From an uncultured Gemmatimonadales bacterium (lineage in GTDB: Bacteria; Gemmatimonadota; Gemmatimonadetes; Gemmatimonadales; GWC2-71-9), in contig CAWJIM010000023.1 of the NCBI GenBank assembly GCA_963842945.1, positions 416,001 through 480,000 of the forward strand: a stretch of 64,000 nucleotides of DNA, read 5' to 3'. This document shows positions 1 to 64,000 of the stretch, piece by piece (position 1 is the first letter of the stretch; each line of letters starts with the position of its first letter). Under the pieces are notes generated by a model that was not told the DNA's origin, ran no database searches, and saw only the letters and a list, made by a program, of their open reading frames with translations. The translations under genes and the position numbers were made by a program.

Positions 1-648
1 TGGACTGAGGCCCTGTCGTTTGCTGGGCTCAATGCTGCTGGATTGATCCTGCTCCAACTCGACCGGCTGGTTATTCCGCATGTCCTCCCCATTCACGACC
101 TCGCCACGTTTGGCGTGCTGGCGGCGATCGCCGGATCCTTATTTCGGGTCCTCTCGATGGGCGTGGGATATACCCTCGTCCCCCGCCTTCGAGCCGCTGG
201 CAGCGTGCTCGAACGGCGCCGGCTGGTCGCTCATGAGGCCACGTTGGTGAGTGCGATCGTGCTGGGCGGCTCGCTGGCTATCTGGGTCCTGAGTCCGTTG
301 ATCGAGCGGTCCTTTCTGGAGGGCAAGTACCACCTCAGCGGGTCGCTCTTGCTCGCGGCCATTGTCAGCGGCGTAGCGAAGATCATGAATTCCTTCACCA
401 AGTCGATTGTCACCGCACTGTCGACCCCGGCGGAATTATCCAGCGTCAATCTGCTGGGCTGGGTCTCGGTGACACTGGCTGTAGTTGCGTCTATCCTCGG
501 TGCCCGTTGGGGACTGGCGGGAGTGATGTACGGTGTAGCGTTCGGTTGGTTTACCCGGGCGCTCACCGCATTCTATCTCACGCTTCGCTATCTCAAACTG
601 CCGAGGGCGGTTCCGGTGACAGCCCCCGGACTGTCCCCACCCAGTTAG
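1..648 (+). CDS. Polysaccharide flippase / MOP-family membrane protein, 5'-truncated by window edge
   Basis: Multi-TM hydrophobic ORF with 'QLDRLVI' and C-terminal 'RWGLAGVMYG' Wzx-like segments; frame is open from position 1; sits in a glycosyltransferase cluster. Confidence 0.7.
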   Translation, partial: WTEALSFAGLNAAGLILLQLDRLVIPHVLPIHDLATFGVLAAIAGSLFRVLSMGVGYTLVPRLRAAGSVLERRRLVAHEATLVSAIVLGGSLAIWVLSPLIERSFLEGKYHLSGSLLLAAIVSGVAKIMNSFTKSIVTALSTPAELSSVNLLGWVSVTLAVVASILGARWGLAGVMYGVAFGWFTRALTAFYLTLRYLKLPRAVPVTAPGLSPPS

Positions 649-662
649 TCAGATTGTTGCAC

Positions 663-1514
663 ATGAGTGTCTCCGAACCCCTCAGATCACCACAGACAGC
701 GGAGTCTCCGGCAAAGGATTGGGCGCTAGCGCTGTTCAGTCGGTCCGTGCTGAAGCAGGCCAAATGGGATAGAATCCTCGAGTTCTTGCAGGACCCCGCG
801 GGAAAGACCAACCTGGACGTCGGCGCGGACAACGGGGTAATCAGCTTCTTGTTGCGGCAGCGAGGCGGCCGCTGGTACAGTGCGGATCTCGATGCTGCCG
901 CGGTTGCCTCCATTCGACAGCTCGTCGCCAGCAACGTTCATCAACTCGATGGCGGCACCACTCCGTTCGCCGGCGACACTTTCGATCAGATCGTGATCGT
1001 CGACTTTCTCGAACACATCCCCCATGATCGCGAATTCGTCCGTGAACTGGCCCGAATCCTGAAACCGGGCGGGCGACTCATACTCAATGTGCCGCACCTC
1101 AAGCCCCACTCGCTACTGAATCGCTTTCGCCATTCGATCGGGCTCACCGATGAGTGGCATGGTCACCTTCGGCCGGGTTACAGCCTCCCGGGTTTGAGCC
1201 AGCTGCTGCAGCCATACTTCGAAGTTGAGCGGGCCAGGACATACTCCCGGACTTTCTCCGAGCTGGTGGATACCATTCTCAATGGGGTCTACCAGGGCCT
1301 GAAGCGGAGGAAGAGCCATGGTACCGCGTCTACCAAGGGGAACATCGTGGGCCAGACCGAGCTAAACCAGCATCGCAAGCAGTTCCTGTTGCTGCAGATG
1401 CTGTATCCGCTGTTCTGGCTTACGGCGCGGATGGACGCTCTGTTGCCGCTTCAGTCTGGCTATAAGCTCATCGTGCAGGCGCGTCGCCCGGTGGAGGGGC
1501 GCGAATCGGGATGA
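663..1514 (+). CDS. Class I SAM-dependent methyltransferase
   Basis: LDVGADNG motif I, 'FLEHI', 'RILKPGGRLIL'; ATG at 663 just after the upstream stop. Confidence 0.85.
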   Translation: MSVSEPLRSPQTAESPAKDWALALFSRSVLKQAKWDRILEFLQDPAGKTNLDVGADNGVISFLLRQRGGRWYSADLDAAAVASIRQLVASNVHQLDGGTTPFAGDTFDQIVIVDFLEHIPHDREFVRELARILKPGGRLILNVPHLKPHSLLNRFRHSIGLTDEWHGHLRPGYSLPGLSQLLQPYFEVERARTYSRTFSELVDTILNGVYQGLKRRKSHGTASTKGNIVGQTELNQHRKQFLLLQMLYPLFWLTARMDALLPLQSGYKLIVQARRPVEGRESG

Positions 1515-2784
1515 GGATTGTCTACATCACCCAGCGCCTTCCGTTCGGCAGCGGCGAGACCTTTGTCATACCTGAGGTGGAGGCACTGCTCCAAGCCGGA
1601 CATGAGGTTCTCATCCTGCCGCGGATCCCTGGGAAACGGATCATTCACGGGGATGTGCGTGCCCTTCTGCCCCGCACCCGTCGGCTTCCCGGTGCTGCTG
1701 CCTTGGGAGCCTGTGTAGCCGCTCACGTCGCGCGCGAGCCTAGCAAGGCGCTGCAAGCCCTCTGGCGGTTGCGCCACACCCGCCCACGCTGGCGGGCGAT
1801 CCTCAACGCAAGGGCAACAGCTCAAGGGATCTGGGCCGGAAAAATCGCGAGGGCCTGGGGCGCCGACCACATCCATGCCCACTGGTCGGACCTGACGTCT
1901 ACGCTCGCGATGAGCGCCAGCGCCGTCAGTGGGATTCCGTGGAGCTTCACGGCTCATCGCTATGACATCCTTCGGAACAATCTGCTCGCCCAGAAACTGC
2001 GCTCGGCTCGGTTCGGACGGTTTATCAGCAAGGAGACTCTCGCGATGGTGCTCCCTGGTCCCGGCCGATGCGATGGCGCGGGCGATTCTGCTGCACATGG
2101 GGTGGTGCTTCCCCGCGTTCCGGAACGGCCTCTGCCGCCTCACGCAACGCCGATCGTGCTCTGTGTCGTCCGGCTTGTTCCGGTTAAGGGACACACCTAT
2201 CTGCTTGATGCCGCTGCTCGGCTGAAGCGGCAGGGGATAGTCTTCAACTGCTGGCTGGCAGGTGACGGGCCGGAACGGGGGCTCCTAACGCAGCGGATCG
2301 GTGAGCTTGGTCTGGCTGCCTCGGTGCGCCTGCTGGGAAACGTACCTCACGACGAATGCTCCGGCTGTACCGAGAGCAGAAGGTGGACTGCGTGGTGCTT
2401 CCCAGCCTCGACCTCGGAGCCGGCGAGCACGAAGGGATCAGTGTGGCTCTCATGGAAGCGATGGCACACGGCGTTCCAACCATCGCGACCAGCACGGGTG
2501 GCCTGGCTGAGCTCCTCGGCGGAGGAGCAGGGCTGCTGGTCCCCCCGCTGACGGAGAAGCCTTGGCCGGAGCCCTAGAGCGCGTCGTTCGACTCGGTTTC
2601 GTTACGTTCCGACTTGGCCCGGCTCGGCCGGCAACGCGTTGCTGAACAGTTTGAGATCGGGGCAATGACCCGGGAGCTGGTGCAGTGGTTCGAAGGAATG
2701 TGGCCGTTCGATCGCCGGCATCAACGTGGGGCCCAATTTCCCGACCGGCGCGTTCGGCCGGAGCGAAGGCTAGCACGACACTGA
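1511..2784 (+). CDS. GT4 glycosyltransferase (WcaL-like), split by several frameshifts
   Basis: HIHAHW, FTAHRYDI, RLVPVKGH; continues in another frame at ~2356 (EGISVALMEAMAHGVP) and again at ~2600 (RQRVAEQF); end approximate. Confidence 0.8.
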
Positions 2785-2857
2785 AAGCCATGGATCTACC
2801 AAGTCATGAGCGAGCTCGCCGGGCGCGATCCTGCTGGCTAGCTGATCTGGGATAAAC

Positions 2858-3853
2858 GTGGATTCCCGACCGGGAGTGCTGATAACCGGCGCCACCGGCT
2901 TCACCGGAATGTCTCTGGCCTTGGCCCTGGCCGCCGGCGGATACCCCGTCCGGGCTCTGGTTCGGGATCGGACCCGAGCGGAGCCTCTCGAGAAGGCTGG
3001 CGTTACTCTCTTGGAAGGAGATCTGCTGGAACCCGATTCGGTTCGTGCTGCGGTCACTGGAGTCGACACCGTTTATCACCTAGCCGCGGTCTTCCGGACC
3101 GCCGGACACAAGGGTTCCGAATACACCGCCGTGCATGTGGATGGTACTCGGCTCCTGGTTGCAGCCAGTGCTGCCGCCGGCGTGCGTCGGTTCGTGCATT
3201 GCAGTACGGTAGGTGTTCATGGCAGTGTGGACCGCGATGCACCCGCCACCGAAGAGGCCCCGTTCCGACCGGGCGATGTTTATCAGCAGACGAAGCTTGA
3301 AGGGGAGCAGACGGCGGTGGAGGTCGCCCACCGGTTGGGCCTGTCACTTACGGTGGTTCGACCGGGCCCGATCTACGGACCCGGCGACCGGCGATTTCTC
3401 AAGATGATCGGCGGAATTGCTCGGCACCGGTTCGTCCTGCTGGGAGATGGAACTCCCCGGTTCCAAATGGTGTACATTGACGATCTGATCGAGGGGTTGC
3501 GCCTGGCCGCGGAGGTACCGTCCGCCGCCGGCCGCACGTACATCATCACCGGCGACGAGGCTCCTACGCTGCAGGAGCTGGTGGATCGGATCGCTGCGAT
3601 TGCCGGCGTCCGCCCACCGCCGTTTCGACTCCCAGTTTGGCCTTTTTCCCTGGCGGGTGCGCTGTGCGAGGCCGTCTGCGTGCCGCTTCGCATCGAGCCT
3701 CCGATCTACCGGCGGCGCGTGAAGTTCTTCACCAGCAATCGGTGGTTTGATACGTCGCGGGCCAAGCGGGAGCTCGGGTTCGTTTGCCGTGTTCCCCTTG
3801 AAGCGGGGATCAAGCGCACCCTGGACGCCTACCGCCAGCTGCACTGGATCTGA
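2858..3853 (+). CDS. NAD-dependent epimerase/dehydratase (extended SDR)
   Basis: ITGATGFTG Rossmann motif, YQQTK (YxxxK), RPGPIYGPGD. Confidence 0.9.
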   Translation: MDSRPGVLITGATGFTGMSLALALAAGGYPVRALVRDRTRAEPLEKAGVTLLEGDLLEPDSVRAAVTGVDTVYHLAAVFRTAGHKGSEYTAVHVDGTRLLVAASAAAGVRRFVHCSTVGVHGSVDRDAPATEEAPFRPGDVYQQTKLEGEQTAVEVAHRLGLSLTVVRPGPIYGPGDRRFLKMIGGIARHRFVLLGDGTPRFQMVYIDDLIEGLRLAAEVPSAAGRTYIITGDEAPTLQELVDRIAAIAGVRPPPFRLPVWPFSLAGALCEAVCVPLRIEPPIYRRRVKFFTSNRWFDTSRAKRELGFVCRVPLEAGIKRTLDAYRQLHWI

Positions 3854-3916
3854 TTAGCCCGCAGCGTATACCGAGGAACCCCTCTGCCCCTCTTAAACGG
3901 GGGTATGCGTACGGTC

Positions 3917-5158
3917 CTAAGAGATGGACCTGCTGGCCAGCTCCAGCTCTGAAAGCAGCTGTCGCGCACTCTCGGACCACGAGAACTGTTGAGCCCGCCT
4001 GAGCCCCCGATCACGAAGATCGGCGGAGAGCCCTGGTTCGCGCAGGAGCCGAGTCATTGCGCGCGTCATCCCCGCTACATCGTCGGGATCCACCGCCAGC
4101 GCTGCGTCGCCGACTACCTCCGGGCAGGCAGGAGCATTCGAGGTTATTACCGGACAGCCGCAGGCCATGGCTTCAACCAGGGGGATGCCGAAGCTTTCGT
4201 AGTACGACGGAAAGAGTAGCGCTCCGGCCAGGCTATACACCGCAGGCATGTCGGCGTGATCGATGAGACCGGGAATTCTGACCGCTGCCGGATCGACATA
4301 GGTCCGGAGCACATCCGGAGTCAGCCGGTTGGACACTCCCGCGCCGAGAATTACCATGGAGGGGCAGTCAGGAACCGACTCCCGAACACTGGCGTACGCT
4401 CGCAGTGCTCCCTCCACGTTCTTCCGGGGACAGAGCGCCTGCCCAGCGTACTCGATCCGGGCATACCCCTTCACCACCATCAGAAAGAACGGCTCATCGG
4501 GAAGCTGGTACTTCCCGCGCACCCGCTCCAGCACTTCGGAATCGGTAATGCGCACGAAGCGCTCGTCTGCCGCAGCGTACACGGTGCTCATCTTCTGGCG
4601 AGGCACCTTGGCGACGGTCTCCAGCTCCTCCGCCAGGCTGTTGGAGTTGGTCAGGACCCGTGATGCCCGGCGACAGAACAGCGGGATGGTCGCCATGTTG
4701 TACCAGCGGTTGAGTCGATCGCCCGGCTGAGTGTAGTACTCGGGAAAGCTCCAGTATTCCGTTCCACGCTGCTGGACCACGGTGGGGCACGGGGCTACTA
4801 GTGGAATACTGAACTTGTGGTGGAATAGGACGTCCAGATTCTCTCGGCGGGCAGCCCAGGGTACATAGACCTGGTCCCAGAGGAGCTTTCCTGGCGCCGT
4901 GACGACCCGCTCCTCCACGTTGGGAAAGCGGGCATAGCGTCCCCGCTGGCGCTGGCTCATATAGAAGAGCACGTAGCGATTGTGCCGATCGATCTCAAAA
5001 AGCGCGTCGCAGAGCTGCCGGATGTACACTCCGGCGCCGTCGTACTCGTCGATGCCTCGAAGCATAAGCCCGATCCGCAGTGGACGATGGCCGTCTGGAG
5101 CGGAGCTCACCTGCCGCTTTCGGGCGGGGGTGAGAGGGGCTTCAACTCGAGCCGACAT
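3917..5158 (-). CDS. GT4 glycosyltransferase
   Basis: PRKNV, FPSYYESFGIPLVEAMACGCPVI signature; ATG at 5158 (a TTG at 5191 is possible). Confidence 0.9.
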   Translation of the reverse strand: MSARVEAPLTPARKRQVSSAPDGHRPLRIGLMLRGIDEYDGAGVYIRQLCDALFEIDRHNRYVLFYMSQRQRGRYARFPNVEERVVTAPGKLLWDQVYVPWAARRENLDVLFHHKFSIPLVAPCPTVVQQRGTEYWSFPEYYTQPGDRLNRWYNMATIPLFCRRASRVLTNSNSLAEELETVAKVPRQKMSTVYAAADERFVRITDSEVLERVRGKYQLPDEPFFLMVVKGYARIEYAGQALCPRKNVEGALRAYASVRESVPDCPSMVILGAGVSNRLTPDVLRTYVDPAAVRIPGLIDHADMPAVYSLAGALLFPSYYESFGIPLVEAMACGCPVITSNAPACPEVVGDAALAVDPDDVAGMTRAMTRLLREPGLSADLRDRGLRRAQQFSWSESARQLLSELELASRSIS

Positions 5159-5250
5159 AGCCGAACGCTTTCCAAGTAAGGTTAAATCCACTCATTGCTG
5201 TTTCCGCTCCCACCCACTCCAAAAGCTAATCTATCAGGCGAGTCATTCGC

Positions 5251-6728
5251 GTGATCTGGGCCGCTGTGCTGTTCATTCTTGCAGGCTGCCTGGGCTGTAG
5301 CCCCAAATAGCCCGAAGAACGGTTTCCCGAGGCGGCTGAGGCACTGCTGCAAGGCTTTCACGGTCAAGCTGCCCCAACATCTGGAGCCTACGACAGCCTA
5401 TTTCGGTACTTCCTGCTCGGCTGGGAAACATACCGGAGCCTGAGGGGGCCGGTGCCCTCTATCCGGGACTCCCGAGCAAGCACGGAGCTGGAGCCGATCG
5501 CCTGGAAGCGTTCTCGCGGTTGACCCCTATGGTGGCTGCCTGGATCTCCTCCGGCAGGCCCAGATCAATCGAGCTTTATCTCGGGCAAGAGCTGGATCTC
5601 GCCGTCTGGATCAGAAGGGGCGTGGTCGCTGGAACCGATCCCCGCTCTCCGGCTTACTGGGGAACGATACAGCACCGTGATCAACGCATCGTGGAGGCAT
5701 CCGACATCGCTTTGGTGCTCTGGCTCACACGGCACAGCGTGTGGCAGAGGTTGACGGTTTCACAACGTTCTCAGATTGGCCGATGGTTGCTTCAGGTGAA
5801 CGGAAAGCAAGTCAGCGACAACAACTGGCATCTGTTCATCGCCTTTACCAACGTGGTCCTTCGGGCACTGGATCAGCCGGCCGACTTGGAGAATGCCCGG
5901 CAGCACTATCTGCGACTCAAGAGCTTCTACCAGGGCGACGGGTGGTTCAGTGATGGGCCGCGCCGGACTTTCGACTACTACAACGCTTGGGGGATCCATT
6001 ACCAGCTTTATTGGCTGGACCAGGTGGATCCAGAATGGGACCGTGAATTTATCCGTGACGCGTTGGGGCTGTTTGTGGGAAACTACCGCTATTTCTTCGG
6101 CTCACGCGGCTTTCCTATTAGAGGCCGGAGTATATGCTATCGGATGGCAGTTCCTGCTCCGCTGGTGATCGGACAGTCGGTGCACCCGAACATCGTGCTT
6201 CCCGACGAGGCCCGTCGTGCACTGGACGAGATTTGGCGGTACTTCATCAATCGGGCCGCGGTCACCCACGGCACCGTAACGCAGGGTTACTGCGGTCCAG
6301 ATGCCCGACTCCTCGACAATTATTCCGGACCGGCGAGTTGTCTCTGGTCGCTGCGGTCGCTGGTGGTGGCATTCTCCTTTGGACCTGATGACCAGCTCTG
6401 GACTACCAGGCCGGGACGGTTTCCCGTCGATACCGCAGACGTCGACCTTACAATCCCCGCCATCGGCTGGAGAATCGTGGGCCGGAGAGGCTCAGGGTTT
6501 GTGACGCTCATCAATGCCGACACAGTGGCGTCATGGGCCAGCGGCACCCTCGAGGCTCCCGGATGGTTCCGGCTGGCGCTGGAGCGAATCTTTCAGCGAC
6601 CGTTTCGACCCAGTAACACCGAGGCCAAGTACCATCGAGCAGTCTACCGCGGAGACCAGCCATTCTGCGAATGCCGCCAGCCCGCTTCCTCGGGTAGATC
6701 CGGTTCTCCTCCTGAGCTAGCTCACTGA
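5251..6728 (+). pseudogene. DUF2264-family putative lipoprotein, with in-frame TAG (5308-5310) and a frameshift at ~5440
   Basis: YPGLPSKHG..DRLEAFSR, DQRIVE, NNWHLF, GDGWFSDG, DYYNAWGIH, GRSICYR, YSGPASCLW motifs; upstream frame gives a signal peptide VIWAAVLFILAGC. Confidence 0.7.
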
Positions 6729-6800
6729 TGGTGGTCCTGGAGCGGCGGGTTGTTTCCCAGCCTACCGTCTGATCACACCGCCACTAGGTCGGAAATCGCA

Positions 6801-8588
6801 ATGGCAGCTGTTTTCGGGATTCTGGGGGATGCCAGTCCCGCTGAGCTCGAGCAAATGAGCGAACGTCTGGCTCATCGCGGTTCTCACGCCGTCCGGTGGT
6901 CGCCGGCACCTTCGGTTCACCTGGGGATGCGGGGCACCGTACCGGCAGTCAGGCAGGCGGAAGGTGGTGATCTGGTCTTCGACGGCGCCATCGACAACCG
7001 GCTCGAGCTGGCGACTCTACTCCGTCGACCCGAACCGAAGGGCGCTTCTTCCGATGATGACCTCGGCCTGATGCGCGATCTGCTGAGGTCCCTCGGCAAG
7101 GAAGGCCTCCAGCACGTGGCGGGGCAGTTTGCTCTGGTGATGTGGGACCGAGCCGGAGGACAGCTTCTGCTGGCGCGGGATCGAATTGGATATGCGCCGC
7201 TGTATTTCACACAGGACCGGGACCGCCTCATCTTTGCCAGCGAATACAAGGCGCTGCTGGCGATCCCATCCGTTCCGGCACGCCCCAATCGCAACGCGAT
7301 CCAGATCATTCAGTCAACCAAGTGGATGCAGCCCGGCGCCACGTGTCTCGAGGGCATTTTTCCAGTAGCCCCGGGGACGTGGATGGCCGTGGAACACAAT
7401 CGCTTGTCTACCGCCCGGTTCTGGGAATTACCGATCCAGGTTCGGCACCACGACGAGCCGGCCCATATCGCAGCGCTTCGAGCGTCCTTCCTCGAGACAC
7501 TGCGGCGGCAAACCGAGCCCTACCAGCGAATCGGGGTCTCCCTGAGCGGCGGCCTCGATTCAGCCATCATGGCCGGGGGCGTACGACATGTGGCTCCCGG
7601 CAAAGAGATTCACACCTTCAGTGCCGGATACGGACCGGATGACAGGGAGCTGATTAACTCCGCGCGAGTGGCCGGCGAGCTGGGCACTCACCACCACCCG
7701 CTGGTGCTCAGTCCTGACGACCTGCCGAACCTCCTGCCCTGGATGGTGTGGTACATGGAGGAGCCGATCGGCAGGGAGGATATTGCCTATCTCTTTGTCG
7801 CGGCACGGGAGGCGGCCCGTCATGTCGAGCTGATCCTCACCGGATTTGGCTTTGACGGGTTGTTTGCGGGGTTGCCTCGACACCGAGTGGCCGATCTCGC
7901 CTTGCACGTGCCGCCCATAGCGGGGCCCTTACGCGAGTTTTACGACTACACCGTACGAAGTGTGGAACCGAGAGGGGTCGGCGGACGCACCTTGAAGAAG
8001 CTGTACTACAGGGGGAGCGAGTATCCGGCGCCTCAAGTGTGCGGGGCTGCGCCGCTCCAACCGTTGCCCGGATTTAGAGTCGGTGGGGAAGAGCCGCTGA
8101 GCCAGTTCCTGCGGAAGGGGTTTCTGGTTCTGCCCTACCAGTCAACGGTCGAGCGATTGTACACGGCCTCCGGCGTGCGGTTCAATGCCCATCACACCGA
8201 TCCCGCCTTTCTCGCATCTGCTTTTTCCATCCCCGACCGGCTCAAGATCAAAGGCCGCACCCAGAAGTATGTGCTGCGCAGAGCGTCCGCCGGACTCGTG
8301 TCGCCCTCAATCCTAAGCGTTGGAAAGAGCTTCAACCGCCTGAAGCACGATCTTCATCTGAGCAACGTGCTGGATGGGCTGGCCGACCAGCTGCTCGCGC
8401 GCGAATCCGTTCTGGAACGAGGACTATTCGATCCCGATTATATCGCGGTTCTGCGGCGCAGGCCTGGGAGCAAGCCGTACTCTCAGGAGCGGGTGTACCG
8501 CCTCTGGTCACTGCTTCTCGCCGAGATGTGGAGCAGGATGTATCTCGACGCGCGAGGCTCCCAACCCTCCCGCGTCTTCACCAGCTAA
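6801..8588 (+). CDS. Asparagine synthetase (AsnB)-like ATP-dependent amide ligase lacking the N-terminal Cys
   Basis: HRG, LARDRIGYAPLYF, FASEYKAL, SLSGGLDS PP-loop, KYVLRRA; N-terminus is MAAVFGI instead of MCGI. Confidence 0.85.
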   Translation: MAAVFGILGDASPAELEQMSERLAHRGSHAVRWSPAPSVHLGMRGTVPAVRQAEGGDLVFDGAIDNRLELATLLRRPEPKGASSDDDLGLMRDLLRSLGKEGLQHVAGQFALVMWDRAGGQLLLARDRIGYAPLYFTQDRDRLIFASEYKALLAIPSVPARPNRNAIQIIQSTKWMQPGATCLEGIFPVAPGTWMAVEHNRLSTARFWELPIQVRHHDEPAHIAALRASFLETLRRQTEPYQRIGVSLSGGLDSAIMAGGVRHVAPGKEIHTFSAGYGPDDRELINSARVAGELGTHHHPLVLSPDDLPNLLPWMVWYMEEPIGREDIAYLFVAAREAARHVELILTGFGFDGLFAGLPRHRVADLALHVPPIAGPLREFYDYTVRSVEPRGVGGRTLKKLYYRGSEYPAPQVCGAAPLQPLPGFRVGGEEPLSQFLRKGFLVLPYQSTVERLYTASGVRFNAHHTDPAFLASAFSIPDRLKIKGRTQKYVLRRASAGLVSPSILSVGKSFNRLKHDLHLSNVLDGLADQLLARESVLERGLFDPDYIAVLRRRPGSKPYSQERVYRLWSLLLAEMWSRMYLDARGSQPSRVFTS

Positions 8589-8675
8589 ACTCTTTACATT
8601 GCCTTGCCTGTCGTCACACGTGGCAACTTTCAGCGGTGACCGCGCAACCGGCGGCCCGGAACGCGATCGGAGCAC

Positions 8676-10178
8676 GTGAGCCACATTCTGAGCAAGAAAG
8701 CACTCATCAGCTCGACCGTCAGCGGAGTCGGTGCCCAATACACCGGCGCCATGATCACCGGCGTCGGCCAGGTGGTCGTGACCGCGGCATTGGCGCGCCT
8801 GCTCACGCCCGCGGATTACGGTTTGGCCGGGCTGGCCGCAGTCTATGTGGGGCTCGCCGCAATCCTCGCACAGTTTGGTATCGGCCCCGCCTTGATCCAA
8901 CGGTCGGAGCTGACGCCGAGAATCATCCGCGCCGGCTTCACCGCGACCGTGCTGATCGGCTTCCTGACCACCGCTCTGGTATGGCTGACCGCCCCGTGGG
9001 CTGCCCGGCTGCTGGGAGATCCGGCTCTGACTCCGATCATTCGCGGGCTCAGCTTCACCTTCGTGCTGGCCAATCCCGGTTTTGTGGCCGCGGGCCTGAG
9101 CGAGCGGAGTTTGGCCTGGCGCAGGCTGATGTGGGTCGAGGTTGCGGCGTTCATGGTGGGCTACGCGTTGCCCGCTCTGGTGCTTGCTGCCGCCGGATTC
9201 GGGGTGTGGGCCATCGTCGGAAGTAGCCTGGGCCAGAACCTGGTACGCTCGGCCGTTCTCCTGAAGCTCCAGCCCCACCCCAAGTGGCCTCGGATCGGCC
9301 CGGAGATCCGCGAGCTGCTTCGCTTTGGTTCTGGTTTCACGCTGGCGCGCGCGTTCAACTACGGCGCCGTCCAAGGCGATAACCTGGTGGTCGGTCGAGT
9401 TCTCGGCATCCTGGCATTAGGCTACTACAGCCGGGCCTTCAAACTCATGATGATCCTGGTAACGTACTTTGCCATAGTCGTCACCAAGGTTCTGTTCCCC
9501 GTCATGTCTCGGCTCCAGGGCCAGCCGGAGCGACTCCGATCCACCTACCTCACCGGGGCCGCGGTACTCGGAATGGTCAGCGCTCCGCTCGGGGCCCTGA
9601 TGGTGGTTACCGCGCCGGAGATTGTTGTGGTCATGCTGGGCCCGAGGTGGATCCCTGCCATTGTGCCGTTTCAGATTCTGACCGCGGGCATCATGTTCCG
9701 AAACGTGTACCTCATGGCATACTGCCTGGACGGCGCCCTGGGACGCATGCGCAACCGGACGGTGCGTGACGGCATCTACGCACTCGCGGTCATCGTGGCC
9801 AGTCTGATCGGCGCCCGATACGGATTGACCGGGGTGGCCACTGGAGTAGTTCTGGCGATCGCTATCAACTACTTCATCGGTGCGGCGATGAGTCTCAAAC
9901 TGCTCGGCGCGAGCTGGCGCGAGTACGCTCACTCGCAGGCCCCGGGCATCGGATTGGGGCTGCTCACGGCGGTTGTAGCCTATACGCTTCGGCTGGCGCT
10001 CATTGCTGCGGGAGCCGGCCCGTTTCTGCGGTTAATGCTCACTGGGGCCGTCACGCTGAGTTTGATTGGCGCGCTGTGCTGGATCTACCCAGCATTTGCC
10101 GGCCGGTACGGGAGCATGGCCCTGCGGCACCTCACCTCGGAGATCGGTTCCCGAATTCTCAAACGGGAGCCGGCATAG
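8676..10178 (+). CDS. Wzx/WzxC-type polysaccharide flippase
   Basis: LARLLTPADYGL, FGIGPALIQ, DNLVVGRVLG..ALGYYSRA, many TM segments. Confidence 0.9.
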   Translation: MSHILSKKALISSTVSGVGAQYTGAMITGVGQVVVTAALARLLTPADYGLAGLAAVYVGLAAILAQFGIGPALIQRSELTPRIIRAGFTATVLIGFLTTALVWLTAPWAARLLGDPALTPIIRGLSFTFVLANPGFVAAGLSERSLAWRRLMWVEVAAFMVGYALPALVLAAAGFGVWAIVGSSLGQNLVRSAVLLKLQPHPKWPRIGPEIRELLRFGSGFTLARAFNYGAVQGDNLVVGRVLGILALGYYSRAFKLMMILVTYFAIVVTKVLFPVMSRLQGQPERLRSTYLTGAAVLGMVSAPLGALMVVTAPEIVVVMLGPRWIPAIVPFQILTAGIMFRNVYLMAYCLDGALGRMRNRTVRDGIYALAVIVASLIGARYGLTGVATGVVLAIAINYFIGAAMSLKLLGASWREYAHSQAPGIGLGLLTAVVAYTLRLALIAAGAGPFLRLMLTGAVTLSLIGALCWIYPAFAGRYGSMALRHLTSEIGSRILKREPA

Positions 10179-10353
10179 CTCAGCCATTGACTCGCTACCC
10201 GGTGCCCCGAAGGCCCGATAGACGCGTCGCTTTAGGTTCGCGCCAAATCCCTGATGGAGTGCAGCAGGTTGGCAACGCTGTGGCCGTTAGACTCCAGAGG
10301 CAGTTGGGACGAATGGCCGACGGCAGGCCGCGGTGTGTGACCGGCAAAGGAGA

Positions 10354-11334
10354 TCAGAGGTATCCCATCTGCCGGTACCAGGCACCGGTGAGCCGAAGAC
10401 CCTGATCGAGCTCTATGCGAGGTTCGTAGCCCAGCTCTCGTTTGGCGCGGGAGATGTCGAACGCCCGGTTCTGGCGATACCAGTCCACTCGCCGGGGAAA
10501 GATCGGCGGCGTGATGCCGAGGGGACGGCAGATTTTCTCCATGACGTGACCTAGGGCCACAATCGGAAGAACGGGATAGTGCGGGATTCGAACGGCAACA
10601 TCGAGAGCCCGCGCAACCGCCTGGACGATCTCCTCGATCGAGTAGTACTTCTCGTCGGCGATCAGATATTCCCGCCCGCTTCCCACTCCCGGTGGCATGC
10701 ACAGCACAAATGCGTCTATCAGATTGTCGATGTAGAGCGGGTGGTACAACGTGCGCCCGGAGCCGAACATCGGGAAGGTGCCATTGGCCACCCGCCGGAA
10801 GATCATGAAGAACCGCTCGGGATCACCCGGGCCGTAGATGGCGGCAGGACGAAGGATGACCACCTCCAGATCTCCCGCCTCGTGTTTGACCAGCGGCTCG
10901 GCTTCGTACTTGGTGCGCTGGTAGTAATCCGCCGGGCGAACAGGAGCATCCTCATTGGCCGGCGGGTGCTGGACATTCCCATGCACACCGCAGGTGCTGC
11001 AGTAGACGAACTTGCGCACCCCGGCCTGGCGCGCGGCATGCAGAACGTTGCGGGTGCCCTCGACATTGACCTCGTCGTAGAACGAATTCGGCACGTTCAG
11101 CTCGCGAAAGGCGGCGGCGAGATGAAACACGAAATCCACGGCGTTCATGCTGCGCTTCACTGCAAGAGGATCGGTCACCGATCCGATCTGCACCTCGGCC
11201 CCCTGGGAGCGGAGCGTGTCAGACTGCAGCCCCTCCTTATAGTCAAAGGCGACCACAGAGTGGCCCATGACGAGCAGCCGCTGGACCAGCGCCGTCCCGG
11301 AAAACCCTGTGCCCCCCGTTACCAGAATCCTCAT
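10354..11334 (-). CDS. NAD-dependent epimerase/dehydratase, paralog of 2858..3853
   Basis: VTGGTGFSG, YQRTK, RPAAIYGPGD; C-terminus resembles the other epimerase. Confidence 0.9.
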   Translation of the reverse strand: MRILVTGGTGFSGTALVQRLLVMGHSVVAFDYKEGLQSDTLRSQGAEVQIGSVTDPLAVKRSMNAVDFVFHLAAAFRELNVPNSFYDEVNVEGTRNVLHAARQAGVRKFVYCSTCGVHGNVQHPPANEDAPVRPADYYQRTKYEAEPLVKHEAGDLEVVILRPAAIYGPGDPERFFMIFRRVANGTFPMFGSGRTLYHPLYIDNLIDAFVLCMPPGVGSGREYLIADEKYYSIEEIVQAVARALDVAVRIPHYPVLPIVALGHVMEKICRPLGITPPIFPRRVDWYRQNRAFDISRAKRELGYEPRIELDQGLRLTGAWYRQMGYL

Positions 11335-11416
11335 ACGCTACCAAATGGTGAGGGTTGCGATCCGCCGGATTGTAAGTGACTATCAGCCATTCAGGTAGCC
11401 AAGCGCCGGGCTCCGG

Positions 11417-11445
11417 TGGACAGGCCTCCGGCCGGGACCTAGCTT
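11417..11445 (+). promoter_or_regulatory. sigma70-like promoter, likely leaderless, for the methyltransferase at 11452
   Basis: TGGACA-17 nt-TAGCTT, then 6 nt to ATG. Confidence 0.5.
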
Positions 11446-11451
11446 CCGAAC

Positions 11452-12204
11452 ATGACGGGCAACGGCCGATACGAGGATGGCTTGGTGGAGGATGCTGACA
11501 TTGCCACCTCGTCGGAAGATTACGCTCGGCGGTTTACCGGCGCAGCAGGGCGCTGGTTCGTCGAGACCCAAACCCGCATAACGCTCGGCTTTCTCAGCAC
11601 CCTTCCGGTGGGCTCTTCAATCCTGGACGTGGGTGGCGGGCATGCTCAGATAACTCCGCCGCTGCTCAAGGCGGGATATGAGGTCACGGTCGTCGGCAGC
11701 GACCCTTCTTGTGGCGTCCGGCTTCAGCCCTGGCTTGCCAATGGCCGGTGCAAGTTCGAGGTGGCCGATCTGCGGGCGCTCCCCTACCTCGATCGTTCCT
11801 TCGATGCGGTAGTCTGTTTGCGGCTACTCCCTCACAGTGTCGACTGGACTGGGTTGATCGGTGAGTTGTGTCGGGTGGCATCGCGCTCGGTGCTCCTTGA
11901 TTATCCCTCGGTGCGCAGCGTCAACATTGTCGCGGAGAGATTTTTCGAGGTCAAGAAAGGGATCGAGCTGAACACCCGGCGTTTCCTGACGTTTTCGCCC
12001 CGCCAGATCCGCGCTGCCTTCGCGGATCACAGCTTCGCCGTGCGCGCAGAGCAGCCGCAATTTCTCTGGCCGATGGTGCTGCACCGCTTGGCCAACCAGT
12101 CACTTCTGAGCAGGGCCGCCGAAGTGCCCGGCCGCTGGCTCGGTCTCACCCGCCGATTCGGTTCACCGGTGATCGTGCGGGCCGATCGCCGGGCCGCCGG
12201 ATAA
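11452..12204 (+). CDS. Class I SAM-dependent methyltransferase
   Basis: ILDVGGGHAQ, LPYLDRSFDAVVC, ELCRVA. Confidence 0.85.
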   Translation: MTGNGRYEDGLVEDADIATSSEDYARRFTGAAGRWFVETQTRITLGFLSTLPVGSSILDVGGGHAQITPPLLKAGYEVTVVGSDPSCGVRLQPWLANGRCKFEVADLRALPYLDRSFDAVVCLRLLPHSVDWTGLIGELCRVASRSVLLDYPSVRSVNIVAERFFEVKKGIELNTRRFLTFSPRQIRAAFADHSFAVRAEQPQFLWPMVLHRLANQSLLSRAAEVPGRWLGLTRRFGSPVIVRADRRAAG

Positions 12205-12254
12205 CAGCGGCCTGGTTCGCTGCCCACTTCAGCAACCTCTCCACTCCAGCCACC

Positions 12255-13511
12255 ATGTCGCGTCCAATCGGACGGTTTCTGGCCTGCGCCGGCCTTCTGT
12301 TCATCGCCCTGGCCACACTGGTGCCCATCCCGCAGCAGGAATTGGCGGCCCGCCTAACCCCTTGGTGGTGCCTCATATGTGGGGAGCATGGTGGCCAGGA
12401 CGTGGTGAACAATGTTCTGCTGTTCATTCCCTTTGCGCTGGGTCTGCGGCTCGCCGGGTTGCCCTCGCGCGCCGTCGTTGCCACCGGTGGCCTTGTCTCG
12501 CTCGGCATCGAGCTCCTGCAATGGAGCGTCGTGCCCGGACGGGACGCGAGCCTGAGCGACGTGCTTACGAACACCATGGGGAGTCTGGTCGGCGCAACCC
12601 TCGCCTCGCACGGGGTTCAGCTGCTGCGGCCGACTGGGCCGACGGTGGTGCGCCTTGCCGGCTGCTGGGGTGCCCTGTGGCTCACCGTTCAGATTGGGAG
12701 CGCCCTCCTGCTTCAGCCCTGGGCACCGGCAGACCAACTGCGGGGATTCTGGGCGCGCCGGGTCTTGGGACACCGCCCATTCGAGGGTGAGGTGGTTTCG
12801 GCGAATCTCTTGGGGGCTCCGATTCCCACCGATTCCCAGCCTCTCACTCCTGAGATGGCGCGACAGATCCGGACCGGACGCTTCGACCTGCAGCTTCGCC
12901 TGCGATCCGGCCGTTCGGGGAAACGGTCCTCAGTGGTCGAGGTGCTGGGTCCGAGGGGTTCAGTAATAGCGATCGAGGCCAACGGTGGAGACCTCGCGTT
13001 CCAACCGCCCATGCGATCGTCTCTCCTTCGCCTGGCAAGGCCAGCCCTTCGGATTCCTGGCGCCCTGAGCTCGCCACCCGGCAGCGTGCTCACTCTTGTG
13101 GCACGGGACCGGGGGTTCGCGCTGGAGGCCGAATGGACCAGTTCCGGCCTGACCCAGCGGGCCCGCCAGGCCCTTGGTCCGAGCCTCGGCTGGAGCCTGC
13201 TGGCGCCCTTTCGACACACCTATGGGCGGGGCACCTCCGTCATCACCTTGGTCTGGCTGGCCGCCTGGCTCCTCCCGCTTGGGTACTGGACGCCGCACGT
13301 CTCGGGGAGACCTTTCCTTAGTTGGGGTGCTGTGCTCCTGCTGGTTGCTCTCGGAGTTGGACTGGTCCCGCTCCTGACGGGCTATGCGCCGGCCAGGTTC
13401 TCCGAGTGGCTGGGAGCTCTGCTGGGGCTCGCTGCCGGAGCGGCCGGGTACTGGGGCACGACTTATTTTGAGGCGAGATGCGACTCTCTTTCCACCAGAG
13501 AATCCTCCTGA
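12255..13511 (+). CDS. VanZ-family membrane protein
   Basis: DVVNNVLLFIPFAL, SLGIELLQ..VPGRDASLSDVLTNTMG VanZ motif; additional C-terminal TM helices. Confidence 0.8.
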   Translation: MSRPIGRFLACAGLLFIALATLVPIPQQELAARLTPWWCLICGEHGGQDVVNNVLLFIPFALGLRLAGLPSRAVVATGGLVSLGIELLQWSVVPGRDASLSDVLTNTMGSLVGATLASHGVQLLRPTGPTVVRLAGCWGALWLTVQIGSALLLQPWAPADQLRGFWARRVLGHRPFEGEVVSANLLGAPIPTDSQPLTPEMARQIRTGRFDLQLRLRSGRSGKRSSVVEVLGPRGSVIAIEANGGDLAFQPPMRSSLLRLARPALRIPGALSSPPGSVLTLVARDRGFALEAEWTSSGLTQRARQALGPSLGWSLLAPFRHTYGRGTSVITLVWLAAWLLPLGYWTPHVSGRPFLSWGAVLLLVALGVGLVPLLTGYAPARFSEWLGALLGLAAGAAGYWGTTYFEARCDSLSTRESS

Positions 13512-14665
13512 TCCTGATCTGCCTGGGGGCGGTGCCAACCGCACTCGCCATGCTTGGGTGGGGTCTGACCCTGCGCTCGACAACCCAGGCGCCCGGGCCT
13601 CGTGATGCAATCGAAGGCGTGGCGCAATCAGGCCGGGTGCTGCTGCGCAGCATAGACTCCACCAGACTGCAGCCGACTGAACGCCATGCTCTCGCCGATC
13701 ACGCCACCAAGCTGAACACCGCGATCGGCCAGTTTCAGCGCGCCGACACCTTCAACCGGTACTATTACGCCGGCCTCGGTATTCTCATCCTTCTGCTGGG
13801 TGGGGCCTTTCTGTACGCCTCGGTGCGGTTCGGCGGGCACCTGTCTCGCCAGCTCAGCCGCCCCATCGAGGAGTTGATCGGGTGGACCGGAAATATCCGG
13901 CGGATGGAGCCGCTGCCGCCTGACAGCCCACGGCGGGGCGCTCCCGAGTTTACTGCCCTCCGAACAGCCCTCCGCGAAATGGCCGGTGGTCTCGAGCGGG
14001 CCCGAATGCAGGAGATCGAGGCGGAGCGGCTGCGAGCATTTCGGGAGACCGCCAGGCGGGTCGCACACGAGATGCGTAACCCGCTGACTCCGATCCGCCT
14101 GGCCATAGCTCAGCTGAGCCGATCGGCCGCTCCGGAGCAGGCCGAGGCCATCGACGTATTGGCCGCGGAGTCGGATCGGCTGGAGCAACTCGCCCGCGAG
14201 TTCACCGAATTCGGACGCCTGCCGGAAGGCCCGGCCGCTCCGGTCGACTTCACCGAGCTCCTGGCCGAGCTGACTCGCACTTCACTCCCACCCAGTATGA
14301 CCGCACGGCTGGAGCTCGACCCCAGAACACCCGTGCTGCTCGGCTACTACGACCCACTGCGCCGCGCGTTCAGCAACATTCTCCGAAATGCCGCTGAAGC
14401 GTGCGAGGGCAAAGGCGAGCTGGAGATCGTGGCCGCACCGTACAACGGCGGCGGAGTTCGAATCGAAATTCGGGACCACGGTCCGGGCGTTCCGCCGGAG
14501 ATGGCGCAGCACATCTTCGATCCCTATTGCACCGGTAAGCCGGGCGGGACCGGCCTTGGCCTCGCGCTGGTGAAGCAGACCATCGAAATGCATGGGGGCT
14601 CCATCGAGGTGGGCGACACGCCGGGGGGCGGCGCCACGTTCGTAGTTCAGATGGCGCCGACATGA
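13478..14665 (+). CDS. Membrane sensor histidine kinase (NtrY-like)
   Basis: Two TM, HAMP-like region, H-box AHEMRNPLTPI, N-box NILRNA, DHGPG, GTGLGL. Confidence 0.92.
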   Translation: MRLSFHQRILLILICLGAVPTALAMLGWGLTLRSTTQAPGPRDAIEGVAQSGRVLLRSIDSTRLQPTERHALADHATKLNTAIGQFQRADTFNRYYYAGLGILILLLGGAFLYASVRFGGHLSRQLSRPIEELIGWTGNIRRMEPLPPDSPRRGAPEFTALRTALREMAGGLERARMQEIEAERLRAFRETARRVAHEMRNPLTPIRLAIAQLSRSAAPEQAEAIDVLAAESDRLEQLAREFTEFGRLPEGPAAPVDFTELLAELTRTSLPPSMTARLELDPRTPVLLGYYDPLRRAFSNILRNAAEACEGKGELEIVAAPYNGGGVRIEIRDHGPGVPPEMAQHIFDPYCTGKPGGTGLGLALVKQTIEMHGGSIEVGDTPGGGATFVVQMAPT

Positions 14666-16038
14666 GTGACGGGGCTCAGGTCCTGCTGGTGGATGATGAG
14701 GCCAACATTCGCCGGATGCTTGGAGCCCTCCTTCGAACCGAAGGGTTCGTGGTGACTGAGGCGCCGAACGGGAACTCCGCCTTATTGTTGCTCGACGAGA
14801 TCGATCCCGACGTGGTGCTGCTCGATCTTCTCATGCCGCCGGGGCCCGATGGGCTGGAGACTCTCACCCAGCTGCGGGACCGCGGAACCGGAGCACCGGT
14901 CATCATGATGAGCGGCAAAGCCCAGCTCACCGACGCGGTTCGGGCGGTGAAGCTCGGGGCCTTTCAGTTTCTGGAGAAGCCGCTCAGCCCCGAGGCGGTG
15001 CTGGTCACGGTTCGAGCAGCGCTCGAGCTCAATCGAACCCGAGCGCAAAACCGCGCTCTCCAGGAAGAGCTGGGCCGCCGGTCAACTCTCATCGGGGAAG
15101 GCCCGGCCATGCAGCAGGTGCGAGCTCTGATTGCACGGGTGGCCCCCACCGAAGCGCGGGTACTCATTACCGGTGAGTCCGGTACCGGGAAAGAGCTGGT
15201 TGCCGCGGCCATTCACGGGTCCAGCCGCCGAAAGGGCCGGCCGTTCATCACCGTGAATTGCGCGGCGATTCCGCGGGATCTGGTGGAGTCGGAGATGTTC
15301 GGACATGAGCGCGGGGCGTTTACCGGCGCCACCGAACGCCGGCTGGGGCGCTTCGAGCTGGCGCACGGGGGGACCCTGTTCCTCGACGAAGTCGGCGATC
15401 TGAGCCAGGAGGCTCAGGCCAAGCTGCTCCGGACTCTGGAGACTGGTGAGCTGCAGCGGATCGGAGCTGAAGCCACCACCCGGATCGATGCCCGGGCTAT
15501 TGCAGCCACCAATCGTCAGCTGGGCGACGCCGTCCAGCACGGAGCTTTCCGGGAAGACCTCTTTTTCCGGCTGAATGTATTCCCAATCGAGATTCCTCCG
15601 TTGCGGGAGCGGCTGGAGGACCTTCCTGCCCTCGTTTCCCACTTGGCGGAGCGAGTCAGGCCAGGTCACGCCGTGAGCTTTACCGAGGCGGCGCTCGCCG
15701 CCCTGTCGGGGTATTCCTGGCCCGGCAACATACGGGAGCTGGCCAATCTGGTTGAACGTCTCAGCATTCTGAGCGGACCGGTGATCGATGCATCGGCGGT
15801 TCGCCAGGTGCTCCGTGGGGGAAATTCGTCGGCTCCAGTCAATCAGCAGTCGGCCCTGTTGGGCCGTTCTCTGACGGATGCGCTGGACGAGTACGAACGG
15901 GAGCTCATCACCGCCGCACTTACTCAGGCGCAGGGGAACATGGCCGAGGCCGCGCGGATCCTCCAGACCGACCGGGCCAACCTCTATCGGCGGATGCGCC
16001 GGCTAGGGGTGGAAAAGAGCGCCGAGGTCGAGCTGTAA
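14662..16038 (+). CDS. sigma54-dependent response regulator (NtrC/NtrX family)
   Basis: REC domain (VDDE...LLDL), GESGTGKE, GAFTGA, LFLDEV, WPGNIREL, C-terminal HTH; ATGA-coupled to the kinase. Confidence 0.95.
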   Translation: MSDGAQVLLVDDEANIRRMLGALLRTEGFVVTEAPNGNSALLLLDEIDPDVVLLDLLMPPGPDGLETLTQLRDRGTGAPVIMMSGKAQLTDAVRAVKLGAFQFLEKPLSPEAVLVTVRAALELNRTRAQNRALQEELGRRSTLIGEGPAMQQVRALIARVAPTEARVLITGESGTGKELVAAAIHGSSRRKGRPFITVNCAAIPRDLVESEMFGHERGAFTGATERRLGRFELAHGGTLFLDEVGDLSQEAQAKLLRTLETGELQRIGAEATTRIDARAIAATNRQLGDAVQHGAFREDLFFRLNVFPIEIPPLRERLEDLPALVSHLAERVRPGHAVSFTEAALAALSGYSWPGNIRELANLVERLSILSGPVIDASAVRQVLRGGNSSAPVNQQSALLGRSLTDALDEYERELITAALTQAQGNMAEAARILQTDRANLYRRMRRLGVEKSAEVEL

Positions 16039-16064
16039 ATCCCTTCAGCTGCGAGACCCGTTCC

Positions 16065-17798
16065 ATGCGTCTGACCATCGCGGGGCTGCTGCTCGCCCTT
16101 GCCGGGCCAGTGTGGGCTCAGGACAGCGTTATCGTCATCGACCCCAATGCGCGCCCGAGCGATTCGTTCGTGCGCGGTGGCCCGCCGGCAGATGTGGTCA
16201 CCGACCTGATTGCCTTCTACAACGACTCCGCCACCACCCGGATGCAGGGCGACGTCACTATTCCCGCCGGCACCAGGATCGACGGGAAACTGGCCCTGTA
16301 CGGCGGGTCCTTGACGATCGCCGGACGAGTTGCCGGACCCGTCGCGGTCGCCAATGGAACGCTGTATCTGCTGCCCGGATCGGCGGTAGAAGGTGAGATT
16401 CTGGTCGTGGGAGGGCGGCTGCTCCGGTCCGAGCAGGTGCAGCATGCCGGTCCGGAACGGGTGTATTGGGATGCCGCGCCCGTGGTCAGGGGAAGTGATG
16501 GCCTGCTCGCATTGAGAGAGCGGCGGCGGCCGTTGGGCGAGATTGCCACCGCCAGCGCGACCTTCCAAACTGGGCGGATCCGCACCACGCTGTCGCTCTC
16601 CACCGGCGGCACCTACAACCGAATCGAGGGGCTTCCAGTCCACTTCGGCCCACTCTTCGAATTTCGTCCTTCCCCCAGCATCTATACCCGGCTCGACGCC
16701 CGGGGCATCCTCCGAACCGCGGGCCAGAGTACCGACTCGCGCAGCGATTTCGGGTACGTGGTCCGGGGCGACGTGCGCTTTGCCGGGGGCACCGAGTTTG
16801 GCCTGGGCGGCCGCCTCTACAGCGAAGTCGAGCCGATCGAAGACCAGCCCCTCTCTATTGGGGAAAACGGATGGGCGTCGTTTCTGCTGCAGCGGGACTA
16901 CCGCGACTACTACGAGCGACAAGGTTTCGCCGGCTCGGCCTACGTCCTACCGATCTCCACCCTTCGGCTGGAGCTCACTCTGGGCTGGGACGCGGAGACA
17001 TCGGTCCGCGCGAGCGATCCCTGGTCCCTATTTCGCAACAGTGACCGCTGGCGACGCAATCCCCTGATCGACGACGGGCACTACTTCAGCACCGGTTTTC
17101 TGGCCGAGTTCGACACCCGCAACGATCGGGACCTGCCCACCACCGGCTGGTGGCTGAGCGGACGATACGAGCATCTCACCAGCGACGATATCGCTCCGGT
17201 AGCGTTGCCGCCGGTCGTGCGCCCCCCACCCCCGACAGGAGGCGGCTACGGAACCGATCGGTTGTCCTTCGACCTTAGGCGCTACGCCAGACTCACGCCC
17301 TCGCTTCGGGTAAACGCGCGGGTCCTGGCCGACGGCTGGATTGCGGGAGACCGGCTCCCGCTTCAGCGACGGCTGTCCCTCGGCGGCACCGACGTGTTGC
17401 CCGGCTTCGACTTTCGAGCCTTCACTTGCGCACCAACCGGATTCAACGATCCGGCGCAGCCGGCGCTCTGCGACCGGTCAATCGCCACCCAGCTGGAAGT
17501 GCGTACCCACCTGAAGCTCAACCTGGGATACCGGATGCCTGAGCGCGGCCCCGAGAAGCCTGGCCGATTCATTGGCATCGAAGAGGCCGACCTGGTTTTT
17601 CTCAGCGACGCCGGAAAGTCCTGGCTTGCCGGTGACGGACCGGGACAGGTGCCGGTCAACCGGATTCCGGTTCTGAGCGAGTGGGCGCTCGACGTAGGGG
17701 TGGGGCTCGATGCCGGCGAGATCGCGGCGTACCTGGCGAAGAGTCTCACCTCGGGAGAGTCGGTGAAGTTTACCGTCAGGCTGCAGCGCCGCTTCTAG
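16065..17798 (+). CDS. Outer-membrane Omp85/BamA-TamA-like beta-barrel with N-terminal beta-helical (bactofilin-like) segment
   Basis: Signal peptide; GDVTI..GKLALYGGSLTIAGRVAGPVAVANG repeats; YNRIEG; DTRND; SLGG..LPGF; ends in Phe (RLQRRF). Confidence 0.7.
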   Translation: MRLTIAGLLLALAGPVWAQDSVIVIDPNARPSDSFVRGGPPADVVTDLIAFYNDSATTRMQGDVTIPAGTRIDGKLALYGGSLTIAGRVAGPVAVANGTLYLLPGSAVEGEILVVGGRLLRSEQVQHAGPERVYWDAAPVVRGSDGLLALRERRRPLGEIATASATFQTGRIRTTLSLSTGGTYNRIEGLPVHFGPLFEFRPSPSIYTRLDARGILRTAGQSTDSRSDFGYVVRGDVRFAGGTEFGLGGRLYSEVEPIEDQPLSIGENGWASFLLQRDYRDYYERQGFAGSAYVLPISTLRLELTLGWDAETSVRASDPWSLFRNSDRWRRNPLIDDGHYFSTGFLAEFDTRNDRDLPTTGWWLSGRYEHLTSDDIAPVALPPVVRPPPPTGGGYGTDRLSFDLRRYARLTPSLRVNARVLADGWIAGDRLPLQRRLSLGGTDVLPGFDFRAFTCAPTGFNDPAQPALCDRSIATQLEVRTHLKLNLGYRMPERGPEKPGRFIGIEEADLVFLSDAGKSWLAGDGPGQVPVNRIPVLSEWALDVGVGLDAGEIAAYLAKSLTSGESVKFTVRLQRRF

Positions 17799-18490
17799 TG
17801 TCGTTCTCGCCGGATCCGCTGCTGCGCTTTCTTCGATGGGGAACCTGTGCGATGGTGAGCGCCGGGTGCCTGTCCATGAGGCCTTTGCCACTGCTGGCTC
17901 AGGAGTCGGGCGACATTCGGTTGCTCATCTCGCTGGCCTCGGATTCCGCCCCAAATGGCTCCCGAGCCCCCATCGTACGATCGGAGAACATGCTGGAAGG
18001 CAACAACCGCTGGCTTTCCGCCCTGCGATCAGGGTTGCCCGTGCGTCTGCATTATCGCGTGGAGGTGTGGCGGTCGCGGGGGGCGTGGTTCGACAGCTTC
18101 GAGCGGCAGGCCGAATGGGATGTCCTGGTTCGGCACGAGCCATTGCTGGACCAGTACACCCTCGTCACCTTCGTCGGGAGAGCTCGTCAGGAGCGACGCT
18201 ACGCGACCATCGATGCCTTGGGCGCCGCGCTGGCCTTTGCCTACCAGGTTAACGTGAGGCCGGCCGAGCCCGGCCGCTACTACTACGCGGGAAGCCTGCA
18301 GGTCACCACGCTCTCAGACTCTGACCTGGATGAGCTGGAACGATTTCTGGCGGGAGATATGGGCCAGGCCGACCGGGACGGAAATTTGGGTGACGCACTG
18401 GGACGCGAAGCCACTCGATTCCTGCTCCGACTCGCGGGTCTCCCCAGCCTGAGACTGGAAGTGAGAAGCCCACCCTTTACGGTTCGCTGA
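17798..18490 (+). CDS. DUF4390-like exported protein
   Basis: Signal-like N-terminus; ALRSGLPVRLHYRVEVWRSR..WFD and HEPLLDQY pattern; GTG overlaps the upstream TAG. Confidence 0.6.
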   Translation: MSFSPDPLLRFLRWGTCAMVSAGCLSMRPLPLLAQESGDIRLLISLASDSAPNGSRAPIVRSENMLEGNNRWLSALRSGLPVRLHYRVEVWRSRGAWFDSFERQAEWDVLVRHEPLLDQYTLVTFVGRARQERRYATIDALGAALAFAYQVNVRPAEPGRYYYAGSLQVTTLSDSDLDELERFLAGDMGQADRDGNLGDALGREATRFLLRLAGLPSLRLEVRSPPFTVR

Positions 18491-18496
18491 ACTCCG

Positions 18497-19051
18497 CTAG
18501 ATCGTCCCACCCAACGCCCGCAGCGCCTCTTCACCATAGAAGAGCTTGATGTATTTGGCTTGGGTGACAGAAAGTCGGCGAACTGCCCAGGAGAGATGAA
18601 CGAAGTGCGGCTCGTGAGGTGGAACCGCCGGATGCATGCCGCATTCCTGCGGCAGGTGGTTCCCTTTGCGAGTGTTACAGGAACTGCAGGCGGTCACCAC
18701 ATTGCTCCAGTCGTTGTCACCGCCGCGGGAGAGCGGGATCAGGTGATCTCGGGTCAGGCACTCCCGATGCCGCAGATCCGATTGCCCACGGTGACAGTAC
18801 TGGCACCGGTAGCCATCGCGAGCAAAGAGGAATGTGTTGGTGACTTGACGACGGAAGCGGCGGGGAACGTGTACGAACTTGACGAGCCGGATTATTGCAG
18901 GTTTGGGAAGAACCAAACGTTCGCTTCGGACAACGTCGCCGTCATCCGACTCGACGATCTCGGCTTTTCCCTCGATGACCAACCTGAGGGCACGCCGTAC
19001 CGGGACCATGGTGAGCGGTTCAAACGAGGCGTTCAACGCCAGACACCGCAC
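18497..19051 (-). CDS. HNH endonuclease (McrA-like)
   Basis: LALNASFEPL, RDGYRCQYC, LTRDHLIPLSRGG..WSNVVTACSSCNTRKG; GGGAGA RBS. Confidence 0.92.
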   Translation of the reverse strand: MRCLALNASFEPLTMVPVRRALRLVIEGKAEIVESDDGDVVRSERLVLPKPAIIRLVKFVHVPRRFRRQVTNTFLFARDGYRCQYCHRGQSDLRHRECLTRDHLIPLSRGGDNDWSNVVTACSSCNTRKGNHLPQECGMHPAVPPHEPHFVHLSWAVRRLSVTQAKYIKLFYGEEALRALGGTI

Positions 19052-19137
19052 GCGACTTCTCCCAATGTGGTGAACGAGGCCGTACCCCTACTGCTGCGGT
19101 TGCCCCCGGATTTCTCAACCCCGCAGGCAGGCACAGC

Positions 19138-19153
19138 CGCAAGTCCCGGACCA
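19138..19153 (-). promoter_or_regulatory. Putative sigma54 (-24/-12) promoter upstream of the HNH gene
   Basis: Minus strand TGGTCCGGGACTTGCG = GG-N10-GC with TTGC, ~85 nt before the GTG. Confidence 0.5.
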
Positions 19154-19264
19154 ACGTGGGCTAACTCACAGCGATATCGTATCGTAATGAGCGACATGTG
19201 CAGGAGCAAGGGAACGGTACGGGCTCCCAAGGGAGGTCACCTTGGATCGGGAGCCGGACCCTAG

Positions 19265-19370
19265 GTGCTCCTGCGGGAGGCTCATCGCCGAGGCCAAGAG
19301 CAATGGTTTGCCCCAAATCGCCTGACCAACCTCAGGCGCCTGCGGCTACGCCGCTTGATCCAGGCTCCTG
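19265..19370 (+). pseudogene. Remnant N-terminal fragment of a paralog of the adjacent PaaK-like ligase
   Basis: RRGQEQWFAPNRLTNLRRLRLRRL aligns with RRGAEQWSSPARLRQLRAHRLRRL of the downstream gene. Confidence 0.55.
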
Positions 19371-19378
19371 AGGTGGAC

Positions 19379-19407
19379 TTGGCGCACGAAACCGGCTGGT
19401 CTAATTT
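19379..19407 (+). promoter_or_regulatory. sigma70-like promoter for the PaaK-like ligase
   Basis: TTGGCG-17 nt-TAATTT, 6 nt before an in-frame ATC. Confidence 0.5.
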
Positions 19408-19413
19408 TGTGCT

Positions 19414-20715
19414 ATCTCAATATCCAATCTCTGGTACCTGTACAATGCTGCCCTGCGCCGCGGGGCCGAGCAGTGGAGCTCGCCGGCGCGTCTGAGGCAG
19501 CTTCGTGCTCACCGGCTTCGCCGCCTGGCGACGCGGGCCTCGAAGGTTCCCTACTACCAGGACGCCTTTGCCCAGGCCGGCGTTCGGCTGGATGATTTCC
19601 ACGATGAAGCGGTGCTTCAACAGCTCCCCTTCCTGACCAAGGCCATCCTGCAGGAACAGTTCGATCGTGCCGGCCTGACGAACGAAGCAGGCTTCGAGGT
19701 GGTGACCTCCGGCTCCACCGGTGAGCCGCACCGGGTTTTTCGCACGGACCGCGACCAGGCCGAAATTTCCGCGGTCTGGGATCGGCTGTTTGTGGCTTTC
19801 GGGCGTCGCCGGTGGGATAGACAGGTAAACATCGGGAGCGGCCGGCCGATTGGAAAGCAGGGACCGGTGGCGATGCTGCGCCATTTGGGTGTCCTTCCTC
19901 CGCTGCACCAGCTCTCCAGCTTCGACCCGCCCAAACAGCAGATCGATCTCCTCCGGCGGGTGCGGCCCCACATGATCAGCTCGTACGCCGTTGCTCTCGA
20001 GGATCTATCCGAAGCCGTGCTCGAGGCTGGCGTACGCGATATACAGCCGCGGCTGGTCTACAGCAGCGCGATGGCCCTGAGTGACCGATGTCGCCGGCTC
20101 TGTAAGGAAGCTTTCGGAGTGCGTCCGCTGGACGTGTACGCCACGGTGGAAATCGGTCCGGTGGCGTGGGAGTGTCCCCATCGCCCGGGGGCACTCCATC
20201 TCAACGACGATGTGCAGATCGTTGAGGTGGTCGATGTGGATGGGCAGTCGCTTCCCGATGGGGCGGTGGGCGAAATTGTGATCACCCAGCTGAACTGCTT
20301 TGCCCAGCCGCTGATCCGCTATCGGATCGGAGATCTAGGTTACAGGATTCCCGGACGTTGCTCCTGCGGCCGAGGTCTTGGGCTGATGGGACCGGTAGCC
20401 GGACGAACCAAGCATACGATTCGCACCGCCGATGGCCGGATGCTCAACTCGGCCGTGGTAGGCTCCTGTATTTCGCCGTTCCGGGAGGTGCGCCGCTGGC
20501 AGGCCCGACAGCTCGCGGCTGATGCGTTGCGAGTCCTCCTGGTTCCGACCGGGGAGTGGAGCGACAGCAGTCTCGAACAGATTCGCCTGAGTCTCCAGGC
20601 CAAGCTGGGTGGGAGTCTGGAGGTCGACCTCGAGCTGGTCAGCGAAATTCCGCTCGCACCGAATGGAAAGGTCCAAACCATCGTCCCATTCGACGGCTAC
20701 TTCACGAGCTCCTGA
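19414..20715 (+). CDS. Phenylacetate-CoA ligase-like (PaaK/CapK) adenylate-forming enzyme
   Basis: VPYY..F, LPFLTK, TSGSTGEP, YATVE, PLIRYRIGD, GRT, PNGK; frame is open upstream of the ORF-track start (19612) back to the stop at 19402-19404. Confidence 0.85.
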   Translation: MSISNLWYLYNAALRRGAEQWSSPARLRQLRAHRLRRLATRASKVPYYQDAFAQAGVRLDDFHDEAVLQQLPFLTKAILQEQFDRAGLTNEAGFEVVTSGSTGEPHRVFRTDRDQAEISAVWDRLFVAFGRRRWDRQVNIGSGRPIGKQGPVAMLRHLGVLPPLHQLSSFDPPKQQIDLLRRVRPHMISSYAVALEDLSEAVLEAGVRDIQPRLVYSSAMALSDRCRRLCKEAFGVRPLDVYATVEIGPVAWECPHRPGALHLNDDVQIVEVVDVDGQSLPDGAVGEIVITQLNCFAQPLIRYRIGDLGYRIPGRCSCGRGLGLMGPVAGRTKHTIRTADGRMLNSAVVGSCISPFREVRRWQARQLAADALRVLLVPTGEWSDSSLEQIRLSLQAKLGGSLEVDLELVSEIPLAPNGKVQTIVPFDGYFTSS

Positions 20716-21137
20716 ATCCGGCTGGCGATCGCCTTCCGAAGGCGCTGGTTTCGGGTGATCACCAGGACGGTATCGTCGCCGGCGATGGTGCCGATGATCT
20801 CAGTCCAACCAGCCTGATCGAGAGCCTCGGTTATCGCCCCCGCTGAACCACTTGCCGTCTTCAATATCAAAAAGGGCCCCACCCCGTCGACGCTGACCAA
20901 CAACGTCGGGAGAACCTGACCCAGCTCCGGACGCACCGCACCCCGATGGGGGTGGGTGTAATACGCGCCTCCAGAATCGGCCAGCTTGGCCAAGCCCAGC
21001 TCTCGGATATCCCGAGAGAGCGTCGCCTGGGTGACCAGGATGCCGACTGAGGCCAGAGCCTCCTTCAGCTCGTCCTGACTCTCGATCCGGCGTTCGCGGA
21101 TGACCCGCAGGATTGCCGCCTGCCGCTGGGTTTTCAT
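20697..21137 (-). CDS. argR: Arginine repressor
   Basis: RQAAIL..I..Q.EL, VTQATLSRDIRELGL, GTIAGDDT. Confidence 0.95.
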   Translation of the reverse strand: MKTQRQAAILRVIRERRIESQDELKEALASVGILVTQATLSRDIRELGLAKLADSGGAYYTHPHRGAVRPELGQVLPTLLVSVDGVGPFLILKTASGSAGAITEALDQAGWTEIIGTIAGDDTVLVITRNQRLRKAIASRIQELVK

Positions 21138-22369
21138 TCGGAGCGGTGCACCTCCATTCCACCCACGTACGTTCGCAGTACGTCATCCGGCGAGCTGGCC
21201 AGAACTCGTTCCGCTGGAGTCTCACCGGTGTCAGCCACTCTGATCACGGTGCAATCGGCCCATTTTCCCGGTTCGAGGCTCCCCACCTCGGCCTGCAGAT
21301 TGAGCGCTCGAGCACCCTCAATCGTGCAAAGCCCCAGCTGCTGATCGGCCGTGAGTGCCGCATCCTTGCCCGCCATTCGCGCCTCGGCCAGCAGATCGAG
21401 GCGGCCCACGCTGACGACCGAGTCTGTGCCCAAGCCGACCCGTACACTGGCCGCAAGCATGGACGTAATCGGGGCTGTGCCGTGGCCGTGCGCCCGGTTG
21501 GAGATCGGGCAATGCGCCACGGCCGCGCCGGAGTCGGCCAGGACCCGAATGTCTGCCGGCCCGAGTTGCACCGCGTGGATGCAGAGGGTCAGCGGAGAAA
21601 GTACGCCACGCTTTGCCAACCAGGCTATCGGGCTCATTCCCCGTGAGGGCGGAAGCGGAATATTCCGCTCTCGCCACGCCTGAGCGAAAGGCCCGGAGCC
21701 CGCCAGCAGAAATTCGGTTTCTTCGGTCGACTCGGCGGCGTGCACGGCCAGAGGAAGGCGCTCCTGTTGCGACCATGCCGCCACCGAGCTGAAAAGGCCG
21801 GCGCTCACGGTGTACGGGGCGTGGGGAGACACTCCAATCCGGAGTCGGGGCGAGGTCAGGCTCGAGAGCTCCTGGACCCGACGTTGGAGACCGGCCAGGC
21901 TTTCCTCCGCCTGAGAGGGATCTGGGCCAAAAACCTCCTGGTACGCGATGCCTGAGCCGCCTGCCTCGGCAAGCACCCGGACCACGGCACCCGAATCTCC
22001 GGTGTCGGCGATCGTGGTAACACCGCCTGCGTAGCAGTCGGCCAGGCCCTGCCGGGCAGCCCGCAGGTAATCGTCGGACGTGCGGGTGGTCTTGAGCTGC
22101 CGCAAACTTCGGATCCAGGCCGGAAACTCAGGGGCGGTAACCTGGCCTTCGAAGCCGGTGAGCTCCAGGTGTGTGTGGGTGTTGATCAGGCCGGGAAGGA
22201 GTGCAGCGTCGGGAAAATCGAAGGCCGGCACAGCGGGGGGCCGGGGTACTGCGCGGTCAGGACCAATCGACTGAATCCGGCCGTCGGCACCGACCAGGAC
22301 TGCGCCACGCTCGATCGGCGCACCGGCCATGGGAAGGACCCAGCCCGCGGCTATCCGCCGCTGGCGCAC
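21134..22369 (-). CDS. Amidohydrolase (MTA/SAH deaminase-like)
   Basis: PGLINTHTHLE, SPHAPYTV, HAAES, HCPISN, GLGTDS, GSLEPGKWAD; GTG at 22369 next to the PBP stop. Confidence 0.9.
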   Translation of the reverse strand: MRQRRIAAGWVLPMAGAPIERGAVLVGADGRIQSIGPDRAVPRPPAVPAFDFPDAALLPGLINTHTHLELTGFEGQVTAPEFPAWIRSLRQLKTTRTSDDYLRAARQGLADCYAGGVTTIADTGDSGAVVRVLAEAGGSGIAYQEVFGPDPSQAEESLAGLQRRVQELSSLTSPRLRIGVSPHAPYTVSAGLFSSVAAWSQQERLPLAVHAAESTEETEFLLAGSGPFAQAWRERNIPLPPSRGMSPIAWLAKRGVLSPLTLCIHAVQLGPADIRVLADSGAAVAHCPISNRAHGHGTAPITSMLAASVRVGLGTDSVVSVGRLDLLAEARMAGKDAALTADQQLGLCTIEGARALNLQAEVGSLEPGKWADCTVIRVADTGETPAERVLASSPDDVLRTYVGGMEVHRSE

Positions 22370-22370
22370 C

Positions 22371-24770
22371 TCAGCGCGGGGGATTGGGAACTGGCCCAGC
22401 TCCCCCCATAACTCCTGCCGTACCGCCACTCGTCGCTGTGCCGCCATTGGGAGGCGGCGGACCCGGCGAGCCGGCCGGCGGCGCGGCTGGAACCGTTCCC
22501 GCCGCTGGCGCCGCATCCGGGCCGCTCCCCCCCATCACCCCGCCCATGGAGCCGAAGGGAGAGTGCACCGGACAGAATGCCGTCGGCTCAGTGCCCGGAA
22601 TGAAGGACTCGATGTAGTGAACGTCCTTGGGGCAGAACGGTGTCGCCTTGTAACCGGTGGTCTTGTCCACGTCCAGGGCGGTCAGTCCCGCCGGCCGCGA
22701 CCACGCTGCAGGTATGCTCCGCCGCTCGTACACCTCGCGCATCATGGCGGTCCAGGCCGGTGCCGCCAGGACGCCCCCCTGCGCGTTGCCCTTGATCTTC
22801 TGCGGCTGATCGAAGCCGATCCACACTCCGGTCACCATTTCCGGGGTGAAGCCGATGAACCAGACGTCGAATCCGTCGTTGGTGGTTCCGGTCTTGCCGC
22901 CAGCCGGGAAATTGATCCGGGAGCCGACCGACCCCACGGCAGTGCCGTGGCGGACCACGTCGCGCAGCGCATCGGTCATGAGCCAGGCGTGCAGGGTATC
23001 CATGACGGCTGCTGTACGGATTGTCGGCTGCCAGATGATCTTGCCGCTCCGGTCTTCGATCCGGAGTATCCCGTTGGGCATGGTGCGGGTGCCCAGGTTG
23101 GCAAAGGTGGTGTAGGCCGCGATCATCTCCAGGGGGATCACGTCGGCCGAGCCGATGTGAATCGACGGGAACGCCGGGACCCGGGTGGTGAGCCCGAACT
23201 TCTGCGCCTCGGCTATGACCGCCTGCTCTCCTACCTCCATGCCCAGCTTGATCGCAATGATGTTCCGCGAGAGGTAAAGCGCTCGCCGGAGCGTCATCGG
23301 ACCATCGAACTCGAGGTCGTAGTTCTGTGGCGCCCAGGGTGGCTGGGCGGGGTCGAGCTCTACGCTGAGGGGATCGTCTACCATGACATGGGAGAGGGGA
23401 TAACCCGCCTCCAGCGCGGCGGAGTAGACGATGGGTTTGAAGGTGGAGCCAGGCTGACGCAGCGCCTGGGTAGCCCGGTTGAACTTGCTGTCCTCGAAGT
23501 CCCGCCCGCCTACCATAGCCCGGATGTAGCCGGTCTTGGCCTCGAGGGTGACGACCAGACCCTGGAGATAAGGACTGGGACTCCGGCTGTTGTTGTCGGT
23601 GTTGTCGCTCTTGGACTCGAGATACTGACGGTAGGTATCGTGAGGAAATTTCCCGTCGGCACCGCTCTCGATGGCCTCCAGCCGGGCCTCGAGCGCACGC
23701 TCGGCGGCTTGCTGGATGTCAAGATCCAGCGTGGTGTAGATCCGGTAGCCCGAGGTATACAGATCCCGGCCGAATCGAGCCTCGAGCTGCTGCCGTACGT
23801 ACTCCACGAAGTATTCCGCCACGCCGCTGTAATCGGAGTGCGACGACAGGAGCAGGGGGTAGGCCTTCCACCGCTCCGCCTCTTCCGTGTTCAACAGCCC
23901 GCTGTCCCGCAGCAGGTTCACCACGGTATTGCGGCGCTGAACGTTGGCGTTGGGATTCCGCCGAGGGTTGTAGCGGGAAGGAGCTTTGGGGATGGCCGCC
24001 AGCGTTGCGGCCTCCGCGACATTCAGCTCCCGAACCGACTTCCCGAAGTAGCGCTGCGAAGCTGCCTCGACTCCATAGGCGCCATTTCCCAGGGGAATCT
24101 GGTTCAGGTAAATCTCGAGGATCTTGTCCTTGGGATATTTGCGCTCGATCTCCCGGGCGACGTGCGCTTCTCTCAGCTTCCGGGTAACCGACTTGTCCCG
24201 CCCACTGATGTCTTCGTCCCAAATGTTGCGGGCCAGCTGCATCGTGATGGTGGAGAACCCTTCGGCAAAGCGCAGCTGAAAGATGTTGGTCTTGATGGCC
24301 CCAAAGACCCGGTACCAGTCGATCCCGTGGTGCTGGTAGAACCGCTTGTCTTCCGTCGCCAGGAAAGCGGCCTTCACATAGGGCGACATCTCTCCCAGCG
24401 GGATGACGGTTCGCCGCTCCAGCCCCAGGTCGGTGATGAGCCGTCCGTCTGCGGCATAGACCTTGGATGCCTGATTCGGGTCATAGCCACCCAGCTCGTC
24501 GATCGACGGACAGGTATTCCCCGCACAGGCGCGGCTCCAGGCCGCGGCCAGGAATGCCAATCCAAAGGCAAAGATGGCGAGCAACCCGACGAGGATGTTC
24601 CGCCGGGCTCGAGGAGACAGCCGCATCCCCTTGAGCGATTTCCAAGGCGAGCCTCCGGACTTCACCGGCGGGCGTCCGAAGCGCCGGAACGGAGGTTCCC
24701 GGGTTGGCGCTGGGTCGACGTGCCGATCGAATGGATCCAGAGGGTCAGGCGGATCCTGGGGGTGGGTCAT
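22371..24770 (-). CDS. mrcA: Class A penicillin-binding protein 1A
   Basis: EDKRFYQHHG, GFSTITMQL, RKLRE, YLNQI transglycosylase motifs; STFK, SRN, KTGT transpeptidase motifs. Confidence 0.93.
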   Translation of the reverse strand: MTHPQDPPDPLDPFDRHVDPAPTREPPFRRFGRPPVKSGGSPWKSLKGMRLSPRARRNILVGLLAIFAFGLAFLAAAWSRACAGNTCPSIDELGGYDPNQASKVYAADGRLITDLGLERRTVIPLGEMSPYVKAAFLATEDKRFYQHHGIDWYRVFGAIKTNIFQLRFAEGFSTITMQLARNIWDEDISGRDKSVTRKLREAHVAREIERKYPKDKILEIYLNQIPLGNGAYGVEAASQRYFGKSVRELNVAEAATLAAIPKAPSRYNPRRNPNANVQRRNTVVNLLRDSGLLNTEEAERWKAYPLLLSSHSDYSGVAEYFVEYVRQQLEARFGRDLYTSGYRIYTTLDLDIQQAAERALEARLEAIESGADGKFPHDTYRQYLESKSDNTDNNSRSPSPYLQGLVVTLEAKTGYIRAMVGGRDFEDSKFNRATQALRQPGSTFKPIVYSAALEAGYPLSHVMVDDPLSVELDPAQPPWAPQNYDLEFDGPMTLRRALYLSRNIIAIKLGMEVGEQAVIAEAQKFGLTTRVPAFPSIHIGSADVIPLEMIAAYTTFANLGTRTMPNGILRIEDRSGKIIWQPTIRTAAVMDTLHAWLMTDALRDVVRHGTAVGSVGSRINFPAGGKTGTTNDGFDVWFIGFTPEMVTGVWIGFDQPQKIKGNAQGGVLAAPAWTAMMREVYERRSIPAAWSRPAGLTALDVDKTTGYKATPFCPKDVHYIESFIPGTEPTAFCPVHSPFGSMGGVMGGSGPDAAPAAGTVPAAPPAGSPGPPPPNGGTATSGGTAGVMGGAGPVPNPPR

Positions 24771-24825
24771 ACGCGCAAGCTAGCCAATTGCTATGCTCGA
24801 TTCCAGCGGGTACCATGAACGTCCT

Positions 24826-26094
24826 ATGAACGAACTGCTCAAAACTTTGACGGCGCGGGGGCTGCTGCAGGACGCCACGGCCGGGCTGGAGCAGCGACTG
24901 GAGCAGGGACCGCTTACGGCGTATGTCGGCCTGGACCCTACGGCCGATTCGCTTCACGTGGGCAGCCTGGTTCCCATTATCGGCGCAGCCTGGCTCCAGC
25001 GTTACGGCCATACGCCGATTGTGCTGGTGGGTGGGGGAACCGGCATGATCGGCGATCCCAGTGGGAAGCGGTCCGAGCGGCCGATTCTGCCGATAGAGGA
25101 GATCGATCGGAATGCCGAAGCCATTCGGCGCCAGGTGAGCCGCTTTCTCGATTTCGACGGCGCGGAACGGACCGCGGCGCGGCTGAGGAACAATGCCGAA
25201 TGGCTTCGGCCCCTCGGCTTGATGGAGTTTCTCCGCGACACCGGTAAGCACCTGACCCTTGGCTTCATGCTGCAGAAGGAGAGCGTCCGAAGCCGATTGG
25301 AGACCGGGATCAGCTACACCGAATTCAGCTACATGGTCATTCAGGCCTACGACTTCTGGCACCTGTTCCGGACCGAGCGCTGCGAGCTGCAGATCGGCGG
25401 CAGCGACCAGTGGGGCAACATCACCGCCGGTATCGAGCTGATCGGCAAACGCGACGGCCGGCAGGCTTACGGTCTGGTGTTTCCGCTGATCACCAACACC
25501 TCGGGCAGCAAGTTCGGAAAGAGTGAGGCGGGGAATGTCTGGCTCGATCCGTCCAAAACCAGCCCGTACCAGTTTTATCAATTCTGGATCAACACCGACG
25601 ACCGGGATGTCGAACGCTATCTCAAGCTCTTCACTTTCCTGCCCCTCGATGAGATCTCGGCAGTGATGTCAGCCCAGGCCGCAGATCCAGGCAAGCGGCC
25701 AGCCCAACGCAAGCTGGGATTCGATGTCACTCAGCGGGTGCATGGAAAGGATGCTGCAGATGAGGCGGTCCGTACCAGCGCGGCTTTATTCGAGGGGAGG
25801 GCTCAACCGGGACTGGACGGACTGCTCCCCGAAATGCCGACTCGACAAGTCTCCCGTTCCGCCCTGGGCGGAAGAATGCCAGTGCTCGATCTGCTGGTTG
25901 CCAGTGGTCTGGCCAGCTCGAAGGCCGATGCCCGCCGAGGCATCCAGGGAAAAGGCTTCTATCTCAACGACGAGCCGATCGAAGCCGTGGATCTCCACCT
26001 GGCCGACGAGCAGTTGCGGGGCCCGCCTGAGAGCCGATTCGTAATTCTCCGAAAGGGAAAGAAGAACTACGTCAGGCTGGTGCTGCTGCCCTGA
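24826..26094 (+). CDS. tyrS: Tyrosine--tRNA ligase
   Basis: YVGLDPTADSLHVGS, QIGGSDQWGNI, KFGKS, C-terminal S4-like domain (RKGKKNY). Confidence 0.97.
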   Translation: MNELLKTLTARGLLQDATAGLEQRLEQGPLTAYVGLDPTADSLHVGSLVPIIGAAWLQRYGHTPIVLVGGGTGMIGDPSGKRSERPILPIEEIDRNAEAIRRQVSRFLDFDGAERTAARLRNNAEWLRPLGLMEFLRDTGKHLTLGFMLQKESVRSRLETGISYTEFSYMVIQAYDFWHLFRTERCELQIGGSDQWGNITAGIELIGKRDGRQAYGLVFPLITNTSGSKFGKSEAGNVWLDPSKTSPYQFYQFWINTDDRDVERYLKLFTFLPLDEISAVMSAQAADPGKRPAQRKLGFDVTQRVHGKDAADEAVRTSAALFEGRAQPGLDGLLPEMPTRQVSRSALGGRMPVLDLLVASGLASSKADARRGIQGKGFYLNDEPIEAVDLHLADEQLRGPPESRFVILRKGKKNYVRLVLLP

Positions 26095-27308
26095 GTAGAC
26101 CGTCCAGCATCTGCACGAACCGCAGGTTCAGCTGCTGAATGTCATCCCGTTCCACCCGCCTTCTGGCGGCGGTCACCATCGGTAGCCAGACGTCGGCTCG
26201 AGCAGCCAGCGTTCGAACCCGGTCGGCGATAGCAGCGGCATCGTGTTCGGGAACGAGGTAGCCGGTAACGCCGTCCTCGATCAGCTCCGGAATACCGCTG
26301 TGCAACGATCCGATCACCGGGAGACCAGCCGCCATCCCCTCCCGGAGCACGTTGGGAATCCCTTCCTGATCACCATCGGCGGCCGTGACGCACGGGGCGA
26401 GTAGCACGTCGGCCGCATCCAGGGCTGCCTGCACCTGAGCCTGGGTCTGCCACCCCGAGAAGCGGACCCGCGATTGAAGCCCGAGCTGTTCTGCTTCGAG
26501 TTGGAGGCGTGGCTTGAGTGGGCCGTCGCCCACGATCTCGTAGCCCACTTCCAGCCCCGCGTTCCTCAGTTTATTGACTGCCTGCAGCACGTAGGAAATA
26601 CCCTTCTTCTCGACCAATCGCCCAACCGTGATCAGCCGGAGCGCCCCGGGGGGCGAGCTCGGGGGCGAAAGGGGAATCGGGTCAGGTTGATGCCGGTGTG
26701 ATGCACCACGACTTTATGCGACGGGCAGCCCAAGCTCCGCAGCCGAGCCGCAAAGGCATCGCATACCGGCAGAAACAGCTCTCCTTCGCGGAACACCTTG
26801 CGATACACCTCGGCTCCTCGTTGCGCGAGATAGCGCGAGAAGTCGGACCCGCGAAAGGCCGTGACCAGCTTCCCCCTCAGCAGCCCAGTTTGCGGTACCG
26901 GAGACTTCTTCGAGCGTCCTGCGCAAACGGGCAGTAGCAGATGTCGTAGGATTGCTGAGGTAGAAAGGGCGCCGTTCGTCGAAGCTGATCCAGAGATGTA
27001 GCGCGACGCCAAAAGACGAGCGGATTCAAGGTGCGCAACAGGGTCGCCCGATCTTGGCCGCGGTGGCGCCGGATCAGGCGAAAGACTTCGCGCCATCGCT
27101 CGATCGGTGCAGTGGGAAGCTGAATCGGATAACGGGTCCGGTCGAGCAATCCGAGTCGCGCAATGTCCGGGTGGGCCGGAACCCCCGGCTGGGGCTGGTC
27201 GGCGTAGATGTCGACCTCATGGCCCAGCTCGACCAGACCGGTGACCTGGTTGAGAAATGGCGTTTCCCAGAGCACTGGGAAAAGTCCGGTGAGAACCGCA
27301 ATGCGCAC
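26072..27308 (-). CDS. GT4 glycosyltransferase (colanic-acid WcaL-like), frameshifted into three ORFs
   Basis: FPVLWETPFLNQV; KLVTAFRGSD; LVEKKG..DGDQEGIPNVL.EGMA in successive frames. Confidence 0.8.
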
Positions 27309-27311
27309 CGG

Positions 27312-28850
27312 TTACCAGCGGCTTTGGCGGCGCGTACTCTGTCGAGGGGGTTTGGCGCCGAGCAGGCCGAACAGTCCGCGAACCACTTCGCGGATTACCG
27401 TTCGGCCCGCCGTCGAGGACACTACGTCGCCCGCCACTTCGGCCATGCTCTTCTCGGCGGATCCACGGCGCGGGGCTGTGTCCGGCGTCGACTCCGCCGG
27501 CGACGTTCGGGCCAAACGAGCGGCGAGCATCTCGCGTGCACTCTCTCGATCGACCGGCTTCCCGTACTCGGCCAAAAGATCCGATTGCCGGATGTCGGCC
27601 TGGAGCTCCTCCGGGGTGAGCGGCGCCATGCGTGAAGCCGGCGGAATGAGCCGGGTGGCCACCACCGGGCTCGGTACGCCGCGGCGGTCGAGCACCGTCA
27701 CCACCGCCTCACCGATGCCGAGTGACGTCAGCGTTTGCGCGAGATCGTAGAATGATGTCTTGGGGAAGGTACGCACCGCAGCCTTGAGCGCCTGTTCGTC
27801 GTCAGGCGTGTGCGCCCGCAGTGCGTGCTGCACCCGGTTTCCCAGCTGGGCCAAGACGTCCTGCGGTACGTCTTTCGGGGTCTGGGTGACAAAGAACACG
27901 CCAACTCCCTTCGACCGGATCAGCCTCACCACCTGTTCGACCTGATCGAGAAAGGCTCTGGGTGCTTCCTCGAAGAGGAGATGGGCCTCATCGAAGAAGA
28001 AGACCAGCTTCGGCCGCGGAAGGTCGCCCACCTCAGGCAGGTTGTGGTACAGCTCCGCCAGCAGCCACATCATGAAGGTCGAGAACAACCGGGGTTTGTC
28101 GGCCACATCGGGCAGCTCCAGGCAGGTCACGATCCCCCGCCCTTCCGACGTGGTCCGCAGCATGTCTTTGACATCGAACTCCGGCTCGCCGAAGAACTGT
28201 CCCGCGCCCTGGGCTTCGAGCTCCACCATCTTCCTGAGCAGTACGCCGACTGTTGCCGCCGACATTCCACCATACTGATCCAGCGCCGACTTTCCGGTAT
28301 CCGAAGCGAGAAACTGGAGCAGGGAGCGCAAATCGGGGAAATCCAGCAGCGGGAGATGATTGTCGTCGGCGTAGCGGAAGACCATGGTGAGCACGCTGGT
28401 CTGGGTCTCGTTCAGCGAGAGCACCTTGCCCAGCAACAGTGGCCCGAACGAGCTGACCGTCGCCCGAAGTTGCACGCCGAGTCTGCCGGTAAGGCTCACG
28501 AACTCCACCGGCACACCTTCGGGCTTCCAGTCCCACCCGGTGTCCGCCGCGCGTGCTCGAATCCGTTCGTCAGCGACGCCTGGCGTGGCTAGTCCGGACA
28601 GATCGCCCTTCATGTCGGCCACGAAGACCGGAACCCCCTGCCGGGACAGTTGCTCGGTGAGCAGCTGCAGAGTCTTGGTCTTGCCGGTTCCGGTCGCACC
28701 GGCGATCAGGCCGTGGCGGGTAACCATGGCCAGCGGCAATCGGATCTTTGGCTGCTGGTGTATCCGGGTCCCCTCCAGCGCCGCGCCGAGGGTCAGACCC
28801 GGCTCATCGCCGCCGTACCCATCCTTCAACATGTCGGTAAATGCAGTCAT
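27312..28850 (-). CDS. DUF853 (YjgR-like) HerA-like P-loop ATPase
   Basis: RHGLIAGATGTGKTKTLQ, DMKGDLSG, FFFDEAHLLF, RSKGVG, QLGNRVQHALRA. Confidence 0.92.
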   Translation of the reverse strand: MTAFTDMLKDGYGGDEPGLTLGAALEGTRIHQQPKIRLPLAMVTRHGLIAGATGTGKTKTLQLLTEQLSRQGVPVFVADMKGDLSGLATPGVADERIRARAADTGWDWKPEGVPVEFVSLTGRLGVQLRATVSSFGPLLLGKVLSLNETQTSVLTMVFRYADDNHLPLLDFPDLRSLLQFLASDTGKSALDQYGGMSAATVGVLLRKMVELEAQGAGQFFGEPEFDVKDMLRTTSEGRGIVTCLELPDVADKPRLFSTFMMWLLAELYHNLPEVGDLPRPKLVFFFDEAHLLFEEAPRAFLDQVEQVVRLIRSKGVGVFFVTQTPKDVPQDVLAQLGNRVQHALRAHTPDDEQALKAAVRTFPKTSFYDLAQTLTSLGIGEAVVTVLDRRGVPSPVVATRLIPPASRMAPLTPEELQADIRQSDLLAEYGKPVDRESAREMLAARLARTSPAESTPDTAPRRGSAEKSMAEVAGDVVSSTAGRTVIREVVRGLFGLLGAKPPRQSTRRQSRW

Positions 28851-30013
28851 AGTGACTCCAGCACCTCGACCACGCGCGCCATATCGCTCGCGTCATTATA
28901 GGCATGCGGGCTGAGCCGGATGGCACCCTCCCGCAAACTGCAGATGATTCGCGCTGCCTTCAGCGCCCTGAAGGCCTCGCCCACGTTGGACGGTGCGATA
29001 CACAGGATCCCTGATGCGCGCTCACCCTGGGGGGAAACGATCCGCGCGCCGCTCCGGACTGCCCACGACAGCACGACCTGCTGCAAGGCGCACAGGTGCC
29101 GTTGAATGCGGGGAATGCCCAGCTCCAGCAGCAGCTCAACCGAGGCGTTCATGCCGGCAAAGTCCTGATACGGCAGGGTGATCAGCTCGAATCGACGAGC
29201 ATCTCCGCGCAGGGTGTCATTGTACTGGGTGAGTCGGCTGAAATCGTCCGTCCCCTCGTACGCCATCCAGCCGGTGATGGCCGGCGTCAGTTGCCGGATC
29301 AGCTCGCGACGCACGTACACGAAGCCAGATCCCCAGGGCGACAGCAGCCACTTCTGCGCCCCGCAGGCCATGAGGTCCACCGGCGTTGCGCCCACATCAA
29401 CCGGGATCTGGCCTACGCCCTGGATGGCGTCGACCACGAGGTACGTCCCGGCAGCGCGGGTGGCCGCGGACAGCCGCGCCAGGTCGACAGCATAGCCATT
29501 GCTAAACTGGACCAGTGATACCGCCAGGACCCTGACTCGAGGGTCCCTGAGCCGCTCGACCAGGTAATCCTCATCCGGCCAGCCACCGGGCGTGGTGGGA
29601 GCAAGCTCCAGCGTCACCCCATTCTCCTTCAGGAGCATCCAGGGATACACGTTGGCGGGGAATTCCTTATCGCTGGTGAGGACGATGTCCCCTGGACGGA
29701 GCGGAAGCGCCCGGGCGGCCAAACTCAGTCCGAACCCGGTGTTCAGTGTAAGAGCGATCTCCTCGGGTACCGCCCCAATCAGCTGTGCTGAGAGACGGCG
29801 GGACTCGGCGAGGGTGTGCATGAGATCGCGATCCGGGAGCTGAAACGGAGCGGCTCGCTTGCGGTTAAATGTCTCCAGCGCAACCCGGGTGCGCTCCGGG
29901 AGAGGACCGACACTCGCGTGGTTCAAGTACACCGTCTCGGCGGTCCAGGGAAACTCTCGCTGGCGAAGGCCGGCCACATCGTATTCCGGAACCACGTGGG
30001 TGGCAGGACTCAT
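28847..30013 (-). CDS. Aminotransferase class V PLP enzyme (cysteine desulfurase / IPN epimerase-like)
   Basis: YLNHASVGP, VVDAIQGVG, GAQKWLLSPWG, IRLSPHAYN. Confidence 0.9.
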   Translation of the reverse strand: MSPATHVVPEYDVAGLRQREFPWTAETVYLNHASVGPLPERTRVALETFNRKRAAPFQLPDRDLMHTLAESRRLSAQLIGAVPEEIALTLNTGFGLSLAARALPLRPGDIVLTSDKEFPANVYPWMLLKENGVTLELAPTTPGGWPDEDYLVERLRDPRVRVLAVSLVQFSNGYAVDLARLSAATRAAGTYLVVDAIQGVGQIPVDVGATPVDLMACGAQKWLLSPWGSGFVYVRRELIRQLTPAITGWMAYEGTDDFSRLTQYNDTLRGDARRFELITLPYQDFAGMNASVELLLELGIPRIQRHLCALQQVVLSWAVRSGARIVSPQGERASGILCIAPSNVGEAFRALKAARIICSLREGAIRLSPHAYNDASDMARVVEVLESL

Positions 30014-30855
30014 CGCTCGCTCCGGAGTCGTGGATCATAGGCTTCCCGGAGGCCATCACCCACGAGATTGAAGCCCAACACCGCGATGCCGATTGCCAGG
30101 CCGGGGGCGAACGAGATCCAGGGAGCCACCCGCAGCAGGTCTCGCCCGTCGGCCACCATCGCCCCCCAGCTTGGGGTGGGAGGCTGAGCTCCCAGTCCCA
30201 CAAAGGACAGGGCGGCTTCGGCCATGATCGCACCGGCGATCCCCAGGGTTGCCGCTATGATCACCTGGGTGCGCACGTTGGGTAGAAGGTGGCGAAGAAG
30301 GACCCGCCGGTCGCGAGCCCCTAGCGCCTGGGCGGCGGCCACGAACTCGGATCGACGAAGCACCAGCACCTGGCTCCGTACCAGTCGCGCCATCCCGGCC
30401 CACCCTACGACTCCGATCACCACGAACACCAGCGGAAGCGAGGGCTTCACCGCAGCAGCTACGGCGATCAAGAGCAGCAGGGTTGGGAAGGCGAGAGTGA
30501 TGTCGGCCAGGCGCATCACCAGGGCGTCAACCCAACGTCCGTAATATCCCGCGAGCAAGCCGAGCAGCACACCGATCGTCACGGATACCGATTGCGAGAT
30601 GAGTCCGACGGATAACGACAAGCGGGCTCCGTAGAGGACTCGGCTGAGGACATCACGCCCCTGGGTATCGGTTCCCAGCCAGAACCGGGACCCGGGGGAG
30701 ATCAGGTAAGCCCCCCGCAAGTCGCCGGTAAGCGGGTCATGAGGGGACACCCAAGGCGCCAGCAGGGCCGCTGCGACCACCAGCGTCACGAACAGCAGAC
30801 CGAGCTGAAAGAACCGGTCCGTCCGGAGCTTCTCGGCCAGAGGACTTTGTCGCAT
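30010..30855 (-). CDS. Peptide ABC transporter permease (DppC/OppC-like)
   Basis: LGTDTQGRDVLSR, EAA-like loop EFVAAAQALGA, EAALSFVGLG..PSWG, GDGLREAYDPR. Confidence 0.92.
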   Translation of the reverse strand: MRQSPLAEKLRTDRFFQLGLLFVTLVVAAALLAPWVSPHDPLTGDLRGAYLISPGSRFWLGTDTQGRDVLSRVLYGARLSLSVGLISQSVSVTIGVLLGLLAGYYGRWVDALVMRLADITLAFPTLLLLIAVAAAVKPSLPLVFVVIGVVGWAGMARLVRSQVLVLRRSEFVAAAQALGARDRRVLLRHLLPNVRTQVIIAATLGIAGAIMAEAALSFVGLGAQPPTPSWGAMVADGRDLLRVAPWISFAPGLAIGIAVLGFNLVGDGLREAYDPRLRSER

Positions 30856-30971
30856 CCTGCTCCTGTGACGTGCGTTACGCGCCGTGAGGTAGGAATGGCA
30901 CAGGACCAGCTGGACCATTCCCAGGCCCCCACCAGTGCATGATTCTTGCAAACTAGCTCCGGTTCGATGCG

Positions 30972-32060
30972 ATGTCGCGAACCTCTGTGGGAGAACCGGT
31001 GATACCCGACAGTCCGTTTACCCTGGTACTGAGCGGTGGTGGGCTCAAAGGACTGGCCCATATCGGGGTTCTCCGCGCCCTCGAGGAACGGGAACTGGTC
31101 CCGAGCCTGGTAGTCGGTTCCAGCATTGGCTCCCTGATCGCTGCCGCCTGGGCTGCCGGGGTGCCAACCCCACGGATGGAGGCGCGGGCTCGGCTGGTCC
31201 GCCGCCGGGACGTCTTTCAGGTGGCCCGCGCCGACGTGGCCTTCCGCCGTCTCCTCGCTCCCGCCCTGTATCGCCGTGAACCGCTGGAGGCTCTGATCGA
31301 CTACCTCGTGGGTGACGTCACCTTCGACGATCTGCCACGCCGCCTACTGATCAATACCGTGGACCTGCATTCGGGCATGCAGGTGATGTGGGGACTTCCG
31401 GGGCTCCGCAGCACCCGGGTTGCCGATGCGGTGGCGGCTTCCTGTGCCCTGCCCGGGATCTTTCCACCGATGGAGATCAACGGCCGCGCCTACGTAGACG
31501 GCGCCGTGATTGAGAACCTGCCCGTCCGGATGGCTGCTTCTCTGGGCCAGGGTCCCATTCTGGCTATCAACGTAGCGGCAACCAGCGTGCTCCGCTCCGA
31601 GACCGAGACCCGGGGGTTTGCCGCCACCTATATCCGAGGACTCGAGATCGTAATGCAGACCCAGATCGAGGCCCAGCTGCGAGACTGGAAGGGTCCACCT
31701 CTGGTGCTGGTGCAGCCGCGGGTCGAGCACATCTCCATGTTCGCGTTCGACAAGACGGCGGAGTTGATCGAGGCGGGGTACCGAGCTACCGCGAGCACGC
31801 TGGACCAGCTGGGCACCCGGCTCAGTGGCGTCACCGGCGGCATGCACCCGACACGGCGACTCCGAGTTTTGGTAGACGAGTCTCGCTGCGTGGGATGTGG
31901 CAGCTGTGTCATTCAGGCACCTCAGGTGTTCCGTCTCGACGCGCGCGGCAAGGCCGAGGTACTCACCCCGGTACAGACCTGGTCTCCTATCGATGGCGCC
32001 TACGTGCTGAACTGTCCCACGTACGCCATCAGCGTGCGTCCGGAAGACTCAGCGGCCTGA
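30972..32060 (+). CDS. Patatin-like phospholipase fused to a C-terminal ferredoxin-like Fe-S domain
   Basis: LSGGGLKG, GSSIG, YVDGA; then CVGCGSC...NCPTYAISV. Confidence 0.88.
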   Translation: MSRTSVGEPVIPDSPFTLVLSGGGLKGLAHIGVLRALEERELVPSLVVGSSIGSLIAAAWAAGVPTPRMEARARLVRRRDVFQVARADVAFRRLLAPALYRREPLEALIDYLVGDVTFDDLPRRLLINTVDLHSGMQVMWGLPGLRSTRVADAVAASCALPGIFPPMEINGRAYVDGAVIENLPVRMAASLGQGPILAINVAATSVLRSETETRGFAATYIRGLEIVMQTQIEAQLRDWKGPPLVLVQPRVEHISMFAFDKTAELIEAGYRATASTLDQLGTRLSGVTGGMHPTRRLRVLVDESRCVGCGSCVIQAPQVFRLDARGKAEVLTPVQTWSPIDGAYVLNCPTYAISVRPEDSAA

Positions 32061-33227
32061 CCGGCCACATTCCTGTCCGATAGCACCGACATCGGCAGCC
32101 ACCCGATCCCAATTGTAGTAACTCTCCACCGCCTGCCGGCCCGCGGCCCCCAAGGCCGAAGCCTTCTGGGGGTTGTCCAGAAGCTGCCGCACGGCTGCCG
32201 CGATGCCCGCCGGTTGTTCGGGATCGACCAAGATTCCCGTCTCTCCATGGCGCACGGCATCGGAAACACCACCGCTGTTCCCGGCGATCACTGGTATCCC
32301 GGAGGCCGAGGCCTCGACCAGTGAAATTCCGAACCCTTCTACTCGCTCATCCAGCAGGCGGGACAAGCCCAGATAGACTTCCGCGCAATTATATAGCGCC
32401 GGCAGATCGGCATCGGGCACTGGGGTGAGAAACCGGGTCCGATCGGCGACTCCGAGTGACCGACTGAGCCTCTCCAGAGTCGCCAGATAGTCTCCCGAAC
32501 CGATCACCGCGTAGCCGAGGTCGGGGTATTGGGGCGCGAGCTGTGCCAGAACTTGTAGGCCGGTATCGATTCCCTTATGCCGGGTGAGCCGCGCCACCGA
32601 GATCAGCCAGCGGCGCTGCTCCAGCCCGTAGCGCCGGCGGACGTCGGACGAATCGATGCCGGGATGAAAGACCACCGGGTCCGCACCGAGAGGGACGGTA
32701 CGAACCCGATCATTTCCTGCAACCCCGAGTTGCTCCAGCACAGCCCGACAAAGCGCTGCGGTCCAGGAGCTATTCGCCACAAGAACCGAAGCCGACTGAA
32801 CCAGGCCACGCGCCGTCCGGCGCTTGACCATCGAACGCTCGATTTGCCGGCGCAGGATGAGCAGATCGCCGCCGTGGAGGAAGACTCCATATGGAATTCC
32901 GGTGCGCATCCTGGTCCAACGGGCGGGATACGCCGCCGGCTTGAGATTTCCGCACCAGATGAACTCGGGAGAGAGTCGTCGAGCAAGCGTCTCGACTCTC
33001 CGAGACCAGCGCCAGGTACCCTGCAGTGTCCGGAGGCGAGCCGCGGGAATGGGCAGCCGGTCAATCGGGCTCCGGAGCAGCCGGTCGGTCTCCTCGCTGC
33101 CGGGATACTGACCGGTCGAGACGACGAGCGAGCCCGGTGGACTGCGCCGGGCCAGCTCGCCCATCCAGCGGGCGATGCCTCCTCCCATCGGAGGGAAGTC
33201 ATGAACGAGAAGGAGCTGCTCGGACAT
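32049..33227 (-). CDS. GT4 glycosyltransferase (PimB-like)
   Basis: DFPPMGGGIA, RLTRHKG, EGFGISLVEASASG. Confidence 0.9.
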   Translation of the reverse strand: MSEQLLLVHDFPPMGGGIARWMGELARRSPPGSLVVSTGQYPGSEETDRLLRSPIDRLPIPAARLRTLQGTWRWSRRVETLARRLSPEFIWCGNLKPAAYPARWTRMRTGIPYGVFLHGGDLLILRRQIERSMVKRRTARGLVQSASVLVANSSWTAALCRAVLEQLGVAGNDRVRTVPLGADPVVFHPGIDSSDVRRRYGLEQRRWLISVARLTRHKGIDTGLQVLAQLAPQYPDLGYAVIGSGDYLATLERLSRSLGVADRTRFLTPVPDADLPALYNCAEVYLGLSRLLDERVEGFGISLVEASASGIPVIAGNSGGVSDAVRHGETGILVDPEQPAGIAAAVRQLLDNPQKASALGAAGRQAVESYYNWDRVAADVGAIGQECGRSGR

Positions 33228-34308
33228 GGCCTGAGGCCTGCTCAATCGCCTCGGCATAAGATTGCTGCATCTGGCGCAGCGAGAATTTCCGGGCTCGCTC
33301 CTGAGCGGCCTGGCCGAGGGTTCGTCGCCGAGAAGGATTGGACATGAGACTCCGGAGGGCGGCCGCATAACCGTCGGGATCGTTCGTCGGAATCAGCACC
33401 CCCGCATCACCCAGTACCTCAGGCACTGCACCGCCGCCGACGGCAATTACTGGGCACCCGCACGACATCGCCTCGAGCACGCTCAAACCGAAGGTTTCGA
33501 TCTCGCAGGCGTGAACGAAGAGGGTTGCGGCGGAATAGGCACCGGGCAAAAGATCGGTTTCCACCAGCCCCAGGAACCGCGCATTGACGTGGAGCGCGGT
33601 CGCCTGAGCGCGCAGCCTATCTTCCAGAGGACCCCCGCCGCAGATGACGAGCAACGGAGCCTCGGGCCCGAGGCGGCGCATCACCTCGAAAAGAAACTCG
33701 TAGCGCTTGTCGGCGGTGAGCGATCCGACCGCGAGCACGAAACCCTGAGGCGCCAGATCGTAGCGGCGGCAAAACTCCCGAGCCCTCACCTGGTCCGGCT
33801 GAAACGCGCGATCCACCCCTTCGGGGATGACTTGGTAGGGTCGCCTCCGCAGATACGCTGCCCGGCTCAGAGCTTGTTGCGCGTTGCTCTCACTGACGAA
33901 GACGGTGAGCTGAACGGCAAAGTAGGCCAAACGGCTCAGCAGATCTCTCGGCGGGCTTTCGCGACTGAGGTTGTATCGGTTGATCAGAGCCAGCGGGTGA
34001 ATCAGCTGTGCCAACGCTCCCAGCCGCAAATCCCTGGGTCGGTCCACAACCAGGCAGTTGGCTTGCAGCGCGCGGAGAGCCCGGGCCAGTGCTCGCGCGG
34101 CCTGAAGTCCCGTGTTCCTGGTGGGGACCCGGCTGGCTGGCAGTCCACGGCGCTCAAATTCCTGCAGAACGGGTGACTCCCCAGCGAGCATGTGAACTCG
34201 ATGCCCTCGCCCGATCAAGCCCTGGGCTATATGACAGAGACTTACTCCTGAACCGCGCCAGGCTCGCGCGGAGGTCAGAAACGCCACACTAAGGGGAGGA
34301 GGGGCCAT
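33199..34308 (-). CDS. GT4 glycosyltransferase
   Basis: AWRGSG, ETFGLSVLEAMSCGCPVI. Confidence 0.9.
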   Translation of the reverse strand: MAPPPLSVAFLTSARAWRGSGVSLCHIAQGLIGRGHRVHMLAGESPVLQEFERRGLPASRVPTRNTGLQAARALARALRALQANCLVVDRPRDLRLGALAQLIHPLALINRYNLSRESPPRDLLSRLAYFAVQLTVFVSESNAQQALSRAAYLRRRPYQVIPEGVDRAFQPDQVRAREFCRRYDLAPQGFVLAVGSLTADKRYEFLFEVMRRLGPEAPLLVICGGGPLEDRLRAQATALHVNARFLGLVETDLLPGAYSAATLFVHACEIETFGLSVLEAMSCGCPVIAVGGGAVPEVLGDAGVLIPTNDPDGYAAALRSLMSNPSRRRTLGQAAQERARKFSLRQMQQSYAEAIEQASGHVRAAPSRS

Positions 34309-35065
34309 TCATCCTTGGTCGATCCAGAGCCCAGAGGTGGGCGTATTTGAGGAATGCCGTATACGCTCCCAGCGACGACGCTACCACACCCGACAACCCA
34401 TCCCGGCAGCTGCCCTGGAGGAAGTACGACCGCAGAAAACGTCCCATCGGTCGGCCGGTCAGATCCCAAACTCCGGCTCTGCGGCCGGCTTGGTAGAGAT
34501 CTTCGGCCCCCCAGCGGGCATACCGGTTCATCTTTTCCAGCTGATGCGAGAGATCTCGATAGGGAATGTGGTCCAGACATCCCGTCAAATAGCCGGTTTC
34601 CGGTACGGACTCGAGCCGCTCGTGGACCCGCTGCTCGATGTATCGCCGGTCGCGGGTAAAGAGCCGGACCACCCAGTCCTTCCCCCAATGGCCCCGGGTA
34701 ACCTCCTTACCCAGGAAAAAATTGCGGCGCCGGATCCGGTAAGCCCCATGAGACGGAGTCCCGATTACCCGGGGGATCTCCTCTCGCAGCTCCGGAGTGA
34801 TTCGCTCGTCGGCATCGACAGCCAATATCCACTTGTTTCTCGAGCGGGAGATCGCGGCGTTGCGCTGGGCGGCAATAGTCGGACCCCGCTGTACCAAGAC
34901 AACGGCACCCTGTCTTTCCGCTATGGAAACAGTAGCATCCGTCGACCCAGCATCGGCCACGATGATTTCGTCCGCCCATGCCGCGGTCCCGATGCACTCC
35001 GCGATTTGCTCTGCTTCATTGAGCGTCGGGATGATCACGGTCACCGGGACCGCGGACTGGTCCAT
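34289..35065 (-). CDS. GT2 glycosyltransferase (LPS core, KdtX/LgtF-like)
   Basis: IIPTLNE, DAGSTD, QRN, DADE, VHE, KY at C-terminus. Confidence 0.9.
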   Translation of the reverse strand: MDQSAVPVTVIIPTLNEAEQIAECIGTAAWADEIIVADAGSTDATVSIAERQGAVVLVQRGPTIAAQRNAAISRSRNKWILAVDADERITPELREEIPRVIGTPSHGAYRIRRRNFFLGKEVTRGHWGKDWVVRLFTRDRRYIEQRVHERLESVPETGYLTGCLDHIPYRDLSHQLEKMNRYARWGAEDLYQAGRRAGVWDLTGRPMGRFLRSYFLQGSCRDGLSGVVASSLGAYTAFLKYAHLWALDRPRMNGPSSP

Positions 35066-35068
35066 GGC

Positions 35069-35833
35069 TCAAGCCGGCCTTTGAGCCACCACCATGAGCG
35101 TGCGTCCAAAGAGCAGATCGGGTGACAGCATGTGCGCAGCAATCTCCGCATTCGACTGGACCTGGAGGGGATCGGACTCCCGGCTGAGAGCCTGACGGGT
35201 GGCAGCCCGAACCAAGGGGACGGCCCACCCATGCAGCAGACCATACTTGCGAATGCGGTCGGTGGTGACCTGAACGACACTGAACCCCGTGGTGCGGAGG
35301 ATGTAGCGCAGCTCGTAATAGGTGATGAGGTGGATGTGATCGTGAATCGGGGCCTTCCGGTGCTCGTTCATCGGCTTGGTTGCGAGCGGGAAGAATCCGG
35401 TCCAGAAGTACCGCCACCGGGAGGCCAGGCCAAGGATGTTGGGGGTAGAAAGGAGGAGGCGGCCTCCGGGCCGGAGCACCCGCCAGCACTCGCGGATGAA
35501 GGCGAACTGGTCCTCCAGGTGCTCGATACCCTCGAGACACGACAGCACGTCGAAGCTGCCGTCGTCGTAGGGAAGCCGTTCCGAGAGATCGGCGAATTTG
35601 ACGGGGATCTCCGGCACCCGGAACTGCTCGGGAAAGAGATCGCACGCCTCTACCCTAAACCCGAGCTCCCGAATCCGGCGGGCAAACGCGCCGCTTCCCG
35701 CCGCCATATCCAACACCCGGCCGGCTCGGGGCCAGGCGGCAAAGATTTTCTCTGCGCGATCGTGGGTCTTATGACAGGCGTAGACCGGAAGTCGCTCGGG
35801 CGCGGTGGCCGCGGCGGGAGAAGAGATTCCCAC
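35069..35833 (-). CDS. Class I SAM-dependent methyltransferase
   Basis: VLDMAAGSG, EGIEHL, RVLRPGGRLLLSTPN. Confidence 0.88.
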   Translation of the reverse strand: MGISSPAAATAPERLPVYACHKTHDRAEKIFAAWPRAGRVLDMAAGSGAFARRIRELGFRVEACDLFPEQFRVPEIPVKFADLSERLPYDDGSFDVLSCLEGIEHLEDQFAFIRECWRVLRPGGRLLLSTPNILGLASRWRYFWTGFFPLATKPMNEHRKAPIHDHIHLITYYELRYILRTTGFSVVQVTTDRIRKYGLLHGWAVPLVRAATRQALSRESDPLQVQSNAEIAAHMLSPDLLFGRTLMVVAQRPA

Positions 35834-35835
35834 GG

Positions 35836-36702
35836 TCAGACGAGTTTGTAATTGCGGAACTCGAAGACCCGCGCGCCCGTCAGACGCTCGATGGCGTCTG
35901 ATGCATAGAAACGCAGATGTTCGGCCCGGAAGTGGGGCGGCTCAACCCGGCGCTCGGGATCGTGACGCCGGGCATCGACCCACCGCCGCGCCACTGCAGG
36001 GTGGGTCCCGCGAAACGATCGAAGGCCGGGAAACCAGGGCAATAATGGCCGTCCGGCCTCACGATCCTTGGACCAAGGGTAGAGAACCTGGCTGGCTTCC
36101 CGCTTTGATCTGAGCGCCTGGGCCGGTCGGGCCCAGCCGTAGTGGAACATCTCCGCATTGGTAAGGCGGGCCCGGATCTTTCGATGGTTGGGCCCTACCC
36201 GAAAACCCTGCGCGCCCTGATAGGGCCGAATATCCAGCGCTGGGTCGAGCCGTACCGCCCGGACCTCACGCCGGTACCACCGGCGGTTGAGCGCGATGGT
36301 ATCCAGATCTCCGTAGAAGTGCAGGTACCTCACCAGGAGCCCTTCCACTCTGCCGTCCCGATCGTGTTCCTCTATTGCACGAGCCAGGCGCTCGGCACCC
36401 GATTCGTGGAGAACTTCGTCAGCCTGGATGTAGATGCCCCATGGGTGCCGGCACGCGCGCATGGCGCGCAGGGTCTCATCGCCGAGCACCTTGTTCTTGA
36501 TTGTCATGTCCCACTCGGTTTCCAAAATCCGGATCCGGGGATCGCCGATCGATTGGACCAGGGCAAGGGTGTCGTCATCCGAGCGGCCGACGTTGACCAC
36601 CACCTCATCACAAATCGGCAGCAGCGATCGAATGCTCGCCTCCAGAGGAAAGTCGAGCCTGATAGCGTTCCTGACGATGGTAAATCCTGACAGCTTGGCC
36701 AC
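35836..36702 (-). CDS. GT2-like glycosyltransferase
   Basis: LSGFTIVRNA..DFP, SDDDT, IQADE, HYGW; GTG at 36702. Confidence 0.85.
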   Translation of the reverse strand: MAKLSGFTIVRNAIRLDFPLEASIRSLLPICDEVVVNVGRSDDDTLALVQSIGDPRIRILETEWDMTIKNKVLGDETLRAMRACRHPWGIYIQADEVLHESGAERLARAIEEHDRDGRVEGLLVRYLHFYGDLDTIALNRRWYRREVRAVRLDPALDIRPYQGAQGFRVGPNHRKIRARLTNAEMFHYGWARPAQALRSKREASQVLYPWSKDREAGRPLLPWFPGLRSFRGTHPAVARRWVDARRHDPERRVEPPHFRAEHLRFYASDAIERLTGARVFEFRNYKLV

Positions 36703-36778
36703 GCGGCGCCTCGTCACTGCGGGTTCTGTCGCACGGTGCACCAATTTCGCCGCAGAGCTGTGCCGGAGCAACGGCTCT

Positions 36779-37861
36779 TCAGTGGTCGAGAACGGCTCTG
36801 TACAATGCGGCGGTTCGCTGGATGGTTCGGGATAGGGAGTACTTCTCGCGGGCTGTCGTCCGGGCTGCCTCGGCCATCTGCCTGACCTCGCGCGGGGTGG
36901 CCAGGAGCAGCTCGATGGCGCGGGCCCATTCAGCGGGATCCTCCGCCGGTACCAGTCTGCCGTCGGCCCCGTCGGTTATCACGTCGAGATTGCCCGTGGC
37001 CGCGGACGCGATCACGGGCTTCCCTAGCGCCATCGCCTCGAGCAGCGCCTGGGATAGGCCTTCGGAGCGGGAGGGCAGCAGCACCAGCTCGAGCAAGTCG
37101 TAGAGCGGCCGGACCTCAGGGGTAAAGGGCACACAGACGACCGCGTGGGGCCCCGGGACTGTCCGGGCTTCGCGGCCGATCTCGCTCGCCGGGTCCACCC
37201 CGGCAAGCACCAGCCGCACCGGCGTTGCAACCCGCTCGAGAGCCCGGAGCACAACCATCTGGTCCTTGGGCCGCGCCACTATCCCGATCGTTCGGCGGGA
37301 AGGCTCCCAAGCAATGCGTTCACGCCACCAGGCCAGGGCCTCCTCCGAGACCTGAACATCGATCCGCTCGGTGATCACACCGTTGGGAATGACCACCAGC
37401 TTGCGACGAGGGGTTCCTCGCCGCACCAGCGCCTCCCCCACGGCTCGGCTTACGGCGACCATGCGAGCAGCCGCTTTGCTGGTGACCCAGTTGGCGACAA
37501 ACAGCGTCTGCGGCATCTGCCTGCGGGTGGCGACAAACGGGGTGCGAAGGCGGCCGGTCAGCGCCAGCAGGGTAAGGGCCTGACGGTCTCTGGCACTCTG
37601 CGAGTTGATCAGGTCTACCGGGTGGGCCTTCAACAGCTCAGCGAGCTTGTCGGCGTTGCTCCAGGCCCGCCTGGGCTCGAGCAACAGTGGATGCACTTCC
37701 AATCCACCGGCCCGGGCCAGACGCTCGACCTCGGAATGGGGCGGGCAGACGAAGCGGATACCGAAGCCCGCCTGCGCGAGACCCAGACTCAGATGCAGCG
37801 TCGAGGCAACCGAGCCGGCCCCACCCCCCTGATGCAGCACCTGCATGATCGTGGTCGTCAC
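36779..37861 (-). CDS. GT4 glycosyltransferase
   Basis: VIPNGV, LPSRSEGLSQALLEAMALGKPVI. Confidence 0.9.
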   Translation of the reverse strand: MTTTIMQVLHQGGGAGSVASTLHLSLGLAQAGFGIRFVCPPHSEVERLARAGGLEVHPLLLEPRRAWSNADKLAELLKAHPVDLINSQSARDRQALTLLALTGRLRTPFVATRRQMPQTLFVANWVTSKAAARMVAVSRAVGEALVRRGTPRRKLVVIPNGVITERIDVQVSEEALAWWRERIAWEPSRRTIGIVARPKDQMVVLRALERVATPVRLVLAGVDPASEIGREARTVPGPHAVVCVPFTPEVRPLYDLLELVLLPSRSEGLSQALLEAMALGKPVIASAATGNLDVITDGADGRLVPAEDPAEWARAIELLLATPREVRQMAEAARTTAREKYSLSRTIQRTAALYRAVLDH

Positions 37862-37908
37862 ACCGGTCGAATGGCGAGGGCTGAGGGCCACCAGTACATT
37901 GCCGCCGC

Positions 37909-38848
37909 ATGCACGTCGCCCTGTACGTTCATAGTCTACTGCCAGCTCGGGGATACGGCGGTACACAGCGAGTCGTGGTCTGGCTGGCGCGCGGCCTGGC
38001 CGAGCTGGGCCATCGGGTCACCCTGTTGGCGCTCGGTGGCTCGCGAGTGCCCGAGGCTCAACTGGTTCCGCTGGATCCGAAGCAGCTGAGGAGCCGCGAC
38101 TACGATATCTCTCCTCAGGTTCCTGAGTCGGCCGACATCCTGCACGCCCACACTCCCCTGATCAGGCCATCGACGCAGCCCTACGTCTTCACCCTTCATG
38201 GCAACCTCCGCGAGGGAGTGACGCCACCTCACAATTCGATCTTTCTCAGCGCGAGCCACGCCCGGCGTCATGGAAGAACTGCTTTCGTATACAACGGAGT
38301 GGATCCGGCCGATTACCTCGTCCAGTCAAGCAAGGAGTCCTACGATCTGTTTCTCGGCCGGCTGCACAGCGTGAAAGGTTACCGCTGGGCCATCGAGGGC
38401 GCCAAGCGATCCGGCAAGCGGCTGGTCATCGCCGGTGGGTGGAGACCCAGTCTCCGGCCATCCCTCCGATTTGCGGGATCGGTCGATGGCCAGCGCAAGG
38501 CGGCCCTGCTCGCCCGCGCCGAGTGCCTGTGGATGCCGGCGCTTTGGGACGAACCGTTCGGCCTCACGCTGGTGGAGGCACTGGCAAGTGGCACCCCCGT
38601 GCTGGGAACGAGGCGCGGCGCGCTCCCGGAAGTGATATCGCCCGAGGTGGGAGCCTTGGGAGACACACTGGAGGACCTGGTTCGGCTCAGATCAACGATC
38701 GGAGAATGCCGGCCTGATGCGTGCCGCGCGAGGGTGGAACGCTGGTTTACCCAACCGGAGAATGGCTGAGGAATACGTCCGCATGTACCAGCATTACCTC
38801 AAGACCGGCAGCCTTCCTCCGGGGAGGGGCACAGAGGAGCCGGGCTAA
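37909..38848 (+). CDS. GT4 glycosyltransferase, frameshift near the 3' end (~38753)
   Basis: YGGTQRVV, YNGVD, WDEPFGLTLVEALASGTPV; tail RMAEEYVRMY in another frame, ending TAA 38848. Confidence 0.85.
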
Positions 38849-40677
38849 AGCTCCGCGGCGACGGCGGGCTCTTCGTCGCGGAACTGAAGGTCATAGAGCC
38901 GGCGATAGAGTCCGCCGGTTTGCAGCAGCTTTTCGTGAGTCCCTCGTTCCATCAGCCGCCCCGCATCCAGCACCACGATCTCATCGGCATCACGGACAGT
39001 GGCCAGCCGGTGGGCGATCACCAGGACCGTGCGATGGTGCATCAGCCGTTCAATGGCCTGCTGTACCAATCGCTCCGATTCGGTGTCCAGTGCGCTGGTA
39101 GCTTCATCCAGAATCAGAATTGGAGGATCGCGCAGGAGCGCGCGGGCGATAGCAATCCGCTGCCGTTGGCCGCCCGATAGTCGGGTTCCTCGTTCCCCCA
39201 GCAGGGTGTCATAGCCATTGGGCAGCGCTGCAATGAACCCGGCAGCGTTTGCCGCCTTTGCCGCCGCCTCAACCTGCTCGCGGGTAGCGCCGGGGGAGCC
39301 GAATGCGATGTTCGCCAGAACGGTGTCGTTGAGCAGTACCGCCTCTTGACTCACCACTCCCATAAGAGCCCGCAGTGAGCGCCGGGTCAGCTTGGTAAGC
39401 GGCACACCATCCATCAGAATCTGACCCGAGGTGGGGTCGTGAAACCGGGGAAGCAGATCGGCGGCTGTGGTCTTGCCTGCCCCGGACGGGCCGACCAGAG
39501 CCACGATTTTGCCTCGCGGCATTCGGAAGGAGACCTCGTTCAGTACCAGGTCTCCGCTGCCATACCTGAATGACACGTTGTCGAACACAATCTCACGCTC
39601 GAATTTGGCCGTTTCCTCCCCGGGCACCTCCAGCTCGGCTGGGGGTTGATCCAGCAGGTCGAATACCCGCTCGGCGCTGGCCAGGGTCACCGCCATGGCG
39701 GCCGGGAAAGAGGCGATCGTCTTAAGCGGAGAGGAGAGCTTCAGCGCGGCCATCAGGAATACGATGATCGCCTCAGGCGCGAGTGCGGACTGCAATCCCA
39801 CCAGGCCGGGCTTGGTTCCTGCCCAGATAATCAGAATGACCAGAAACCCGGAGAAGATCTCGGTCAGCGGGCTGGTGAGAGAAGAGAAGCGTTGGGTCCG
39901 GATGACCCGCTTGCGGTACCGCTCGGCCTGGGCGCGGAACCGGGAGCTCTCCCGTTGCTCTTCACCGTACGCCCGGATCAGCCGGATAGCACCCAGCCGC
40001 TCGGTGATCGTGGCGGTAATCTCCCCCCTTTCCCGCGCCCGAGCCTGGGCGTGGCCCCTGAGCCGCCGAAGCAGTATCTGCAGCCCGAGCACTAACAGCG
40101 GAACGAAGGCGAGTGTCAGGATGGTGAGCCGGATCGAAATCTGGCTCAGGATGAAAAGCGTGGTCGCCACCACCACGAGATTCTGAAACAGCGACAGCAG
40201 CGAAGCCGTGATGACGGTCTTGGTCTGGTCCACCTCAGTGATCATCGAGGAAATGAGCTGACCCGCCCGGGTCCGCTGGAAGAAATCCATCTCCAGGGTC
40301 AGCAGATGGGAGAACAGGCGCGACCTCACGTCGCGCACCAGCCCTTCCTGCGCTCGCACCGAGATTTGAGACGAGGCATAGCTCAGGACGTTTTTCAGCA
40401 GAAGTCCCAAAGCCAGGAGCACCACCAACCGGCCTGCTGCCTGGCCCGGGCCGACTCCGGCCACCATCGGCTCGACCAGCTTGTCCATCAGCTCTTCCAA
40501 CCGGGTGGAGCCGGGACGGAGCTGACCGGCGGTGCCGAACAGGTGTTTGAGGAGAGGGATCAGGACAACGAGCGTGAATCCATCGAGCAGCGAGGCCAAC
40601 GAGGTAGTGACCAGCCCCAGGGCGAGGAGAGTTCGGTAGGGTCGGACCAGCCGGAGGAGCCGGAGCTCGGTGCGCAC
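38845..40677 (-). CDS. msbA: MsbA-like ABC exporter (TMD + NBD)
   Basis: GPSGAGKT, LSGGQRQR, ILDEATSALD, IAHRL; adjacent to LPS glycosyltransferases. Confidence 0.8.
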   Translation of the reverse strand: MRTELRLLRLVRPYRTLLALGLVTTSLASLLDGFTLVVLIPLLKHLFGTAGQLRPGSTRLEELMDKLVEPMVAGVGPGQAAGRLVVLLALGLLLKNVLSYASSQISVRAQEGLVRDVRSRLFSHLLTLEMDFFQRTRAGQLISSMITEVDQTKTVITASLLSLFQNLVVVATTLFILSQISIRLTILTLAFVPLLVLGLQILLRRLRGHAQARARERGEITATITERLGAIRLIRAYGEEQRESSRFRAQAERYRKRVIRTQRFSSLTSPLTEIFSGFLVILIIWAGTKPGLVGLQSALAPEAIIVFLMAALKLSSPLKTIASFPAAMAVTLASAERVFDLLDQPPAELEVPGEETAKFEREIVFDNVSFRYGSGDLVLNEVSFRMPRGKIVALVGPSGAGKTTAADLLPRFHDPTSGQILMDGVPLTKLTRRSLRALMGVVSQEAVLLNDTVLANIAFGSPGATREQVEAAAKAANAAGFIAALPNGYDTLLGERGTRLSGGQRQRIAIARALLRDPPILILDEATSALDTESERLVQQAIERLMHHRTVLVIAHRLATVRDADEIVVLDAGRLMERGTHEKLLQTGGLYRRLYDLQFRDEEPAVAAEL

Positions 40678-40679
40678 GC

Positions 40680-42245
40680 CTAGCCCTGTCGCGGAGTCAG
40701 CAGGGCGATCGGTAGGACAACTTCTTCCGGCGAAACGCCGCCATGGAGAAATGCGCCCCGGTATCGCGCCTGATACTCGCGGAGCTTGGTCGGGTACACG
40801 AAGAAACGATCGCCGGTGGCTAGCAGGAGCCGCGTGCCAGGCGACCTCGTCGGCAGCCCAAAGCTGGACAGATCCTCCACCACGACTGCCGACTCTGGAT
40901 CCTGAGCCCGGAGATCTTCACCGAACTTGTATCTCAAATTCGAGGTCGTGTCGCGCTTGGCAAACACCGTGGCCGGCGTATGGCAGTGAATCGACCCATG
41001 GTCGGTGGTCAGCAGAACGGGCACCGCTCGCCGCTCCGCTTCCCGGAGCGCGTCCCACAGCGGGGAGCGCTCGAACCAGGTGCGGGTCAGGTTGCGCAGC
41101 GCCGGCGTGTCCCGCGCCACCTCGAACAGGGTGGAATTCTCGGTCCGTCCATGGGTGAGCTGGTCGATGAAGTTGAACACCAGCGCGGTGACGCCCTCCT
41201 TCGCCAGGTGGGCCGGGAGGCGCTTGAGCAGGCCTTCGCCATCCGCTGCGGTGAAGACCTTCTCGTAGTGGATGGGGACCGAACGGCCGGTGAGCTCGCG
41301 CATGTGCTCGCTCAGCAGCTCGGCTTCATGGGCGTTGAGACTGGCGTCCTCGCGGTCGTTCCACCAGTGGGGATAGCGGGCCTTGATCTCTGCCGGAAAG
41401 AGTCCGCTAAAGATGGCGTTGCGGGCAAAAGGCGTAGCGGTGGGCAGAATCGAAAAATAGTGCGCCGTCTCGATGTCAAACCGCGCGCTGATCAGCGGAC
41501 GTATCATTGCCCACTGGTCCAGCCGGAGGCAGTCCACTACTACCAGCATGGCCCGGCCGTGGAGGTCCAGTATCGGACGGAGAAACTCCGCTCCGATATC
41601 CACCGAGAGCGGAGGACGGTCGCTCCCCTCCTCGCGCAGCCAGTTGGCGTAGTTTCGCTGCAGGTACCGCGCGAAATCCTGGCGGAGACTCTCCTGCAGA
41701 GTCCGCAACGCGTCCTGCAGCCCAGGCTCGTCCGCCTGACCGAGCCGGACTTCCCACTCGGCCAGCTCCACCACCAGCTCCACCCACTCGCGCCAGGCCA
41801 GGGGCCCGCCGCGCCGTGCCTCCAATTCACGAAAACGGGTAGCGAAGTCGCGGGAGAGCCGCTGCTGCCGGATGCGATCGCCCTCCAGCAACCGGGTGAC
41901 CACTGAAAGAATCTGCCGGGGGTTCACCGGCTTGATCAGATAGTCGGAGATCTCCGCGCCAATGGCGTCCTTGAGGGTGTCGGGCTCTTCGCTCTTGGTC
42001 ACCATCACCACGGGCATGCCGTGGTCGATAGCCCGGATGGCCTGAAACAGATCGAGCCCACGCCGGCCCGGCATCTGCTCATCCAACAGCACCACGCCAT
42101 AGGGCTGCCGCTGGAGCAAAACCAGCGCGTCGTCACCATGCGTGCTGGTCTCGACCGCGAATCCCTGCTCTTCCAGAAACATGATGTGTGACGTGAGGCT
42201 TTCGACCTCGTCGTCCACCCAGAGAATACTTTTTGGACGGGGCAT
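40680..42245 (-). CDS. PorX-like response regulator with C-terminal PglZ / alkaline-phosphatase domain
   Basis: ILWVDDE, LLDEQMPG, MVTKSEE; VDCLRLDQW, LPTATPFARNAIFSG, TTDHG, HGGVSPEE. Confidence 0.88.
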   Translation of the reverse strand: MPRPKSILWVDDEVESLTSHIMFLEEQGFAVETSTHGDDALVLLQRQPYGVVLLDEQMPGRRGLDLFQAIRAIDHGMPVVMVTKSEEPDTLKDAIGAEISDYLIKPVNPRQILSVVTRLLEGDRIRQQRLSRDFATRFRELEARRGGPLAWREWVELVVELAEWEVRLGQADEPGLQDALRTLQESLRQDFARYLQRNYANWLREEGSDRPPLSVDIGAEFLRPILDLHGRAMLVVVDCLRLDQWAMIRPLISARFDIETAHYFSILPTATPFARNAIFSGLFPAEIKARYPHWWNDREDASLNAHEAELLSEHMRELTGRSVPIHYEKVFTAADGEGLLKRLPAHLAKEGVTALVFNFIDQLTHGRTENSTLFEVARDTPALRNLTRTWFERSPLWDALREAERRAVPVLLTTDHGSIHCHTPATVFAKRDTTSNLRYKFGEDLRAQDPESAVVVEDLSSFGLPTRSPGTRLLLATGDRFFVYPTKLREYQARYRGAFLHGGVSPEEVVLPIALLTPRQG

Positions 42246-42259
42246 GTCGTAAACTAAAG

Positions 42260-42332
42260 GCGGAAACGCTGAACGGTGAAGGGTGAACCGACCGGGAGCT
42301 TCAATTCACCGTTTACCGTTTACCGTTCACGC
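42260..42332. repeat. Heptamer-repeat palindrome between divergent genes
   Basis: Arm GCGGAAACGCTGAACGGTGAAGGGTGAA (42260-42287) is an imperfect inverted copy of TTCACCGTTTACCGTTTACCGTTCACGC (42305-42332). Confidence 0.75.
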
Positions 42333-42345
42333 AGTACCTTGACGC

Positions 42346-43368
42346 GTGCCCGACGCCGTTTCACCGCCCAATATTCTCGCCGTACGTTTCAGCTCCATCG
42401 GCGACGTGCTGCTTACCACGCCGCTGCTGCGCGCTTTGAAATCCCGCTACCCGTCGGCCCGGATCACCTTTCTTACCAAGGATCCATACGTTCCCCTCCT
42501 GAGTGCTAACCCGCATGTCAGCGAAGTGATCGGGATAACCCGCCAGCGTGGTCTGAGTGACCTGGCCGCAGAGCTCCGGCAACACCGCTTCACCCATCTG
42601 CTGGACCTCCACGACAGCTTGCGCTCCCGAGCGCTCCGGCTCCTGGTGCCGGGCAACTGGACGAGCTACCCGAAACACCGAATTGCACGTGCCATCCTGA
42701 TTCACACCAAGCGCAATGTGTACCGGGATTCTCGGCCGGTGGCCGAACGATACTTCTCGGCAGCCCGTGAGCTGGAGGTAAAGCCGGATGGCGGTCCACC
42801 TGATCTGTTCTGGGATTCGGCCGCGGAGCGGATGGTACTCGGATGGTTCCATCAGGCGGGTGTTCCCGAGATGACCCGTCCGGTTGCCCTCGCTCCGGGA
42901 GCAGCCCACGCCACCAAGCGCTGGCCCGTGGAGCACTGGCGAGATCTGACCCGCCACCTGGTCGAGCAGGGATGCCAGGTGATAGTGATTGGTGGACCCG
43001 ACGACGCGTCGCTGGGTTCCGATCTTGCTCGTGTGGCTCCGCACCAGGTGCTCAATGCAGTGGGGCAGTTCCAGCTCCAGGAGACTGGAGCTCTGCTCCA
43101 GCGAGCGTCCGTGGTGGTCTCCGGCGATACCGGGGTGATGCACATGGCCACTGCGGTAGGCACTCCCGTCGTGGCCCTCTTCGGGCCTACGGTCCAGCCA
43201 TTCGGATTCTTTCCCTACAGCAAGCGGGCACGCGTGCTGGAGCTGACCCTGGGTTGCCGACCGTGCACCAGCAAGGGTGGCTCCCGCTGTCCTCTGGGCC
43301 ATCATCGTTGTCTGCGGGATATCACTCCGGAATTGGTGCACGAGGCGCTATGCCGGACCGTGTTGTAA
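42346..43368 (+). CDS. waaF: GT9 LPS heptosyltransferase (WaaF-like)
   Basis: RFSSIGDVLLTTP, APGAAHATKRWP, SGDTGVMHMA, LFGPT, CRPC. Confidence 0.8.
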   Translation: MPDAVSPPNILAVRFSSIGDVLLTTPLLRALKSRYPSARITFLTKDPYVPLLSANPHVSEVIGITRQRGLSDLAAELRQHRFTHLLDLHDSLRSRALRLLVPGNWTSYPKHRIARAILIHTKRNVYRDSRPVAERYFSAARELEVKPDGGPPDLFWDSAAERMVLGWFHQAGVPEMTRPVALAPGAAHATKRWPVEHWRDLTRHLVEQGCQVIVIGGPDDASLGSDLARVAPHQVLNAVGQFQLQETGALLQRASVVVSGDTGVMHMATAVGTPVVALFGPTVQPFGFFPYSKRARVLELTLGCRPCTSKGGSRCPLGHHRCLRDITPELVHEALCRTVL

Positions 43369-43751
43369 ATGGATGGGACCCGGCAGCCGTCGCGTTGCTT
43401 TCGCTGCTGACCCAGACCGGACGCGGGCCCAAGCGCGGCGGGCTATTTGCGTTGTGGCTCACCCTCAGGGTGGCCCAGGATCTCCTGGTGGATGGGGCTT
43501 GGCAGGAACGGGCCCAACGCCGCCGGGTTCAGGCTCTGGAGCGACGGCTCTCGAGCCTGGCGATGCCCTCTCCGCTACGGCGCGCACTAGTGGCAGCGGT
43601 GGGCCAGCTGCGGGAGCTCCGGCCGGAGACTGTTCCCCAGATCCTGAGTCAGCTGGTTGCGCCGGCGCGGGAGACCGAAGGCTCCGAGGCCGCGGAGGCT
43701 CTTACTTTGGCAGTGCGCCGGGCCAAGCAGCAGATCAGAGGCGAGACTTAA
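43350..43751 (+). CDS. Hypothetical alpha-helical protein (133 aa)
   Basis: Fills the gap between the GT9 gene and the DnaB-like gene, tightly coupled to both. Confidence 0.6.
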   Translation: MPDRVVNGWDPAAVALLSLLTQTGRGPKRGGLFALWLTLRVAQDLLVDGAWQERAQRRRVQALERRLSSLAMPSPLRRALVAAVGQLRELRPETVPQILSQLVAPARETEGSEAAEALTLAVRRAKQQIRGET

Positions 43752-43753
43752 CC

Positions 43754-44630
43754 ATGCGGCGTCCCTCAAAACACTCCGCCCGCGGATCGGATTCGATGCT
43801 GGAAGAGCTGGTGACCCAGATCGATCAACGCTCGGGCCAAAGCCTCCCAGCCGACACTGTCCCCACCGGCTTTCCTTCACTCGATAAGGTGCTGGCCGGG
43901 GGTCTTCGGCAAAAAGACCTCATCGTGCTGGCCGGCGATGTCGGCAGCGGGAAGTCGGCGCTGGCTCTGGAAATCGGGATCCGCGCCGCAGCCGCGCAGG
44001 TACCGACGTTGTACCTGTCGGGCGAAATGAGTCCCGATCGCGTGCTCGAGCGGGCTCTGGCAATCGAAGGCCGCAGCAGCATCGATGACTTACGGCAGGG
44101 GCGCCTGGATGATTCGGGCCGGGCCGCGGTCGGGGCGGCAGCGCTGCGACTGCGGAATGCCCCGCTCCTGGTGCGGCCGCTGCTGGGCTCCAGCTTCGAT
44201 GAAGTCGCGGTTGGCCATTGATATCGTGCCGCGGCGTCGTCTACTGATCGTAGACTCGCTTCAGCTCACTACGCCGCCCCGCTCGGCCGCCAGGCTTCAG
44301 GAACGGGTGGCGCTAGCGGTTCGAGCCTTGAAGGCGCTCGCAGTGGAATGGGATCTGGCGGTAGTGGTTACAGCCCAGCTTCCGGGACACCGGGCCAGCC
44401 GTCCCGATCCCCGCCCTACCCTCGACGACCTCGGCGGATTCGGTGCGGTCAAGCAGAATGCTGATGTAGTCCTGATGATCTATCGGGAGGAGATGTACCG
44501 CCCGGGTCAGGGAGTTGAGGGTGCAGCGGAGCTCATTGTCGCCAAAAATCGCAACGGGTCGCCCGGGTTTGTTGACCTCTACTTCTATCCGCGGTGGCTC
44601 CGGTTCGTGGACATGCTCGACCCCGATTGA
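43754..44630 (+). CDS. DnaB-like helicase, C-terminal (RecA-fold) domain only; frameshift at ~44210
   Basis: VPTGFPSLD, GDVGSGKS, SGEM, IVDSLQL, AQL, ADVVLMIYRE, IVAKNRNG. Confidence 0.85.
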
Positions 44631-44646
44631 TTCTCGAGGAGCGCCC

Positions 44647-45097
44647 CTAGCTTCGCGGCTTCTTGCTGCTGGAGCTATCCGCTTTTGGGTGCGCCGCCGT
44701 CGAGTCCTTCTCCAGAGCGGCACCGGTCAGCTGAACCATGGTGCCCGAACGGTCGCTAGCCCGCCAGATCCTCACCCACAGCGGTGGGCCATCGTGCTCC
44801 GCGTACAGCGCGGTAACCCCATCCTTCCCCTTGATGTCACTGACCAGCCGCCACTCTCCCTTACTGAGCAGGTTGCGATAGTAGTGAGTGACCTGGCTGT
44901 CGTCGGCCGGCGTGTGGATGGTCAGCTGAATGGCCCCCGCTCCGCCAACCTGCGAGACCAGCTCCGGATTGGGCGGAAGAGGAAGAGAGGAGAAAGCGTC
45001 TTGGAAGGCAGGAGGCTTTGGCTTGCGCGATTCGGACTCGCAGGCGAGCAACAACACTACGCAATGCGACCGAAAACAGGAGTCGTGTTTTGGGCAT
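44647..45097 (-). CDS. Hypothetical lipoprotein, frameshift in the signal-peptide region
   Basis: MPKTRLLFSVA joined across a frameshift to VVLLLAC (lipobox-like) and a body with HYYR..L...WRL. Confidence 0.55.
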
Positions 45098-45126
45098 AGA
45101 GGGGTGAGACTAGTGGAGTGAATTCG

Positions 45127-45155
45127 TTGCCGCAAGCGGGTGCGCCGCTTATGTT
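45127..45155 (+). promoter_or_regulatory. sigma70-like promoter of the yebC-ruv superoperon
   Basis: TTGCCG-17 nt-TATGTT; AAGGAG RBS precedes yebC. Confidence 0.55.
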
Positions 45156-45213
45156 TCCCTAGCCGCACCGCTTTCCGCAACCTCCCATCCGCTGTTTCGA
45201 AGGAGTTCGGCTC

Positions 45214-45963
45214 ATGGCCGGCCATAGCAAGTGGAAGCAGATCAAACGGAAGAAGGCGATCACCGACGCCAAGCGGGCCTCGTCCTGGACTAAGGTGATC
45301 CGGGAGATCACCGTGGCGGCCCGAAGTGGCGGGGGCGATCCGGGAGGGAACCCTCGGCTGCGGACGGCAATCGATGCGGCCAAGGCGGTCAACATGCCGG
45401 GGGAGAACATCGACCGCGCCATCAAGAAAGGCACCGGCGAGCTGGAGGGAAGCGTCTACGAGGAGCTGACCTACGAAGGTTATGGCCCGGGAGGCGCGGC
45501 CATTTTCATCGAGGCCACTACCGACAATCCCAACCGGACAGTGGCGGAAATCCGTCACGCCTTCAGCCGGAACGGTGGAAATCTGGGGGCCACGAATTCC
45601 GTGGCTTGGATGTTCGACCGCAAGGGCCAGATCTATCTCGACGCTGCTCGGCACGATGAAGACGGTGCCCTTGAGGCGGCGCTGGAGAGCGGCGCTGAAG
45701 ATTTCGTCCGCGAAGGCGATCAGTACATCGTTACCACCACTCCATCACAGCTCCACGCCGTCCAGGACGCCCTGCGCAGCCGTGGGTTCACCTTTGATTC
45801 GGCCGAGCTGGCGATGGTTCCCCGCAACACGGTTCGCGTGGAAGGAGCCGACGCCGAGCGTATGGTACGGCTCATGGACGTGCTCGAAGAGCTGGATGAC
45901 GTTTCCAAGGTTTTCTCCAACTTCGATATCGACGCAGCCCAGCTGGCCGAGGCGGAAGCCTGA
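45214..45963 (+). CDS. yebC: YebC/PmpR family protein
   Basis: MAGHSKW, NPRLR, YEGYGPGG, TDNPNRT, LDDVSKVFSN. Confidence 0.97.
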   Translation: MAGHSKWKQIKRKKAITDAKRASSWTKVIREITVAARSGGGDPGGNPRLRTAIDAAKAVNMPGENIDRAIKKGTGELEGSVYEELTYEGYGPGGAAIFIEATTDNPNRTVAEIRHAFSRNGGNLGATNSVAWMFDRKGQIYLDAARHDEDGALEAALESGAEDFVREGDQYIVTTTPSQLHAVQDALRSRGFTFDSAELAMVPRNTVRVEGADAERMVRLMDVLEELDDVSKVFSNFDIDAAQLAEAEA

Positions 45964-45973
45964 GGGCACCCCG

Positions 45974-46486
45974 GTGAGGGTGCTCGGCATCGATCCGGGA
46001 ACTGCGGTGCTGGGGTATGGGGTGGTCGATGGCGGATCGGGCCGACATCCCGTGCTGGTCGAGTGCGGCACCCTGACGGCCCCCTCCCGAGCGCCGCTAC
46101 CGGTCCGCCTTCGCGTGCTCTATGAGGGCGTCAGTGAGCTGCTCAGCCGCCACACTCCTGGAGCATTGGCGGTCGAAAGCGCCTTTTACGGGCGCAACGT
46201 TCGCACCGCTGTGGTATTGAGTCATGCGCGCGGAGTGATCCTGCTGGCCGGCGAGCTCGCCAGGGTGGATCTCGCGGAGTACTCTCCGGCCTCGGTCAAG
46301 AAAGCCATTGTCGGACGAGGCGCCGCCCTGAAGCCCCAAGTGGGCTACATGGTGGCGCAGCTCCTTCGACTGAGCGCCCCCCCGTCCCCGGAAGACGCAG
46401 CCGACGCCGTCGCCGTGGCTCTTACCCACCTCATGATCGGCACCCGCCGTGCTCTGTTCGCGCCGCAGGTGGCGAGCCGCCTGTGA
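45974..46486 (+). CDS. ruvC: Holliday junction resolvase
   Basis: VLGIDPG, AVE, HARGV, VKKAIVG.G.A.K.QV, DAADAVA. Confidence 0.95.
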   Translation: MRVLGIDPGTAVLGYGVVDGGSGRHPVLVECGTLTAPSRAPLPVRLRVLYEGVSELLSRHTPGALAVESAFYGRNVRTAVVLSHARGVILLAGELARVDLAEYSPASVKKAIVGRGAALKPQVGYMVAQLLRLSAPPSPEDAADAVAVALTHLMIGTRRALFAPQVASRL

Positions 46487-47082
46487 TCGCCACGTTGACC
46501 GGGGTCGTGGCTGAGCGCGATGGCGAATCGCTCGTGGTTCAAACCGATGGAGGTGTAGGCTACGCCGTGAGCGTGCCGGTCGGCGTGGCGCAACGCCTGC
46601 CGTCCCGAGGCGCGCGTGTGAGTCTCTTCACCGAGCTGGTGGTGAAAGAAGACGGCTGGTCGTTGTACGGTTTCGATAGCTCAGTGGAACGGCTGGTGTT
46701 CCGCCATCTTTTGAGCGCCAGTGGATTCGGGCCCAAGCTCGCCCTTGCCCTCCTTTCAGCGCTCGGTCCCGAACGCACGGTTCGCAGCATCCAGGCCCGG
46801 GACCTGTCCACGCTCAGCTCGGTGAGTGGCATCGGGCGCAAAAAGGCGGAACGGTTGGTGCTCGAGCTGCAGGATCGATTCAGCGATGTGGTGGTCGAAA
46901 CGAAGCTCCCCCGAGTTGAAGGTTCGGAGGATGCAGTGCGGGCACTGGTGGGGCTCGGCTACGGCATGGCGGCGGCCGACGATGCAGTGCGTACCGCGTT
47001 GGCCGAAGGAGTGCCCCGGGAAACGCCTCAGCTCATTCGTCGGGCACTGCAGCAACTGACTCCTTCTCGGGGAGGCGTATAA
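46483..47082 (+). CDS. ruvA: Holliday junction DNA-binding subunit
   Basis: MIATLTG, GGVGY, LYGF, SGFGPKLAL, GIGRKKAERLVLEL, ALVGLGY. Confidence 0.96.
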   Translation: MIATLTGVVAERDGESLVVQTDGGVGYAVSVPVGVAQRLPSRGARVSLFTELVVKEDGWSLYGFDSSVERLVFRHLLSASGFGPKLALALLSALGPERTVRSIQARDLSTLSSVSGIGRKKAERLVLELQDRFSDVVVETKLPRVEGSEDAVRALVGLGYGMAAADDAVRTALAEGVPRETPQLIRRALQQLTPSRGGV

Positions 47083-47084
47083 GC

Positions 47085-47261
47085 ATGGTGACTCCGGCCA
47101 CGACGGCCGAATGGATCTGCACCCGTTGCGGTGCGACCAATCGGAAGCTGGTCCCGCTCCGGACAACGCAGACCGCGGACCGATGCGTCACGTGTCACGC
47201 CGAACACGTGGTGGAGCTCGACAGCCGTCCGGTTCGGTGGCGGGCGCGTTTAGAAGAGTGA
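47085..47261 (+). CDS. 58-aa zinc-ribbon-like microprotein, absent from the ORF track
   Basis: [66 protein letters not shown]; two CxxC; fills the ruvA-ruvB gap. Confidence 0.75.
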
Positions 47262-47280
47262 GCGCTTACGTTTCTCTGCT

Positions 47281-48306
47281 ATGACCCGACTTCAGATCAC
47301 CACTCCCGAAGCAATACCCGAGGAAAGCAGCGCCGACGCGGCCCTCAGGCCCTCGCGGCTGGATGAGTTCGTGGGTCAGAGCCAGGTCAAGGCCTCGCTC
47401 CAGATCGCCATCGATGCCGCGAAGAAGCGCCGGGAAACCCTCGACCATACCCTGTTCTTCGGGCCGCCTGGCCTGGGCAAGACCACGCTGGCGATGTTGA
47501 TGGCCCGGGAAATGGGGGTACAACTTCGGACCACCTCCGGTCCCGTACTGGAGAAGCCAGGCGATCTGGTTGGCTTGCTCACCTCGCTCACTGCCGGTGA
47601 CATGCTGTTCATCGACGAGATTCACCGTCTGCGGCCGGCGCTCGAAGAGTTTCTCTACGCCGCCATGGAGGACTTCCGGATCGACGTACGGATCGCCGAG
47701 GGCCCCAACGCCCAGACGATTCCGATGACACTGGAGAAGTTCACCCTCATCGGCGCGACTACCCGCTTCGGCTTGCTGACGCCGCCCATGCGAGCCCGAT
47801 TTGGGATCGTCGAACGGTTGAGCTTCTACCCCGCCGATGAGCTCCGCCAGATCGTCACCCGCTCGGCCGCGATTCTGGGCGTGCCGATGGAGCCGGCTGG
47901 GGCCGATGAGATCGCCCGCAGGAGTCGGGGAACACCGCGCGTCGCCAACCGCCTCCTGCGCCGAGTCAGGGACTACGCGGAGGTCAAGGCAGACGGCACC
48001 ATCACCTCTGACGTTGCCGTTTCGGCCCTCGCGCGGCTCAACGTGGATGAATTCGGGTTGGACGACATGGACGCCCGGATTCTCAGCACCATCATCGAGA
48101 AGTTCAGCGGCGGACCGGTAGGGCTAGGCACCGTGGCTGTGGCCGTGGGCGAAGATGCCGGGACGCTGCAGGATGTCTACGAGCCCTATCTGATTCAGCA
48201 GGGCTTCCTCGAGCGCACCCCTCGCGGACGGTGCGCCACCGCGCTGGCCTACCGCCGGTTCGGACTCAAGCCGCCCGCAGTCCAAGCGACCATCTTTGAC
48301 GGCTGA
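47281..48306 (+). CDS. ruvB: Holliday junction branch-migration ATPase
   Basis: [50 protein letters not shown]. Confidence 0.98.
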
Positions 48307-49342
48307 GCAGCTCCAGACCTCCGATTTCGATTACCACCTTCCGACCGAGCTGATCGCCCAGAAACCATCGTCCGACCGGGGGGGAAGTCGGCTTCTGGTC
48401 GTCCGACGTGCGGCCGGCAACCAGGCTGCGCTCGAGGACGCCCGGTTTGCCGACCTTCCCCGTCTTCTCTCCCCCGGCGATCTGCTGGTGCTCAATACCA
48501 CCCGGGTGCGGCATGCTCGGCTGCTGGGCACGCGTCGGTCCGGCGCGCCCGCGGAAATTCTGCTGATTCATCCGGGACCGGCAGATACCTGGATCGCGAT
48601 GGGAAAACCGGGGGCTGCGCTGCGGCCAGGCAAACGGGTGCAACTCGGAGAGGACGCAGCGGTGGAGACGGTGGAGGTACTCGGCGATGGAAACCGGCTG
48701 GTGCGGTTCGTGGGGCTGTCTGCGGATGAAGCCATGGCGCGTTACGGCCGGTTGCCGCTCCCGCCATATATCCAGCGCGCTCCAGATCAGGAAGATGAAG
48801 TCCGCTATCAGACGGTCTACGCCCAGGCGGAAGGAAGTGTTGCCGCTCCCACGGCCGGACTCCATTTCACACCCTCTCTGCTTCAGAGTCTCCGCTCGGC
48901 CGGCGTTCTGATCGAAGGCCTGGACCTGCAGGTTGGGCCCGGCACCTTCAAGCCGGTGGAGGTGGAAGACCCCGAGCAGCACGAGATGCACCCGGAGCGC
49001 TACGAGATCGGCGCCAGGCTCGCCGATTGTGTCGCGCGGGTGCGCGCGCAGGGTGGCCGAGTCTGGGCGGTCGGTACCACCGTCGTTCGTGCCCTCGAGA
49101 GCGCGGCGCTGTCCGACGATACGCTGCGGGCCGGCAGCGCCGAAACGAGGCTCATGATCCTGCCGGGCTATACCTTTCGCGTGGTCGACCGGCTGCTCAC
49201 CAACTTTCATCTGCCTCGATCAACCTTGCTGATGTTGGTGTCCGCGTTTGCCGGTCGCGAGCGCACCCTTGCGGCATATCGCCATGCTGTGGCGCAGCGG
49301 TACCGCTTCTATTCGTATGGCGACGCGATGGTGATCATCTGA
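48296..49342 (+). CDS. queA: S-adenosylmethionine:tRNA ribosyltransferase-isomerase
   Basis: [50 protein letters not shown]. Confidence 0.97.
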
Positions 49343-49355
49343 TGCGGAGCCCTCG

Positions 49356-51108
<1,753 letters not shown>

Positions 51109-51109
<1 letters not shown>

Positions 51110-51435
51110 TGTTACAGACCGGGTCCGGCAGCGGACTTTCCGTCCTCGTCCTTCAGATGGCAGCTATCGGTCTGGTGTTCTACTTCCTGATCCTGCGTCC
51201 GTCGGGACAGGCCCGAAAGCGCCACGCCGAGCTGCTGACCAAGCTCAAGAAGGGCGACGAGGTAATGACCAGCGGAGGGATCATTGGCCGGGTTCGGGAG
51301 ATCAAGGAGATCGAGGCGGACGGCCTCAAGGAAGTGCGGGTGACGGTCGAGAGCGGCACCGCAACCGTTGTGGTGGAGCGGTCGCGCATCGTCCGGGTGG
51401 GCAACAGCGCGGCTGCCGCAGGGCCGGCCGCGTGA
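51109..51435 (+). CDS. yajC: Preprotein translocase subunit
   Basis: FYFLILRP, LKKGDEVMTSGGIIG; follows tgt. Confidence 0.93.
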
Positions 51436-51968
51436 GTCTGCGGCAACTGCACCTCCTCGGCTCACCGGTGCTGCGGCAGCATAGCGAGATCGTGCCGTCG
51501 ATAGATGAGGACGTACGCCGCCTTATTGCCGATATGTTCGAGACCATGGATGCCGCCAAGGGCATCGGACTGGCGGCCAATCAGGTCGGTGTCGCCCGCC
51601 GAGTGGCGGTGGTGGACGTAGACGATGATCGGTTCGTCATGGTGAATCCCCGCATTGTGGAGACCGAGGGGCGGGCATCCGCCGAGGAGGGCTGCCTCTC
51701 GATTCCGGAGATTTATGGCGATGTCACCCGGCCGGACCGGGTGGTGGTCGAGGCGCTGGACGACGAGGGACGGCCCTACCGGAAGGAAGCCACCGGGCTG
51801 AAGGCCCGAGCCATTCAGCATGAGATCGACCATCTGGATGGGATCCTCTTTCTCGACCACCTGAGTTTGGTGAGGCGGCAAATGCTGCTCGCCAAGTGGC
51901 GACGCGAGCACAAGGACGACGCGGGATTCACGAAGGAGGTCACCGGAGCGTCTCTCCGGTCGGAGTGA
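51432..51968 (+). CDS. def: Peptide deformylase
   Basis: GIGLAANQVG, EGCLS, QHEIDHLDG. Confidence 0.97.
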   Translation: MSLRQLHLLGSPVLRQHSEIVPSIDEDVRRLIADMFETMDAAKGIGLAANQVGVARRVAVVDVDDDRFVMVNPRIVETEGRASAEEGCLSIPEIYGDVTRPDRVVVEALDDEGRPYRKEATGLKARAIQHEIDHLDGILFLDHLSLVRRQMLLAKWRREHKDDAGFTKEVTGASLRSE

Positions 51969-52891
51969 TGCGGATCGTCTTCTTTGGGACGCCGGAGTTT
52001 GCCCTGGCATCCCTCCGGGCGCTGCTCCAGAGCCGCTTCGAGGTCGCCGGTGTGGTCACCCAACCTGACAAGCCCCAGGGACGCTCCCGTTCTGAGCTCG
52101 TACCCCCTCCCGTGAAAGTTGTAGCACAATCCGAAGGCCTTCCCGTGCTGCAACCGGTTCGGCCGACGGGCGATGTTTTTACCGCCAGTCTTCGCCGGCT
52201 GGAGCCTGAGCTCGGCGTCGTGGTCGCGTATGGTCATATCCTCCGACCCGAGATCCTGGCCCTACCGCCGCGAGGGATGATCAACGTGCACGCCTCGCTG
52301 CTGCCTCGGTTCCGAGGAGCAGCTCCGGTGCAGCACGCCATCTTGAAAGGGGAGACCGAGACCGGGGTCAGTATCATGCAAATGGAGGCAGGCCTCGACA
52401 GTGGTCCCGTCCTGCACCACGTCGGCGCTGCGATTGAACCCGGTGAGACCGCGGGCTCGCTTTCCGTCCGCTTGGCCGACCTCGGAGCCACGGCGCTGAT
52501 CGAAGCCTTGTCCCTGATGTCCGCTGGCCTTGCCCGTCCACAGCCACAGGATCCCACCCGCGCGACGTTCGCGCCGAAAATTGACCGGGACATGGCCCGG
52601 CTCTCCTGGGCCATGGACGCGACGACGCTGGTGCGCCAGATTCGCGCCTTCGACCCGGCACCCGGAGCTTGGACATCGCTGAATGGGTGCTCCCTCAAGT
52701 TGTTTGGCGCGCGCGAGGGGCCAGGAACCGGAGAGCCTGGAACCGTTCTCGCAGCGGGAGAACGGCTCGTGGTTGCGGCCGGACGGGGAGCCGTGGCGGT
52801 GCAGGAGGTTCAGCCTGCTGGGCGGGGCCGGCTTGCAGTGGATGCCTGGGTCCGGGGCCGTGGAGTGTCACCGGGCCAGCGTCTCGAATGA
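51968..52891 (+). CDS. fmt: Methionyl-tRNA formyltransferase
   Basis: FFGTPEFA, VTQPDKP.GR, NVHASLLPRFRGAAP, GLDSG. Confidence 0.97.
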   Translation: MRIVFFGTPEFALASLRALLQSRFEVAGVVTQPDKPQGRSRSELVPPPVKVVAQSEGLPVLQPVRPTGDVFTASLRRLEPELGVVVAYGHILRPEILALPPRGMINVHASLLPRFRGAAPVQHAILKGETETGVSIMQMEAGLDSGPVLHHVGAAIEPGETAGSLSVRLADLGATALIEALSLMSAGLARPQPQDPTRATFAPKIDRDMARLSWAMDATTLVRQIRAFDPAPGAWTSLNGCSLKLFGAREGPGTGEPGTVLAAGERLVVAAGRGAVAVQEVQPAGRGRLAVDAWVRGRGVSPGQRLE

Positions 52892-53512
52892 GACCATTGC
52901 CGCGGGTGCATGCCTACACTAACGCCGAGTTGCTGTCCCACCCCGATTTGGGCATCCGGGCGGCGGCCATCGCAGCCGGCGGATCGGCTGTGGCCTTGCA
53001 CGCCCGGGCCAGGGGTGAGAGTGCGGCCTTTCTCATTGCGGCTGCGCGCCGGCTGCTGGCGCTGTCGCGGCCCCCGAAGCGGCCGTGCTGATAAGCGGAA
53101 GACCCGATATCGCCGCCGGGGTGGGCGCCCAAGGCGTGCAGCTGGGGCGCGATGATATCAGCCCTGCCGATGCTCGCCGGGTACTGACGCAAGGCTGGAT
53201 CGGACGTTCGGTTCACAGCAGGGAGGAGGCCGCTATCGCGGTTGGGGAAGGCGCAGATTTCCTCGTGCTCGGGAGCATCTATCCCACTACCTCCCATCCT
53301 GGCGGAGCCGGGCGCGGGGCCGGATCTGGTGCGCCAGGTCATCGAGTCTGGAAGTGCCGGTCATCGCCATCGGAGGCATCACGCCCGAGCGGGCCTGGGA
53401 GGTGCATTCCGCCGGGGCCTATGGTGTCGCCGCCATCACTGCCCTGTGGAATGCTTCAGATCCAGCCGCGGCGACACTCGCTCTGCTGGAACCCTGGGTC
53501 AACCAGCCATGA
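52888..53512 (+). CDS. thiE: Thiamine-phosphate synthase, about three frameshifts
   Basis: GVQLG, IGRSVHS, GADF..GSIYPTTSHP, PVIAIGGIT, GVAAI in successive frames; upstream of thiS-thiG. Confidence 0.8.
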
Positions 53513-53718
53513 ACGAAATGGACATCATCCTCAACGGTGAACCGCGCCGGGTGCCGAGGCCCTCCAGCTTGGCCGACCTGCTGCAGCACCTCGATCTGGA
53601 CCCTCGTACGGTGGTGGTCGAGCTCAACCGCTCCATCGTTCGTCGAGCCAATTTGACTGCCACGCCGCTTGCCCCGGGAGACAGCGTCGAGCTGGTGCAC
53701 TTCGTCGGCGGGGGGTGA
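53509..53718 (+). CDS. thiS: Sulfur carrier protein
   Basis: [13 protein letters not shown], ends VHFVGGG. Confidence 0.95.
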
Positions 53719-53770
53719 CGCGCCCCCCGGTTATCTTTCGGGTATCGCCGCGCAACCAAGGACGCCTCAG

Positions 53771-54574
53771 ATGACCAGTACGATCTCCGCCCCATCCGCC
53801 ACCGACCTTCCTCTCACCATTGGCGGACGCACCTTCCGATCTCGCTTGATGGTGGGCACCGGCAAGTACCGGGACAATCGGGTGATGGCCCGCGCCATCG
53901 AAGCCTCGGGCGCCGAAATCGTCACCGTGGCGGTGCGCCGGGTAGACCTCGACCGCACCAAAGAAGAAGGGATGCTCTACCACCTCTCCAGCGAGGAATA
54001 CTTCCTCCTGGCCAACACTGCCGGCTGCTACTCGGCCGACGAGGCAGTGCGTTACGCCCGGCTGGCCCGGGAAGCCGGATTCAACGAGTTCATCAAGCTC
54101 GAGGTCATCGGCGACCGGGAGACCCTGCTTCCCGACACCGAGGGGTTGCTCAGCGCCGCCAGCACACTGGTCAAGGAAGGTTTTGCGGTGCTGGCCTACA
54201 CCAATGACGACCTGATTACGGCGCTGCGGCTGGAAGATGCCGGCTGTGCCGCGGTCATGCCGCTGGCCTCTCCCATCGGGAGTGGTCTCGGTCTGCTGAA
54301 TCCGTACGGCATCAGGACCATCAAGCGGCGGCTCTCAGTGCCGGTGATCGTCGATGCCGGCGTCGGGACCGCATCAGATGCGTGCCTGACCATGGAGCAA
54401 GGAGTGGACGGCATTCTGATGAACACGGCGTTGGCCGAGGCGGAGGACCCCGTCTCCATGGCCACCGCAATGCGTTATGCTGTCGAAGCCGGCCGTTTGG
54501 CCTTTCTCGCCGGGCGCATGCCTCGCCGGGAGATCGCGATGCCCTCGAGTCCCACTCGCGGAATGCTGGAGTAG
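53771..54574 (+). CDS. thiG: Thiazole synthase
   Basis: [42 protein letters not shown]. Confidence 0.97.
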
Positions 54575-54600
54575 CTCGGCTGTCTCCCGTGGTGAATGCA

Positions 54601-55905
54601 ATGGGTGAGTCGGCCGGCATCCGGCCGCGGCGGGCAGCACTGGAAATTCTGGAGCACGTCCGTGACGGGCTCACGTTCGAAGCCGCCTTGAGTGACGGGA
54701 TAGATACGCTGACCGAGCCCGATCGCCGGCTGGCCCACGAGCTGGCAGCGGGGGTACTCCGGCAGCGAAGCTCGCTCGACGCCCGGCTGGCCGCGTTGGT
54801 GAATCGGGACTGGAGTCATGTCACTGCCGAGCTGCAGGACATCCTCCGCCTGGGGGCCTATCAGATCACGTCCCTCGAGCGGGTGCCGGCCCACGCTGCG
54901 GTGGACACGAGTGTCGAGCTGGCCAAACAGAGTGGCGGAGCCCGCGCCGCCGGCTTTGTCAACGCGGTGCTGCGCCGGCTCACCCGCTCGGGCCCAGAGA
55001 TTCTCCCAGTGCCCCGGGACCCCGCCGAGCGGCTGGCGGGCGAATATTCCCACCCCCTTTGGCTGGTCCGGAAGTGGGTGAACGCCTTCGGAATGGAGCA
55101 GGCCGAAGCACTGCTCCGATGGAACAATTCTCGTCCGCGGCTGGTGGCCCAGCCTGGGCGACAATCTCTGGCAGAGCTGGCAGAAGCCTGGAACACCGCG
55201 GGACTGGAATTCGAGCCTGCTCCGTACGACGCGGGTCTCGTCGTCACCCGGAGCCGTCCAGCCGAGCTGCCGGGATATCGTGAGGGCAACTTCGTCATCC
55301 AGGATCCGGCTCAGGCTTTGCTGGTGCAATTCGTGGATCCACCACCGGGTGCCACCGTATACGATGCTTGCGCCGCTCCGGGCGGAAAGACCATTGCATT
55401 GGGCCGTCGGGCTGCCCGCGTAGTTTCGGGAGACATCAATCCCCTGCGGGTTCGCCGGCTCAGGGACAACGTGCGGCGAGCCGGCACCGGCCGTGAGCAC
55501 GTCATCGTCGCGGACGCTCGGCAACCGCCGGTACGACCCCTGGACATCGTTTTGCTTGACGCCCCTTGCCTGGGAACCGGCACCGTAGCCCGCCATCCCG
55601 ATGCGAGGTGGCGAATATCGCCGAAGGCGCTGAAACACGTCGTCGAGCTTCAAGCCGAGCTCCTCGACAGCGCGGCGGCCACAGTGAGTCCCGGCGGGTT
55701 GCTGATATACTCGACCTGCTCAGTCGAGCGGGAGGAGAATCTGGAGCAGGTGGAGCAGTTTCTGAGAGGGCATCGGGATTTTCGCCGGGAGGCAGCGCGG
55801 GACTTCCCACCCGAGCTGCTGTCGCCCGAGGGCGATCTGCTGATTCTGCCGCAGCTTCACGGCATGGACGGGGCGTATGCAGCCCGTCTTCGTCGATCAG
55901 GATGA
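54601..55905 (+). CDS. rsmB: 16S rRNA m5C967 methyltransferase with NusB-like N-domain
   Basis: LRLGAYQ, GFVNAVLR, YSHP.W, QD, DACAAPGGKT, DAPCLGTG, YSTCS. Confidence 0.93.
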   Translation: MGESAGIRPRRAALEILEHVRDGLTFEAALSDGIDTLTEPDRRLAHELAAGVLRQRSSLDARLAALVNRDWSHVTAELQDILRLGAYQITSLERVPAHAAVDTSVELAKQSGGARAAGFVNAVLRRLTRSGPEILPVPRDPAERLAGEYSHPLWLVRKWVNAFGMEQAEALLRWNNSRPRLVAQPGRQSLAELAEAWNTAGLEFEPAPYDAGLVVTRSRPAELPGYREGNFVIQDPAQALLVQFVDPPPGATVYDACAAPGGKTIALGRRAARVVSGDINPLRVRRLRDNVRRAGTGREHVIVADARQPPVRPLDIVLLDAPCLGTGTVARHPDARWRISPKALKHVVELQAELLDSAAATVSPGGLLIYSTCSVEREENLEQVEQFLRGHRDFRREAARDFPPELLSPEGDLLILPQLHGMDGAYAARLRRSG

Positions 55906-56477
55906 GAGCCCGCCGCCACGTTACGTCAGGGGTCCCGCTATTTAAGTCCGCTCCCTGGCGCGGGTTTCTCCGAGATATAGGGCTGATCCTGGCTACCTTC
56001 ATCGTTGGCTATGGCATTTCTGCCTTCTGGCTTACGCCCGGATCGGTGTTCAGCAAAAATCACTCATTGCCGCGGGTGCTGGAGATGCCGGAGACCAAGG
56101 CCCGTCAAAAGCTGACCGAGCTCGGCTTCCGGCCCCGGATCGAAGGAGAGCGTCCGAGCGATGCGTTTCCATCGGGCACCGTGATCTGGCAGGATCCTCC
56201 TCCCGCCACAGTGTTGGAGCCCAATACGGTGATCCAGCTAGTGGTGAGCACCGGCCCCACCCTGGTGGCCGTACCCGATGTGATTGGACTCAATGTGCCG
56301 CAAGCTAGCAAAATCCTGACGGCGGCTGGTGTGCGGGTGGGAGCCGTGGATTCGACGGCCGGTGGGCGGGAGGCGGGAGTGGTTCTCGCCACCCGGCCGG
56401 CTGCAGGGATCGGCCGGCCTCGGAATACTGCGGTTGCTCTGGTGGTCAGTCGCGGCGACGAAGCGGTCTCGCCATGA
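55902..56477 (+). CDS. Membrane-anchored PASTA-domain protein (two PASTA, no kinase)
   Basis: One TM; LPRVL...GTVIWQDP; VPDVIG...VVS.G repeats. Confidence 0.85.
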   Translation: MRARRHVTSGVPLFKSAPWRGFLRDIGLILATFIVGYGISAFWLTPGSVFSKNHSLPRVLEMPETKARQKLTELGFRPRIEGERPSDAFPSGTVIWQDPPPATVLEPNTVIQLVVSTGPTLVAVPDVIGLNVPQASKILTAAGVRVGAVDSTAGGREAGVVLATRPAAGIGRPRNTAVALVVSRGDEAVSP

Positions 56478-57139
56478 GCGTCATCATCGCCCCCAGCATC
56501 TTGACCGCCGACCTGGGTCGCCTTCGAGAGGAAGTGCAGCAAGTCGTGGCTGGCGGCGCCGAGTGGCTGCACATCGACGTCATGGATGGACACTTCGTTC
56601 CCAACCTGACCTTCGGCGCACCGATCGTGCGTGCCCTCCGCAAGATTACCGACCTGCCGCTCGATGTGCATCTCATGGTTGAGCGGCCGGAATATTATCT
56701 GGCTGAATTCGCCCAAGCCGGAGCCACGGTGTTCACCATTCACCCGGAAGCCACGGTCCACGTGCAACGGCATCTGGCCGCCGCCCGGGAGCGCGGGATG
56801 ATGGCAGGGCTGGCTCTCAACCCATCGACGCCGGTGAGCATCGTGGAAGAACTGCAGGACGACATCGATCTGGTTCTGGTCATGTCGGTAAACCCCGGGT
56901 ACGGGGGACAGAGCTACCTGCCGCACTCCACCGAGAAAATCCGGCGGGTGCGCGGTCTGCTGGATCAACGCGGCAGCCGTGCCTTGCTGGAAGTGGACGG
57001 CGGGATCACGTCCGAGACGATTGCGGAGGCGTGGAGCGCTGGAGCCGATACGTTCGTCGCGGGTACGGCCGTGTTCGGGAGCTCCGATCCGGCCCAGGCC
57101 GTACGCGAGCTGAAGCGGCAATGTGCGGTTCGGGTTTAG
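56474..57139 (+). CDS. rpe: Ribulose-phosphate 3-epimerase
   Basis: IAPSIL, HIDVMDGHFVPNLTFG, DVHLM, MSVNPG.GGQ, EVDGG. Confidence 0.97.
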   Translation: MSVIIAPSILTADLGRLREEVQQVVAGGAEWLHIDVMDGHFVPNLTFGAPIVRALRKITDLPLDVHLMVERPEYYLAEFAQAGATVFTIHPEATVHVQRHLAAARERGMMAGLALNPSTPVSIVEELQDDIDLVLVMSVNPGYGGQSYLPHSTEKIRRVRGLLDQRGSRALLEVDGGITSETIAEAWSAGADTFVAGTAVFGSSDPAQAVRELKRQCAVRV

Positions 57140-57143
57140 CTCC

Positions 57144-57683
57144 ATGACTCGCCCCTGGCTGCTGGTGGGTCTGGTCGTGAGTAGTCTGGCCATCGGCGCG
57201 ACCATCCTGACGAGATACGGTCCTAACATGGAGCAGGTTGCGGTGGGGGCCAGGGCGCCAGACTTTCGCGCCGTAGACCTCGCCACCGGCGATTCGGTCA
57301 GTCTCCGAAGCCGTTACCGGGGAGCAGTCACCCTGGTCAACGTGTGGGCCACCTGGTGTGAGCCCTGCAGGATCGAGATGCCCGCCATGGAGCGGCTGTA
57401 CAGTTCACTCGCTCCTCATGGATTCAGGATTGCCGCCGTGAGCGTCGACGAGGGGCCACCCGAGGATGTCCGGGCCTTTGGCCAGGACCTTGGCCTAACC
57501 TTCGACCTGCTCCAGGATCGGAGCACCAAGGTGCAGCAGATCTATCAGACCACGGGGGTTCCGGAGAGCTTTCTGCTCAATCGGGACGGCGTGATTGTGA
57601 AGCGCGTGATCGGCGCCCACGATTGGAACTCGCCGGTGAATCGCACGCTGATCACGCGACTCCTCGACGAGACTGGGCAATAG
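57144..57683 (+). CDS. TlpA/ResA-like thiol-disulfide oxidoreductase
   Basis: N-terminal TM, APDF, NVWATWCEPCRIEMP, GVPESF. Confidence 0.9.
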   Translation: MTRPWLLVGLVVSSLAIGATILTRYGPNMEQVAVGARAPDFRAVDLATGDSVSLRSRYRGAVTLVNVWATWCEPCRIEMPAMERLYSSLAPHGFRIAAVSVDEGPPEDVRAFGQDLGLTFDLLQDRSTKVQQIYQTTGVPESFLLNRDGVIVKRVIGAHDWNSPVNRTLITRLLDETGQ

Positions 57684-57684
57684 A

Positions 57685-58758
57685 ATGGCCCAGCTGGTAC
57701 TCGGCATCGAGACCTCCTGCGACGAGACCTCCGCTTCGGTGGTCCGTTGGGAGAACGGTGTTTCCTCCCTGGCTTCCCTGATCATCCTCTCTCAAGATGT
57801 CCATCGCATCTTCGGCGGGGTCGTTCCCGAGCTGGCCAGCCGCGCGCACGTGCAGGCCATCGGATCCGTGGTCGAGCAGGCGCTGAGAGAAGCCGGTCTT
57901 GGCTTTCCGGACCTGGATGGCATCGCCGTAACCGCCGGTCCCGGATTGGTGGGGGCTCTCCTGGTCGGAGTGATGTACGGCAAGACGCTGGCATTCAGTG
58001 TCGATCGCCCGCTGATCGGGGTCAATCACCTGGAGGGACACCTCTTCGCGCCCACCCTGGAAGATCCGGAGTTCGAGCCTCCATTTATCGGACTGTTGGT
58101 GAGTGGCGGCCATACCATGCTGCTCGACGTTCCCCAGTGGGGAGAATACCGCCTGCTGGGACAGACTCTCGACGATGCCGCGGGTGAGGCATTCGACAAA
58201 GTGGCCAACCTCTTGGGGCTGGGCTATCCGGGAGGAGCAGCGATCGAACGCCTGGCCCGGGAAGGGCAGCCCGGCCGCTTCCGCTTTCCCAGTCCCATGC
58301 TGCAGGAGCTCGATCGCGAGGGCGCTAACCGCTACGCCTTCTCCTTCAGCGGCCTGAAGACGGCAGTGCTCCGGACCGTTCGGGGCGACGCCAGCGGCAA
58401 TCACTCCACTTCCCCACCCAATCCGGCCGATGTCGCACGAGGATTTCAGGATGCTGCCATCCAGGTACTCGTCGCCAAGACGGCGCATGCGGTCGAGGCG
58501 AGTGGGTACGGCCGAGCTATGGTCGGAGGCGGCGTCGCCTGCAATCGCGCTCTGGTAGCCCAACTGCGAGCGCGACTGGCGGGACAAGCCCGGGTCAGCG
58601 TAGCTTCACCGCGGCTCAACACCGACAATGCCGCCATGATCGCCGCTGCGGGAGCCTGGAGGCTTGCCCGGGGCGAGCGGAGCGGCCTCGATCTCGAGCC
58701 TCGGGACGATCTGCCACTCCCTGGCTTGGCCTTCCACTTACCTGGATCCGTCACATGA
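57685..58758 (+). CDS. tsaD: tRNA t6A37 threonylcarbamoyltransferase
   Basis: GIETSCDET, GGVVPELASRAH, NHLEGH, VSGGHT, DDAAGEAFDK, FSFSGLKT, TDNAAMI. Confidence 0.98.
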   Translation: MAQLVLGIETSCDETSASVVRWENGVSSLASLIILSQDVHRIFGGVVPELASRAHVQAIGSVVEQALREAGLGFPDLDGIAVTAGPGLVGALLVGVMYGKTLAFSVDRPLIGVNHLEGHLFAPTLEDPEFEPPFIGLLVSGGHTMLLDVPQWGEYRLLGQTLDDAAGEAFDKVANLLGLGYPGGAAIERLAREGQPGRFRFPSPMLQELDREGANRYAFSFSGLKTAVLRTVRGDASGNHSTSPPNPADVARGFQDAAIQVLVAKTAHAVEASGYGRAMVGGGVACNRALVAQLRARLAGQARVSVASPRLNTDNAAMIAAAGAWRLARGERSGLDLEPRDDLPLPGLAFHLPGSVT

Positions 58759-59606
58759 CCATCCACCCGTTCATCATCCACCTGGGCCCGCTCGAGGTCA
58801 CGGGGTACGGGCTGATGCTGATGGTGGCCTTTCTGATGGGGGGCTGGCTGATCGCCCGCCAGCTTCGAGAGCGTCAACTCCGGGAGGAGTATGCCGCTGA
58901 CATTGTGGCCGCCGCCGTCATCGGGGGAATCATCGGTGCGAAACTCTGGTATGTCGCGCTCACCCGAGACCCCGGCGCCCTGTTCTCCCGGGGTGGACTC
59001 GTATGGTATGGCGGGTTCATCGGCGGAGCTCTCGCGGTGATGCTGAATGGCTGGCGCTTGAAGGTGCCCCTGCGATGGACCATGCAGGTCGCAGCTCCAG
59101 CATTGGCGGCGGCGTACGCGCTCGGCCGGGTAGGGTGTTTTCTGGTGAACGACGACTACGGAAGACCTAGCAATCTCCCCTGGGCGGTGCGCTTCCCCGA
59201 GGGGCTGCCGCCGTCGACTGCCGGAAATCTGCACCAGCTCTTTGGAGTGCCGATTCCGGCGGGCACCGACCCCTCCACGGTCCTGGCCGTCCATCCGACT
59301 CAGCTGTACGAAGTGGCGGCCATGCTGCTGGCCTTTGGCGTCTTGTGGGTCCTGCGGAAGCAGGGCAAGCCGGTCGGCTGGCTTTTCGGCTTATACCTGG
59401 TCTTTGCGGGAGTGGAGCGCTTCCTGGTCGAGATCGTGCGGGCCAAGGACGATCGTTTTCTGGGACCCTTCACCCTGGCTCAGCTGACCAGCGTGATTCT
59501 GGTGGCTATCGGAGGAAGCCTGCTAACGCTTTGGAGAACACGAGAGGGCCCGCTGCCCGGCTTCTATCTGGAAACTGGCAGGAAGCCCCCGCCGTCAAAG
59601 ATCTAG
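58755..59606 (+). CDS. lgt: Prolipoprotein diacylglyceryl transferase
   Basis: YG, GGLVWYGG, GRVGCF, YG, HPTQLYE, RFLVE. Confidence 0.93.
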   Translation: MTIHPFIIHLGPLEVTGYGLMLMVAFLMGGWLIARQLRERQLREEYAADIVAAAVIGGIIGAKLWYVALTRDPGALFSRGGLVWYGGFIGGALAVMLNGWRLKVPLRWTMQVAAPALAAAYALGRVGCFLVNDDYGRPSNLPWAVRFPEGLPPSTAGNLHQLFGVPIPAGTDPSTVLAVHPTQLYEVAAMLLAFGVLWVLRKQGKPVGWLFGLYLVFAGVERFLVEIVRAKDDRFLGPFTLAQLTSVILVAIGGSLLTLWRTREGPLPGFYLETGRKPPPSKI

Positions 59607-59709
59607 TCGCCTGCACAAGCACGTAAGCACAGACAGCTTAGTCCATTCCTCGAATTTCCGTACAGCATCTTTACGACTTTTTGCACTCCAGCACCTTCCC
59701 ATCTTCCCC

Positions 59710-59738
59710 GCTAAGTAACTCAGGCGTCGTTGCTTAGC
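59710..59738. promoter_or_regulatory. Inverted-repeat protein-binding site (IHF/activator-like) upstream of the sigma54 promoter
   Basis: GCTAAGTAAC-N9-GTTGCTTAGC, 9/10 palindromic. Confidence 0.45.
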
Positions 59739-59752
59739 CCAGATGAGCCAAA

Positions 59753-59768
59753 TGGCACTAGCCTTGCT
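59753..59768 (+). promoter_or_regulatory. sigma54 (-24/-12) promoter
   Basis: TGGCACTAGCCTTGCT is an exact match to TGGCAC-N5-TTGCW. Confidence 0.85.
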
Positions 59769-59778
59769 TTACTAATGC

Positions 59779-59920
59779 CCGGGAAGCCCAAGGGCTTCAC
59801 ACGAAAGTGGTAGGTCGAAGAAGGGTGGAGCGGGCACTTCGGCCCGTCTCCGTAAACTCAGGGGGCGATCTACCACTCACTTACGCAAACGGCCCGTCAT
59901 CTGACGGGCCGTTTGCATTT
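59779..59920 (+). ncRNA. Candidate sigma54-dependent small RNA (~140 nt)
   Basis: Lies between a consensus sigma54 promoter and a terminator, with no ORF downstream of the predicted +1; hairpin 59783-59798, 12-bp helix 59806-59817/59866-59877, inner hairpin 59827-59851. Confidence 0.65.
59885..59920. terminator. Intrinsic terminator, possibly bidirectional
   Basis: Perfect 15-bp inverted repeat GCAAACGGCCCGTCA-TC-TGACGGGCCGTTTGC followed by ATTT, between convergent transcripts. Confidence 0.8.
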
Positions 59921-59933
59921 GCTCCGCGAGGCG

Positions 59934-60416
59934 TCAGGCTAGCAGATCTCGCTGGGCTACAATAATCCCGTCGCCGTCTGCATAAAGAAACGAGCCAGGG
60001 AGAAATGCCACTCCAGCAAAGGTAAGCGGGGTTCCTCGGGTGCCGGTTCCCTGTTTGCCGCTCCGGAGCGGTACGCTGTTGAGGGCCCGTATTCCGACCG
60101 GGATTTGACTCAGCTCCGCCGAGTCCCGTACGCTGCCATTGATGACCAGTCCCGCCCAGCCGTTCGCGTAAGCCACGCCGGCAAGCCGTCCCCCCACGAG
60201 CGCGCAACGACGCGAGCCGCCACCGTCGATTACGAGGACTCGCCCCCCTCCAGCGGTCTCCAGGATCTGCCGAACGAGCGCATTGTCCTCAAATACGCTC
60301 AGGGTCTCGATCGGGCCGCTGAACTTCGCCAGGCCGCCATACTCCCGAAACTCCGGCTGGGCAACCTGCACCAGCTCAGGGTAGCCATCGCACAGATCAG
60401 CGGTGGTGAACTCCAC
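59934..60416 (-). CDS. rraA: RraA family protein (RNase E regulator / HMG aldolase-like)
   Basis: TADLCD, FEDNALVR, VLVIDGGGSRRCALVG, NGWAG..G.VRD, YADGDGII. Confidence 0.9.
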   Translation of the reverse strand: MEFTTADLCDGYPELVQVAQPEFREYGGLAKFSGPIETLSVFEDNALVRQILETAGGGRVLVIDGGGSRRCALVGGRLAGVAYANGWAGLVINGSVRDSAELSQIPVGIRALNSVPLRSGKQGTGTRGTPLTFAGVAFLPGSFLYADGDGIIVAQRDLLA

Positions 60417-62546
60417 TCAGCTCTTGCGAGAGCGCGACTCAGGCGCGTCGGTGAGGTTTCCCTTCATCCGCTCGACTTCGGAGCGCATCTCGCTCAAGTC
60501 CGCCTCCATCCGCTCGAGAGAGCGGAGCAGCTCCCGGCTTGCCTCCGGGGGAACAGGGGCAGGGATCGCTAGCGGCGGTTCCCGGCGGAGCGGCTCGGGT
60601 GGCGGTGATCCAGCCCGATGGCGACGACGGGGCTCTATGAGAAAGGTCCAGGCAAGGGCCAGGATGAGAAGAGCGACCAGGACCCCCTGCGCCAGCAGCG
60701 ACTCGACGGTGGGGTAGATACCCAGCGCAGGGAGCTCGGGGCGCACCAACGACGATGGTGGTCGAGATCAGCCCCCCTCCTGTAGCTCGGCCACAGCTTT
60801 CCCGGCAAAAACAAATGCCATGTAGTACAGGAATGCGCTGGTCACCCCGAAGAAGGGCTTCAACGGAAGCCGCAGGCCGAACCGGTTGATGGCCAGGTAA
60901 ACCACCGACCATGACCAGTGACCCGAGCAGGATGCCGGCCAGGATCGGCATGGTGGCGGCAGGTGAGCCGCCAGTCACGAACAGAGCCTTGTAGAAGAGC
61001 ACGGTCTCGAAGCCCTCGCGGTACACCGCCAGAAACGCCGCCGACGCGAGCGCCAGACCGGAGCCGCTCGTGAGCGCGTCCTGCACCTTGCTCTTCACGA
61101 AGTGGTTCCACTTGGCCACCTCCATTTTCGAGAGCAGCCAGTAGCTCACATAGAAGAGCACCACGGTAGCGAGGGCCATGGTCAGGCCCTCCAGCGCCTC
61201 TCGTTTGGCGGAGGTCAGGTGAAAGATGGTCTCCAGCGCAAACGCGGTGAGCAGGCTGGCCGCGGCCGCGGCACCGACTCCGATGTGAATGTCGCGCTTG
61301 CGATGGGCCGCTCCCATCTTGGCCAGAAAGGTCATCAGGGCGCCCACCAGCAGAATTGCCTCGAAGCCTTCCCGCAGCAGAATGACAAACGATTGTACGA
61401 ACAGGTTTACGTGCGGACGGCTGGTCGGCCAGTGTCCGCTCGGCGTTCTCCAGATCGGCGTCGAGCTGCCGGCGAATTCGGTCCAGCTCCGCGCCGGTGG
61501 CTCCTCCGGCCACTCGGGTACGCAGCGACGCAAATCCGGCCTCCAGGTCTGCGGCCAGCCCGGGATTCTTGGCTCGGACCGACCGCTCCACCTGCTCGAA
61601 CGTCATGTACGCGTCGAAGGCCCGTGTGCTCGCCGAGGTGTCACCGGTCCGAGCCAGGGCATAAACCGATTCAATCTGGGCTCGCACCTCGGTGAAAACC
61701 CGGGCATCGGCAGCGGCGGTGCGCATCCGCCCGAAATCGACGGACGGCTGCAACCCTGGCGAGACCGGTTGCTCCGTCATTCCGCTGCCCCAGAGCGGCG
61801 AGCAACTGGGTATCGGACATGCGGCCGGTACTTCCAAAGGACTGAAGCGCGGGGGGAACGCTCCCCGAGTCGTTGGGGCAGGCGAAGTACACTGGCATAG
61901 AGTGCAACGGCCCAGCGGTCCTCTGCCGACAACCGGGTCTCGAAGGCCGGCATGGCCGTCCCGACGACGCCGATGCTCACTCGGCGGTAATAATCCAGGG
62001 GCGATTGATCTCGGAGCGCGGCGCGCATCCGACGAGGTCGGCGGGTTTGGGATCCATCCCTTTTGCCAGTGGCCCATCGCCGCGGCCAAGGTCTCCGTGA
62101 CAGGAGGCGCAGTTGGTCCGGAAGACCTCGGCGCCCCGTGCCAGCGACGGCGCCTCAGGTGGAACCTGATCGAGTGGGACGCCGAGCGGGGCGAAGCGAG
62201 CTGTCAAGCCGGCTTACGCGGGCGTCCAGCGAATCCGGAGAGCCAGCAGACTCACGAGGGCTATCAGCGAATCGATACGGCTGATAGTGCGGGAGGCGGA
62301 ATTTGGCGGGCAAGCAGGGCCGCGGATCGCCGAGACTCCTGGAGGAACAGCCGAGCTTCGTCCACTTCGGCCTGAGACACGATCCGGCCGTTGACGATCC
62401 CAACTCGGTATTCCTGTGACGGCCAGTTGCGCCGTAGCCGCGACTCGGCGAACAGCAGGCGCCACGTCGGGCGTGGAATCGGGAGCTTGGAGTGGAGCGA
62501 CAAGGGTGGACGCAACCAAGGCGGCCGCGCTGAGAATCATTTTCAT
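60417..62546 (-). CDS. Cytochrome c-FTR1 family iron permease fusion (PbrT/EfeU-like), multiply frameshifted
   Basis: Signal peptide, CASCHG..GRGDG heme motif, MPAF, two REGFE motifs, LGIYPTVE, spread over several frames. Confidence 0.85.
62531..62545. promoter_or_regulatory. Fur-box-like operator overlapping the start of the FTR1 gene
   Basis: TGAGAAT-C-ATTTTCA 7-1-7 inverted repeat; TAGTTT -10 element upstream on the minus strand. Confidence 0.65.
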
Positions 62547-62606
62547 CCAGTTTGAAAACGCTGAATTAAACTAGAGTAAGAAGGTCGGAATTGAAAGTGA
62601 GCCGCC

Positions 62607-62994
62607 CTAGGGGGCCTCCACGATAGCAATGGCGCCGGCTGATAGGGCCGAATGGGTGAGCGAGATCTTGATCGCGAGTCCGCCGCTGCTCCTGAGAAAT
62701 GCGCGCGGCTAGCCCGTGAAGGCGAATGGCCGGACGTCCTTCAGCGTCCCGAGATACCTCGATCTCCCGCCAGCCGACGCCCCTCGCGCCGGGCAGGGAC
62801 TGCATGGCCTTGTACACGGCCTCCTTGGCCGCGATCCGAGCCGCCGCGTGTCCGGTCGCGTCGGGGCGACTCGCCAGATACTGGCGCTCATGCTCGGAGA
62901 AGAACCTGGCCATGGCCTGCTCGCCCTTGTCAGCGAAAAGGTCCCTGACCCGTTGAAGATCCACCAGGTCGATGCCGACTCCGACGAAGGTCAC
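62607..62994 (-). CDS. acpS: Holo-[acyl-carrier-protein] synthase, frameshift near the 3' end
   Basis: GVGIDLV, ARIAAKEAVYKA, WREIEV...GRP; ISLTH in the next frame. Confidence 0.9.
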
Positions 62995-63756
62995 AGGTAA
63001 TTCCACCACAGCTCGGCCAAACCCTGCAGCGGCCCGGGCACAGGCAGGTAGCCGCCCAACACCAATCCGAGATAGCCGAGCAGCAGCAGAAGCAGAGCCG
63101 TAGCCAGCCAGAGTGGCCAGGTCGGCCGCTTCCAGGTTCTCACTCGTTCGATGTCCTGCCTCCAGCGCTCCTGCTCTCTCCGGGCCGATTCGGACAGCGC
63201 CAGCCAGGCGGATTCGAGCCGACGCGCCGCCGTCGCGAGCGCGATTTGCCATTCCTCCTGTCCCAGACGCCCGCGAGCGCCCGACGCGGCGGCGGCCGGC
63301 ACGGTCTGCTCCAGTGCGTCGAGCGCGCTCACGAAGCCGGCGCCCCCACTGCCGAGGCGCGAGCCGATCGCCCGAATGTCCTCGGGGGTCAGCAACAATG
63401 GCTGCAGCCGCCGCTCGGGAAGCCGGGACTCGATGGCGGCCGCACGCATGCGAGCGTTCACCACGTCGGCCAGCCGCTGGGCGCAGGCGGCAACTGCGCG
63501 TCTCCCAGCGATCCAGCCAGCTAACCCGACTGAGCGAGGCTATGGCACCCTGGCGGTCGCCCGCCGCCATGAACGACCGGGCGGCCCCGGCCATGTCGAA
63601 AATTCCGCTGACCAGCCCCAGTCGAATGTCCTCGAGCACGACGCCGAGCGCCCCGGAGTAATCCGGGGTGGAAGGCGGGTCGCTCAGCCGGCCCAGCGAT
63701 GGGCCCAGCTCGGGCACGGTCCAGGTTTCAGTTGAGGCGGGAGGTTGGGTCACCAC
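62991..63756 (-). CDS. Hypothetical protein with C-terminal TM helix, frameshift at ~63495
   Basis: N-part of ORF 62566..63756 joins ORF 62991..63464; stop overlaps the acpS start (GTGA). Confidence 0.6.
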
Positions 63757-63768
63757 AGTGGCCTGGGC

Positions 63769-64000
63769 TCAGGCGAGGATGGAATGCAGCACGCTTTCGG
63801 TGTCGGCCAAATCCTCGAAAACCACGTGGGGTCCGCAGGCGTGCAGATCGGCTACGGAATAGTCTCCAGTGGCGACCGCAATGGCTCTGGCCTCGATGCA
63901 GTTGCCGCAAGCAATGTCGGCCGGGGTATCACCGATGATGACGACCGCCTCTCCTCGGGGCTCCCGCTCGAAGTAGCGCGCGGCCCGGCGGGCGGCAATG
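63769..64000 (-). CDS. HAD-family hydrolase, 5' part outside the window
   Basis: VVIIGDTPADIACG..ARAIAVATG motif IV; stop at 63769-63771. Confidence 0.85.
   Translation of the reverse strand, partial: IAARRAARYFEREPRGEAVVIIGDTPADIACGNCIEARAIAVATGDYSVADLHACGPHVVFEDLADTESVLHSILA

Follow-up and report, generated by a model that had tools for sequence, protein, structure and literature searches.

A candidate sigma54-promoted structured small RNA gene downstream of lgt in Gemmatimonadales

Within a 64,000-nucleotide stretch of the genome of an uncultured Gemmatimonadales bacterium (here, the window), an exact sigma54 consensus (TGGCACTAGCCTTGCT) lies between lgt and a convergent RraA-like gene, raising the question of what this promoter transcribes. 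A first-pass annotation made from the sequence alone had proposed a structured small RNA gene belonging to no named family, and all the features that it listed, including both flanking genes, were found in place. Conservation, covariation, promoter anatomy, and negative Rfam searches support a stand-alone, undescribed sigma54-promoted structured RNA gene. We put the probability that this conserved, folded noncoding gene is real at about 0.92, with its transcription predicted.

Anatomy and conservation of the RNA locus

The region spanning positions 59775 to 59925 folds at -79.6 kcal/mol (z = -6.7), a value reached by none of 200 shuffled sequences, as expected from the earlier claim of a structured noncoding stretch. 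The GAAGCC-CAAG-GGCTTC hairpin, the 12-bp helix, and the purine-rich bubble of that description were all recovered (Table 1), the bubble as a 5-by-6 purine internal loop made of AAGAA (59818 to 59822) and AGGGGG (59860 to 59865), the latter being predicted to be unpaired with an opening cost of 0.0 kcal/mol. The apical C-UUCG-G hairpin did not hold up: the predicted loop comprises 6 nt (ACUUCG) closed by the C59835-G59842 pair, and UUCG is not conserved, so this is not a cUUCGg tetraloop motif. Similarly, a hairpin does occupy the site of the alleged perfect 15-bp terminator, but it has 14 bp, a 4-nt loop, and a tail of only three U residues, and a simple terminator scan did not call it. When 16 homologues were folded one by one, P1 formed a 6- to 7-bp hairpin in 13; it is missing in L336 and L339, and its 56.5% pairing in the alignment count reflects a misregistered hand structure, also used in model R1, for which the single folds serve as a re-check. 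The RNA is single copy in this genome, a search for a conserved small-peptide reading frame within it found none, and a G-quadruplex reading of the G-run is not favored.

Table 1. Features of the RNA locus and associated candidates (window positions unless a contig is named)
Feature	Coordinates	Strand	Basis or remark
lgt (prolipoprotein diacylglyceryl transferase)	58755..59606	+	Pfam PF01790, E 1.5e-53; synteny
Distal activator-binding palindrome (predicted), CGTCAAAGATCTAGTCG	59593..59609	.	-160 from promoter T; PWM score 9.3
TAAG..CTTA element, weak	59624..59641	.	Between the two activator sites; by eye, low confidence
Proximal activator-binding palindrome (predicted), CGTACAGCATCTTTACG	59659..59675	.	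-94
IHF-like palindrome	59710..59738	.	Putative bending site
sigma54 -24/-12 promoter	59753..59768	+	183/206 distinct units carry one
Predicted RNA, ~140 nt	59779..59920	+	Start inferred from -12 box
P1 hairpin, GAAGCC/GGCUUC	59783..59798	+	Variable, dispensable
P2 central module	59806..59877	+	12-bp closing helix, internal loop, 4-bp GGGU/ACUC, variable bulge, apical stem
G-run, CUCAGGGGGCG	59857..59867	+	Conserved more deeply than any other letters; possible seed or protein-binding site
Terminator-like hairpin, 14 bp, short U tail	59885..59916	+	99% of cells paired; 4/12 pairs with two-sided changes
RraA-like gene, convergent	59934..60416	-	Pfam PF03737
Candidate activator	G000:C23:481463-482809 (= L494:6464-7810)	-	Receiver-AAA+-HTH_8 protein, GAFTDA loop
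Candidate CCCCCUGAG leaders	G000:C3:162913+, C5:175054+, C16:249557-	as given	Predicted

Conservation in relatives and covariation of the helices, which the first-pass annotation had named as checks, were both found. DNA of the RNA gene was matched in 52 of 60 genomes of the same genus, with the lgt/rraA synteny kept, and the core model matched 32 of 150 family genomes, of which one was a chance hit (31/150). An exact 20-mer recurred in at least 119 stretches of the species collection; among the 80 matches listed, 79 came from Gemmatimonadales, Gemmatimonadaceae, or Gemmatimonadota and one from Actinomycetes. A gapped motif retrieved 120 metagenome stretches, and the closing helix was present in 90 of 128 motif matches. 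Across 42 diverse P2 cores, 98.4% of the cells were paired and 12 of 24 pairs carried two-sided changes, which none of 500 shuffles reached, these counts being inflated by kinship. In the closing helix, both partners of a pair change together (GUGGUAGGUC, GUCCCAGGAC, and GUGAUAGGCC) around constant loop letters, in rows chosen by a pattern that contains those letters. Likewise, G-AAGAA-G and C-AGGGGG-C are invariant or nearly so in the 42 copies while the flanking helices covary, an invariance that is partly built in because the patterns used to collect most copies contain them. Core model R2, run on 150 genomes of the phylum, gave no convincing match in any of the 11 families sampled besides f1; its matches in G116 and G234 were weak and attributable to chance, and R1 matches at four loci read in f2 were terminators. 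The single viral-contig match fell within an unrelated long ORF and was discarded as chance, and with it phage carriage.

That the element is not a free RNA, being instead a 3' leader of lgt plus its terminator or a DNA element, is very improbable. Its position, nearly always directly after lgt and on the same strand, would suit such a reading. Against it, the element carries a complete enhancer-IHF-sigma54 promoter of its own, in whose place genus g25 has sigma70-type promoters, and the alignment contains one-sided G-U/G-C changes typical of RNA. Moreover, G140 carries three RNA genes, one of them an extra copy on another contig, and in most of the noncarriers read, lgt abuts the next gene, G052, which belongs to the genus of the window, being a clean loss.

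The two neighbors differ in constancy. lgt is the conserved upstream neighbor, and the predicted distal activator site reaches into its final codons. The RraA-like gene was rejected as a partner: it is missing at this place in other genera, with an FTR1 gene directly next in L167, L170, and L173, and is thus not part of the system. Iron-uptake genes recur at the locus, with FTR1 nearby in f1 and feoA/feoB-like genes in f2, where a Fur-box-like promoter was seen by eye ahead of them after lgt (L357, from G081). In the window, the FTR1 iron-permease/cytochrome c gene and the genes beyond it (60417 to 64000) seem to be broken up among several reading frames, and frameshifts also affect some activator genes in other parts of the assembly; assembly indels are the likely cause of both.

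Promoter architecture and a candidate activator

The sigma54 box is the only exact TGGCAC-N5-TTGCW match in the 4.3-Mb genome. Within the window it is the sole match even with one mismatch allowed, a count that alone proves little because shuffled sequences average 1.76 matches at that laxity. It was present in 29 of the first 30 loci, the remaining one being a contig end. The 206 distinct units with enough upstream DNA include, besides the sigma54 class, 14 with sigma70-type promoters (genus g25 and similar) and 9 left unassigned by pattern, several of which have shifted or variant boxes.

The element begins ~120 bp further upstream than first claimed, two palindromes having been overlooked. 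These predicted activator sites are 17 bp long (consensus YGTMNA-N5-TNKACR), and in 173 upstream regions the second one falls most often between -158 and -162. Scores above 5 occur in 87% of these regions versus 1.7% of shuffles, the scored loci being among the family loci on which the PWM was trained. The proximal site is the only match to the combined enhancer and sigma54 pattern in the genome. The palindrome just upstream of the promoter does have the 9/10 arms attributed to it, but an IHF-type bending site is a better reading of it than an activator site, since an IHF-like word peaks there: the best match to the IHF consensus, as given in the part of PMC3045617 consulted, falls at -28/-29 in 79 of 176 regions, with scores of 8 to 9 of 9 in 25 regions versus 3.2 in shuffles. 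We regard this bending-site assignment as likely, and the weak TAAG..CTTA element is possibly a second site of this type. Strong enhancer-like palindromes also occur in AT-rich gaps at G000:C23:206745 and 206857, C24:74358, and C8:17892; the same activator may bind there too, and no well-placed sigma54 box accompanies the enhancer-like palindromes found elsewhere in this genome.

The genome encodes ~11 enhancer-binding proteins. The first-pass annotation had suggested, as one possibility, the GAFTGA regulator at 14662. This candidate was rejected: its orthologs keep the GAFTGA/GSFTGA loop in 4/4 genomes, whether the RNA promoter is of the sigma54 or sigma70 type or the RNA is absent. The GAFTGA loop contacts sigma54, according to the part of PMC7057263 consulted. 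The probable activator is a response regulator with a GAFTDA loop encoded next to the locus, 5.5 kb from the RNA and ~1.5 kb past the window end. Its orthologue was sought in 51 regions, 15 of which gave no match and one a receiver-only match. Among the 31 RNA carriers in which both features were read, whose genera are not independent, the enhancer score was at least 7.0 in all 21 with an intact GAFTDA/GAYTDA loop and at most 6.6 in all 10 with a decayed one. The latter comprise five sigma70 carriers, four g21 genomes with CCGG palindromes at their promoters, and G283, and in the decayed copies Walker B is altered as well. Predictions of the loop from the enhancer proved correct in six of six further genomes, both intact (G261, G165, G062, and G068) and decayed (GAIPGA in G272 and GAFADA in G269). 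The enhancer is also carried by 8/8 sister loci of family f3, which lay outside PWM training, and the loop is decayed in four family noncarriers that have the activator orthologue. Two genomes are exceptions: G072 has an intact loop and no RNA at lgt, and G052, despite its loss of the RNA, retains a working-looking GAFTEA loop.

In 13 of 42 regions, the gene immediately preceding the activator encodes a GAF/PAS histidine kinase; in the genus of the window, the two are not adjacent. We infer that this kinase would phosphorylate the activator, which would then bind the two upstream palindromes and, assisted by IHF-mediated looping, turn on the sigma54 promoter and hence transcription of the RNA. 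A conserved site for G-run pairing was sought on the activator's own leader, as a sign of feedback, and none was found.

The activator family offers further observations. Its HTH is near invariant while the GAFTDA loop and Walker B decay differently across lineages (L465-L474, L479, and L486-L491); the decaying copies are possibly a series of conversions to sigma54-independent regulators. In g21 (regions upstream of L173, L174, L176, and L338) and in G272, the sigma54 box is kept and CCGG-type palindromes stand in place of the enhancer, which implies capture by another activator. In G072 (L576:856-2623, on G072:C273), divergent sigma54-like boxes flank the same enhancer; one lies ahead of two DUF4402 genes and the ORF after them, the other ahead of a small protein that looks secreted. 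We take the DUF4402 genes to be pilus parts, and their position suggests that the activator also drives surface-structure genes.

Natural variants and possible modes of action

Two P2 modules occur in one predicted transcript in G119 and G184 (genus g21), and tandem modules under one promoter are also found in several metagenome loci. A divergent copy in G278 keeps the closing helix and CAGGGGGCG and has lost AAGAA. A shorter RNA follows lgt in 13/13 genomes of one f3 genus and was read out in 12; it has a sigma54 box, a hairpin with GAGUUCCUGAGGGGGG, and a terminator, and keeps the G-run as CUGAGGGGGGCG. The AGGGGG(G)CG run is all that the f1 RNA and this sister share in sequence. Common to the three structural contexts, it is the only letter-level constant. 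Sister model R3 found f3 only, its f6 and f10 matches being terminators, and it recognizes the f1 core no further than the terminator; homology between the two forms therefore rests on locus, enhancer, and G-run. One assembly (G088) holds two different sister copies (L361 and L377), which may be paralogs or a product of bin contamination (4%).

Hfq, CsrA, and RapZ were each sought in five genomes (this one 87% complete, the other four 95 to 100%) and found in none, with positive controls in every case (5/14 for Hfq). The mechanism must therefore do without the usual helpers, relying on a G-rich seed that needs no chaperone or on a new RNA-binding protein. The hosts are soil-type bacteria.

We tentatively favor, at slightly less than even odds, antisense pairing of the G-run to C-rich mRNA leaders. 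The RNA would act in trans, its exposed G-run pairing with C-rich CCCCCUGA just ahead of ribosome-binding sites. AGGGGG would nucleate the pairing; opening of the 4-bp helix, at a predicted cost of 3.9 kcal/mol versus -17.8 for the 9-mer duplex, would let it spread into CUC, and the stable stems would replace Hfq as a scaffold. When the 7-mers along the RNA are compared for enrichment upstream of starts predicted in this genome by a crude gene caller, the G-run complement belongs to the highest peaks (2.3- to 2.4-fold); two terminator 7-mers peak likewise (2.4- to 2.6-fold). Ahead of SD anchors, the complement comes third among the 64 CCCCCNNN words (5 versus 1.1). CCCCCTG-SD-ATG occurs at 1.43 versus 0.93 per Mb in 32 carriers versus 119 noncarriers (1.54-fold, one visible self-hit dropped), with a control word also enriched in carriers (1.21-fold; ratio of ratios, 1.28; p = 0.057), and the looser pattern CCCCTGAG-ATG was not enriched in carriers (0.93-fold). 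A hand count of CCCCCTGAG-GGA-ATG gave 20 sites in 107 Mb of carriers, after 10 self-hits were dropped, versus 51 in 427 Mb (1.56-fold per Mb), the mismatch control giving 87 versus 335 (1.03-fold). A stronger AGGA SD was counted by hand, post hoc, in 13/20 carrier versus 11/51 noncarrier sites. From genus to genus, the candidate sites precede genes that are not orthologs, and the strongest individual candidate, the small MATKLDK gene, has the site in only 6 of 30 homologue loci. Its 67-residue product, encoded at G000:C16:249335-249535 (-) and C21:55372-55551 (-), occurs in 55 of 60 genomes of the genus, sometimes in two copies, and has no NCBIfam match.

The scarcity of conserved targets, with none found among homologue loci or in the cross-genus comparison, would also suit a decoy whose purine internal loop titrates an RNA-binding regulator, a reading that we consider rather unlikely. 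GlmY, CrcZ, and CsrB act as decoys for their partners. Protein binding accounts better than antisense pairing for loop strands and much of a helix that are near invariant, allowing for the collection patterns, between covarying flanks, and for modules in tandem, and the three copies in G140 also suit it. However, the loop architecture is lost in G278 and in the f3 sister, where the G-run alone is kept, no partner gene lies at the locus, and the three helper proteins were found in none of the five genomes sampled. A fuller version is somewhat less likely still: the RNA would be the decoy half of an undescribed RNA-protein switch operating without Hfq, CsrA, or RapZ, and a dedicated two-component system, which in other members of the order would drive pilin-like surface genes, would have it as its chief output.

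Acting as an RNA sponge or a mimic of the Shine-Dalgarno sequence, the G-run could instead capture a C-rich regulatory RNA or the anti-SD end of 16S rRNA. Pairing of AGGGGG with CCUCCU needs a single wobble, and CACTCAGG, close to the ACUCAGG of the RNA, is the top word before SD anchors, in a window that includes the first SD bases. The G-run is not followed by a conserved start codon, however, and no C-rich partner RNA appeared among intergenic matches, making this an improbable function. Antisense pairing remains our working mechanism.

Relation to known regulatory RNAs

Rfam 15, searched at permissive and gathering thresholds, returned no family at or above the gathering threshold, as anticipated by the first-pass annotation. 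The best match, sX6 (RF02225; 26.6 bits against a cut-off of 40), is limited to the terminator hairpin and generic, and five divergent loci gave no match at E<=1. Literature searches at the level of listings revealed no described Gemmatimonadota small RNA or matching motif.

In the Qrr/LuxO, CrcZ/CbrB, and CsrB/RsmZ systems, a small RNA is the output of a signaling activator, the decoy types have repeated modules, and Hfq or CsrA is needed. The present RNA differs in having neither GGA-loop nor A-rich repeats and no feedback site on the activator leader. A CsrB/RsmZ-type decoy was rejected: the single GGAG lies in a stem and varies to GAAG, and CsrA is found in 0/5 genomes.

The closest systems resemble the locus in wiring. 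As far as the consulted part of PMC5684412 describes it, myxobacterial Pxr, with PxrR/PxrK, has three stem-loops and a predicted sigma54 promoter, is lineage restricted, and has a dedicated NtrC-type two-component system encoded nearby, all as seen or predicted here. Identity with Pxr was rejected: its model (RF01812), run on the whole genome, scored at best 17.9 bits elsewhere and nothing at this locus, and its consensus has a C-rich first loop, unlike this G-rich module. GlmY/GlmZ of Enterobacteriaceae, with GlrR (QseF)/GlrK, is likewise a sigma54 sRNA system with palindromic sites >90 bp upstream and IHF sites nearby, as far as covered by the consulted part of PMC3045617; there too, sigma70 promoters replace or overlap the sigma54 promoter in some genera. 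GlrR binds TGTC-N10-GACA, one base apart in spacing from the YGTM-N9-KACR palindromes seen here (PMC3045617, same part). The candidate activator nevertheless scores far under the GlrR cut-off (283 versus 763 bits), no Rfam sequence or structure match to GlmY/GlmZ was obtained, and, unlike in that system, RapZ and Hfq were not found in the genomes here.

The predicted wiring is nearly complete: it comprises a promoter, an IHF-type bending site, both activator palindromes, a candidate for the activator itself, and a kinase in some genera. The natural variants (loss, the sigma70 switch, a different enhancer, tandem modules, and a shortened sister) show a sigma54 activator decaying upon target rewiring. 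With sigma54/bEBP-driven sRNAs the locus shares a conserved -24/-12 box at the right distance, upstream sites matched through co-occurrence to an activator with an intact GAFTGA-type loop, and a conserved, covarying structure with indels and no coding frame. By these comparative criteria, it is an uncatalogued sRNA family of a known regulatory class.
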